This document shows, piece by piece, positions 1 through 64,000 of a stretch of 64,000 nt of DNA. Where the stretch lies: NCBI GenBank assembly GCA_028826165.1, contig JAPDFW010000114.1, positions 966,942-1,030,941 of the forward strand, given 5' to 3'. The position numbers and the translations under genes are program-made. Source of the DNA: Anaeramoeba ignava BMAN. Its lineage: Eukaryota; Protista; Anaeramoebae. The notes beneath the pieces were generated by a model, which did no database searches, had not been told where the DNA came from, and worked only from the letters and a program-made list of their open reading frames with translations. Position 1 is the stretch's first letter. The number at the start of each line of letters is the position of its first letter.

Positions 1-870
1 AAATTTTTTCTTCAATTTAATTCAAAGAAATCAATTCAATTCAAAGAAAACAATTCAATTCAAATTAATTCAATTTAATTCAAAACAATTCAATTCAATT
101 CAATTCAATTCAATTCAATTCAATTCAATTCAATTCAATTCAATTCAATTCAATTCAATTCAATTCAATTCAATTCAATTCAATTCAATTCAATCCAAAG
201 AAAACAATTCAATTCAATTTAATTCAATTTAATTCAATTCAATTTAATTCAATTCAATTTAATTCAAATCAATTTAATTCAATTCAATTCAATTTAAATC
301 AAATCAATTCAATTCAATTCAATTTAAATCAATTCAATTTAAATCAATTCAATTCAATTCAATTCAATTTAATTTAAAACAATTTAATTCAATTTAATTC
401 AATTCAATTCAAAGAAAACAATTTAAATCAAAGAAAACAATTCAATTCAATTCAAATCAATTCAATTCAAAGAAAACAATACAATTCAATTCAATTTAAT
501 TCAATTCAAAGAAAACAATTCAAAGAAAACAATTCAATTCAAATCAATTTAATTCAATTCAATTCAATTCAAAGAAAGCAATACAAATTAAAGAAAACAA
601 TTCAATTCAAATCAATTCAAATCAATTCAATTCAATTTAATATTCAATTCAAATCAATTTAATTCAATTCAATTCAAAGAAAACAATTTAAAGAAAACAA
701 TTTAAATCAAATCAATTCAATTCAATTCAATTCAATTCAATTCAAAGAAAACAATTTAAATCAAAGAAAACAATTCAATTCAATTCAATTCAATTCAATT
801 CAATTTAATTTAAAACAATTTAATTCAATTTAATTCAATTCAATTCAAAGAAAACAATTCAAAGAAAACA
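1..870. repeat. Simple repeat tract (CAATT)n with CAAAGAAAA interruptions
   Basis: Pentamer array read directly from the sequence. Confidence 0.95.
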
Positions 871-1062
871 ATATTTTCTTTCTTTTCTTCTTCTTCTTTT
901 TTTTCAGATTAATTAAAGAATAAAAAATCTCAAAAAACAAAAATTTGAAATTTGGAATTTGGAATTTGGATTTCTTTGTTTTTTATTGATTTGAAGAAAT
1001 TAATTTGATTGAAAGTAAATTAAAGTTGAATTGAATTTTGAAAAAGAAATGAAAAAAAGAAA

Positions 1063-2819
1063 TTAAATGAAATAAGTTTCAACTTCATCAACAATCCATT
1101 TATTATAAGAACCAGCTAAATAACTTTGAGATTCATTTGTATTATAAGTAATTCCATTAGGTAGATTATAGTTATAACCAAAATTTGTAGAGCCTCTATG
1201 TAAATCTGAATTCAACCCCAAATCATAATTACTTCCAAACCATGGACCATAATATGAATAATGATAATAAAGAGCATAACCTTCTTGACCTTGTTTAATT
1301 GTAAACTTTGCAGGTATTCTATCCCCTTTATCATTTCTTAATGAAAAAATAAATGCATTAGAATCTGAAATGGTACTGGCTCCAGTATTCTTCCAACCAA
1401 CTTGAGTAAAACCTCCAAAAATAAAATTATCTTTTGTTTTGATAATAACTAATGTTTTTCCTTTCCCATCAACTTTTTTATGCCATTTTTTAGAATCAAA
1501 TCCATCTATTTTTGCTGAAAATCCTTTTTTCATTTTATAAAAAAAATCATTATCATTTATCCATTCTTTTAATTTCTTAACATATTCTTCTTCTGTAATA
1601 ATTTCTGAATTTGAAAAAATCTTCAATAATTTATTTTGATTTTGATTTTGATTTTGATTTTGATTTTGATTATGAATTTCTTTTATTTTTTCTTTCTCAA
1701 ATGATAATTTAAGATTTTGAATTTCTTCATCTTTTTGTTTGAGAATTTTATCTTTCTTTTCATTTTCTGATTTGAGATTTTGATTTTCTTGTTTTAAATT
1801 TTGAGTTCCAGATTCAAATGATTTTATCTTTTTCTCGTAATTCTTTTATCTCTTCTTTTAATTTTCTTTTCATTTTCTTTAATTTGTTTATCATTTTCTT
1901 GAATTTTCTTTTCTTTTTCTTTAATTTTCTTTTCATTTTCTTTGATTTTTGTTTGATTTTCTTGATCTTGAATTTGAAAAATAGTTCTTTCAAAATCAAT
2001 TAAAAAAGAATTTGGAAGAAAAATATCAAATTGTTTTAATTTATCAAAATCTTGTTTTGAAATTGAATCTTTATCAAATAATGAAAAAAAAGAATGAAAT
2101 AATCTTTTCTTTGAATTCATTTTGTGTTCATATTTCCTTAATCTTAATTTTTTATTTCTTTTTTTAATCCAATTATCCAAAAATTGAAAAAAATCAAATT
2201 GAAAAATTTCTTTTTTTTCTTGTTTAAATTGAATAAATTTGATAATTTCTTCTTTAGTTAAATTGAATAAATTCTCATTATTTTGAATTTGGGAAAAATT
2301 TTGATTTATTAATTCAAAACATTTTATTTCAATTTCATTTGAATTTAAATTTCGATTTTGGAATAAAAATTGGAAAAAATTTGAATAATTAATTGAATTT
2401 AAAATTTTTTTTTGAATAATTTCTTTCAATAAATTTAATTTAAAATAAATTGAAATTTCCAATAATTGAATAAGATTTTCTTGATTCTCAAAAGAAATAT
2501 TTCCATAATAAATATAACTCAAAATTGATTCCATTTCTTTTTTATTAAATTGATTTAAAGAAATAGAAAGAGATTCTTGTCTTAATGATTCATTAAAAAA
2601 AGGAGATCTTGAAGATAAAATTGATTTATGAACTTTAATTTCAAAAGGATTTGATTTATTCTCAACAAAAATTGAAAAATCTTTAAATGAATTTTCATTT
2701 AAAAGGTTTGAATAATTTTTAATTAAATTTTTTGTTACTTTTTTTTCTAAATTTTTCATTTCATTTTCATTTTGATTTTGATTTGCATTTTGAATTTGGT
2801 TATTATTATTATTATCCAT
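1063..2819 (-). CDS. BTB/POZ-BACK, coiled-coil, TLDc domain protein (frameshifted near 1815-1860 in this assembly)
   Basis: ORF 1824-2819 has a BTB signature (FKDFSIFVEN..IKVHKSILSSRSPFF). ORF 1063-1626 has TLDc motifs (GFDSKKWHKKVDGKGKTLVIIKT..FIFGGFT..YGPWFG..DEVETYFI). The TLDc frame stays open upstream to 1845 (ESGTQNLKQENQ..), so the two join via small indels. Confidence 0.85.
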
Positions 2820-3239
2820 TTTGTTTTTGTGTTTTTGTTTTTTTTTGTGTTTTTGTGTTTTGTTTTTGTGTTTTTAAAAAAAAAGGAAAAAAATGAAAAA
2901 AAAAATTTAAAAAAAAAAAATGAATAAAAAAAGTGGATTTTGAAAATAAATAAAAATATAAAAAATAAGAATAAATTTAAATTAATAATTAATTTAATTT
3001 TCTTTTTAATTTATTATTTTAAATTAATTTATTAATAAATTATTATTATTTTTTATTAATTTTTTTTATTAAAAAAAAAGGAAAATTATTTTAATTTAAT
3101 TTTTAATTTAATTTTTTTTTTGGAATTTAAAAATTATTAATAAATTTAAATTTTAAAACAAATTTCTAAATTAATATTAATTCAATTTAATTCAAAAAGA
3201 TAAAATTTTAATTTCAAAAAAATCAATTTTCAAAATATT

Positions 3240-5060
3240 TTTAAATAATAAAATATTTAAATCTAAAACAATAAATTATTATTTTAATAATAAAATTAAA
3301 TATTAAAATATATTTTTAAATTAATTTTTAAATTAAATATTAAATTAAATCTATTTCCATTTTTATATTTTATATGTTAAATATTTAAATAATAAAATAT
3401 TTAAATCTAAAACATTAAATTATTATTTTTAATAATAAAATTAAATATTTTTAAATTAATTTATAAATTTTTAAATTAAAATTTCCATTTTTAATTTATA
3501 TATTAAATATTTAAATAATAAAATATTTAAATATAAAACAATTCATTATTTTTAATAAAATTGATTATTAAAATATATTTTTAAATTAATTTATAAATTA
3601 AATATTAAATTAAAAATATTTAAATAATAAAATATTTAAATCTAAAACAATAAATTAATATTTTTAATAAAATTGATTATTAAATTATATTTTTAAATTA
3701 ATTTATAAATTGAATATTAAATTAAACCTATTCTTATTTTTATATTTTTATGTTAAATATTTAAATAATAAAAATATTTAAATCTAAAACATTAAATTAT
3801 TATTTTAATAATAAAATTAAATATTAAATTATATTTTTAAATTAATTTATAAATTAAATATTAAATTAAATCTATTCTTATTTTTTTATATTTATATGTT
3901 AAATATTTTTAAATAATAAAATATTTAAATTTAAAACATTAAATTATTATTTTAATAATAAAATTAAATATTAAATTATATTTTTAAATTAATTTATAAA
4001 TTAAATATTAAATTAAATCTATTCTTATTTTTTTATATTTTTATGTTAAATATTTAAATAATAAAAATATTTAAATCTAAAACAATAAATTATTATTTTA
4101 ATAATAAAATTAAATATTAAATTATATTTTTAAATTAAAATTTAATTAATTAAATATTTAAATTAAATCTATTCTTATTTTTATATTTATAAATATATTA
4201 AATTAAAATATTTTTAAATAATAAAATATTTAAATCTAAAACAATAAATTATTATTTTAATAATAAAAATTAAATATTAAATTATATTTTTAAATTAATT
4301 TATAAATTAAATATTAAATTAAATCTATTCTTATTTTTTTATATTTTATATGTTAAATATTTAAATAATAAAATATTTAAATCTAAAACATTAAATTATT
4401 ATTTTAATAATAAAATTAAATATTAAATTATATTTTTAAATTAATTTATAAATTAAATATTAAATTAAATCTATTCTCCATTTTTATATTTATATGTTAA
4501 ATATTTAAATAATAAAATATTTAAATCTAAAACATATTTAAAAGTATTATTTTAATAATAAAATTAAATATTAAAAATTATATTTTTAAATTAATTTATA
4601 AATTAAATATTAAATTAAATCTATTCTTATTTTTTTTATATTTATATGTTAAATATTTAAATAATAAAAATATTTAAATTTAAAAACATTAAATTATATT
4701 TTTAATTAATTTAAAATTAATTATTAAATTAAATATTTAAATAAATTATCTAAAAACAATAAATTAATATTTTAATTAAATATTAAATTATATTTTTAAA
4801 TTAATTTAAATTAAATATTTAAATTTTTAAAATATTTAAATCTAAAACATTAAATTAATATTTTTAATAATAGAATTAAATATTAAATTATATTTTTAAA
4901 TTAATTTCTAAATTAAATATTAAATTAAATCTATATCCATTTTTATATTTTTATTTTTAAATATTTAAATTAATAAAATATTTAAATTAAAAAATTTAAA
5001 TATTAAGAAAAATTAAATATTAAAATATATTTTTAAATTAATTTATAAATTAAAATACTT
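3240..5060. repeat. AT-rich satellite, about 145-150 bp unit, roughly 12 copies
   Basis: AATCTAAAAC anchor recurs near 3261, 3405, 3781, 4075, 4234, 4381 and 4525. Confidence 0.85.
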
Positions 5061-5125
5061 TTATATTTTTAAATTAAATACTTTTATATTTTTTTTTCAA
5101 ATTTCATTTTTTTCTTTCTTTTTAA

Positions 5126-6427
5126 ATGCAACCAAATTTAATTTTTACACCAAATATAAACAGAATTAAACCAAGAAAAACATTTGAAAGTGATGCAATC
5201 GATTTTCTAATTACAGGAAACAAAACTCAAGAAAAAGAAAAAGAAAAAGAAAAAGAAAAAGAAAAAGAAAATGAAAATGAAAATGAAAATGAAAATGAAA
5301 ATGAAAATGAAAATGAAAATGAAAATGAATTTGAAAATGAATATGAAGATCAAGAAGAACCAATGCAAGAACAAACACAAGAACAAACACACCCAACAAC
5401 TCTAAAAGAAGCCAAACAACCTCAAGGAGATGGAATCAATAAAGTTCAAAGAATCAGTGAAGACAAAGGAGATTTTGCAATTGAAAAACGGAAAAAAAAA
5501 ATAAAACCAAAAGCAGAAGCAAATTTTATTGAAAAAAAAAAACCGAAAAAAAAAAAGAAAGAAAAACTAAAAGAAAAACCAAAAGAAGAAATGACACTCA
5601 ATCAATTAATAAACTGTCCTTTTAACACAGGAATTCCAAGTCGAACTGAAAGAGAAAGACTTGAAAGAAAAAAAAAAGAAAGAGAAGAAAGAAAGCTATT
5701 GAAAAAACAGCTGAAATTAAATCAGCAAGAAAACGAAGTCACTTCTTTAGAAAATAAAGAAGAAATCAAAACAAAGGCTGAAAAATTGAATGAAATATTA
5801 GAAACACCAATTGATTTGGATTCCATCAAAGAATCAAGTGTTTCAGACACAGAAAACAAGGAAGATGAAAACGAAGGAATTGAGGGCGAAATTGCAAATG
5901 CGGCCCAAATCAAAATCAACGATGATGGGGAGTTTTTATTGGATCATTCTTCAATGATGTCAAATATTTCAAATACTCAAAATTCTTTCAATGAAATTGA
6001 ATCAAATAAAATCATAATTGAAGAAACTAACAGAAGAATGTATGTCAAAAGAAGAGACAGAGATAGTTACTCAAAACCCTGGAGTGAAAAAGAAACAGAT
6101 CGTTTTTATGAAGCAATCAGAAAAATTGGAACAGATTTTTCTTTAGTTGCAAAATTTTTCCCTCATCGATCAAGAAGAGAAATTCGCAATAAATTTAAAA
6201 GAGAAGAGAAAATTAACCCAAATAGAATCAGTGCTGCTGTTTTAAATCAAGAAATTCCTCTCCAAGACCAAATCAAAATTGTTCCAGAAAAAAGAGGAAG
6301 AAAGAAAAAAATTCAAAATCAAAATTCAAATCAAAATTCAAATTCAAATCAAAAAAATAAAAAAAGAAAAAAAAGAAAATCAAAAAAAAATCAAAATTCA
6401 AAAAAAGAAGATCAAAAAGAAAATTAA
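5126..6427 (+). CDS. BDP1: TFIIIB B'' subunit Bdp1-like SANT/Myb domain protein
   Basis: KPWSEKETDRFYEAIRKIGTDFSLVAKFFPHRSRREIRNKFKREEKINP matches the Bdp1 SANT domain; intronless ORF. Confidence 0.85.
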   Translation: MQPNLIFTPNINRIKPRKTFESDAIDFLITGNKTQEKEKEKEKEKEKENENENENENENENENENENEFENEYEDQEEPMQEQTQEQTHPTTLKEAKQPQGDGINKVQRISEDKGDFAIEKRKKKIKPKAEANFIEKKKPKKKKKEKLKEKPKEEMTLNQLINCPFNTGIPSRTERERLERKKKEREERKLLKKQLKLNQQENEVTSLENKEEIKTKAEKLNEILETPIDLDSIKESSVSDTENKEDENEGIEGEIANAAQIKINDDGEFLLDHSSMMSNISNTQNSFNEIESNKIIIEETNRRMYVKRRDRDSYSKPWSEKETDRFYEAIRKIGTDFSLVAKFFPHRSRREIRNKFKREEKINPNRISAAVLNQEIPLQDQIKIVPEKRGRKKKIQNQNSNQNSNSNQKNKKRKKRKSKKNQNSKKEDQKEN

Positions 6428-6547
6428 AAAGAAGAAGAAGAAGAAAAATGGGATTTTTTTTTTTGTTAAATTCTTGTAAAAAAAAAATTTTTCAAATAAA
6501 AAAATAAAAAAATTTTTTTCATTTTTCTTCTTTCATTTTTTTTTAAA

Positions 6548-9500
6548 ATGGAAATGGATATTTTTACTTCAATTACAAAAAATGATTTAAATTCTTTAAA
6601 AGAAATAATTCAAAAAGATAAAGAATCAATTTTTTCTCATAAAAATACAGTTAATTTTATTTGAATTTTTATTTTAAATTTTATTTTAATTAAATTTTAA
6701 AATATTTATTAAAAAATAATAGATGAATCCAATTTATTTTGCAATAATTTTAAAAGCTAAAACTGAAATTATTATAGAACTTATTAAAGCAGGTTCTCCT
6801 TTAGAAGAATTTGTTTCAGTAAATTTTTATTATTATTATTATTATTATTTTTTTTTTATAAATTATTTTTCATTTCGAAATTTTTTCTCTTTTAGAATCA
6901 AACACCTTTACAAGCAGTTTGTAATCCAAAAAGATTTGAATTAATTGAAGTTTTATTAAAAAATGGTGCAAATCCAAATAATTTTAATGTAAATCAAAAA
7001 TTTAATTTTAAAAAATTTAATTTCAAAAAATTTAATTTATTTTTCATTTAGAAAGTAAATATTTAAAAATTATAAATTTTCTTTTTAATCATAAATTTAT
7101 TTTTATTTTTATTATTTTTATTATTAGAAACCTCCTCCTTTATTTCTGGCAATAAAACAAAAATTAAAATTGGAAATTATTGAAACTCTCATTTCTTATG
7201 GAGCTGATGTTAAGATTATTTATGTATTTTCCTTTTTCCTTTTTTTTTTTTCTTTTCAAAAATTAATTTTAATTTTCAAAATTAAAAAGAATAATTCATC
7301 AATTTTACATGAAACTTGTAAAGTTTATCCAAAAATTGACCTTATTAAATTATTCCTTTCTAATGGAGCAGATATAAATTTTTTAGATGTAATTAAATTT
7401 ATAAAATTCAATAATGATTAATTTTCTTTATAAAATGAAATTAATTCCATTTATTTAATTAGAATGTAAGCATTAAATCTTATTTAAATTTTCAAATCTT
7501 ATATTTTTTTTTAATTTAGAATGTAAGTTAATTTCTTTTTTATTCAACATTTTTTCTTTTCTCATAATAAAGTTTGATTTTATATAAAGAAAAATTCTCC
7601 TCTTCATTATATTATTAGAAAAAAGAATATGTTACCAATTATACAATTATTAGTTGAAAATGATGCAAAACTTGATTTCGAAAATGTATCTTTTTTTTAT
7701 TTAAAATCATTTTAATTTTATTATCATTTTTATTCGTTTAATACTAGCAAAATTCAATATTATTATCAGCTTTAAAATATCAATCTCTTGAAGTTATTCA
7801 ATTTCTTGTTAATTCTGGTTCGAAATTAGATTCAACAAATGTAATTAATCAATATAAAAAACAAAAACAACAATTTCTTCTTTTCTCATTGAATATTTTA
7901 TTATTCCTCAAAGATTACCCAAGTTCTTGAAACTGCTATTAAACATAAAGTTGATCCATCAATTTTTGAATTTTTATTCCTTTATAACAATTTGGGAGCA
8001 AACCAATCATTTAAAACTATTTTCTCCCTTTTCGAATTATGTTGGAGAAACAAATCTTCAGAAAAAATTTTAGATTTCCTCTCAAATTTTTTGACTGAAA
8101 GTTTTACATTTGTTAATGTATTCATTTTTTTAAAACTCATCAAAATTAAAATTAAATTTAAATTTATTATTGTAATTTAGAGTGTAAAAATATTTTAAAA
8201 ATGATTTGAATCATTTTTTATATATTCTATTCTTGATTTAGGAAAATAATTTATTTCAATATGTTTGTCAAGAAGGATGTCCATTGAATATTGTCAAAAA
8301 ATTTTACTCAGATTCTTTATTAAATTTACAAAATGTAAGAATTAATTTAATTCCTTTTTTTTTAATATAATAATAATAATCATAATAATCATAATAAATT
8401 TTAGAAAGTAAAAAATAGTTTTTATTCTTTTTTTTCTTTAGAAATAATTTCAAATATTCATTTCTTACTTTTTTTTTTTTTTTTGGAAATTGAAATATTT
8501 AAAGAATGTAAATATTTTCTCAATCCTACAAAAACAAAATTATAGTGATTTTCATTTTATTATTTATTACAATTTAAAATAGAAACACACACCTTTACTT
8601 CTTTCAATGACATTTAAAAAAAATACTGAGATTATTGAATTTTTATTAGAAAAGAATGCAGATGTTAATATTGCAAATGTATTTATTTATATTATTTTTT
8701 TTCCAGAATTTTCTTAAATAAAAAACTTTAATATTTGTGTTTTTTTCATTTATCAAGGATGTAAAATATTTTTCATTTTAATTTATTTTTGTGAATTAAT
8801 ATTAAAAATAACAATTTAGGATGTAATCATTTTATTATTTTTTAAAATAATATAAATCTAATTATAAATATAAATAGGGAACAATTCCATGTCATTTTTT
8901 AGATAATAAAATGAAGTTTGAAACGATTGAATCTATTGTTTCAAATACAAAAAAAATCAATCAAAGAGAAGTAAATAATTAATAATTTTAATTTTATTTC
9001 TAATTTAATTCATTATTTTTTTTTGTTTAGCGTTCTGTAAATATTCTTTTTTTTTTTAACAAAAAAAAAAACCAATTAAAAATCTTTTTTTTATATATAT
9101 ATAATCAATTCTTTGTAGACTGGAGTAAAAAAGAAAAAAGAAAATTAATTTTAGATTAAATTTTTATTGATTAAATTTTTTTAGATGGTAATATTAATCT
9201 TAAATTATTTTTGAAAATTAATTTCTCTTTTTTAAAAAAAAAACACAAAAGACACCACTTCTTTATGCAATTACCAATAAACTTGATGAAAAAATTATTG
9301 AATTACTTCTTCAAAAAGGTTCTTCTGTTCAAATCACAACTGTAATAAAAATTAAAATTTAAAAATTTAAAAATTAAAAAATTAATTTTAATTTTAATTT
9401 TAATTTTTGATTTTGAGTTTAGAAAGTGAGAAATTTTTATTTTTATTTTTATTTTTAAATTATTTATTTCTCATTTTTATTTTTAGGATGTTCATTTTCA

Positions 9501-12316
9501 TTTTCCAAAAAAAGAAAAAATAATTAATTAATTAATTTTTAAATATAACATTTTGTAAAATTTAGCATAAAACTATATTAGATTTATATTGTGAAAATTA
9601 TCAAGGAATGAATATTTTGAGAATGATAGTAGAAAATGGATGTAAAATCAATCATAAATCTCAAGTAATTTAATCTTTTTATTCAATAATTCAAAAAAGT
9701 GAAAAAAAGAATTATTCAAATTTTGTTCTCCTTTTATTATTATTATTATTAAAAGGAATCATGGAAACATCCTTTAGTATCCTTACTTTTGAAAGATATT
9801 TTTGAAATTGAACCTTATAAATATTTAATTGAACATGGTGCTAAAATTTCAGATGTATAAAACATTTACATAAATTTTTATTTTGAAAAAAAAAATGGAA
9901 AAAATTTATTATGATATCATTTCTTTTTCTTTTTCTTTTCTCAGGGATTTTCTCCAATAAGATACTCTCTTGCAAGAGCTCCTTTTGAACTTTTCGAATT
10001 TCTATTACAATCTGGTGCTTTTTTAGAAGATGTATTTATTCTAACAAAAAAAATTGAAAATAAAAATGTTTCTTTATTTTTCAATTTATTTATTTATTTT
10101 CCTAAAATAGGATATTCTTTATCAGGCAATTAATTCTTTGGCTTCTATTGAAAAAATTGAAATGTTAATAAAATATGGAGCCAATCTAGATTATTCAAGT
10201 GTGAGTTGATTTTGATTAATTTAAAAACCAAAAAAATAATTGAAAATTATTAAATTAACAAATTTTTTTTTTCCAAATTTAGTATGTAAATATTTTTTTC
10301 ATTCATTTAAATTGATTTATTTTTATTATTATTATTATTATTATTAAATAGTATGGAGATTTATTATATGCTGCTGCAACAAAATCATTTGCTCAAGCAA
10401 TTCAACTTTTATTAAAAAATGGATCTCCGTTTAAAGGAAATCGTGTAAAAAAATATTTAATTTGAAAATGGAAAGAATTCATTTTTTTGTTTTAACTTAT
10501 TATTTTTGGATTATAGTATGTAAAAATTTTATTTAGATTTTTATAAAAAAAGAAAGAGAATTTTCATCTTCTTTTTTATTATAACAAAAAAAAACAATAA
10601 TAAAAATATATTAAGCATGATACACCTATTCATGCTACAATTCAAAAACATAGTGTTGAATCATTGAAAGTTTTTATTCAACATGGAATTAATCTTAACC
10701 AACCAGGAGTAAGTTTAATTAAAATCAAACAAAAAAAAACAATATTTCTTTTATTTAAATCAAAAATTTATTTGTTTAATTCAATTATGAATAGATTTAT
10801 CCTTATTTATGCTATGCAATAAAAGAAGGAGTAAGTTTAGATATGATAAAAATATTAATTTTCTCAGGAGCAAATGTGAATGCGAAAAATGTATTTAACA
10901 AAATTGTTTATATTCTCATTTATAAATTAAAATTTTAAATTTAAATATTTTTTAGAGTGTAAAAATATGATTAATTTTTAGATTTTTCAAAAATTAAAAT
11001 TAAATTTAAATTTATTTTTTAAAGAATGGAGACACAGCTTTGCATTTATTAATTCATCCAAATCGATTTTCTTATTATTATACTGAAGAAAATTATACAG
11101 ATGATAAGATTTCTACAATAAGAATACTTTTAGATCATGGAGCAGATTGGACTTTGACTAATGTACAAAAAAAAAATCAAGATATTATTTTGATTTATTT
11201 TCTAATTTTCCAAAATAATTGAATATATTATTTAGCATGTAAAAATCAAATAGAATTATTTTTAAATTTTGATTAAACTCATTTTTCAATTATTGAAGGT
11301 TGTAAATAAAAAATAAAATAATATTTTTTTTGGATTTGTAAATTAAATTAAATTAAATTAAATTAAAAAAAAAGAACAAAACTCCATTATCTTATGTTAC
11401 AAGACCAGAGATCATCAAATTAATATCAACATACATGTCAGTTATTGATGATATGGCCAAGTTAATAGAACGTGAAGAAATGACTGATTTTGTTATTCCA
11501 ACAATAGAAGGGGATGTGCATTCTTACAAACCACTTTTACAGATTAGAATAGGAAAGGATTTGTTTGAAAAAGGGATTGAAATTTTATCAAGAAAAAAAA
11601 TTATGGAAGTTAAAATTTTTGTGAAGTTTCTTTGTGCAGGAATTATTGATAATGAAAATTTGTCTATTATTCAAGATATTGCAAACGAAATTGGAATAGA
11701 TGTTGATTCAAAAAGAGGAAGAAATGGAATTTTAATGGATTTGAAAAAGCTTTATGAAGAGGAAGAAACGAAAGATTTTGTGATAATTTCAAATGAAGAA
11801 AAAATTCCTGTTCATAAACCTATTTTGTTAGCAAGAAGTGAACTTTATAGAGGAATGTTTTTGTCTGTGAAAGATGATTCAAATCAAGTGAATGATTATA
11901 GTGGAAAATCAACAGAAGCTGTGAAAACTTTGATTAAATTTTTATATACTGATGAACTAGATGAGAATATTTCAAAAGAAGTTTTTTCAGAACTTAAAGA
12001 TGTTGTTGATTATTATTTACTGAATGAGAATTCTTTTTTACCAACAAGACTTGAGGAAATTCGAACAAGTTATAAAAAAGATACAAGAGAATGGTATTAT
12101 AAGATTATGAATGAATTTTATCTTGATGAGAAGGTTGAAGATAATTTAGATGATTTAGATGAATTTTCAAGTGATTATGATGAACAAGAAAAAGAAATAG
12201 AATTAGAACTAGAACAAGAATTAGAAAAACAAAAGGAAAAACGAAAACAAAGACAAAAAGAAGAAAAAGAAAAAGAAAGAAAACAAAAACAAAAACAAAA
12301 ATCCAAATTCAGATGA
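6548..12316 (+). CDS. Ankyrin-repeat (about 20) plus C-terminal BTB protein; 39 exons including 18 microexons
   Basis: Manual splicing, all introns GT-AG and phase 0. Large exons: 6548-6649, 6723-6818, 6896-6988, 7128-7223, 7290-7388, 7590-7685, 7748-7840, 7914-8117, 8242-8334, 8583-8678, 8878-8970, 9252-9341, 9566-9664, 9756-9854, 9945-10031, 10111-10200, 10352-10444, 10616-10708, 10795-10890, 11025-11162, 11375-12316. Most encode about one ankyrin repeat (TPLQ/SPLH/TALH..GADVN). The last exon has BTB motifs (KDFVII..IPVHKPILLARSELYRGMF..FLYTD). Confidence 0.85.
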
Positions 12317-12354
12317 TGATTTAGATCAATTCAATTTATTTGATTAAGAAAGAT

Positions 12355-13040
12355 TATTACAAAAATTATTAGAAATATTATTACAAAAATTATTATAAAA
12401 ATTATTACAAAAATTATTACAAAAATTATTATAAATATTATTATAAATATTATTATAAAAATTATTATAAATATTATTAATATTATTATAAATATTATTA
12501 TAAATATTATTATAAAATTATTATTAAAATTATTATAAATATTATTATTAAAATTATTATAAAAATTATTATAAAAATTATTATAAACATTATAAATATT
12601 ATTATAAATATTATTATTAATATTATTATTAATATTATTATTATAATTATTATTAAAAAATTATTAATATTAATATTATTAAAATTATTACAAAAATTAT
12701 TATAAATATTATTACAAAAATTATTATAAAAATTATTATTAAAATTATTATAAATATTATTATAAAAATTATTATAAATATTATTATAAATATTATTATA
12801 AATATTATTATTAAAATTATTATAAATATTATTATAAATATTATTATAAATATTATTATTAAAATTATTATAAATATTATTATAAATATTATTATAAATA
12901 TTATTATAAATATTATTATTAAAATTATTATAAATATTATTATAAATATTATTATAAAAATTATTATTAAAATTATTATAAATATTATTATAAATATTAT
13001 TATAAAAATTATTATAAAAATTATTATTAAAATTATTAGA
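12355..13040. repeat. Simple repeat (AAATATTATTAT)n-like
   Basis: Read directly from the sequence. Confidence 0.9.
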
Positions 13041-13204
13041 AGAGAATTTATAAGAAAGATTAGATTTTGGAAAATTTTTTTTTATTGATCATTTTTTTTA
13101 AACCCCTTTTGATCAATTTTCTTTTTTAATCAAAAACAAAAAAATAAAAAAATTAAATTTTCATTTTTTTCATTTTCATTTTCATTTTTTGAAATAAAAA
13201 GAAA

Positions 13205-16027
13205 ATGTTATTAAAAAGATTTTTCAGTCAAAGTTCAACAGGTTCAATGATAAATCGAGTGAATATTGGGATTTTTGGAGCGATGAATGCAGGAAAAAGT
13301 ACATTAATGAACTTAATTACACAACAACCAACAAGTATTGTTGATAAAAAACCAGGAACAACAGCAGATACCAAAATTGCTCTCATGGAAATTCATTCTT
13401 TGGGTCCTGTTAAATTGTTTGATACTGCTGGTTTAGATGAAATTGGTCCTCTTGGTTTAAAAAAAAAAGAAAAAACTGTTTCTGTTATTAAAGAAACTGA
13501 TCTTGTTTTATTGATTATTGATCCAACTGAAAATATTACTCTTGAAACTACAAATGAAATTTTACAAGTCTCAAAATTAAGAAGCAAAAAAGTAGATTTT
13601 TATTAATTCCAAAATTCAAATCAAAATCAAAATCAAAATCAATTAAAATCAAATTAAATTAAATTAAAATCTAAATCAAAATCAAAATCAAAATCAAAAT
13701 CAAAATCAATTTCAAATCAAATAAAATTAAAATTAAAATCAAAATCAAAATCAAAATCAAAATCAAATTAAATCAAAATTAAAATCAAAATCAAAATCAA
13801 AATCAAAATTAAAATTAAATTTAAATCAAATTAAATCAAAATCAAAATCAAATTAAATCAAAATTAAATTAAATTAAATTAAATCAAAATCAAAATTAAA
13901 ATCAAAATTAAATCAAAATCAAAATTAAAATCAAAATTAAAATCAAAATCAAAATTAAATCAAAATCAAAATCAAAAATTAAATCAAAATCAAAATTAAA
14001 ATCAAAATTAAAATCAAAATCAAAATCAAATTAAATCAAAATTAAATTAAATTAAATTAAATCAAAATCAAAATTAAAATCAAAATTAAATCAAAATCAA
14101 AATTAAAATCAAAATTAAAATCAAAATCAAAATCAAAATTAAAATCAAAATCAAAAATTAAATCAAAATCAAAATTAAAATCAAAATCAAAATCAAAATC
14201 AAAATCAAATTAAAAATTAAAAATCAAAATCAAAATCAAATTTAAATCAAAATCAAAATCAAAATTAAAATTAAAATCAAAATCAAATCAAAATCAAAAT
14301 CAAAATTAAAATCAAAATCAAAATCAAATCAAATCAAAATCAAAATTAAAATCAAATTTAAATTCAAAATCAAAATCAAATTAAATTGAAAATCAAAATC
14401 AAAATCAAAATCAAAATCAAAATCAAAATCAAAATTAAAATCAAAATCAAAATTAAAATTAAAATAAAATTAAAATTGTTTTATAGGTTTTGATTATTTA
14501 TAATATTTTTGCTGATAAAGTTAAAGCTTTTGAAGATTCAAATAACAAAACAATTAATCAAAGAATCAAGGAATTACATTCAAATTTTAAAAAACAATTC
14601 CGAAAGTAATTTATAAATAAAAAAGAAAGAAACTTTAGATAAATTAATAATTCATTTTAAAAATAGAGTGGAAAAATTAGAAGTTGATTTAAGTCAAAAA
14701 GATAGTGGAAAAATAATATTTGAATATATGAGAAAAAATTGGGCAGATTTTCAACCTGAAGTACCACTTCTTCCTTCAATAATTGGAGATGGAAATTCAG
14801 TTGTTTTTTTAAATATTCCAATGGATGAAGAAACACCAAGTGGAAGATTATTAAGGTTATTTAATATTTAATATTGAATATTTTATTTGAATATTTTATT
14901 TGAATATTTTATTTTGAATATTGAATATTGAATATTTATTTTTAATATTTAATATTGAATATTTAATATTGAATATTTATTTTTAATATTTAATATTTAT
15001 TTTGAATATTTAATATTGAATATTTATTTTGAATATTTATTTTGAATATTGAATATTTATTTTGAATATTTATTTTGAATATTTAATATTGAATATTTAT
15101 TTTGAATATTGAATATTTATTTTGAATATTTAATATTTAATATTTATTTTGAATATTTATTTTAATAGACCACAAGCAATGGCTCAAGAATTTCTTTTGA
15201 GAAATTGGATTTCAACTTTTGCATATAGAATGGATTTAAAAAAAGCAAGAAGTCCAAAAGAAGAAATAAGAAGAATAGAAAAAGAAAGATTTTTGAAAGC
15301 AATCAATTCAATCAAAAACAATTTATCATTATTAGTAACAGATAGTCAAGCTATTGATATAATTCATCCATGGACTCTTGATTCACAAGGAAATGAAATA
15401 GCAAATATTACTACATTTTCTATTATGATGGCAAATTATATGAGTGGAGGAAAATTAAATCGTTTTATTGAAGGATTAGATGCTTTTTCTAAATTGAAAA
15501 AAGGTGATAAAGTTTTAATTTGTGAAGCTTGTAATCATGATAGAATTCTTGATGATATTGGAACTAAACAAATACCTGATAAAATTAAAAAGAAATGGGG
15601 AGAAAATACAATAGAAATTGATTTTGCATTTGGAAGAGAATATCAAAATAAGAAAATTTCAGATTATAAAGGTTTGATTTAATTTAATTTAATTTAATTT
15701 AATATTTATTTAATATTTATTTAATTTTTTTTTATATTTATATTTAATTAGTTGCACTTCATTGTGGAGGTAAAAATAATAATTCATTTTATTATTTTAT
15801 TATTTTATTTTTTTATTTTTTGTTCCACTTTTTTTGATTAAAAATTTTTTGATTAAAATTTTTTTTATAATAAAGGTTGTATGATTGATAAACAAAAAAT
15901 GTCTTCTCGCCTTCAAGATTTAACAGATGCAGGAGTACCAATTACAAATTATGGAATTGTACTGTCTTATTTTAAATCAGATGAAGCATTAAAAAGAGTT
16001 CTTAAACCATGGATAAAGAAAAATTAA
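13205..16027 (+). CDS. hydF: [FeFe]-hydrogenase H-cluster maturation GTPase HydF with N-terminal organellar presequence
   Basis: G1 GAMNAGKS, G2 PGTT, G3 DTAG, VTDSQA, TTFSI, CEACNH and HCGGCMI..ITNYG (CxH..HCxxC FeS motif). The HCGG part lies in an 18-nt exon at 15752-15769. Approximate exons: 13205-13591, 14487-14605, 14668-14855, 15169-15671, 15752-15769, 15876-16027. Confidence 0.95.
13610..14480. repeat. (AAAATC/AAAATT)n tract inside HydF intron 1
   Basis: Lies between GT at 13592 and AG at 14485-14486. Confidence 0.9.
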
Positions 16028-16070
16028 AAATTAAAAATTTTTTTTTTCATTTTTTTTTTTCATTTTTGAA

Positions 16071-17118
16071 ATGGATCTTAATCAATTAAGACAAAAACAA
16101 ATTGATTTATTAAAACAAAGAAATCATGATATTACAACAATAAATAATAGTGAATTTCATTTACCAATTTCTTTAGATAATGGAATTACAAAATTAAGAG
16201 TGTATTAAAAATTTTTTTTTCTTTTAAAAAAAAAACAAAAAATTTATCAAAAATGCAAAAAAAAAAAAATATTTAATAAAATTATATTGATTTAATCAAC
16301 ATTGAACCCATACACACAACAAAAAAACAACATTAAGAATTCTGCCACAGAATTTTCCAATGGAACGACCATTAATTAAATTATCTCCACCTGTCAATCA
16401 CGCAATAGTGAACGAAAATGGCGATATCATAAATTACGAAGATTTGAATAAATGGACACAAAACTCTGATCTTGGGGTTATTGTGTACAGTATTAGCATA
16501 ATAGTTTTTACTGAGGCAACATTGGCTATTAACCCAGAAAAACCACGAACTAACTTCGAAACTAATTTTCAAGAGAAAGAAGAAAAATATGAAAAAAAAA
16601 AGAAAAAAAAAGAAAAAGAAAAAAAAGGAAATGAAGATTTTCCTGAATTGAATAATTTGGATAATACACAGTTGCAAAAATTCTTGAATGATAAGGATAC
16701 TTTAAAATATTTTATTGATAATCTTGATGAAGTGGTTTCAATGAGACAACTTCTTGAGCAATCAAGAGAAACAAATAATCATCTCGCAAAGAAAAATCTT
16801 TCACTTCAAGATTCTTTTTTGGAATCAAGAACAAAATTTATTTCAATGCAAGAACAAGTCAAGAAACAAGAGGAATTTATTCGCCAAAGTATTCAACAAC
16901 AAGAAAATTATATTAAAAATTTTACTCCAAAAACTCTTGCTAGAAAATGTGAAGATGAAATGTCAAAATTGGATGATGAATCTGAAGAAATTGCTCATAA
17001 ATTTTTATCAAAAGAAATTGATCATTCTGTTTTTTTGAAAGAGTTTTTGGAAAAAAGAAAGATTTATCATATTCTTGATGCCAAAATGAAACGTTGCAAT
17101 GGAGATCATATTTTTTGA
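16071..17118 (+). CDS. VPS37: ESCRT-I subunit Vps37-like (UEV-like N-terminus plus Mod(r) domain)
   Basis: Exon 16071-16201 spliced to 16338-17118 gives ..LRVILPQNFPMERP..; C-terminus LDDESEEIAHKFL..FLKEFLEKRKIYH matches the Mod_r/Vps37 domain. Confidence 0.8.
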
Positions 17119-17269
17119 AAAAGAAAAAGAAAATATTATTTTAAAATATTATTTTTACTTTTTCAAAAAACAAATTATTTCATTTTTTTTCATTATCATT
17201 TTTTTTTTTTGAATTAAATTCTTTATAAAAAAATTCAAAAACAAAATTTAAAAATTTAAAATTTAAAAA

Positions 17270-20200
17270 ATGGATATTCGTAAAGCTATTCAACAAAATG
17301 ATATTGAATTCATAAAACAAATTGATTCAATTCCTAAAGAATATTTTTTAAAACAATTAAATCCAATTTTACATTTTGCAATTAAAAAAAAAGTTTCAAA
17401 AGAAATGATTGAGATTTTAATTGAAAAAGGAATAGATCCAAATTCTCTTGATTATTTAAAAAGAAATTCCTTACATATTTTAGTTTCGAAAAAAACAAAT
17501 TTTGAAATGATTGATTTTTTAATTGAAAAAGGAGTTGATATTAATGCAAAAACTGAGAAAAATGAAACAGTTTTACATTATGCAGTTGAAAAAAATTCAC
17601 TTGAAATTATCAAATATTTAGTTGAAAAAGGTGTTGATATTAATCAAAAATCAGATAGAAGTGAAACAATTTTACATTATGCTTGTAAAAACGAAGATAA
17701 TCCCTTTGAAATTATCAAATATTTAGTTGAAAAAGGTGTTGATATTAATGCAAACTCAAAATGGGAAAATGAAACAATTTTACATTCTGCTTGTAAAAGT
17801 AAAAATAATTCACTTGAATTTGTTCAATATTTAATTGAAAAAGGAATTGATATTAACGCACAAACAAATTTTAAAATTGAAACTGCTTTGCATTTTGCTT
17901 GTAAAAATGAAAATAACTCATTTGAAATTATCAAATATTTAATTGAAAAAGGAGGTGATATTAATGCAAAAACAAAACAAAATGAAACAGCTTTACATTT
18001 TACTTGCCAAAATAAAAATAATTCACTTGAAATTATCAAATATTTAATTGAAAAGGGAATTGATATTAATGCAAAAACAGAACAAAATGAAACTGCTTTA
18101 CATTTTGCTTGTCAAAATAATTCATTTGAAATTATTAAATATTTAATTGAAAAAGGAATTGATATTAATACAAAAACAAAAGAAAATGAAACAATTTTAC
18201 ATTCTGCTTGCCAAAATAAAAATAATTCACTTGAAATTATCAAGTATTTAATTGAAAAAGGAATTGATATTAATGCAAAAACAAAAGAAGATGAAACAGT
18301 TTTACATTTTGCTTGTCAAAATAATTCACTTGAAATTATTAAATATTTAATTGAAAAAGGAATTGATATTAATGTAAAAACAAAAGAAAATGAAACAATT
18401 TTACATTCTGCTTGCAAAAGTAAAAATAATTCATTTGAAATTATTAAATATTTAATTGAAAAAGGAATTGATATTAATGCAAAAACAAAAGGGGATGAAA
18501 CTGCTTTGCATTTTGCTTGTAAAAATAATAATAGTTCATTTGAAATTGTTCAATATCTAATTGAAAAGGGAATTGATATTAATGCACAAACAGATTTTAA
18601 AATGGAAACCGCTTTACATATTGCTTGCCAAAATAATAATAATTCTTTTGAAATTATCAAATATTTAATTGAAAATGGTATTAATATCAATGCAAAAAAT
18701 GGCAAAATTGAAACTGCTTTACATATTGCTTGTTACAAAAAATTACCATTTGAAATTATCAAATATTTAGTTGAAAAAGGAATTGATATCAATATAAAAA
18801 ACTATTTTAAGGAAACTGCTCTACATCTTGCTTGCGAAAAAAAATTACCACTTGAAATTATCAAATACTTAGTTGAAAAAGGAGCAAATGTTAATGCAAT
18901 GACAAATCAAAAAAATAAAACAGTTTTGCATTATGCTTGCCAGCATAAAACATCACCTGAAGTTATTAAATATTTAATTGAAAAAGGAATTGATATTCAT
19001 GCCAAATCAGAAGCAAATGAAACAGCCTTACATTTCGCTTGTGGGAATGATGCACCATTTGAAGTTATTAAATTATTAATTGAAAAAGGAATTGATATTC
19101 ATGCCAAATCAGATCAAAATAAAACAGCTTTACATAATGCTGTTGGTCACAATAAATCACTTGAAGTTATTAAATATTTAGTTGAAAAAGGAATAGATAT
19201 TCATGCCAAAACAAAAAATGAAGAAACTCTTTTACATATTGTTTGTCAAAATTCAGATATTTCAATTGCCATTGTACAATTTCTAATTGAAAGAGGAATT
19301 GATATTAACGCTAAAACAAATGAAGATAAAACAGCCCTTTTAATATTAATTAGAAAAAAAAACTACAATCTTATTAAATTAATATTGATGCATGATCCAA
19401 ATATTTTTTGTTTTAAGCCAAAACAACAAGAGCAAGAGCAATATAAAAAACAACAAGAAATTACAAAAGAACTTGCTGATCCATTTTTTCGAGTTTATTC
19501 ATTAAATGAAGACATGAACAATCTATTAAAATCAGATGGTGATCATTTCTCAGATTTAAAAATTGAATCAAATGAAGGTTCAAAATTTAATGTTCACAAA
19601 TTGATTCTTTTAACAAGATTCAACAATGATGTTTCAATTTTACAAAAATTTATCAATATTTGTTTGCAAAAACCCAAACAAGATGTTGAATTAGCTTTGA
19701 ATTTTCTTTATACTGGTTTTCCTAATTTTGAAGAATTGAATCAAAAATTAAATCAAAAAAAGTTGGAAGTGTTTAGCTTAAGCTCTATATTTATCTTTTC
19801 GCCAGAACAAAAAAAATTAGAGGAAGAAATTAAAGCAGAAAAGGAAAAGGAAAAGAAAATTAAAGATATTTTCAAAAAAATTGGATTTGATTCTAATTGG
19901 ATAAATCAAAAAAAAGGAAGAATAGGAATTTTGAAAGATTTGCATCAATTATATCAACAAGAAACAACAAAAGATTTCACAATAATTTGTTCAGAAAATG
20001 ATAAAGAAAAAGAAATCAAAGTTCATAAATTAATTTTAATAATGAGAAGTGAATTATTTAAAGGGATGTTTGAATTAAATGTTTCAGACACTTCTAATCA
20101 AGTTCATGATTATTCAGGAAAGTCATTTGAAACGATTAATCAATTAGTTTATTTCTTTTATCATGATGAATTTGATGAAACAAAAGAAATTACAAAACAA

Positions 20201-20305
20201 ATTATTCAAGAATTTGGAGATTTAAAAGATTATTTTCAATTAAATCAAAATTCAATAATTGATTTTATTTTATTTTTATTAAGAATCAAAGGGAAAGATA
20301 TTTAA
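17270..20305 (+). CDS. Intronless ankyrin-repeat (about 20) plus tandem BTB protein
   Basis: 1011-aa ORF with repeated ETALHFAC..FEIIKYLIEKGIDINAKT units and C-terminal BTB motifs (FSDLKI..VHKLILLTR; KDFTII..VHKLILIMRSELFKGMF). Confidence 0.95.
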   Translation: MDIRKAIQQNDIEFIKQIDSIPKEYFLKQLNPILHFAIKKKVSKEMIEILIEKGIDPNSLDYLKRNSLHILVSKKTNFEMIDFLIEKGVDINAKTEKNETVLHYAVEKNSLEIIKYLVEKGVDINQKSDRSETILHYACKNEDNPFEIIKYLVEKGVDINANSKWENETILHSACKSKNNSLEFVQYLIEKGIDINAQTNFKIETALHFACKNENNSFEIIKYLIEKGGDINAKTKQNETALHFTCQNKNNSLEIIKYLIEKGIDINAKTEQNETALHFACQNNSFEIIKYLIEKGIDINTKTKENETILHSACQNKNNSLEIIKYLIEKGIDINAKTKEDETVLHFACQNNSLEIIKYLIEKGIDINVKTKENETILHSACKSKNNSFEIIKYLIEKGIDINAKTKGDETALHFACKNNNSSFEIVQYLIEKGIDINAQTDFKMETALHIACQNNNNSFEIIKYLIENGININAKNGKIETALHIACYKKLPFEIIKYLVEKGIDINIKNYFKETALHLACEKKLPLEIIKYLVEKGANVNAMTNQKNKTVLHYACQHKTSPEVIKYLIEKGIDIHAKSEANETALHFACGNDAPFEVIKLLIEKGIDIHAKSDQNKTALHNAVGHNKSLEVIKYLVEKGIDIHAKTKNEETLLHIVCQNSDISIAIVQFLIERGIDINAKTNEDKTALLILIRKKNYNLIKLILMHDPNIFCFKPKQQEQEQYKKQQEITKELADPFFRVYSLNEDMNNLLKSDGDHFSDLKIESNEGSKFNVHKLILLTRFNNDVSILQKFINICLQKPKQDVELALNFLYTGFPNFEELNQKLNQKKLEVFSLSSIFIFSPEQKKLEEEIKAEKEKEKKIKDIFKKIGFDSNWINQKKGRIGILKDLHQLYQQETTKDFTIICSENDKEKEIKVHKLILIMRSELFKGMFELNVSDTSNQVHDYSGKSFETINQLVYFFYHDEFDETKEITKQIIQEFGDLKDYFQLNQNSIIDFILFLLRIKGKDI

Positions 20306-21850
20306 ATCAATTCAAATCAATTCAAATCAATTCAATATTCAATTTCAAATTCAAATCAAATTCAATTCAAATCAATTCAAAATTTCAATTCAATTTCAAT
20401 TCAATTTCAATCAAATTCAATTCAATTTCAATTCAAATTTACCCAAATTCAATTCAAAAATCAATTCAAATCAATTCAAATTCAATTCAAAATTATTCAA
20501 ATCAATTTATTCAAATTCAATTCAATCCAACAATTTTTCAATTCAATTCAATTCAATTTAATTCAATTTAATTCAATTTAATTCAATTTAATATTTAATT
20601 CAATTTAATTCAATATTTCAATTCAATTTAATATTCAATTCAATTTCAATATTCATATTCAATATTCAATATTCAATATTATTTTTAATTTATTATTTAA
20701 ATTTCAATTATTCAATTCAATATTCAATTCAATTCAATTCAAATTCAATTTTAATATTCATTCAATATTCCAAATTTAATTCAATTTCAAAATTCAATTC
20801 AATTTTAATTATTCAATTCAATTTCAATTCAAATTTAAATTCAATTCAATTTAATATTCAATATTCAATTCATTTTAATTTAATTCAATTTAATTCAATC
20901 AATTTTTATTTCAATTCAATTTAATATTTAATTCAATTTAATATTTAATATTCAATTTGATTCAATTTAATTTAATATTCAATTCCAATTTAATATTTAA
21001 TATTCAATATTAATTCAATTTTTCAATATTCAATATTCAATATTTAATTTAATTCAAATTTAAATTATTTTCCAAATTCAATTTAATATTTAATATTTAT
21101 TTAATATTCAATTTAAATTAATTATTCAATATTCAATATTCAATATTTAATTTTATTCAATTTAATTTCAAAATTCAATATTTAATATTCAATATTCAAT
21201 ATTTAATTCAATTCAATTCAATTCAATTTAATTCAATTTAATTTAATATTCAATATTCAATTTAATTCAAATTCAATTCAATTAAAATTCAATTTAATAT
21301 TTCAATATTCAAAATTTCAATTCAAATTCAATTCAATTCAATATTTCAATTTTAATTATTCAATATTCAATTCAATATTTAATATTTATTATTTAATTTC
21401 AAATCAATTCAAATCAATTCAATTTAAAATTTAATATTTAATTTAATTCAAATCAATTCAAATTCAATTCATTTTCAATTTCAATTCAATATTTAATATT
21501 CAATTTAATTTAATATCAATTATTCAATTTATTTAATATTTAAATTTAATTTATTTTTTAATTTAATATTTAATATTAATTTAATCAATTTTTATTTAAT
21601 ATTTATTTATTTTTAATTTAATTCAATTTAATTCAATATTTAATTCAATATTCAATTTAATATTTATTTTAATAATTATTTATTTAATATTTATTTAATA
21701 TAATTCAATTCAATTCAATTCAATATTTAATTCAATATTCAATTTAATATTCAATTCAATTTAATATTTAATTCAATTCAATTTAATATTCAATTTAATA
21801 TTTAATTCAATATTCAATTCAATATTTGATATTTAATTTAATTCAAATAA
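20306..21850. repeat. Degenerate (AATTC/AATATTC)n low-complexity tract
   Basis: Read directly from the sequence. Confidence 0.9.
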
Positions 21851-21980
21851 ATTATTTCCAAATCATCCAAATGATTTTTTTTTGATGATGTGTCTGATTT
21901 TTTTTAAAAAAGATTTTTTTGTTTTTTTTTGTTTTTCATTTTTCATTTTTCAATTTTCCATTTTTTTTATCATTTAAAAA

Positions 21981-23566
21981 ATGTCTATTGAAAAAAGTAA
22001 AAAAATTCAAATTAATTAATAAAAAATAATCAAATTTTTAAATAAATAAAAAAAATAATCAAATTTTTAAACAAAAAAGAAACATCTAAAGCAATTACCG
22101 CAGAAATTTATAATGCTATAAAAGGTAGTTCTTTAATTAGAAAGATGTTTGAAGAAGGAGCAAGATTAAAAGTAAGTTTTATTTTTTTTAAGATAATTTT
22201 AATTGAATTTAAAATTTAAAATTTGAATTTTGAATTTATTTTTTTAGAAATTATATGGTAATGAAAATGTACAAGATCTTTCAATAGGAAATCCAACTTT
22301 AGATCCTCCTCAAATATTTAAAGAAAATTTACTTAAACATGCAAAAAATATTCCTCCTCAAGGTCATGGTTATATTCCAAATATTGGACTTCCTGAAACA
22401 CAAGAAGCAATAGCAAAAATGCTTTCCAATATTGAAAAAATAAATATTCCAAAAGATAATGTTATTGTTGTAAGAATTTTATAAAATCTTTTTTTTGCTT
22501 TTTTTCAATTAATTTTCCTTTCTCTTTTTTTTTGCTTTTTTTCAATTAATTTTCCTTTCTCTTTTTTTTTGCTTTTTTTTGATTGGTTTTTCGAATTTTT
22601 TCCTTTCTTTATTTTATTCATTTTCTTTGATAACAAAACCATAATTTTGCCTTTCAATAAAAACACAAAATTATCTTTAAAAAGACAAGCGGAGCTGCAG
22701 GGGGTATGAATATAATATTCAGAAGTATTTTAGAGCAAGACGATGAAGTGATCGTTTTGCTTCCTTTTTTCCCTGAGTATGAATGGTATGCTAAGAACTG
22801 GCGAGGAAAAGTTGTTAAGGTTGAAACTGACGAGAAGTTTCATCCAAATATTGAGAAAATTGAAGCCGCGATTACAGAGAAAACTAGAGCAATTATAATC
22901 AACTCACCAAATAACCCAAGTGGGGCAGTATATACACAAGACGAGATCAACAAAATCGGAGAACTACTTCGCAAATATTCGAAGAAACACGACAGACCTA
23001 TTTACATGATCTCAGACTCGCCATATATGCGATTGTGCTATGATGGAATTGAACCAGCTTCGATATTTTTAGCATATGAAAATTCGTTTGAGGTTGGATC
23101 TTTTAGTAAAGATATGAGCATTCCTGGAGAGCGTATGGGATATGTGATTGTGAATCCAAACTGTGAGTATTCCAAGGATTTGATTAATGCGTTTGTGCTC
23201 TGCAACAGGATTCTTGGGTTTGTCAACGCGAACAGATTTTTTCAGAAAATTATTGCTGATTCTTTACCGGCAATTGCTGATATCAAAATTTATGATAAAC
23301 TTCGTAAGATTATTTACAACGGTTTAACTGAATCTGGTTTTGAATGTGTTGAACCAAAAGGTGCTTTCTATATTTTCCCCCGCGCTCCTAAAGGTCATGA
23401 TGGTACTTCTTTTACTCAAATAATGGCAAAGAAAAATGTTCTTATTGTTCCTGGTGTTGCTTTTGGTTCTCCTGATTTCTTTAGAATTTCTTATGCTACT
23501 AATGAATCAACCCTTCGAAAAGCTATCCCATTATTTAAACAAGCTTTGGATGAAATACGCAAATGA
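21981..23566 (+). CDS. PLP-dependent class I/II (aspartate) aminotransferase, bacterial type
   Basis: Exons 21981-21996, 22080-22171, 22248-22469, 22685-23566 give [49 protein letters not shown], DSPY and SFSKDMSIPGERMG (PLP lysine). Confidence 0.92.
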
Positions 23567-23840
23567 TGATTTTTCTTTTTTCTTTCTTCTTCTTTTTTTT
23601 TTAATTACAAAATCCTTTTTTTTCTTTCTTTCTTTTTTTCTTTTTTTTTAATAACAAAAACATTTGAATTCGAAAAACGGATTCAATCAATTTAAATTAA
23701 AAAAAAAAAAGATCAATAAAATCCATTTAAAAACAAAATTTAAATCAATTTCTTAAAATAAATTTTATTTAAAAAAGAATTGAGAAAAATTTTTTCATTT
23801 TTTCATTTTTCATTTTTCATTTTTCATAAAATTTTTAAAA

Positions 23841-24911
23841 ATGTTCTTTAATAAACAAGGTTGGCAAAAAATCGAACCAATAAGCACAAAAAACCCACAA
23901 AAAAGAATCAAATCAGCAGGAATTTTAACAGAAAACGATGAATTAATAATATATGGAGGAGTTGAATGGGACACATATCAAGATCTATGGGTATTTGATC
24001 TACGACAAGCAAAATGGGAAGAAAAAGCAACAAAAGGAGAACGACCAGGGAATTTATTAGGACACACATGCACACAATATGGGAACAAAATGATTTTATT
24101 TGGGGGAATGAATGGAAAATGTTCAAACGAATTATACGAACTTGATTTGAAGACATTTGAATGGAAAAAACTAAGGAAATGCCCGTACAAAGGCAGACAC
24201 AGCCAAACAGCATGTCTTGAAGAAGAAACATCAACAATTTGGTTTTTTGGGGGATATTTAGGAAAAAGCGAAAGAAGTAACGAAATGATCACTTATAACA
24301 TAAAGAAAAATAAGTGGCATAAATACCATATGTACGGCGATGTACCGTCGCCAAGAAGCTCGTGCTCGGCTATATTATGGAAGCATTTCATCTATCTTTT
24401 TGCGGGTTATAATGAAAATGTTGGATATTATAATAATCTCTATTCTTTTAATACTCAAAATTTGACTTGGACTGAAATTGTTAAGCCAAATGCTCCTTCT
24501 CCAAGAGATCGATGCTCTTGTTGGGTGGATTATTCTCAGAACAAAATGATGGTGTTTGGAGGAATGACTGATGATGATTGTTTTTCTTCTCTTTATTCCT
24601 TTGATTTGGATTTCCATTTTTGGGAAGATATTACCCCTTATAATCTCATTAACCAACCCAAAAAAGACAAACCCCAATCAGTTTCATCTTCGAGTTTTGA
24701 AACACAGAAGAAGTTTCAATGGGCGCCGCAAAGTGGTGGTCATGTTGTTTGTTCTTCTCTTAGAACTCATTATATTGTTCTTTTTTCTGGTCAAAAAAAA
24801 ACTAAAAATAGTTTTGATTATTCTAATTCTGTTTATGTTTTTCAATCTTTACCTGATATTACTCAAGATTTACTTAATTTTGCTCAAGCACCAATTTTAC
24901 AAGATATTTAG
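23841..24911 (+). CDS. Kelch-repeat beta-propeller protein
   Basis: Repeated GG..Y/W kelch motifs (IYGG, LFGG, FFGG, LFAG, VFGG). Confidence 0.9.
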   Translation: MFFNKQGWQKIEPISTKNPQKRIKSAGILTENDELIIYGGVEWDTYQDLWVFDLRQAKWEEKATKGERPGNLLGHTCTQYGNKMILFGGMNGKCSNELYELDLKTFEWKKLRKCPYKGRHSQTACLEEETSTIWFFGGYLGKSERSNEMITYNIKKNKWHKYHMYGDVPSPRSSCSAILWKHFIYLFAGYNENVGYYNNLYSFNTQNLTWTEIVKPNAPSPRDRCSCWVDYSQNKMMVFGGMTDDDCFSSLYSFDLDFHFWEDITPYNLINQPKKDKPQSVSSSSFETQKKFQWAPQSGGHVVCSSLRTHYIVLFSGQKKTKNSFDYSNSVYVFQSLPDITQDLLNFAQAPILQDI

Positions 24912-25008
24912 AAAGAAAAATAAAAATGAATTAATTTTAATTTAAATTTTGATTTTAATTTTGATTTTGATTTTAATTTAGATTTTGATTTAAATTTTGA
25001 TTTAAATT

Positions 25009-27171
25009 TTAAATATTCTGGAATAAATGAAATGAACGAATCAAAGTGGAACGTAATTCACTTGAATTTGTTTGTTTAAGTTCTTTATTAATAGTATCAA
25101 ACAACTCTTGATGAATGATTTGATTGCAAATAACTTTATGAACATTTTCTAAAGAAACTGTAAAAAATCTTTCACTGATTGGAAAAGTTTCCACTAATAT
25201 ATCAGTATTACGAGTATTTAAATCAAGAACAGCCTTTGGAATTTGGTCTGATATAATCTGGAAATTAAACAAATCAAGCTCGTTTTGCAATCCATCTTGT
25301 AAATCTTGAGATTTTGAATGATGAGAAGAAAAAGAAGCAACAATATTGTTTGCATTTTGAGGATTTGGACCTAAAACAACAACTTCATCTCCCTTTTCAA
25401 GCGCAAATTGTTGTGTCTCAAAACTCGAGGACAAATTTACAGAATAAACAGGTGTTAATAAGATATCCATATAATGAGATATTTTGGGCTGATAAATTTC
25501 AACCAAGTCATTGAAAATATGCATTGGCGATTCATCAGGAAAAGAAGAAAAATTAGCAACAGTTTGAATGATCTTTGACGAGAGAATCAGACCTCGACGA
25601 AGCTTGGAAGAGATTTCATAGTTTCTTTCAGGGAAGAATCTTTCAGGAGCAGAAATTCCAGGGGAAAAAAAACGAAGAAAAATGATTCCTGAGATGAGTA
25701 TATAATTTGCGCCCGAGAATTTCTCTGCTCCCTTGTCCTTTAGAAATATGCAGAGCTTGCGCAATATGATCGGACAATAATATACAGAGCGGAGAATATT
25801 GTCCATCAATGTTGTAACCAGCTTGGAAAGGTTTGCTTTGTTGCGCTCGAAATTTGAATTTGGTGTTAAATTTGTTTCATAAACTTCATAATCAAGAGAT
25901 TCGAATTTCTGCTTGTGCTTTGAAGACTGCTTTTCCGTATTATCTTTTTCATCCTGAGATTCTTGATCGTTATCATTGACTATATTTTCGTCATGATACT
26001 CCAGAAGCTCTTCAATACTGACTCCTTGATTCATCGATAATTTTTGTTCTTGATCAATAATTTCAAAAAGAGGTTGAATTGAACGATGAAGAAACTCCTT
26101 GCCATAAGCACGAAGCGCAGTTGCTATTATTTTTGCTGATACGCTGTTTTCTCTGAACAAAGTTGTCACATCCGTTATTCCAACAAGCTCGAATTCAACG
26201 ACTTTTTCCAGAAAAAATAAAGTTTTCTGTTTAAATTCAAAAATGCTTAATAAATTTTTCCCCAATGTTTCCATTTCCTCAACACGAAAAACTCTTTTGG
26301 TCATGACAAGTACTGAGACCAAGGCGAGTTCTGGTGATAATACTAATTTCAGAAGGGATTCTCTGTCGTCAGAAGAGAGCAGTTCTTTCTGGGAGTTTTT
26401 TAACATAACATTTGTAATTTGAGGAAAATAAGCGTCTTTTTTCACTTCTAATAATTCCTTAATATCCATTTTTTCGAAATTAAGTAAATCTCCAAATATT
26501 GATACTTGTTTCTTAATTGAATCATGATCTGGATGAATATTTGCAATTTCACACTGTGTTTTTCCCCATTCAATCAATCTTTGATAAATATCATATTCAC
26601 TACTTTCTTTTGATTCAAGTAGCAAAATTTTCTTAATGGTTTCCATGCCTAATTTATCCATTGAATTCGGTTTGTGTGAAAATAATTCAGCAGAATTTTC
26701 CTCAATAAAATCCATCGCAATTTTCATAAATTTTTCATGTTGATTAAGTTCTTTATTAGAAATGAGTGACAAACAATTTTCTGTATTGATTCTTTCTGCT
26801 ATTTTTTTAGAACAAATTTTTTCAAGATTTTTCAGTTGATATTTATTCGCAACTCCAACCGCTTGGGTCAAAAACGCAATATCCCTCTGACTAAAATCAG
26901 TATTTTGAGTGTAAATAAAATGAAGAATAAAATAAAAAACTGTGAAATCAACATCTGAAATTTCAATTTCCTCAATTTTTCCAATTGTTTTGCGCCAATT
27001 TCCTTTGTAAAATTGTTGGTACCAAATAGGACTTGATGTTGCTAAAAGAAATTTGTGTGCATAAAGTATTCTTGGCGGTTTTTGTTGGTTGTCAAATATT
27101 TTTTGTTTGATAATGAACTTAATATCTGCAATTTTTGGATTATTTATAAGTAATTCAAAGTTTTTATTCAT
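25009..27171 (-). CDS. BTB-BACK plus RasGAP domain protein
   Basis: N-terminal BTB (ADIKF..AHKFLLATSSPIW..FIYT); RasGAP arginine finger TLFRENS, FLRFFSPGISAP and LILSSKIIQTVAN. Confidence 0.9.
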   Translation of the reverse strand: MNKNFELLINNPKIADIKFIIKQKIFDNQQKPPRILYAHKFLLATSSPIWYQQFYKGNWRKTIGKIEEIEISDVDFTVFYFILHFIYTQNTDFSQRDIAFLTQAVGVANKYQLKNLEKICSKKIAERINTENCLSLISNKELNQHEKFMKIAMDFIEENSAELFSHKPNSMDKLGMETIKKILLLESKESSEYDIYQRLIEWGKTQCEIANIHPDHDSIKKQVSIFGDLLNFEKMDIKELLEVKKDAYFPQITNVMLKNSQKELLSSDDRESLLKLVLSPELALVSVLVMTKRVFRVEEMETLGKNLLSIFEFKQKTLFFLEKVVEFELVGITDVTTLFRENSVSAKIIATALRAYGKEFLHRSIQPLFEIIDQEQKLSMNQGVSIEELLEYHDENIVNDNDQESQDEKDNTEKQSSKHKQKFESLDYEVYETNLTPNSNFERNKANLSKLVTTLMDNILRSVYYCPIILRKLCIFLKDKGAEKFSGANYILISGIIFLRFFSPGISAPERFFPERNYEISSKLRRGLILSSKIIQTVANFSSFPDESPMHIFNDLVEIYQPKISHYMDILLTPVYSVNLSSSFETQQFALEKGDEVVVLGPNPQNANNIVASFSSHHSKSQDLQDGLQNELDLFNFQIISDQIPKAVLDLNTRNTDILVETFPISERFFTVSLENVHKVICNQIIHQELFDTINKELKQTNSSELRSTLIRSFHLFQNI

Positions 27172-27347
27172 TTTGAGTAAAATAGAAAAATTTGTGTTGA
27201 AAAAGAAAAAGAAAAAGAAAAAGAAAATTTTTATTTGATCAAGTGAAAAAAATTAAATTGAAAAAAATGAAAAATAAAAAATGAAAAATTTTTTTTTGCT
27301 TTTTTTGGATCTTTTGTTTTGGTTATAATTTGATATTATTTTCAAAT

Positions 27348-28578
27348 TCATTTAAACTTTCCTGAAAAAGGATTTGAATCCTCTTTAAATAAAGAAGCAT
27401 CTTTCAAAGGAAGATTATTAAGGAAATTCCACCATTTTTTGATTGATAAAGGGTCTGAATTCCAAACGATAATAATAGATTTGTTTTGATTTTGATTTTG
27501 ATTTTTTTTCTTAAACGCTTTTCCAAACACAAAAAAACTATGATTTCCAGGTCCATAAATAAAAGAATCCAACCAAACCTTCTTCAAATTAGTTTTATTC
27601 ACAATTCCATTAAATTTTGCTTTTGTAATTGCTTTTAAATTTCTAACAGCATGATATTTTGCCATTCTTTCATCATTTTGAGCATGAACAATAAGAATTC
27701 TACCAGAAATAGTTGGGATAACATCCTGAACATTATAAGGGATAATACAAAGTAGCAAATAAATAAGCAATAAAACCGAAGAAAAAGCCCAAAATTGAAC
27801 CAAAAAAAGAACCGATCCAAAAAACAAGTAAAGATTTAACAGTGTCATAAGCGAGCCAAGCAACTTTCGAGTATCCGCGGTCAATTATTAAGTGGGTCCC
27901 AGGGATTTTTTGTGCCACTACAGATGCCACTCCAACTCCAAGACTAATTCCATGAACAACTACTTCTTTGGGGGATATTTTTTCTTTTTTTATTAAAAAT
28001 TCGCATGCACTTATTCCATCAAGACATGTTCCTTCATAGGAAGGAAACCCTGTGCTTTTTCCATATCCTCGGTAATTAAATTCAATCACTGAGATTCCCT
28101 GTGATATGTATGTCAAGGCGCGTATGGGACATGCATTGATCAATCCATTTTGACCGTGGCATAAACATGCAGCTTTGACTTGTTTTTCATCGGTTTTTCT
28201 TTCTATTTTCCCAATTCGGAAAAATTCAATCAGATCTTTTGCTTCACTATCAAACATTGTCATAGCTTGTTGATAATCTTTTAGTTGTTCTGTTATCTCA
28301 TGGATCCATTTATTTGCGAATTCTTGATCGTAAAATTTTTTTGTACATTTTCTCCAATCAAAATAAGTTGCTTCAAGTTTCATTTTATCTTTTGTTATTA
28401 ATTCTATTTTTTCTCCTCCTAAATCTTCTGAGAATTTTTCTATTACTTTGATTGTTTGTAGGATATCCTTGTTTTTTAGTGTTAATCCTGGATAAAGCAT
28501 CTTAATAACTAATTTTCGGAAAATTCTTTTTATTATTTTTTCTGTTATTCCAATTTTTCTTTCCAAATTAACTTTCAT
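27348..28578 (-). CDS. Alpha/beta hydrolase (ABHD12/13/16/17-like), frameshifted near 27740
   Basis: CHGQNG, FNYRGYGKSTG and nucleophile GISLG in ORF 27733-28578. Putative Asp (HAQNDE) and His (GPGNH) are in the overlapping frame 27348-27884. Removing one base at TAT CCC TTA TAA joins them. Confidence 0.8.
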
Positions 28579-28679
28579 TTTTTAATTTAAAAAAAATTTA
28601 AAGCAAGAAAAAAATGATTTTCCAAAAACTTCAATCAATTAAAATTAAAAAAAATAAAATAAAAAATTAAATAAAAAAT

Positions 28680-30665
28680 TTAATAAAAAAAAGTGGAATA
28701 AAATTTGAAATTAAATTATATTTAATAATTAAAATAATAATTAATTTATTATTTATAAATATTTTATTTCTAAATTATATTTTGAATTAAAATAATTAAA
28801 TATATTAAATTAAAATAATTAAAAATTAAATTTAATTATTTAATAAAAAAAAGTGGAATAAAATTTGAAATTAAATTATATTTAATAATTAAAATAATAA
28901 TTAATTTATTATTTATAAATATTTTATTTCTAAATTATATTTTAAATTTAAAAAAATAATTAAATATAATAAATTAAAATAATTAAAAATAAAAATAAAT
29001 TATTTTAATATAAAAAGTGGAATAAAATTTGAAATTAAATTATATTTAATAATTAAAATAATAATTAATTTATTATTTATAAATATTTTATTTCTAAATT
29101 ATATTTTGAATTAAAATAATTAAATATAATAAATTAAAATAATTAAAAATAAAAATAAATTATTTAATAAAAAGTGGAATAAAATTTGGAATTAAATTAT
29201 ATTTTAATAATTAAAATAATAATAATTAATTTATTTATATAAATATTTTATTTCTAAATTATATTTTAAATTAAAATAATTAAATATATTAAATTAAAAT
29301 TATTATTAAAAATTAAAAATAAATTATTTAATAAAAAAAAGTGGAATAAAATTTGAAATAAAATTATATTTAATAATTAATTAATAATTAATTAATAATT
29401 ATTATAAATATTTTATTTCTAAATTATATTTTAAATTAAAATAATTAAATATAATAAATTAAAATAATTAAAAAATAAAAAAATTAAATAAAAAAAAAGT
29501 GGAATAAAATTTGAAATTAAATTATATTTAATAATTAAAATAATAATTAATTAATTATTTATAAATATTTTTATTTCTAAATTATATTTAAATTAAAATA
29601 ATTAAATATAATAAATTAAAATAATTAAAAATAAAATAAAAATTTAATAAAAAGTGGAATAAAATTTTGAATTAAAAATTATATTTAATAATTAATTATT
29701 TTAAATTAAATTAATTTATTATTTAAATTAAAAATATTTTATTTCAAAAAAATTATATTTTTAAAATTAAAATAATTAAATATAAATAAAATTAAAAATA
29801 ATTAAATTAAAATAATTAAATAAAATATTTAATGGAAAAAAGTGGAATAAAATTTGAAATAAAATTATATTTAATAATTAATTAATAATTAATTTATTAT
29901 TTATAAATATTTTATTTTAAAATTATATTTTAAATTAAAATAATTAAATATATTAAATTAAAATAATTAAAAATAAAATAAATTATTTAATAAAAAGTGG
30001 AATAAAATTTTGAATTAAATTATATTTAATAATTAAATAATAAATTAATTTATTATTTATAAATATTTTATTTCTAAATTATATTTTAAATTAAAATAAT
30101 TAAATATATTAAATTAAAATAATTAAAAAATCAAATTTAATTATTTAATAAAAAAAAGTGGAATAAAATTTGAAATTAAATTATATTTAATAATTAATTA
30201 ATAATTAATTTATTATTTATAAATATTTTATTTCTAAATTATATTTTTTTAAATTAAAATAATTAAATATATTAAATTAATAAAAAAATAATTAAAAATC
30301 AAATTTAATTATTTAATAAAAAGTGGAATAAAATTTGAAATTAAATTATATTTAATAATTAAAATAATAATTAATTTATTATTTATAAATATTTTATTTC
30401 TAAATTATATTTTAAATTAAAATAATTAAATATAATAAATTAAAATAATTAAAAAATTAAATAAATTATTTAATAAAAAAAAGTGGAATAAAATTTGAAA
30501 TAAAATTATATTTAATAATTAATTAATAATTAATTTATTATTTATAAATATTTTATTTTAAAATTATATTTTAAATTAAAATAATTAAATATAATAAATT
30601 AAAATAATTAAAAAATAAAATTAATTATTTAATAAAAAAAAGTGGAATAAAATTTTGAATTAAAA
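28680..30665. repeat. AT-rich satellite, about 160 bp unit, 13 copies, each containing AAAAGTGGAATAAAATT
   Basis: GTGGAAT at about 28693, 28853, 29017, 29174, 29341, 29499, 29654, 29842, 29997, 30158, 30322, 30483 and 30642. Confidence 0.9.
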
Positions 30666-30837
30666 TAATAAATTAAAAGAAAGTTATTTTGTTTTGGAAA
30701 TTGTTCATTGAAATTCAAACTTTTCAAATTAAAAAAGAAAAAGAAAACATTAAAAAAAGAAAAAGAAAAAAGAAAAAGAATAAATCTGTTCATTAAAAAA
30801 AAATTTTGCAAAACAGAACAAAAATAAGAATTGATCC

Positions 30838-32089
30838 TTAAATAACTTGAATTGGACTATTTTGCATAAATTGATTTGCTTTTTCAATAATTGTTTTTGG
30901 AACTTTTAATTGAGGATTTTTTTTGATTTTTTCCAATTGCCGGATTAAATTTGACATTTCTTCATTTTCTGTGATAATTTGTTGACATTCTTTTTGGATA
31001 ATTTCTTGATGATGAATTTTTTTAGCAATAATTTTTTCAATTGCTCTAGTTTTCAAACGATATTCATTACGAATATTAGAAATTCTTTCTGAAAGAAGAA
31101 AAAGAAGTTCGTTTTTATCTTTAAGAAAAGAAGTAAAAAATTGATTTAAAGAATTAAGTTGTTCCGTTATTTCAAATTCTTCATGAATATTTTGCATTTC
31201 TTGAATTGACAGTTTAATTTCCAAAATCAAGTCAGAAATGTCAATGCCATCGATCAAGTCAGGATCATAATCAGTGCTTCTAAATAAGCTTTCAAAGCCA
31301 GCATCTGTACATGAAATGTCACTTAGTGAGTCATTGACAATCAATCTTTCGACAGTTGGCGTTGTTATTTCTGTCAAAATTTGTTGATCATGTTTTGATC
31401 TTTTTCTTGTTGTTGTTTTTTTTTTTTCAAACTTGCAAAAACATAAATGTTGTTTTTGTATCACAATTCGTTCAAAAATGACAGAACTTGCAAAATTTTC
31501 TCCATAATGAGATTCTAAAACAAGATCAAATTCAGATTTTTCCAAACTAGAAAATTATAGTTATTTTTTTTTTAAAAGAAAAAAGAAAAAAGAAAAAAAA
31601 GATAAAATGAATAAATAATTTTGATCAAAAAGTGAAAAAAAAACAATAACAAAATAAAAACAATAACAAAATAACAATATAACAAAATAACAAAAAATGT
31701 GGAAAAAAAAATATGGAAAAAAAAATTTAAATTGTATGATCACAAAGATAATTAAAGTAAAAATAATAAAAAGGGGAAAATTTTTTTGTAAATGTTTTAA
31801 TTGTTTTTTTTTTTTTAAATAATTACAGAAAACATTGAGACAACTTCTGAGAAATGATTTCTCTTGTTTCATGAAAAGTTGGCGGTTGAAAAATTGGACA
31901 AAATCGATGAAAACATTTTCTTCTAAAATTTGACTTTGAAATTCCTCCTAAAAAATGAACAAAAAGATCATTACAATCAATAATCTTTGATTTAAAATCT
32001 AAAATTGCAATTGCTTGATTGTAAGTGTCTTCATGTCTTTCAATAAAAAGTTCAACTTGTTGTTTAAATTGATTTGATTTATTGCCCAT
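30838..32089 (-). CDS. PAS-domain plus coiled-coil protein with predicted N-myristoylation
   Basis: Exons 32089-31827 and 31546-30838 join in frame; MGNKSN N-terminus; AIAILDFKSKIIDCNDLFVHFLG..FCPIFQP is PAS-like. Confidence 0.65.
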
Positions 32090-33014
32090 TGTTATTGTTA
32101 TTGTTATCTAAAATAAAATTGTTTTTTTTTTTTGGAATTTATATATAAAATAAAAAAACAAAAAAGGAAAAATAATTATTTTTTGTTTGTTTGATTTTAA
32201 AAAAAGATAAAAAAAAAAATGAAGAAGAAGAAAAGTGATTTTAAAAAAAAAATAAATTTTTGTTTTTATTTAAAAAATTTTTTAATAAAAATGAACAACG
32301 TATAATAAAAAAAATGAATCAGAATATTTTGTGGATTTTCTGTCTACTTTCAATTTTTATGCGAATTTCTTTTTGATTTTATTTCAAATTTTTTTATTTA
32401 AAATGATTTGTAATTATTTTTTTTTTTTCGAATTTTGATTTGATTTTAATAATTTGAAATCTTCTCTTTTATTTTTTAATTTTGATTTTGTTTTATTATT
32501 TTTATTTTAATTTTAATTTTTTTTCTTTGTGATCGATTTTTTCTTAAATTAAGAATGGTTAAAAGAATTCAATAAAAAAGATCAAACTAATAAAATAAAT
32601 AATTTTCCTTTTTTTTTAAATTAATTTTGAATTAATTTGAATTACGATCGGAAAAAAAATAAAAATAAAAACAAATTTTAATTTAAAAACACTTGACATT
32701 TTATTAATTTCTCAACTCAAATTGTTATTTTTTTTTGGAAAGTTAAATTTTAAATAAGTTATTCTTAAAAAATTTTGCTTTATTTTGATTTTACTTCTTA
32801 AATATTAATTTTAAGAAAGATAATTTTTTCTTTTCTTTTCTTTTCTTCTTTTCTTTTCTTCTTTTCTTTAATTTAAAATTGAAAGATCAATTTTATTTCA
32901 AATTTTTTTTTAATTAAGAAAAAAAATTTTTTTTTAAAATAAATTTAATTGACACAATTCTTTTAATAAACTTAATTATTCTGATCTTGAAATTTGTTTT
33001 TTATTAAATCCAAG

Positions 33015-33900
33015 TAAGATTTGATGAGTAATCACTTATTAATTTAATTATAATTTATTTTAAAAATTTTTCAAAAAGGAAATTAAAATAAAAAATTTTT
33101 TTTCTTTTTAATTTCGAATTAAAATTTTAATAATTAAAATTAAGGAATTTAAATTAAAATAAAATTTAGAATTGAATTAATATTTATTATTATGGATTAT
33201 TTATTTTTTATTTTAATTGATCAAAATTATTTCGAAATTAAAAGGTGAAAAAATTTTTTTGTTTTATTTTTTAATTTTAAATAAAAAATATGAGATCAGT
33301 TAAAATTAAATTAAATTAAATAGAAAAAAATAAGAATAATAAATGGATTGTTTTATATTAAAAAACTTATAAAGATTTGATGAGTAATCACTTATTAATT
33401 TAATTTAAATTTATTTTAAAAATTTTTCAAAAAGAAAATTAAAATAAAAAATTTCTTTTTATTTTTAATTTTGAATTAAAATTTTAATAATTAAAATAAA
33501 GGAATTTAAATTGAAATAAAATTTAGAATTGAATTAATATTTATTATTATGGATTATTTATTTTTTATTTTAATTGATCAAAATTATTTCGAAATTAAAA
33601 GGTGAAAAAAAAATTTTTTGATTTTATTTTTTAATTTTAAATAAAAAATATGAGATCAGTTAAAATTAAATTAAATTAAATAGAAAAAAATAAGAATAAT
33701 AAATGGATTGTTTTATATTAAAAAACTTATAAAGATTTGATGAGTAATCACTTATTAATTTAATTTAAATTTATTTTAAAAATTTTTCAAAAAGAAAATT
33801 AAAATAAAAAATTTTTTTTTACTTTTTAATTTTGAATTAAAATTTTAATAATTTAAATTAAGGAATTTAAATTAAAATAAAATTTAGAATTGAAATAAAA
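33015..33900. repeat. About 358-bp tandem repeat, about 2.5 copies
   Basis: AAGATTTGATGAGTAATCACTTATTAA recurs at about 33017, 33373 and 33733 with near-identical downstream sequence. Confidence 0.9.
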
Positions 33901-34015
33901 TTTAATATTGTTATTAAAATTGAAATAATATTTATTTTCTGAAGAAATTTTTCTCTTAAAAATTGTTTATGAAATTAAAAAAAAAAGAAGAAAAGAAAAA
34001 AAGTAAAGAAAAAAA

Positions 34016-35354
34016 TTAATTTTGATTAAGTAAAGCTTGGAAATCATTAAAAAGTTCAGGATGAGATTGACTAATTAATTCATGAGCTTTTTGGATTGTA
34101 GTTTCTTTATCAAAAATAGAATTATTAAATTGTTTAATAATAGATAAAAATTGATGAAACAAATCATAAGAAAGTTTTGATCTAGCTTTACGAAGAAATT
34201 CCTGACCATTTATATCAGTATTTACTATATTAGTAGTTTTAGGGGTATAAATAGGTTTTTTCCGTTGATCTGCAATTGGTGTTTTTGGAGCAATATTTGC
34301 TGATTCATGAAATTCCACTTTTTTTTTCGGTTTATTTGAATATGATTGTGTTGTTTCTATATTTGTTCCTCTTTTTTGAAATGTGCTATCAATTCGTTCT
34401 AAAAGGCTCATTGATTGATTTAGTGGATCTTTTGATCTTAAATCACTTGGTCGAAGTGGTGTTTGTTTGGAAAATGTATAGTTGCTTTGTGTTTTGTTTG
34501 TAAAAATGGAATTATTCACTTCTTTTTTTTTGGGTAATGATTCTATTTAATTTTATAAATGAATTTTAATTTTAATTTTAATTTTAATTTTGGATTTGAT
34601 TTTGGATTTGATTTTGATTTTATAAATGAATTTTAATTTTGGATTTGATTTTGATTTTAATTTTAATTTTAATTTTAATTTCAAAATGAATTTTGTAAAT
34701 GAATTTTAATTTTGGATTTGATTTTAATTTTAATTTTAATTTTAATTTCAAAATGAATTTTGTAAATGAATTTTAATTTTGTAATTTAATTTTAATTTTA
34801 ATTTTAATTTTGAAGCTGAAAAACAAACCCTTTTCAAAATTTTCTTGTAAATTTCTTTTTGCAGTAAACTAAAAGAAAACCAAAGAGAATTTAACAATAA
34901 AAAAGAAAAGAAAAGAAAAGAAATAAAAAAAGAAGGAAAAATAAATTACATTTGGATGAGGTTTTTCATCCGAATCTTCATCTTCTTGAGAAATTTTAAT
35001 TCCTTCTTCAAATTCAACGGTTTCAATAATAGCTTTTTTAAAACCAAGAAGTTTTGCTAAACTATTTCTTAATTTTCGAATAATTTCATCTTGATGAGCA
35101 TTTTTTTGCTCAAAATCTTGTTGTTTTGCACTTAAATTTCTTAATTCATTCTGAAGAAAATTTGCTTGTTCTTCTGATTGTTTATTTTGTGCTTTTAATT
35201 TTAAAATTTCTTGATCTTTTTCTCCAATTGTTGAATAAAGTCTTTGTCTTTCAGCTTCAAGAGCTCTAATTTGATCAGTAAAAGCTGAACGAATAATTTC
35301 AATTCCTGTTTCAAATTTTTGTTGTGGATTTGAAGGTAAATTTAATTCATTCAT
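34016..35354 (-). CDS. Coiled-coil protein resembling the At4g15545 family (PAH-like C-terminal helical domain)
   Basis: N-terminal LPSNPQQKFE..IRALE coiled coil and C-terminal INGQEFLRKARSKLSYDLFHQFLSIIKQFN..FQALL, recognised from memory of the family; probably 3 exons. Confidence 0.7.
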
Positions 35355-35461
35355 TTATAATTAAAAAAAATGAAAAATGAAAATGAAAAATGAAAAATGA
35401 AAATGAAAAATGAAAAATGAAAAAATTTTTTAATTTGTTTTTTGTTTTTTATTTTGCTTTT

Positions 35462-37964
35462 TTAATTTGTTCCACTTAAAAGTTTAAGAATGTTTTCGGT
35501 TTTTTCATCTAAAGAATTAAAATCAATTTTGCAATTTGAAAGGTTTTTCTGTTCAATATTTATTCCAAATTCATTATTAAGCATTTCAAGATAAATATCC
35601 ATATGCATTGTTTTTGGAAGAAAAGAAATAAAGTTAAGAAATTCTGTCAAATCAATAATTAAATCATTTTGTGTATAAAAATTTTGCTTTTTTAATTTGA
35701 GCCAATCAAAGAAACAAGAAAGAACGAAATAAAATGAATTAGAATTTTGGAACGGATTTTTTGAAGAATTAATTTTTTGTGTAATAAAAGAATAGAAATC
35801 AGAAGATTTTTCATTTGATTTTTCATCTGATTTTTGATTTGATTTTAAATTGGATTTTTCATTTGATTTTTGATTTGATTTTTGATTGGATTTTAAATTG
35901 GATTTTTCATTTGATTGCAAATTGGATTTTAAATCGGATTCAAATGGAGAACGAAGCATTGAATCTAAAATTGATTTGTGATCTTTGTTTTTCGAAAAAA
36001 AATTTTCTTCTTGCATAATTTTGTTTTCAAAAGAAGTGAGTATTTGGTAAATTTGTGACAATGAAAATGAAAAAGACTTAATAAAATGGGTAAAATAAAT
36101 CAAATTAGTCAAAATTGGTTTTTTTTCCATTTGTTTAAGTTGAGCTTTTTCTCGGTTTTTTGGATCATCAAAACTAGAAAGTGTTGAAAATGTTGCAAAT
36201 AAACTTGGATCCAACGTAAATATAAATGCTGAAATGACAACAGAAAATTTCTCGTTGTCATCGCTCAACAAATTATTTAGAATTCCATCCAAAAAATTTC
36301 CCGAATTTATTAAATTTGTTGAGTATCCAAAATCAATACTTTTGGAAGAGATTTTTGGAACACAATTTTCATCAGCTTGAATATTTTCCAATAAAGATTC
36401 TGGTAATTTTTTATTTAAGTCGTCTTGAATAAACATCATTCCTTGAACAATTCCTCTTAAAATTTCGAGGAGTTTTCTTTCAGGATATTCCTCGTTTGTT
36501 TTGATGAAACTTCCCAAACTGAGAACATTTGAAAATTTATATGATTTAAAAGCAAATCCAAAATATTTCTTTTTGCGGTGAGTTGTGGAAAAATAACCGA
36601 TGAATTTTGTGAAATTTTCATGTGAATTGAGCGAGTGAAGAATTTTTAGTCTTTGTGAAAAAGAGTCTTGAGTAAATGAATCCACAGGTTCCAAAATAAT
36701 ATCAACAAGAAATGAAGGATTTGAAAGAATTCTTCCGTAAGATTGTAAAAAATATTTTCCTTTCTGTTTAATTGTAATGTCTGTGTGAATATTGATCCAA
36801 TAATACAATTCCAAAATATTTTCCAAATTGTGGCGAAGTTGAATATTTCGCGTGATTTGATTTTGTTTGATAAACCATTTGTAAACAATATCGAAAGATG
36901 GGATATATTTTGTGAGATTTAGTGTTGTTTTATTTCCATGAAGTAATAAAAGTGCAAATAGTCTTAAATCTTCTTTTGAAAGTGCGATTTCCATTGGCAA
37001 TTCAACTTCTTTTATTCCTGTATTTTGTGATTCTGGATATTTAGTCATTAGAAAATCAACTAATTCATAATTTGATTGATAGCAAGCATAATAAAGAAGA
37101 GTTTTTCCGTTGTTATCCCAGAGGATATCCAATTTGAATCCTGAATTAATTGCTGTTTTTACATAAGGTATCATTTTTGGATGAAGAAGGTATTGGAATA
37201 GATTCTATTTATTTAAATATTGAATTTAACTTTTAATTTTGAATTTTAAATATGAAATTTTCAAAAAAAAGTACATCAACTTGATTCAAAGTAATATTAT
37301 TAGGAGATAATTTGTGAATAAATTGAGTTTCTTCATTTATATTCTCTTTAAAATTCGGAAAATAACCATCAATAAATTTTCGAATATGAGATATCATAAA
37401 TATAGAGTTCGTTTGCTGAATAGGATATAAACCTTTATCATTAACAATTTTTGGATCAGCTTTAAATTTTAATAAAATTTTCACAATAGGAACACTATCT
37501 TGTTCAACCGCAATATGTAAAGCAGTTTTATGATTACAAATTTGATTTGGATTAGCACCATTGTTTAGTAATAGTTTTATTGAATCCAGTTGTTCATCTT
37601 TAATTGCTAAAATTAATGCTGAATCTCCATTTGGAATTGTTTCATTTGGATCTTCTTTATTTTGTAAAAAAGTAGTTAATAAGAAAATATCCCGAGTTGA
37701 TATTGCTCTTAATAAAGAAAATGGTTTTCTTTGTGAGATTCTATTAAGTTCATTTGCTTTCTTGTTTTTTTTTTATTATAATTTCCATTTCAAATTATTT
37801 TTTTTTTAAATTAAAATTCCATTTTTTTTTTTCCTTTTTCTTTCTTTGTTTGTTTTTTTTTTTACTGTAAGATCCCAATCACAAACTGTTAGAAAAAATA
37901 AAGCTTCTCTTTTTGCTATTTCTGGATGTTGTTTAATGAATTTTTGAAGAAGATTTTTTTCCAT
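35462..37964 (-). CDS. UBA-like, ankyrin-repeat and degenerate (pseudo)kinase domain protein
   Basis: Exon 37964-37866 (FIKQHPEIAKREALFFLTVCDWDLT) spliced to 37760 (KANE..GDSALILAI..HKTALHIAV..GLYPI), then about 37204-35462 (GKTLLYYAC; HENFTKFIGY..ILRGIVQGMMFI..ENIQADENCVPKI). Confidence 0.65.
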
Positions 37965-38049
37965 TTAAAAAAAAATGAAAAAAGAAAAAAATGAAAAAAA
38001 AAAAAAGGAAAAAAAAATATCAAAACATTTTTTCTTTACAAAAAAGTGG

Positions 38050-38800
38050 ATTTAAATTTAAATTGATATTTATATTTAAATTTATATTTAAATTTAAATT
38101 TATATTTATAATTATAATTATATTTATATTTATAATTATATTTATATTTATATTTATATTTATATTTATATTTATATTTATATTTATATTTATATTTATA
38201 TTTATATTTATATTTATATTTATATTTTGATTTGGATTTTGATTTGGATTGATATTTATATTTATATTTATATTTATATTTATATTTTGATTTGGATTTG
38301 GATTTTGATTTGGATTGATATTTATATTTTGATTTATATTTTGATTTGGATTTTGATTTGGATTGATAATTATATTTATATTTATATTTATATTTATATT
38401 TATATTTATATTTATATTTATATTTATATTTATATTTATATTTATATTTTGATTTATATTTATATTATATTTATATTTATATTTATATTTATATTTATAT
38501 TTATATTTATATTTATATTTATATTTATATTTATAATTATATTTATATTTATATTTTGATTTTGATTTTGATTTTGATTTTGATTTGGATTTGGATTTTG
38601 ATTTTGATTTGGATTTGGATTGATATTTATAATTATATTTATATTTATATTTATATTTATATTTATATTTATATTTATATTTATATTTATATTTATATTT
38701 ATATTTATATTTATATTTATATTTATATTTATATTTATATTTATATTTATATTTATATTTATATTTTTATTTATATTTATAATTATTTAATTTGGATTGA
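38050..38800. repeat. (ATATTT)n / (GATTTT)n microsatellite
   Basis: Read directly; explains the spurious IYIY/IFIF ORFs. Confidence 0.95.
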
Positions 38801-38996
38801 AAAATTTTATTAGTTTCAAAATATACCCCTTTTAAAAAATTTAAAAAAAAACCCCTTTTTTTTGATCAATAAAAAAAAAATAAATTTAAAAGAAAAGATC
38901 CAAAAAAAGAAAATAAATCATTTTTCTTTTTATTTTTTAATTATTTTTTTAAATTTTTATTTTTTAATTTTTAAGTTTTTTTTTATTAGAAAAAAA

Positions 38997-39545
38997 ATGG
39001 AAAAAAAAGAAATAGAAGTACAAGAAGATTTTACAAAGAAAAACTCAGTATTAGATTTCAAAATGAAAGATATTAAAGGAGAAGAAGTAGATTTATCAAT
39101 TTACAAAGGAAAAGTAGTAATGATAGTAAATGTAGCAAGTAAATGTGGATTTACAAAACAATATGAAGGATTAGAATCTATTTATGAAAAATATAAAGAT
39201 CAAGGATTTGTGATTTTAGGATTTCCTGCAAATAATTTTTTGTGGCAAGAACCAAAAGGAAATTCAGAAATTTTGAAATTTTGTTCAACAAAATATCATG
39301 TCACTTTTCCAATGTTTAGTAAAATTTCAGTTAAAAAAGAACCTTTATATAAGTTTTTAACTTCAAAAGAAACTGATCCAAATTTTTCAGGAAAAATTAC
39401 TTGGAATTTTAATAAATTTATTATTGGAAGAAATGGGAAAATTGTCGCAAGATTTGGATCAAGAAAAACTCCAGAATCTGATGAAATAATTAAAACAATA
39501 GAAAAGGAATTAAAAGAAGAATTAAAAGAAGAAAAAGAATTTTAA
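38997..39545 (+). CDS. gpx: Cys-type glutathione peroxidase-family protein (bacterial-like)
   Basis: VNVASKCGFT, LGFPANNF..QEP and WNFNKF signatures; likely start is ATG 38997, since the upstream ORF extension is low-complexity. Confidence 0.95.
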   Translation: MEKKEIEVQEDFTKKNSVLDFKMKDIKGEEVDLSIYKGKVVMIVNVASKCGFTKQYEGLESIYEKYKDQGFVILGFPANNFLWQEPKGNSEILKFCSTKYHVTFPMFSKISVKKEPLYKFLTSKETDPNFSGKITWNFNKFIIGRNGKIVARFGSRKTPESDEIIKTIEKELKEELKEEKEF

Positions 39546-39867
39546 TTTTAAAAAAAAAGAAGAAAAAAAAATTTAAATAAAAATCTTTGTTTAAAACAAT
39601 TTTTGCTTTTTTTCGTATTTTTTAATTTAATTTTTATTTTAATTTTAATTTTAATTTTAATTTTAATTTTAATTGGCGGAAAATAATTCAATTTTAATCC
39701 CTCTCTTTTTTTTCTCCTTTCTTTTTATTTTTTTTTCTTTTAATTTTTTTGCTTTTTTTTTTTAATTTCATTTTTTTCCTTTTATCAAATTTTTTTTTTT
39801 CGTTTATCAAATTTTTTTTCAATTTTAAAAATAAAACAAAATCAAACAAAATAATAAAACAAAATAA

Positions 39868-42800
39868 ATGGATAGCTCTTATGCACAACTTTTGGAAGAA
39901 TGGAAAAAAGTCGCAAGTGTAAGTTTATAAAATCAAAAATATAATTTTTTTAAATGCAAAAAAACAGACTTTTGCCAATTTGATCTTTTTGGAAATTAAT
40001 TATTTTTTTTTGTTCCTTTTTTTTTATTAATTTATATTAATTTATATTAAATTTAATTTTTCTTTGAATAGAATATTCTTCAACCAATGAAAATACAAGA
40101 ACCTCATGTTGGAAAAGTTAATGTTGTTGTTTCAACACCAAAATATTATTTTTCAGCTGGAGAAGATAATTTAATTTATCAATTTAATATTAAAGTAAAT
40201 ATTTGATTTTATTTTGATTTAGTTTAATTTAATTTGATTTAATTTAATTTAATTTTGATTTATTTTAATTTAAATATTTGATTTAATTTGATTTAATTTT
40301 GATTTGATTTGATTTAAATTTGATTTGATTTAATTTTGATTTATTTTGATTTGATTTAATTTAATTTGATTTGATTTGATTTGATTTAATTTAATTTAAA
40401 TATTTGGATTTGATTTGATTTAATTTTGATTTAATTTTGATTTAAATATTTTGATTTGATTTGATTTAATTTAATTTAATTTAATTTAATATTAATTTAA
40501 TTTAATTTAATTTAATTTAATTTAAATATTTGATTTAATTTGATTTAATTTAATTTGATTTGATTTAAATTTGATTTTGATTTAATTTTAATTTTTGATT
40601 TAAATATTTGATTTAATTTAATTTAATTTAATTTGATTTGATTTAATTTAATTTAATTTAATTTAATTTAATTTAATTTTGATTTAAATTTAATTTGATT
40701 TGATTTTAATTTAAATATTTGGATTTGATTTAATTTAATTTAATTTAATTTAAATTAATTTAATTTAATTTGATTTAATTTTAATTTAATTTAATTTGAT
40801 TTGATTTAATTTAATTTGATTTAAATATTTGGATTTGATTTAATTTAATTTGATTTAAATATTTGGATTTGATTTAATTTAATTTAATTTAATTTTAATT
40901 TAATTTTGATTTGATTTGATTTGATTTAATTTAATTTAAATTTGATTTAATTTAATTTAGTTTAAATATTTGGATTTGATTTAATTTGATTTAATTTAAT
41001 TTTAATTTAATTTTGATTTGATTTGATTTGATTTAATTTAATTTAATTTGGATTTAAATATTTAAATTTGATTTAATTTAATTTAATTTAATTTAATTTT
41101 GATTTAATTTGATTTAATTTTGATTTAAATATTTGGATTTAATTTTATTTAATTTAATTTGGATTTAAATATTTGGATTTGATTTGATTTAATTTTGATT
41201 TAATTTTAATTTAAATATTTGGATTTGATTTTAATTTAAATATTTGATTTAATTTAATTTAATTTAATTTAATTTAATTTAATTTTGATTTAATTTAATT
41301 TAATTTAATTTGGATTTAAATATTTGGATTTAATTTAATTTAATTTAATTTAAATGATTTAAATATTTGGATTTGATTTAATTTAATTTAATTTAATTTT
41401 GATTTAATTTAAATTTAATTTAATTTGATTTAATTTGATTTAATTTTGATTTGATTTTAATTTAATTTGATTTGATTTATTTTTTGAATTTAAATATTTG
41501 GATTTAATTTAATTTAATTTAATTTAATTTTGGATTTGATTTAATTTAAAATTTTGATTTGATTTGATTTGATTTTTTAAATATTTAAATTTGATTTAAT
41601 TTAATTTAAATTTGATTTAATTTAATTTAATTTAATTTAATTTAATTTAATTTTAATTTAGTTTAAATATTTGGATTTGATTTTAATTTAGTTTAAATAT
41701 TTGGATTTGATTTAATTTAATTTAATTTTAATTTAATTTAATTTGATTTAATTTGATTTAAATTAATTTAATTTGATTTAATTTAATTTTGATTTAATTT
41801 AAAATTAATTTGGATTTAAATATTTGGATTTAATTTGATTTAAATTAATTTGATTTGATTTAATTTAATTTTAATTTAATTTAATTTTAATATTTGGATT
41901 TAATTTGATTTAATTTAATTTAATTTGATTTAATTTGATTTAATTTAATTTAATTTAATTTAATTTAATTTAATTTAATTTAATTTAATTTTAATTTAAA
42001 TATTTGGATTTAATTTAATTTAATTTAAGTATTTGGATTTGATTTAATTTAATTTAATTTAATTTGATTTGATTTGATTTAATTTGATTTGATTTAATTT
42101 AATTTAATTTAAGTATTTGGATTTGATTTAATTTAATTTAATTTGATTTGATTTGATTTAATTTGATTTGATTTGATTTGATTTAATTTGATTTAAATGA
42201 TTTGATTTAATTTAATTTTAATTTAATTTTAATTTAATTTAATTTGATTTAATTTAATTTAATTTAATTTAATTTAATTTAATTTAATTTAATTTTGATT
42301 TAATTTTGATTTGATTTAATTTAAATTAAATAATTTGATTTGATTTGATTTAATTTAAATTAAATATTTGGATTTGATTTGATTTAATTTAGTTTAAATA
42401 TTTGGATTTGATTTTAATTTAATTTAATTTAAATGATTTGATTTAATTTAATTTAATTTAAATGATTTGATTTTAATTTAATTTAATTTAAATGATTTGA
42501 TTTAATTTAATTTAATTTAATTTAAATGATTTAATTTAATTTAATTTAATTTTGATTTAATTTAAATGATTTGATTTAATTTAATTTATTTAATTTTAAT
42601 TTTGATTTGATTTAATTTAAATTAAATAATTTGATTTTGATTTGATTTAATTAGACTGATGCGGAAATTCATGTTTATAAAAAACATTTATCACCAATAC
42701 ATTGCCTTCAAATTCAAGATAAATATATGATAAGTGGAGATGAGAATGGATTACTTGTTTGTTGGAATATCCAAAAAAGAGATTGTTCTTGGTCACAAAA

Positions 42801-45800
42801 TGCACATACAAATGGAGTTACTGCTATTCATATCGATAGAAATTTTCATTTATTTACTGGTGGAAACGATAATATGATTTATGAATGGGATATTGAAACA
42901 GGAAAGCAAATATCACGTTTTGAGGGGCACACAGCCAAAATTAATCAACTTTATTCAACATTTAATAAAAATCCGATTTTGTTTTCTTGTAGTGATGATA
43001 ATTTTGCATATTGTTGGGATTGTGTAAAATTTGAATATTTGATTTTTGAATTTGGTTTTTTTAATATTGAAAAAAAAAAATAGAAAACAAGAAAGAAATC
43101 GGTAAAATTTGCAGGTCATAAAGATAGCGTTTTATGTTTATTTTATGATGAATTATCAAGAGTTCTTTTTACAGGTTCTGCAGGTATTTTTTAATTTATT
43201 TTAATTTAATTTAATTTAATTTAATTTAATTTTAATTGAATTTAAAAAAAAAAAAGATAAAACTGTATTTTCTTGGGATATTAGAGTAAGTTCTTAAAAA
43301 AAGTTCTTAAAAAAGTTCTTAAAAAAAATTATTTTTTTTAAAAAAAAAGAAAGGATCAACAAACCGAAAATATATAGGAAACGAAAATGCAATTACACAA
43401 ATCCACGTGAACCAAAGCTTTTTATTTACATGCTGTAAAGATGGAAGACTTGGGGTAATCAAAATAAAAGCAAGCAAAAGAGACACATTCACATTTCTTG
43501 AAGGACATAAAGAAGAAATAACAAATTTAATTGTACTTCCTGATCGAATGATAACGTCTTCATTAGATAACACAATACGGCTTTGGAGACACAAGAGTAG
43601 CAGTTCTAAAGTGATATACGAAGGTCATACAAAGGGAATCACAACAATATCAATGAATCCTGAACAAATATTAATTTCAGGAGGAAAAGATTCGAAAGTG
43701 ATAAGATGGCCAAAAGTTGAAATTAAATCACGATCTGGATCAATCATTGTGGAAAGTAAGGAACAGAAGGAGGCGCAGTATAAGGATTACGACGAGACCA
43801 TTTTGCACAATAAGATTAGTCTTGAAAAAGTCTCCATTTGGGTTAATGACAAACAACATTCAGTGCCGGGTGATTTGAATATTATCGAAGCTTGTCGCTA
43901 TATCGGGGTTCCAGTACATTCTCTCTGCTACCATCCGCGTCTTCATCCTTTGTCGACTTGCAAATGCTGCGCAGTCGAAGTTGAAACTGGTCTCAATAAT
44001 CTTAGAAAAGCAGGTGCTTGTGCAACAATAGTCAAAAAGGGAATGAAAATTTATACAGATACTATCACTGTTAAAGACCAACAACGCCAGGCAATTCTCG
44101 AGCTAAGACTCAAACAGAGAAGCCGAGCACTTCTTTCCAAAGGCGAGACCTTCGATGATTCAACGGAATTTGGAAGGCTTCTGAGAGATATTTCGGATAT
44201 TTTTATTGATGACTCAAATAAGGCTATTCGAGTTGATTTATCAAAATGTATTGATTGCGCCAGATGCGCTCAAGTGTGCAAGTCTGTGCAGAAAATGGGT
44301 GTCATCTCATTTCCAGCAAAATCAATCAATGCGATAGAAACTGCTTTCCGAACAAATGGAAAGTATTTGATTGATACGCAATGTATTGCTTGTGGTCAAT
44401 GTTCTGTTTTTTGTCCAACTGGTGCTATTTCTGAATATGACAATACTCCTGAAGTAGAACGTGAACTCGAATCAGGCGGAAAGACTCTTGTTGTTGGAAT
44501 TGCTCCTTCTGTTCGTGTTACTTTATCTGAAGAATTTGGAAAAGCTCCTGGTGAGATTTCTGCTGGAAAGTTTGCTTCTGCTCTTAGAATGCTTGGTTTT
44601 CAATATGTTTTTGATGTTCAATTTTTTGCTGATTTAACAATTATGGAGGAAGGTTCAGAACTTTTGAAAAGGTTGAAAGATCCTGATGCTGTTTTGCCAA
44701 TGTTTACTTCTTGTTGTCCTGCATGGATTAATATGGTTGAGAAAGTATGTTTTGTGAATCAAATCAATTTAAATCAATTTAAATCAATTTTAAATCAATT
44801 CAAAACTAATTCAAATCCAATTCAAATTCAATTCAAATCCAATTCAAATTAAAATCAATTTAAATCAATTTAAAATCAAATTAAATTGATTTAATATTCA
44901 AAATATTAAATAAAAATAGCTTTATCCCGAACTTATTCCACATCTTTCAAGTGCAAAATCTCCTCAACAAATGTTTGGTGCAATTGTTAAATCTTATTTT
45001 GCTAAGAAAATTAAAGTAAAAAGAAAAGATATTTATTGTGTATCAATTATGCCATGCACAGCCAAAAAACAAGAATTAAGAAGAGAACAAATGCAAACTA
45101 ATGGTATTCGAGATGTAGATGTAAGTTTAACTGTTCGAGAAATTGCAAGAATGTTTAAAAAAAAGAATATTGATTGGGAAAAAATAGTTGAAGGTGAATT
45201 TGATGATCCATTAGGTACATCTTCAAGTTCAGGATCTTTATTTGCTGCAACTGGAGGAGTTATGGTAAATAACAATATCAATATCAAAATCAAAATTCAA
45301 ATTCAAAACCAAAATCAAAATCAAAATCAAAATCAAAATCAAAATCAAAATCAATATCAAAATCAAAATCAAAATCAAAATCAAAATCAAAATCAAAATC
45401 AAAATCAAAATTAAAATCAAAATCAAAATCAATATCAAAACCAAAATTAAAATTAAAATCAAAATCAATATCAAAATTAAAATCAAAATCAAAATTAAAA
45501 TAAATCAAAATCAAAATCAAAATCAAATTCAAATTCAAAATCAAAATTAAAAATCAAAATCAAAATAAAAATCAAAATCAAAATCAAAATTAAAAATCAA
45601 AATCAAAATCAAAATTAAAATTAAAATCAAAATCAAAATCAAAATCAAAATCAAAATCAAAATCAAAATCAAAATCAAAATCAAAATCAAAATCAAAATC
45701 AAAATCAAAATTAAAATCAAAATCAAAATCAAAATTAAAATCAAAATCAAAATCAAAATCAATATCAAATTCAAAATTAAAATCAAAATCAAAATCAAAA

Positions 45801-47188
45801 TCAAAATCAATATTAAAATCAAAATCAAAATCAAAATCAATATAAAAATCAATATTAAAATCAAAATTAAAATCAAAATCAAAATCAAAATTAAAATCAA
45901 AATAAATCAAAATCAAATTCAAAATCAAAATTAAAATCAAAATCAATATTAAAATCAAAATCAAAATTAAAATCAAAATCAAAATATAAATTAAAGGAAG
46001 CTGCTTTAAGAACAGCTTATGAAATTGAAACAGGAGAAATATTTCCAAAATTAACTTTCCAAGAAATAAGAGGATTGGAAAAATTCAAATTAGGAGAAGT
46101 AACTATCAAAAACAAAGAATTACAAGTAGGAGTTCTGAACAGTGGAGCAGCAATTCATGATTTCATTCATAAATTCAAAAAAGGAGATCTTCAAACGGCA
46201 AAAAATGAAAAAATATCAAATTTGATATTTGTAGAATTTATGGCATGCCCAGGAGGATGTATAGGAGGAGGAGGACAACCAAGATCCAGCATAAACATTC
46301 TACCACAAAGAATAGAAGCAGTTTATAACAACGAATTTTCATTACCTTTTCGAAAATCGCATGATAATGAGAAAATCAAGGAACTTTATTCAGAATTTTT
46401 AAAAGAACCTTTATCTGAAAAATCAGAAGAATTACTCCACACAAGATACAAACCAAACCAGCGTCATGAAGAAGCAGAGGTTCATAAATCAACTGATACT
46501 TTAAGTATTTTCCAAGAAGGTCTCATTCCCAAAAATTCAGTTCTTGTTTTATTTGGTTCACAAACAGGAACTGCAGAGTTGGCTGCTATTAAAATCACTC
46601 AAAATTTATTGAAGGCAAAAATCAAAGCTAGACTTGTTGAAATGAATCATTATAAAGTCGGCAATTTGATTTCTGAATTGTTTGTTATTTTTGTTACTTC
46701 CACTTTTTGGGAAGGTTCTTTTCCAGAAAATGCAATCGAGTTTTGGAATGATTTGCAAAAATTAACTACTCGTTTAAGAAAATTGAGATTTGCAATATTT
46801 GGTTTAGGAAATTCAACATATGCTCATTTTAATCATGCTGGTCAATTACTTCAATCTCAAATGCAAAAGCTTGGTGCAATAGAAATGCATGATTTTGGAC
46901 GAGGAGATTGTGAAGCTGTAGAAGGGTAAACAGATATTTTTCGATTAAATATCAAATTTTGAATTTTGAATTTTGAATATTAAATATTAAATATTGAATT
47001 GAATTAAATATTGAATTGTAAATTGAATATTAAATTGAATATTGAATTGTAAATTGAATATTAAATTAAATTAAATTTTGATTTCATTTTTATTTTAATT
47101 TAGGTATTTAACTGAATTAAAACCTTGGATTGAAACTCTTGTAAAAGTTTTACATAAAAATATTCCAAAAGATATGAGAGTTAATTGA
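39868..47188 (+). CDS. hydA: WD40-repeat / [FeFe]-hydrogenase / flavodoxin fusion protein
   Basis: Exons 39868-39918, 40072-40194, 42655-43023, 43084-43183, 43257-43285, 43350-44744, 44920-45264, 45997-46925, 47104-47188. WD40 repeats (GH..W[DNR]), [2Fe-2S] domain, two [4Fe-4S] motifs (CIDCARCAQVC; CIACGQCSVFCP), H-cluster motifs FTSCCPAW, MPCTAKKQE and EFMACPGGCIGGGGQP, then flavodoxin (LFGSQTGTAE..TSTFWEG..FGLGNSTY..F..RGD..W). Confidence 0.92.
40200..42650. repeat. (ATTTA/ATTTG)n tract filling a 2.46-kb hydrogenase intron
   Basis: Between GT at 40195 and AG at 42653-42654. Confidence 0.9.
45270..45990. repeat. (AAAATC)n tract in a hydrogenase intron
   Basis: Between GT at 45265 and AG at 45995-45996. 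Confidence 0.9.
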
Positions 47189-47617
47189 ATTGTTCTTTTC
47201 AAACTGTTTTTTTTTTTTCAAAATACAAAAAAAAGAACCAAAAAAAAAATTATTTTTTTTGATTGATCAAATTTGTTTTAATTTTTCTTTTAATTTTTAC
47301 TTCTATTCTTTCTCTTTTAATCTTTCTCTTTTTATAATTTGATTTTTTTTAATTTGATTTTTTTAAAAAGTTTTGCCAGAAAAAAATAAAAAAGAAAATT
47401 TAAAAAAAGATCTTTTTATTTTGAATATTTTAAAATAGAAAATTTGTTTAAAATTTAAACTTCTTCTTCTTTTTTTTATTTATTTTTTTATTTCAAAAAT
47501 TTTTTTTTTAATTTTGTTTTTCATTTTTCATTTTTCATTTTCTTTCTTTGAAATTTTTTTCGTTTTTTTTTTTTCTTTTATATAATAAAAAAAACAAATT
47601 ATTTTACTTAAATTTAA

Positions 47618-49625
47618 ATGGAAGATAATTGTAGAATTGTTATTCTTGGAGCTGGATCAGGTATTTTTTAAATAAAAATAAAAATAAAAATAAAAACAAT
47701 TTTCGATTTTTTATTTATTCAAAAATTTCAATTAAAATTTAATTATTAATTTATTTTTTAATTTGATCTCTTTTCTCTCTTTTTATTTAGTTGGAAAATC
47801 TTGTTTAACTCTTAGATATTTACAGAATAAATTTATTACAGATTACGACCCAACAATTGGTAATTATTTTAAAAAGTTTTAATAAAAAAAAAAAAAAAAA
47901 AGAGAAAAAAAGAGAGAAAATGGTTTTTTTTCTTTTAAAAAATTTTCAACAAAAAAAAAACAATAAAATTTGTTTACTTTTTAAATTCAATTTTTAAATT
48001 CAATTTTTAAATTCAATATTCAATTCAATATTCAATTCAATATTCAATATTCAATTCAATATTTAATATTTAATTCAATTCAATTCAATTTAATATTTAA
48101 TTTAATATTTAATTTAATATTTAATATTCAATTCAATATTTAATTCAATTCAATTCAATATTCAATTCAATATTTAATATTTAATTCAATATTCAATTCA
48201 ATTCAATATTTAATTCAATATTTAATTCAATTCAATATTTAATTCAATATTCAATTCAATATTCAATTCAATATTCAATTCAATATTTAATTCAATATTC
48301 AATATTCAATTCAATTCAATATTTAATATTTAATATTTAATATTTAATATTCAATTCAATATTCAATATTCAATTCAATTTAATATTTAATATTTAATAT
48401 TTAATTCAATTGAATTCAATATTTAATTCAATATTTAATATTTAATTCAATATTTAATATTTAATTCAATATTTAATTCAATTCAATATTTAATATTTAA
48501 TTCAATATTTAATTCAATTCAATTCAATATTCAATTCAATATTTAATTCAATTTGAATTCAATATTTAATTCAATAATTCAATATTTAATATTTAATTCA
48601 ATATTTAATTTAATTCAATATTTAATATTTAATTCAATATCTAATATTCAATATTCAATTCAATATTCAATTCAATATTTAATTTAATTCAATTCAATTC
48701 AATATTCAATTCAATTCAATATTTAATATTCAATTCAATTTAATATTCAATTCAATACAATTCAATATTTAATATTTAATTCAATATTTAATTCAATATT
48801 CAATTCAATATTCAATTCAATATTCAATTAAAATTCAAAATTAAAATTCAAAATTAAAATTAAAATTAAAATTTAAAAATTATAAAATTATAGAGGAAAA
48901 TTATCGAAAAATGGTTATTGTTGATGGAAAACCAATGTTACTTGAAATTCTTGATACAGCAGGTCAAGATGAATATCGTTCAATTAGAGATAAAGTAAAT
49001 TTCTTTTCTTATTTTATTTTAAAGAAAAGAAAATAAAAACAATTTAGATTTTAATTGAATAAAAATTTATAAATTAAAAAGTATTTTAGATCAGGAGATG
49101 GATTTCTAATTGTATATAGTATAACATCACCACAAAGTTTTACTGAAGCATCGTCTTTTCATGAGTCTTTAATAAGAATTAAAGGAGAAAAAACACCAAC
49201 AATAACTATTGGAAATAAATCTGGTTTGTTTTAAATTTTTTGCAAATTTAAATTCAAATTCAAATTATTTATTTTTTATTTTTATTATTATTTTTTAGAT
49301 TTAGAAACACAACGTCAAATTTCGCAAAAAGAAGGTCAAGAATTAGCAAAAAAATCAAATTCCGTTTTAATAGAAACGTAAATTAAAAAAAAATTTTTTT
49401 CTTTTTATATTTTTGTTCCACTTTTTTATTGAAAAAAAAAATTTTTTTCTTTCCGTTTTTTTTTTTAGATCTGCAAAAACAGGTCAAAATGTAAGTCAAT
49501 GTTTTGAAGATATTGCAAGAAAAGTTCGAGATTGGAAACAAGCTCTAAAAGCTAAAAGCAATGAAAATCAATCAAAAACTTCTAATACTTTAAAAAAAAA
49601 GAAAAGAAGATGTCAATTAATTTAA
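47618..49625 (+). CDS. Ras-family small GTPase with CAAX box
   Basis: Six exons give [35 protein letters not shown] and a polybasic [10 protein letters not shown] tail. Confidence 0.95.
47990..48880. repeat. (AATTC/AATATT)n tract in Ras intron 2
   Basis: Read directly from the sequence. Confidence 0.9.
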
Positions 49626-49919
49626 ATCAAGAAAAGAAAAGAAAAAAAAATATTTTTTTTACTTTTTCCATTTTTTTTTTGGAAGTTGATTTTATTGAAG
49701 AAAATGGGGAAAATTGTTTTGTTCTTCTTTTTTTTTTCTTTCTTTTTTTTCTTTTTGATTCAAAAAATTTTTCATTTCAATGTTTTCTTTTGAAAAATAA
49801 AAGAAATTCAAAAAGAAAAAAAAAAAGGAAATATTTTATTAATGAAGAATCTTTTAAAAATTAATTTTTAAAAACAAAATTTAAACAGAAAAAGAAAAGA
49901 GAATTAATTAAAAAGAAAT

Positions 49920-50955
49920 TTGTAAATTTGAATTTTGAATTTTGGTTTTGAATTTAAATTTGAATTTGATTTTGAATTTGAATTTGATTTTGAATTTGAA
50001 TTGATTTTGGATTTAAATTTGAATTTAAATTTGAATTTGAATTTGAATTGATTTTAAATTTGATTTGAATTTGAATTTTAATTTAAATTTGAATTTGAAT
50101 TTATATTTTAATTTGAATTTGAATTTAATTTTGATTTTGAATTTTGAATTTTGAATTTAATTTTAAATTTTGAATTGAATTTGAATTTGAATTTGAATTT
50201 GATTTTGATTTTGAATTTGATTTTGAATTTTGAATTTGAATTTGAATTTGAATTTTGAATTTGAATTTAAATTTGAATTTGATTTTGATTTTGAATTTTG
50301 AATTTGAATTTGATTTTGAATTTGATTTTGAATTTGAATTTAAATTTGGAATTTATATTTGAATTTGAATTTGAATTTGAATTTATATTTGAATTTGAAT
50401 TTAATTTTGAATTTGAATTTGAATTTGAATTTGAATTTAAAATTTGAATTTGTATTTAAATTTGAATTTGAATTTGATTTTGAATTTGAATTTAATTTTG
50501 AATTTGAATTTAAATTTGATTTTGAATTTATATTTGAATTTGAATTTGAATTTAATTTTGAATTTGAATTTGAATTTGAATTTGAATTTGGATTTGAATT
50601 TGAATTTGAATTTGAATTTGAATTGAATTTAAAATTGAATTTGAATTTGAATTTGAATTTGAATTTGAATTTGAATTTGGATTTGATTTTGATTTTGAAT
50701 TTGAATTTGAATTTAATTTTGAATTTGAATTTGAATTTAATTTTGATTTTGATTTTGATTTGAAATTGATTTTGATTTGAATTTAAATTTGAATTTGATT
50801 TTGAATTTGAATTTGAATTTGAATTTGTATTTGAATTGAATTTAAAATTTGAATTTGAATCTGAATTTGAATTTGAATTTAAATTTGAATTTGAATTTAA
50901 TTTTGAAATTGATTTTGAAATTGAATTTGAATTTAAATTTGAATTTGAATTTTGA
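49920..50955. repeat. (GAATTT)n microsatellite
   Basis: Read directly; explains the NLNL/FEFE ORFs. Confidence 0.95.
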
Positions 50956-51460
50956 ATGGGGGGTTAATAAATTTTAACACGATAATAAGAAAATTATTAT
51001 TTTCTAAAAATTTTTTTTAAAATCTTTTTTTTTCGAGTGATAACGAGAAAAAAAATTTTGTTTTTTTCACGAGCGGAGTGTAACGACGCGAGTGAAAAAA
51101 TATTTTTGAAAAAAAAATTTGAAGAAAATAATAATTTTCGAATTCGTGTTGAATTTATTAACTTTAATGAACTTGAAACCCAAAAAGTTGGGAAAAATGA
51201 TGAAAGAAAAGCAAAAAATTTTGAATGAAAAAAAGAAGAAATTTATGAATTTTAGGAATTAGGGAAAATTTTTTCTCAATTTTTTAAGAAATTTGGGTCG
51301 AATTTTGACGAATTTTGACGAATTTTTTGATTCCACAGAAGAATAATTTTTATTATTATTCTGTGAACTTAAAAAAAAGAGTTTTTAAAAGAGATTCCCA
51401 TTCAAAATTTACAGAATAATAACAAAATTATTCTTCTGTAAATTTTTGAGCTATGTTCAT
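50949..51460. other. Non-coding island of nested inverted repeats (MITE-like element or structured RNA)
   Basis: Arm 50963-51004 pairs with 51124-51162; two internal hairpins; a second inverted pair at about 51335-51364 and 51411-51439. Confidence 0.5.
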
Positions 51461-51639
51461 TAATTTAAATTTGTATTTAAATTTGAATTTGAAATTGAAT
51501 TTGAATTTGAATTTAATTTTGAATTTGATTTTGAATTTGAATTTGAATTTGAATTTGTATTTGAAATTGAAATTAAATTTGAATTTTGAATTTTGAATTT
51601 GAATTTAAATTTGCATTCTGTTTAAATTATTTTAACAAA

Positions 51640-53851
51640 TTAAAAATTAAAATTAAATGGATCTTCATTCTTTTCTAAACAATTTTTTGTTAAAGATTTC
51701 AAAAAAGCAACCCAAAAATTTTTTTCTTGAATAGAAGAAGCAACAAAATCACCACCTCTATCTTTTGAGATAATAGAAAAAGAAAGTTCACGATTAAAAG
51801 ATTTAGATTTAGCAGCTTTTTTCATAATTAAAGTTTCAACACCATCAATAATTTGTTGAATATTTGAAACTGATATTTTTTTCATTTTTTTACCAACAAT
51901 TTTTGGACGTGACCAAAAAACAGTCTTTCCTTCATTGCCAATCCAAAATTTACGTTGATGAATTTTTCCATTTGGTCTAACCTTATTCATCAATACGCCT
52001 TTGGTAACGAATTTCTTAATCTCAAGAAGATATTCATGTTCATTCCACATTATTTGTTCAAGTGAATTTGATTTTTCATCGTTTGAATTAGTTTGTAGAA
52101 AAGCTTGAAAGGCTTCTCTGACTTGTGTGCCGAAGACATGATTTGTCTCCGAAAGATTTTGGAATAATTGATGCAAACGCATTTTTTCCTGTGAGGTTAG
52201 AATTGGTGGTTCTGTTGGGGCTGCAGGAAGTTTTATTGTGTATTTTTTGATTTTTTTTAATTTAATAAATGGTTCTTCTTTTGTATTTGAATTTGTATTT
52301 GAATCGATATTTATATTTGTATTGTTTTGTTCATTGTTTTCTTGATTTGGTAATTCAATATTTTGTGATAATCTTGATTTTCGTTTTTTTTGTTGTAATA
52401 ATGTCAACCATTGTTGTGTTTCTGTTGAATCTTGAAAAAGAACTATTGATTCTCCTGTTGGAATTAATTCAAGTTTGATTCCTGATGTGTGATCTAATAA
52501 TTCGAATAATGAGAATTTTTTAAGAGTTGATAATTCGATTGATTTATCTGGAAAAGTTTCCTTTTAAATTTTTTAATTTTTTAATTTGAATTTTGATTTG
52601 ATTTTTGAATTTAATTTTAATTTGAATTTTGATTTAATTTTGAATTTTGAATTTGATTTTGAATTTGAATTTTTATTTTGAATTTGAATTTGAATTTTAA
52701 TTTGAATTTGATTTTGAATTTAATTTTGATATTGATTTTGATTTTGATTTTAATTTTGATTTTGAATTTAATTTTGATTTTGATTTGATTTTGAATTTAA
52801 TTTTGATTTTGAATTTAATTTTAATTTTGGTTTTAATTTTAATTTTAATTTTAATTTTAATTTTGATTTTAATTTTGATTTTAATTTTGATTTTGAATTT
52901 TGATTTTTGATTTAATTTGAATTTGATTTTGATTTTGAATTTTAATTTTGATTTGATTTTGAATTGAAATTGATTTTGAATTTGATATTGATTTTGAAAT
53001 TGAATTTGAAATTGAATTTGATTTTGATTTTCAATTTGATTTTGATTTTAATTTTGATTTGAAATTGAATTTGAATTAGATTTTGATTTTGATTTTGAAT
53101 TTGAATTTTGAATTTTGTAATAAATAAGATACTAAATTAGAATTCTCATAAAATTGTAAAAATTGAGTGTGTTGTTGAGTATCTTCAACAAAAACTAAAA
53201 GAAAAATATCAACAGATTGTGAAGAATGCATTTTCAAAATTTTCAATAAACGAACATTAGAAACTAACAAAACTTTAAGATTTGAATTTAATTTTTCAAT
53301 TTGAGATTGAATAACTTGAATATCCTAATTAAAAAATAATTCGAATTTTGAATTTGAATTTTAAAAAAAAAATTTAAATTGAAAAAAAAGAGAAAAAATT
53401 TTTTTTGATGAAAATTTTGTGAATAATTTCAAAGAGAAAAATTAAATTTGAGTTTAAATACTGGTTTATCTTTCATTGATGTCATAATTTGAATCCAATT
53501 TTCAAGATATTTTTTGGATTCAAATTTGATAAAAATTGGGTTTTTTGATTCAATTAAAAGTTCAATAACAAAAAAATCTTGATTTTCATGTGGAATTAAT
53601 TTAGACTGTTTTATTTGAATTTCTCCTAATAATTTTTTATTCTGGAAAATAAAGGTTAAATTTCTTTTTCTATTTTTTTTTAATCTTTTTTTTTTCTTGA
53701 TTATTTGTTTTCAAACCTTTTTATTAAAATATTGTAAACTTTTTTCTGTTAAAACAAAATAATATGATTTCCAATGACTTTTTTTATTTGAAATTTGTGT
53801 TAATTTTGGGTTTTGTAATTCTAAAACTGCTTCAATTAAAATTTTAGACAT
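51640..53851 (-). CDS. Multi-PH-domain protein (probably three PH domains, the last PLC/Num1-like)
   Basis: ATG 53851: WKSYYFVLTEKSLQYF..ENWIQIM; middle exons end ..ETQQWLTLLQ; C-terminal KGVLMNKVRPNGKIHQRKFWI..LSFSII..NFWVAFL; 4 exons. Confidence 0.7.
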
Positions 53852-54119
53852 AAAAAGATCACAAAATTAAAAAGATTAAAGATAAAAAAATGAAAAAAAA
53901 AAATGAAAAAAATAATTTTTTTTAAAATTTAAAATTATTTTTTATTCCACTTTTTTTGTTTATTTTTATTTAGATTTTGTTTTGAAAGTTAAAAAAAAAA
54001 GTAAACAATTTGATTAATTTACTTTGAAATAAAAAGGAAAAAACAAATGATATCTTTTTTATAAAAAAGAAGAAAAAAGGAATTGAAATTGAAATTAATT
54101 TTGGAATTAAAATTAAATT

Positions 54120-55290
54120 AGTTTTAAATTGGTTTTAAATTGGTTTTAAATTGATTTTAAATTGGTTTTAAATTGATTTTAAATTGATTTTAAATTGATT
54201 TTAAATTGGTTTTAAATTGATTTTAAATTGATTTTAAATTGATTTTAAATTGGTTTTAAATTGATTTTAAATTTGGTTTTAAATTGGGTTTTAAATTAAT
54301 TTTAAATTAATTTTAAATTGGGTTTTAAATTGGTTTTAAATTGGTTTTAAATTGGTTTTAAATTGGTTTTAAATTAATTTTAAATTGGGTTTTAAATTGG
54401 TTTTAAATTGGGTTTTAAATTAGATTTAAATTGGGTTTTAAATTGGATTTAAATTGGATTTAAATTGGTTTTTAAATTGGTTTTAAATTGATTTTAAACT
54501 GGTATTAAATTGGGTTTTAAATTGGTTTTAAATTGGTTTTAAATTGGTTTTAAATTGGATTTAATTTGGTTTTAAATTGGGTTTTAAATTGGGTTTTAAA
54601 TTAATTTTAAATTGGTTTTAAATTGGGTTTTAAATTGGTTTTAAATTGGGTTTTAAATTGATTTTAAACTGGTATTAAATTGGTTTTAAATTGGTTTTAA
54701 ATTGATTTTAAATTGGTTTTAAATTGGTTTTAAATTGGGTTTTAAATTGGGTTTTAAATTGGTTTTAAATTGATTTTAAATTGGGTTTTAAATTGATTTT
54801 AAATTAGTTTTAAATTGATTTTAAATTGGATTTTAAATTGATTTTAAATTGGGTTTTAAATTGGTTTTAAATTGGATTTAAATTGGATTTAAATTGGTTT
54901 TAAATTGATTTTAAATTGGGTTTTAAATTGGTTTTAAATTGGTTTTAAATTGGTTTTAAATTGGGTTTAAATTGGTTTTAAATTGGATTTTAAATTGGGT
55001 TTTAAATTGATTTTAAATTGGTTTTAAATTGGGTTTTAAATTGATTTTAAATTGGTTTTAAATTGGTTTTAAATTGGATTTTAAATTGGTTTTAAATTGG
55101 GTTTTAAATTGGGTTTTAAATTAATTTTAAATTGGGTTTTAAATTAATTTTAAATTGGGTTTTAATTTGGTTTTAAATTAATTTTAAAGGTTTTAAAGGT
55201 TTTAAAGGTTTTAAAGGTTTTAAATGTTTTAAAGGTTTTTAAAAAGGTTTTTAAAAAGGTTTTTAAAAAGGTTTTTAAAAAGGTTGTAAA
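54120..55290. repeat. About 11-bp minisatellite (TTTTAAATTGG)n
   Basis: Read directly from the sequence. Confidence 0.95.
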
Positions 55291-55311
55291 TGTTGTAAAA
55301 GTTAAATAAAA

Positions 55312-58300
55312 TCATTTCATAAATCCAGTTTTTTCCAATCTTAAATCTATTAAACTTGGTTCTAATAACCTTCTCATTTTTCCAAAAAATTTTGTTAATT
55401 TATCATGAAATCTTCTTGTTTCTTCTGAACCTAATTGACGATGTAATTTCAATCCTTCTTCAAGTAAATCTTGTTGTTTAAGAAACTCCAATTTTAATCG
55501 AATAACAGAATCTTCATCATTTGGATTTTCTTTCAAATATTCTTCAGTAAAAAAGGCTTGTTGATATTTAAAAACACCTCCATTAACAGCAGCATCAATA
55601 ATTCCATTCAAACACATTGAAAGTTGATTTAAATTTGTTTCTTTTCCACTTGGTGATTTATATAACTTAATATAACTTGATAATTCAATATTCTTATTTT
55701 CTGTTGTGTTGATTGCATTCTGAATTGGTGATAATTCATGAACAACCTTCTTTATAACTTTCAATCTATTCCGAATTGATGGAAATGAATCTTCTGTAAT
55801 TAAAAATTCATTATGTAACCATAAATATCTAAATTCATTTTCTTTATCTTTGATTTTTTGAATTGGTTTTGAACTTAAAAAAACATTAATTGAATCATTT
55901 ATAATAAAATTCTTGGCAAAATCTGGAATATTTTCATCAAATATTCTCTTTTTTCCTTCAAGCTAAAATAAAATAAAATTAATAAATATTTTTATAAATA
56001 TTTTTTTTATAATAATTTACTTCTTCTTGAAATGAAGGAATAACAGTTGCAACTTGAATATATTGTCCATCTCCTTCCAAAAATTGATCTGGTGGTTCTT
56101 TTGGACTAATTTGTGCTTTTGGATAACGTTCTTGAAGATATTCAACAAATCCTGCAAGTCTTTCCAATAATTGACCTTTATAAATAAATTCACAATTTTT
56201 AACATTTAAAAATTTTTCTTGATGTTCAAATCCTTTTCCATAAAATCCAACTCTAAAATAAGTTGAATACATTCTTTCAATTCTCATAATTCTTTCATAC
56301 ATTTCCAATTCTTTTTTTAACATCCCACAAAATTTTTGATAATTATAACTAACTTTGAGATATCTTTCCTTCAACAAATTAACTAATTCAATTCCTTTTT
56401 CAAACCAATTTCCTTGATCAAAACAATCAATAGCTTTTTTGATAATATTTTCCTTTCGAATTGCTTGTGATTCTCTCATCAAATTAAACAATGGCATTTC
56501 TTGTTTTGAATAATCCCATTTCAACAAATCTGAATAAAGCAACAATGTGTTTGCAGCTTCTGGATACCATTTTCTTCGAATATTCAAATTATAAAGCATA
56601 CTTATATATTTTGTAACCATATCATAACTTTTTTTTCTTCTTAAATAATCAATTAAATCAATAATAGCTTCTGATAATTCATGAGTAAAAGTTTCTTTTT
56701 TACTATATTTTCTAACAAGAAAAATATGTTCAACAACTTCTTTTAATTGAGAAGCAAGCATTACTCCCTTTTTTTTTTAAATTTTTAAAATTAAAATTTA
56801 AATTTAATTTGTTTTTTTTGTTTTTTTGAAATTAACCTTTTCTTTTAATAATTGATGATCCATTAACCATGTATAAATTTGTGGGAAAAATTTCTGTTCA
56901 AATTTCTTATACATTCCCCTTTCTAATGCTAAATCAATTACAGACATTGTATGTTGTTCAACATAATTAAATTTTCCAGTTTTTGTGAATTCTGTTTCAA
57001 CAAGTGAATAGTAAAGATCAAGTCCTGTTAATTGAAGTTCTGGATTTTCTAAAAGAACCAAAGAAAGAAAAGGTTTGATTGTTGTTGAAATTAATTCATG
57101 TTGATTATTTCCAATTAAAATCCATGCATTTTTAAGTAATTCTGAACATTCTATTCTCATATCTCCAAATCTTTCAAGTAAAATCTTTCTATTGGCTTCA
57201 TTTGAATATAATTCAAATTGTAAATGTGGTATTTTCATAAAACTCACTAATGTTTTTAAATATGCTTCCCAAGCTCTAACTTCAAATTTAGGTGAATAAA
57301 AATTCCTTCTTAAAATTGATAAGAAAAATCTTAATTGTTTGAATATGATTGAAAATTGAATAAAACTCATTGACCTCCATTCTTTTGGAAATGTTTTGAA
57401 TTTAAATATTCTGTTGAACACTTTCAATAAATCAATCAATGAAGAAGCTTGTTGAGTTGGATTTGGATGGAAAAAAGCAACAAAAGTTTGTGCTTCTAAA
57501 GGTTTCATCATATGTAAAATTGAAAGTAGCATAATAATCAGTTTACATTCATATTGCTCTCTTGAATGAATCTCTTTTTCAATTATTTCTAAATTTGCTC
57601 GATCTGGTTTTGCTTGTAATTTTAATTTTTCAGTTTTTTTCTGATTGATACGAAATACTGAAACAATTAATGATGTAATTTTAGTCAATTCAAGAACACT
57701 TGGTTCTTTTGTTTGTTTTGGAATAGACATTCTAAATTTTCCTGTTTTCTTATATTCTTGTTCTGTTTGTTGATTTTGCTCTTGATTATTTCCTAAAATC
57801 ACATTCTCTATGGAAACATTTCGTGATTGTATAATTGATTCATTTCCCAAATTTCTTTTCATTTGGGAAATTGATCTTTTCACACTTTTAATCATTTTCC
57901 TGATAATTTTAATCCCTTTTTCAAAGGTTTCTTGATCTGTTGAAATTACTCTAATTAATTGTTTAAATATAATTGGGAAAAATATTTTGCGAAAATCTGA
58001 TGTTGAAACTAATGGACCTGTTGATATATCTAATAGAATTTTGATTTTTTCATCATCTAATTGTTTTCTTCCATAAGCAACTGATTTGAAAAGACTTTTT
58101 TTTTAAAAAAAAATGTAAAATAAATATTTAAATTTAAATTTAAAATATATTTTATACCTTGAAACAATCAATCCTATTTTTTGAATAGGAAGAATTTTAA
58201 TCAATTCTTCATAAATTGGATAAAGTTTTGTAATTGCAATAGTTTGTGTTCCAATAATCCAATCAGGTTCCATTTTCTCCATTAATTCATTGATTGATTG

Positions 58301-61300
58301 TAATACTTCTTCAATTTGTTTGATAAAATCATTGTGTAAACTTTCATAGTTTTCTGGTTTTTTGATAATATCATTTTCAATTAAATCCAATTCTAATAAT
58401 TTTGAATTGATAATAAATTTAAAAATAAATTCAAGTGCTCGAATTGTTTTTCTTGTTTCACTTCCTGATTTTTCATTTTCTGCTTCTCTAAGTTGATGAA
58501 TCAATTCATTTATTAAAAAGGGATAAATTTTCGAAAAACAAATTTTAAGCTCTTGATTTGTTTTTTGATTTTTAAAATTGAATTTTGTATCCAAATAATC
58601 TTGAAGAATAGGTTTAAAATTTTGATAAGTTAAATCAACTAAAACTCCAACAACAAAATTAAATGTCATAAAAATTTCATGAACAATTTCATCTCCTTTT
58701 GTTCCTAAAATGCGAAAGAACGTATCCAATATTGGTCCAGTAAACTAAACATAAAAATTTAAAATTTTAATTAAATTTTATTTTAAAATTTTAATTTTTT
58801 TACAATCAAAAATTGGGTTTGATCAATATAAGTTATTGTTTCAAGTAAATTTCGAGTATCTGATTGATTCATTGATCCTTCCCAATTAAAAAATTTATTG
58901 AAAACTGGTTCTTGAGTCATAATTGTTGAGCACAAATTAAAATTAATTTCAATTTTATCTTTTGTTATAATTAAATATTCTGGTTGAGTTTGTGATTTTT
59001 CTTTTAAATATAATAAAGGTTCTGAATTTTGTGTTTGATATTTGTATATTGGAAGTGTATAATCTCCTTGATTTAAAACAGCTCCTTTTTTCTTAAGATA
59101 AAGATAAGTAAATCCAATTGGTTTGATTATTTTTTCTAAATATGAATATGAATATGAAAATTAATATAAAAATATAAATAATATTTTTTTTTATGGAAAA
59201 TCAACTTTTTGAATCTGCAGAACAACTATAAAATTCAAAATATAAATGAGTATTTGGAAATACTAATGGATCAATTGAAATTTTAATGTTTTCATTCCAA
59301 TGTGGTTCTATTCTATGATATAAAACTAATCCTCGATATGTTTTTTCATTTGATTCATTTTTTCCTTGAAGATTTATACATCCTCTTAATTCATTTCCAT
59401 TATTTTTTCTTACAGTTAATCTATATTCAATATTTTTAGCTTTACAATTTGAAAAATCTCCTAATTTCATTGCAATATATAAATCATGTTGATAATATGA
59501 TGGTAAAACCACTTGTGGTAATTTCATTTTTAATGTTTGTTGAATTGATAATAATGCTGTATGTTTTTTCAATACTTCATTTAATTTTCCAAAATGAGCT
59601 GATAATTGAATTGCAATTCTACTTCCAACTTTTTTTTCAACTTTTGGATCATTTGAAATTATTACTAAAAAGAAATATATAAATAAATATTAAAAATCAA
59701 ATTTAAAAATTTAATTGATTTTTTTTATACATTCTTGAATATTTCTGAAAAAACTTTCTTGATTTGGTGTAAAAACATCTGCAACAAAATCCATTAATTT
59801 TCCTGAACATGTTTGAAGTAAATCATTTGATAAAGCTAAAACACAACATGCATAAGGTCTTCTAAATAATTGACCATCTGATTTATTTTGAATTTTTTTT
59901 GTTTTTTTTGTTTGATTTGCAATTTCTGAATATCTAACAATATCACAAGAAATATAAAGATTTTCTCTATCACTTTTTGTAATTTCCTAAATAATTTCCC
60001 AATTAAATTAAAATTTTTTTTTTCCCAAATTAAATCTTCATACAACAAATAATGTTTTTAAAATATTTTTAGAAACTAAATCCATTGGTTGTTCTCCTTT
60101 TCTTAAAAAAATTGAATAATCAGAAGTTATTTTTGCTTTTTTAGAAAAATCATAAAGTGAAAAATTAAATTCAATATCATCATCAATATCAATAACAAAA
60201 GCCTAAAAAAAGATATAAATATAAAAAACAATATAAAAATATAACAATAAATTAATTTACATCCAATCGAAGAAGAAGTTGACAATCTTCTTCTAATTTT
60301 TGTATTTCTTTTTTGGTAATTTCTTCTTGAGACATTTGTTTATATAATTTGAATAATTTATTAATTTTTGTATTATCTTCTGTTGCTAAATGTCCTTTAG
60401 AATTTCTTGGTTGTTCATTTACACCAGTTAATTCATTTCCTTGTGAAATGATAGTAATAATCTTTTTTTTAAGAGATATTTTGACTTCCTAATTTATAAT
60501 TTTGAATTGAATTTTGAATTTTGAATTTTGAATTGAATTGAATTGAATTTTGAATTGAATTGAATTTATAATTTTGAATTTAATTTAATTTTGAATTTTG
60601 AATTTTGAATTTATAATTTATTTATAATTTTGAATTGAATTTATAATTTAATTTTGAATTGAATTTATAATTTAAATTTATAATTTAATTTTGAATTGAA
60701 TTGAATTTTGAATTGAATTTTGAATTGAATTTATAATTTTGAATTGAATTTTGAATTGAATTTTGAATTTAATTTTGAATTTTGAATTGAATTTTGAATT
60801 GAATTTAATTTTGAATTTTGAATTGAATTTTGAATTGAATTTAATTTTGAATTGAATTGAATTTTGAATTGAATTTAATTTTGAATTGAATTTGAATTTT
60901 GAATTTAATTTTGAATTGAATTTTGAATTGAATTTTGAATTGAATTTTGAATTTTGAATTTTGAATTGAATTGAATTGAATTGAATTGAATTGAATTTTG
61001 AATTGAATTTTGATTGAATTTTGAATTGAATTTTGAATTTTGAATTGAATTGAATTTTGAATTTTGAATTTAATTTATAATTGAATTTTGAATTTAAAAT
61101 CACAAACACGAGATAAAGAAGTATTAATAATTGTTCTTCTAAGTGATAATAATTGTCTAATTTTTTGTTGTATGAAATTAAGATTAATAAAATCTTTTTT
61201 AATAAAAAAATCATGAAAAGATTCTGCCCATTCAAGTAAAATATTATCAATTTCAATAACAATAGGATCAGCTTCAATATAAGGATGAAAAACAGAATTC

Positions 61301-62672
61301 ATTAATATTTTTTTCGATGGAATATCATCACTTATAATTTTAACATGATTTGATGGAAAAATTCCTATTCTTTCAGTCATTAAACTTCTTCCTCTTATCC
61401 ATCCTGCAATTTCTTCACTTGTTTCAATTAATTCTCCAAATTCTAATGGTATTTGTTCTTGTGCTGTTGGAGAAAACTGATATAAAGCTTTATAAAACAA
61501 TCATTTATAATTTAATTTATAATTTAATTTATAATTTTATTTATAATTTAATTTATAATTTAATTTATAATTTAATTTATAATTTAATTTTATTTATAAT
61601 TTTAATTTATTTATAATTTAATTTATAATTTTATTTATAATTTTATTTATAATTTAATTTATAATTTTATTTATAATTTAATTTATAATTTAATTTATAA
61701 TTTAATTTATAATTTAATTTATAATTTTATTTATAATTTTATTTATAATTTTATTTATAATTTTATTTATAATTTTATTTATAATTTAATTTATAATTTT
61801 ATTTATAATTTTAATTTATAATTTAATTTATAATTTTATTTATAATTTTATTTATAATTTTATTTATAATTTAATTTATAATTTAATTTATAATTTAATT
61901 TATAATTTTATTTATAATTTAATTTTATAATTTTAATTTTTTATTTTTATATTTTAATTTTTATAATTTAATTTATAATTTAATTTATAATTTAATTTAT
62001 AATTTTAATTTATAATTTTAATTTATAATTTTAATTTATAATTTTATTTATAATTTAATTTATAATTTTATTTATAATTTAATTTATAATTTAATTTATA
62101 ATTTTATTTATAATTTTAATTTATAATTTTATTTATAATTTTATTTATAATTTAATTTATAATTTTATTTATAATTTTAATTTATAATTTTATTTATAAT
62201 TTTATTTATAATTTTATTTATAATTTATAATTTTATTTATAATTTTATTTATAATTTTATTTATAATTTTATTTATATTTTAATTTATAATTTTATTTAT
62301 AATTTAATTTATAATTTAATTTATATTTTAATTTATAATTTTATTTATAATTTAATTTATAATTTTATTTATAATTTAATTTATTATTTTATTTATAATT
62401 TTATTTATAAATTTAATTTATAATTTAATTTATAATTTTATTTATAATTTAATTTATAATTTTATTTATAATTTTATTTATAATTTTGTTTATAATTTTA
62501 TTTATAATTTAATTTATAATTTTGTTTATAATTTTGTTTATAATTTAATTTATAATTTTGTGGAAAAATAAATAAAAACGTTATTTATTTTTATTTATAA
62601 ATTTCAAATTAATTTTTAAATAAATATCAAACCAACTGCACATTTCCTTATTGGTTTCCAAGTATTTGTCAT
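55312..62672 (-). CDS. DOCK180-family Rac GEF (SH3, DHR1/C2, DHR2)
   Basis: MTNTWKPIRKCAV|ALYQF..GWIRG..GIFPSNHV (SH3); HDLYI..KNIE..PHWNENIKI..HLYFEF (DHR1); YFRVGFYGKGF..EFIY; LSMCLNGIIDAAVNGGVFKYQQAF (DHR2 valine sensor); multi-exon. Confidence 0.93.
60490..61100. repeat. (GAATT/GAATTTT)n tract in a DOCK intron
   Basis: Read directly from the sequence. Confidence 0.85.
61505..62560. repeat. (ATTTATAATTT[A/T])n tract in DOCK intron 1
   Basis: Read directly from the sequence. Confidence 0.9.
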
Positions 62673-62855
62673 AATTTTTGGTTAATTAAATTTTAAATGA
62701 AAAATTTTTGTTGTTTTTGTATTGTTTTTAAATTGATGTTTTCTTTTTTTATTTATTTGAGAAGAAAAAGCAAAAAGAAAAATGAAAAATGAAAATTAAA
62801 AAGAAAAAATTAATTAAAAAAATTATTAGTAATCTCTCTTCTCTCTCTTTTCTTT

Positions 62856-64000
62856 TTAAATTATCTTATTACTAAATAATTTTATTAATGTTTCAATTAA
62901 TGATTTAAAATTCTGAAATTGATTATTAAAATTACTTAATGATGAAAGAAGATTTAATTGAGAATCAAGATCAGAAACTGAAACAGATAATTCTTTAACA
63001 TAATTATAAAAAGGAATAATTTTTGAAAGTAATAAAGTTAAAGGTTTTAATACCAATTCATCAATATTATTTAAAGATTTACTATCTTTTAATTGTGTTA
63101 AATTTGCTATGTTTTTTAAACTTAAATGAGCTTCTTGTGCAAAAATTGAAAATTTCTGTTTTTGTTCTTCTCCAAATCCTGTTATTGCTTGATTTGATGA
63201 TTTAAATAAAGAAATAAAATTTTCACTAAATTTTTGGATTGATGTTCGAATTATAATGTGTGATTGCTTGAAAATTAATAATTGTATCAAATTAATCAAC
63301 TTGAAAATACTTGAAATACTTTCTTGAATATTTGTTTCAAAAGATTCTGAAATTGGTTTTAATTGTTTGATTATTTGATAAATTTGATTTAATGAAGATT
63401 GAAAAGCTGTTAAATAATTTGTATTTGAATAAAATAATTGTGAATTTCCTGTTAATAGTTGTAAAATTTGATTAAATTGATTAATAATAGGATTAGAATC
63501 TTCAACTAATTTAGTATTTATTGATTTGGTTTTCATTTCTGTTGTAATTTTGCTAAATTGTAAAATGAGTGAATTTGCTGATTCAATAAATTGATGTGTT
63601 GTTCCTGTACTAAATGAGTTTGAGGGTGATTTTTGATTTTGATTTGGAATCTGATTCTGATGATTCTATATTTGTTAATAATGATATTAATTTCCCAATT
63701 AATTCACTCAATATTGTAATATTAGGATTATCTGTTTCAACTATTTTGGCTTTATTCTCTTTAATAAATATTATTTTGTTTTGAATTTGTTGAAGATTTG
63801 CTAAAAATTTCTGAAGAAAACTTGTGTTATTTTTGTTACTGTTTATAACATTTTCTGAAATAATATCCCAAAAATTAGATATTTCTTGAAATTATTCATT
63901 ATTGTAATTAAAGTTTCAGAATTTGAATAGAAAAAGTTGAATAAGAATCAAAAATTTCAGATCCATAAACTTTTGCCAAGTACAAACTTGACCAAAAGAG
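62856..64000 (-). CDS. 3' part of an all-helical (talin/vinculin-bundle-like?) protein, with several indels, continuing beyond the window
   Basis: ORF 62856-63536 is open upstream to about 63610; coding-like frames continue to 64000 with frameshifts near 63612, 63890 and 63930. Confidence 0.5.

Follow-up and report, generated by a model that had tools for sequence, protein, structure and literature searches.

The window analysed here, a 64,000-nucleotide stretch of Anaeramoeba ignava DNA, carries on its forward strand (positions 39868-47188) a nine-exon gene for a 1141-amino-acid WD40-[FeFe]-hydrogenase-flavodoxin protein (Table 1). The product is present in GenBank as P0152, under the title "iron hydrogenase [Anaeramoeba ignava]", and was placed on the nine exons by tblastn, the larger single-exon HSPs being 98-100% identical. 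The exon borders were then refined with splice sites read from the sequence; the exon lengths add up to 3426 nt, i.e. 1141 codons and a TGA stop codon at 47186-47188. Pfam scans were run exon by exon, and all full-length analyses used the deposited protein rather than exons joined by ourselves. From N- to C-terminus, P0152 comprises an eight-bladed WD40 propeller, a linker, a [2Fe-2S] domain, two [4Fe-4S] motifs, the H-domain and the flavodoxin. A sequence-only reading of the locus had proposed this architecture, which held, although its ends of exon 1 (now 39918), exon 2 (40194) and exon 5 (43285) needed small corrections. Exons 2 and 3 are separated by an intron of 2.46 kb that consists of a (GATTT/AATTT)n microsatellite, and the GC content falls to 7-9% over positions 40500-42500.

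Table 1. Exons, domains and motifs of the WD40-hydrogenase-flavodoxin gene (positions in the window).
Feature	Position	Strand	Evidence
Whole coding region	39868..47188	+	P0152 tblastn, sequence reading
Exon 1, aa 1-17, short acidic N-terminal helix	39868..39918	+	tblastn, sequence reading
Exon 2, aa 18-58, first WD40 blade	40072..40194	+	tblastn, sequence reading
Exon 3, aa 59-181, WD40 blades	42655..43023	+	Pfam WD40 E=3.9e-15, RNA joint
Exon 4, WD40	43084..43183	+	X3 contig 17 aligned immediately after exon 3
Exon 5, 29 nt, WD40	43257..43285	+	X3 contig 17 gap length, P0152
Exon 6, aa 225-689, last three WD40 blades through H-domain start with TSCCP	43350..44744	+	Pfam, RNA contigs
Exon 7, aa 690-804, H-domain middle, motif L2 MPCTAKK at 45049-45069	44920..45264	+	Pfam, RNA joint
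Exon 8, aa 805-1114, H-domain end, small-subunit-like region, linker 2, most of flavodoxin	45997..46925	+	Pfam, RNA
Exon 9, final 27 aa and stop	47104..47188	+	RNA joint in X3, tblastn
Eight-bladed WD40 beta-propeller, aa 20-345, across introns	40078..43712	+	AF2, repeat period, solved-structure matches
Disordered linker between propeller and hydrogenase, aa 346-384	43713..43829	+	AF2, family alignment
[2Fe-2S] ferredoxin-like domain FS2, Cys417, 428, 431, 448	43830..44072	+	Pfam Fer2_4
Two [4Fe-4S] motifs FS4A/FS4B, Cys524/527/530/534 and 569/572/575/579	44223..44447	+	Pfam Fer4 families
H-cluster motif L1 TSCCP, proton-relay Cys679 and ligand Cys680	44706..44720	+	Residue check
H-cluster motif L3 (exon 8)	46237-46281	+	Residue check
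Flavodoxin (FMN) domain, aa 985-1141	46537..47185	+	Pfam Flavodoxin_1 E=4.8e-25, pLDDT ~85

The fusion is transcribed and spliced

Within exon 6 (43350-44744), Pfam detected in one open frame WD40 repeats (exon residues 5-120), followed by Fer2_4, a 4Fe-4S dicluster and the first part of Fe_hyd_lg_C. WD40 repeats were also found in exon 3 (42655-43023) and the middle part of Fe_hyd_lg_C in exon 7 (scanned as 44971-45270); in exon 8 (scanned as 45997-46929), a single frame contains the last part of Fe_hyd_lg_C together with Fe_hyd_SSU and Flavodoxin_1. This agrees with the earlier claims that the end of the WD40 domain and the [2Fe-2S] domain share one uninterrupted exon, that the H-domain end and the flavodoxin share another, and that the fusion does not depend on splice calls, because its junction sits within a single exon.

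Two public runs, X3 and X4, provided intron-less contigs that link exons 3 to 9. GT..AG joints were seen in RNA at 43023>43084 (X3), 44744>44920 (X3 and X4) and 46925>47104 (X3), and contigs X3-19 and X4-26 splice exon 7 to exon 8. Misassembly had been flagged as a risk at 43700-43850; RNA contigs X3-17 (43357-43930) and X4-22 (43525-43930) traverse the WD40/hydrogenase junction unbroken. In X3-17, 36 letters between exon 4 and position 43357 are unaligned, which is the 29 nt of exon 5 and the initial 7 nt of exon 6 taken together. The junction also lies inside one exon in the paralogs on contigs C1 (P0001 residues 225-694) and C138; the same holds for A. flamelloides P0155 (residues 169-564), which stems from an independent assembly (GCA_027625915.1). 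Three sites, 43931, 43961 and 43991, are polymorphic in the DNA and RNA runs; all are third-codon-position and synonymous.

It is hardly credible that separate WD40 and hydrogenase genes were falsely fused by the assembly or the gene model. Such an artefact could account for the short-read DNA contigs of X1 and X2, which leave 43252-43900 nearly bare (depth ~7 in one X1 bin, otherwise zero), and one A. flamelloides model, P0157, bears additional B-box and filamin domains, possibly from a merged neighbour. However, depth holes of such DNA contigs can be filter artefacts and prove nothing, and the junction is settled by the RNA contigs, which are spliced to upstream WD40 exons, and by the paralogs: the uninterrupted exon has 465 codons, and the same junction recurs in three paralogs and the independent A. 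flamelloides assembly. The WD40-hydrogenase-flavodoxin fusion is thus real, transcribed and spliced.

The hydrogenase module has the residues of group A enzymes

The motifs TSCCP, MPCTAKK and FMACPGGCIGGGGQP were all found in P0152, the Fe_hyd_lg_C domain of which is spread over three exons and matches the L1 (TSCCP), L2 (MPCxxKxxE) and L3 (ExMxCxxGCxxGGGQP) signatures. The H-cluster is ligated by four cysteines, C680, C735, C888 and C892. This residue check confirmed that the three H-cluster motifs, including the proton-transfer Cys of TSCCP, are intact, as had been noted before. In the numbering of CpI, E279, E282, R286, C299, S319, C300, C355, C499, C503, K358, M497 and M353 are all retained.

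Among solved enzymes, HydA1 (8a6t; E=4.7e-131) and CpI gave full-length matches. With these two group A enzymes, CpI of Clostridium pasteurianum (4xdc) and HydA1 of Thermoanaerobacter kivui, the F- and H-domains align end to end (E=1e-108 to 1e-131), with no difference in the H-cluster ligands or the proton-transfer chain. In contrast to both, P0152 has lost the His-ligated FS4C site, has gained the flavodoxin and the WD40 propeller, and is encoded by a eukaryotic, intron-interrupted gene. FS4C, located between FS2 and FS4A/FS4B, is absent as judged by the lack of PF10588 and by the replacement of its H/C ligands in the alignment to HydA1; the FS2 cysteines are kept in all 12 family members. 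Maturases were found in the A. ignava genome as well: HydE on C82 (309 bits, above the cut-off), HydG as exon pairs on C84 and C62, and HydF as exons on C104, within the same window as the fusion gene. Every residue with a known role in holding the H-cluster, in proton relay, in binding the [2Fe-2S] and both [4Fe-4S] clusters or in FMN binding is present in P0152. Judged from its residues, the hydrogenase module is of the catalytic group A type and apparently fully functional.

The propeller and flavodoxin modules

The N-terminal domain of P0152 has the features of a WD40 protein, i.e. Pfam WD40 matches, tandem units of ~40 residues with GH...WD signatures and a propeller fold in the AF2 model. 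WD-type strand ends repeat every ~41 residues in eight units, and the model contains 32 strands, or eight sets of four, at a pLDDT of ~95. Among solved structures, the propeller resembled generic or designed WD40 proteins, the top matches being the designed eight-bladed Tako8 and Ika8; there was no Cia1/CIAO1 entry among the best 60 matches. The linker of ~35 residues is only 13-23% identical within the family and has a pLDDT of < 50 at residues 350-381. The well-modelled propeller, linkers below 50 and a pTM of 0.56 suggest that the modules of P0152 move independently; given this pTM and the disordered linkers, we make no claim on contacts between propeller and enzyme.

A propeller with eight complete blades is kept in 12 of 12 family members from two species. 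The conserved WD40 positions are mainly the structural GH/D/S-T/W positions, so the slightly higher conservation of the top loops over the bottom loops (0.61 versus 0.50, p=0.02) is uninformative, and family conservation revealed no recognisable ligand patch on the propeller. Identity to the closest paralog is 49% for the WD40 domain versus 73% for the enzyme, and to the A. flamelloides members ~30% versus ~55%; by these values, the WD40 domain is evolving faster than the enzyme part. A donor of the propeller could be named neither within the genome, where the closest non-hydrogenase WD40 domains are merely 27-34% identical, nor in a large protein library, where the best WD40-only matches were long WD40 proteins of a generic kind that came from metagenomes, from a fungus and from a bacterial MAG.

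At the other end of P0152, the FMN motifs GSQTGTAE, STFWEGSFPENA and FGLGNSTY are present and conserved in the family. The flavodoxin follows a small-subunit-like region, as is typical of eukaryotic fused HydA, and it groups with HydA-fused FMN domains. The CysJ domains that bind FAD and NAD(P)H (PF00667, PF00175) are absent from P0152, which ends 27 aa past exon 8, and from its sister proteins P0006, P0024 and P0180. Lacking this FAD/NADPH half, P0152 alone would be unable to draw electrons from NADPH.

A family found only in Anaeramoeba

A. ignava has four WD40-HydA-flavodoxin paralogs; in A. flamelloides the family forms at least eight clusters, with roughly 15 copies per A. flamelloides genome. 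P0152 and 11 relatives are in the databases under the titles 'iron hydrogenase' or 'hypothetical protein'. Among 1.84 billion representative proteins searched, no match from organisms other than Anaeramoeba spans the WD40/hydrogenase junction; within this search, the combination of WD40, [FeFe]-hydrogenase and flavodoxin was found only in this genus. The sequence-only reading knew of no N-terminal WD40 scaffold on a hydrogenase. This stands for organisms outside Anaeramoeba and for the searchable literature, in which no such fusion is described, but 12 such proteins had already been deposited. In the searchable Anaeramoeba papers, WD40 appears only in connection with symbiont effectors and in a tally of LGT-candidate proteins with WD40 repeats, which number 3, 18 and 21 per genome (PMC11550330, Supplementary Data 5F), a count that may or may not include the WD40-HydA family.

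In our tree, the hydrogenase core fell into a clade of eukaryotic HydA-flavodoxin/CysJ enzymes (36 rows, support 100/100). The WD40-HydA proteins formed a single clade therein (94/85), sister to the flavodoxin-only forms of Trimastix/Paratrimastix (98/98), which are their closest counterparts; given this topology, the propeller was probably joined once to the N-terminus of a metamonad HydA-flavodoxin enzyme. Compared with its sister on C1, P0152 has a branch ~2.7 times longer, which may reflect relaxed constraint. In two members, P0004 of A. ignava and P0007 of A. flamelloides, residues of the proton relay and of the H-cluster environment are lost, and all Fe-S cysteines are kept; the family is therefore not uniformly enzymatic.

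P0152 shares its catalytic core with the fused [FeFe]-hydrogenases of Trimastix, Paratrimastix, Trichomonas, Pygsuia, Stygiella and Pelomyxa, and all of them combine an N-terminal [2Fe-2S] and two [4Fe-4S] clusters, without FS4C, with a C-terminal FMN domain. The order in such enzymes is a NuoG-like N-terminus, HydA, and then CysJ or flavodoxin (PMC10703272). P0152 differs from them by the additional eight-bladed propeller on its flexible linker and by the expansion into a multigene family in one genus, and from the CysJ-fused forms also by the missing FAD/NADPH half.

Cellular location

The first 20 residues of P0152 have a net charge of -1, a helix is predicted for residues 2-15 at low pLDDT (AF2), and the propeller begins at ~residue 20, in line with the earlier remark that there is no presequence. 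The canonical HydA ORFs of A. ignava, on C83 and C90, have basic N-terminal extensions of ~28 aa. In Paratrimastix, LOPIT-DC placed the HydA paralogs in the cytosol, and HydE and HydF are organellar (PMC9746703). From the missing presequence and the cytosolic HydA in the species of the nearest relatives, we infer that P0152 acts in the cytosol. The maturases may be organellar, which counts against maturation of P0152 in this compartment.

Discussion

We consider P0152 to be an intact, expressed and Anaeramoeba-specific WD40-tagged [FeFe]-hydrogenase, in which a propeller was added once to a metamonad HydA-flavodoxin of the cytosol-assigned type (probability roughly 0.6). The enzyme would evolve H2 in the cytosol, with electrons entering via the FMN domain and/or FS2, e.g. 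from pyruvate:ferredoxin oxidoreductase, and reaching the H-cluster through the Fe-S chain. The propeller would stay outside catalysis and serve as a tethered docking module that brings the enzyme to a partner, be it a protein or a structure. That it anchors a cytosolic, flavodoxin-fed H2 producer to a defined structure, e.g. the hydrogenosome surface or the membrane of the symbiosome with its sulfate-reducing partners, so that H2 is released beside the symbionts, is an improbable extension of this model.

Presequence-independent import into hydrogenosomes occurs in other metamonads, e.g. Trichomonas. P0152 might take this route, and its propeller might then arrange the enzyme with PFO, ferredoxin or NuoE/F-like partners. 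The organellar HydE and HydF of Paratrimastix (PMC9746703) would fit this scenario, and the Preaxostyla paper states the localisation of large fused hydrogenases as unknown (PMC10703272). Nevertheless, we regard it as unlikely: the acidic N-terminus leads straight into a stable eight-bladed propeller, canonical HydA, which does have basic extensions, is encoded by separate genes, and fused hydrogenases are missing from the organelle proteome of Paratrimastix (PMC10703272). Rather unlikely, too, is a non-catalytic role, be it as an H2/redox sensor or regulator with a transmitting propeller, or as an Fe-S assembly scaffold akin to Cia1/Nar1/Tah18. WD40 domains are typical signalling scaffolds, P0152 sits on a long branch, and P0004 and P0007 combine intact Fe-S cysteines with a lost relay. 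Sensory [FeFe]-hydrogenases (HydS, groups C/D) also have their core fused to a non-redox accessory domain, but these carry PAS-type domains and altered proton-relay residues, whereas P0152 has group A residues throughout, including C299, an unmodified proton pathway, a WD40 domain in place of PAS, and no PAS or other sensor domain detectable by Pfam. Its intact catalytic residues, and its nesting among catalytic HydA-flavodoxin/CysJ enzymes, disfavour the sensor role.

The echo of the cytosolic Fe-S assembly partners that had been suggested earlier found no support. P0152 and the Nar1/NARF, Cia1 and Tah18 trio have three fold classes in common (WD40, hydrogenase-like and flavodoxin), which are united in one polypeptide only in P0152. 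However, P0152 keeps a catalytic TSCCP motif and relay residues, which Nar1 is not known to have, and the Cia1 propeller has seven blades instead of eight and, in the search of solved structures, no specific similarity to that of P0152. With the relay Cys retained and the core within the catalytic clade, the motifs are those of a true hydrogenase rather than of Nar1, just as the sequence-only reading had maintained. It is also quite improbable that P0152 is a neutral or decaying paralog, i.e. a recent duplicate retained by chance with the propeller as a passenger. The existence of four paralogs in A. ignava, the low WD40 identity and the extended branch could be read this way, but the 1141-codon frame is unbroken over nine exons, the transcript is correctly spliced, the observed polymorphisms are synonymous, and the complete blades persist across two species with an average protein identity of ~37% (bioRxiv version of PMC11550330).

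For the question of how anaerobic protists use their large fused hydrogenases, and in which part of the cell, a hydrogenase with its own docking propeller offers a direct experimental handle, as the propeller's partner would reveal the site at which a eukaryotic H2-producing enzyme assembles, and its associates there. Intact and catalytically dead members in one family also constitute a natural series for a hydrogenase turning into something else. The importance of the finding is raised by the biology of Anaeramoeba, which centres on passing H2 to sulfate-reducing symbionts; if P0152 were indeed anchored near these symbionts, the expansion of the family and its catalytically dead members would be adaptations to syntrophy.

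Gene structure and transcript support

The deposited protein P0152 (1141 aa, database name "iron hydrogenase [Anaeramoeba ignava]") was placed on the window over nine exons, the larger single-exon HSPs being 98-100% identical. Every intron of this WD40-hydrogenase gene has GT..AG ends, and the exons sum to 3426 nt, i.e. 1141 codons plus TGA; the exon model of the sequence-only reading was retained with slight corrections to three exon ends. The window (C104:966942-1030941 of the 42.8 Mb assembly) is very AT-rich: GC reaches 22-39% in exons but only 7-9% in introns. Intron 2 (40195-42654, 2.46 kb) is almost entirely a pentanucleotide microsatellite, (GATTT/AATTT)n, with G-only skew, and intron 7 (45265-45996, 732 bp) is nearly all the complementary (AAATC)n; GC in these two introns is 7-13%. 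Directly upstream of the gene, an ORF at 38862-39545 (+) with the motifs NVASKCGFT and WNFNKF looks, by eye, like a Cys-type glutathione peroxidase.

Coordinates of the exons of the WD40-hydrogenase gene, the HydF matches and the WD40-BAR genes (window positions unless a locus is named)
Feature	Position	Strand	Basis or score
Exon 1	39868-39918	+	sequence + P0152
Exon 2	40072-40194	+	sequence + P0152
Exon 3	42655-43023	+	sequence + P0152
Exon 4	43084-43183	+	sequence + P0152
Exon 5	43257-43285	+	sequence + P0152
Exon 6	43350-44744	+	sequence + P0152
Exon 7	44920-45264	+	sequence + P0152
Exon 8	45997-46925	+	sequence + P0152
Exon 9	47104-47188	+	sequence + P0152
HydF, TIGR03918 match	13253-13768	+	114.7 bits
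HydF, TIGR03918 match	15278-15679	+	91.1 bits
HydF, TIGR03918 match	15875-15976	+	32.4 bits
WD40-BAR protein	L019:1168-3495 (G000:C70, ~299.6-301.9 kb)		
WD40-BAR protein	L020:1204-3444 (G000:C104, ~39.4-41.7 kb, outside window)		

To follow the transcript, contigs of four public sequencing runs (X1-X4) were aligned to window 42640-47200. Two runs, X3 and X4, are RNA-derived, as their contigs lack introns (the type of X3 had been automatically guessed as "DNA?"). Contig 17 of X3 joins exon 3, exon 4, 36 letters accounted for by exon 5 and a further 7 nt, and exon 6 to 43930; its leading 197 letters approximate the length of exons 1-2 (174 nt) plus a short leader, exons 1-2 lying outside the aligned region. 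Contig 19 links exon 6 (from 43992) to exons 7 and 8, contig 20 contains the exon 8-exon 9 join, and in X4 exons 6, 7 and 8 are joined in contig 26, while contig 22 spans 43525-43930. The sole contig breaks fall in a three-SNP bubble at 43901-44021, where the contigs overlap. A misassembly at 43700-43850, which would have undone the fusion, was checked in the same material: RNA contigs spliced to the upstream WD40 exons read across this interval. Contigs of the DNA runs X1 and X2 are nearly absent from 43252-43900, and such gaps are uninformative.

The junction between propeller and hydrogenase also lies within one exon in the A. ignava paralogues on contigs C1 (P0001 residues 225-694, a single HSP) and C138, and in A. 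flamelloides P0155, for which a separate assembly (GCA_027625915.1) has a single exon that spans residues 169-564 and encodes WD40 blades as well as the CYH [2Fe-2S] motif. These single-exon junctions are independent support for a real fusion.

Three linked polymorphic sites 30 bp apart (43931, 43961 and 43991) have both variants at ~40-60% in DNA and RNA runs, which points either to a pair of alleles, both expressed, or to a very recent duplicate that was collapsed. Each variant alters only the third base of its codon and leaves the amino acid unchanged (TAC/TAT, TGC/TGT, GGT/GGA), and this synonymous-only pattern fits purifying selection; that the gene is a drifting duplicate is, in our estimate, improbable, at about one chance in ten. 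Upstream, the assembly has A at both 42800 and 42960, where most runs read C and all four read G respectively; the A->C change at 42800 falls on a second codon position and would replace Asn107 by Thr. An error in the assembly, an allele or a difference between strains could account for it.

Domain architecture and catalytic residues

Pfam scans were run on individual exons, and full-length analyses used P0152. Exon 3 encodes WD40 repeats; exon 6 contains, in one open frame, WD40, Fer2_4, the 4Fe-4S dicluster and the start of Fe_hyd_lg_C; exon 7 holds the middle of Fe_hyd_lg_C; and exon 8 carries its end together with Fe_hyd_SSU and Flavodoxin_1. Both fusion points are therefore intra-exonic, as had been read from the sequence.

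An AlphaFold2 model of P0152 (33-sequence alignment, mean pLDDT 84.6) arranges residues 20-345 in 32 strands, i.e. eight sets of four, at pLDDT ~95, and thus predicts an eight-bladed propeller. Consistent with eight blades, the repeat period is ~41 residues and the top solved-structure matches are the designed eight-bladed proteins Tako8/Ika8. Conserved surface positions of the propeller are mostly structural WD40 positions. Given pLDDT < 50 at residues 350-381 and 959-975 and a pTM of 0.56, at which inter-module contacts in the model carry no weight, the propeller, hydrogenase and flavodoxin look like independent modules, resembling beads on flexible linkers.

Over its full length, the hydrogenase part can be aligned with CpI and with HydA1 from the bifurcating enzyme of T. 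kivui (8a6t, E=4.7e-131). In the family alignment (CpI numbering), P0152 keeps the four cysteines of the [2Fe-2S] cluster and the eight of the two [4Fe-4S] clusters, the H-cluster ligands C300, C355, C499 and C503, the proton relay C299, E279, S319, E282 and R286, as well as K358, M353 and M497, bearing out the claim of intact H-cluster motifs with the proton-transfer Cys. The FMN motifs of the flavodoxin are likewise conserved. The His-ligated FS4C cluster of CpI-type enzymes is missing from P0152 and the whole fused-hydrogenase clade (no PF10588; ligands replaced compared with 8a6t). The copy in the window is an intact, expressed family member, of catalytic type judged by these residues. Two divergent relatives, each on a long branch and possibly orthologous 'dead' copies, retain all Fe-S cysteines but lack residues of the relay or the H-cluster environment: P0004 (A. 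ignava contig C127), with C299N, E279L, K358N and Q325N, and P0007 (A. flamelloides), with E282L, K358V and M497R.

HydE, HydG and HydF are all encoded in the A. ignava genome. The HydF maturase gene (13253-15976 +) shares the window, ~24 kb upstream of the WD40-hydrogenase, a linkage that in a eukaryote is probably coincidence.

Distribution and origin of the fusion

The sequence-only reading knew of no N-terminal WD40 scaffold on a hydrogenase. When exon 6 was searched with phmmer against 1.84 billion representative proteins, junction-spanning matches came only from Anaeramoeba (P0001, P0003, P0004 and P0007), in agreement with that claim; the remaining strong matches either had WD40 repeats alone or were hydrogenases that began close to residue 1 of their own sequence. 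Word searches with P0001 yielded four family members in A. ignava (the C104 gene and those on C1, C138 and C127), and at least eight clusters at 90% identity in A. flamelloides (31 sequences, two strains). The protein and its relatives had already been deposited under uninformative names; a search of 8.4 million papers, a scope outside which the 2021 Anaeramoeba hydrogenosome paper falls, turned up no account of a WD40-hydrogenase.

In a maximum-likelihood tree of the hydrogenase core (48 rows, 570 columns, LG+C20 PMSF), the 12 WD40-bearing proteins form a single clade (support 94/85; 93% of bootstrap trees), sister to the flavodoxin-only HydA of Trimastix/Paratrimastix (98/98) and nested with them in the eukaryotic HydA-CysJ/flavodoxin clade (100/100). 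Canonical A. ignava HydA proteins (contigs C83 and C90), which have basic N-terminal extensions, are placed elsewhere. The C104, C1 and C138 copies form an A. ignava-specific trio, with the C104 branch ~2.7 times that of C1. On the simplest reading of this tree, the propeller would have been added once in the Anaeramoeba stem, with duplications thereafter. We class the WD40-hydrogenase with the fused [FeFe]-hydrogenases of eukaryotes, from which it differs by an accessory domain that is new.

No propeller donor was identifiable in searches of the A. ignava genome and the protein library. The nearest non-hydrogenase propeller relatives in A. ignava are two proteins of ~750-776 aa (27-34% identity) with an unusual architecture, in which a BAR domain and a weak match to SH3 come after a WD40 propeller at the N-terminus. 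Such an architecture may be relevant to the remodelling of membranes in an amoeba whose deep invaginations hold symbionts. Two database models also have unusual layouts. A. flamelloides P0157 (1707 aa) is longer at the N-terminus by ~560 residues, in which filamin repeats and a B-box zinc finger precede the propeller; it represents either a TRIM-like family extension or a merged gene model. EukProt entry P0002 from Cyanophora paradoxa (4122 aa), in which seven [FeFe]-hydrogenase H-domains stand in tandem alongside flavodoxin and FAD-binding domains, probably arose when an array of tandem genes was merged into one model.

Localization and proposed role

The trio of domains had been likened to the cytosolic FeS-assembly partners Cia1, Nar1 and Tah18. 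This likeness was not borne out: the HydA core belongs to the catalytic clade and keeps the relay Cys, and the eight-bladed propeller is not specifically Cia1-like, with no Cia1/CIAO1 entry in its 60 best solved-structure matches. A sensor or regulator, taken jointly with such a scaffold, is unlikely, marginally more so than a hydrogenosomal location, to which we also give low odds. As noted from the sequence, there is no obvious presequence: the first 20 residues of P0152 have a net charge of -1 and lead directly into the propeller, and A. flamelloides members start straight with a WD repeat. Anaeramoeba targeting sequences reportedly carry +3 to +4 (PMC9746703). Paratrimastix HydA paralogues have been assigned to the cytosol by LOPIT-DC (PMC9746703), and fused hydrogenases were not found in the Paratrimastix organelle proteome, their localization being stated as unknown (PMC10703272).

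Based on the N-terminus without net positive charge, the cytosolic assignment of Paratrimastix HydA and the failure to find fused forms in the organelle proteome, we favour a cytosolic, H2-evolving enzyme. Low-potential electrons would enter the hydrogenase via the FMN domain and/or the [2Fe-2S] cluster, H2 would be evolved in the cytosol, and the propeller may serve as a tethered docking module.
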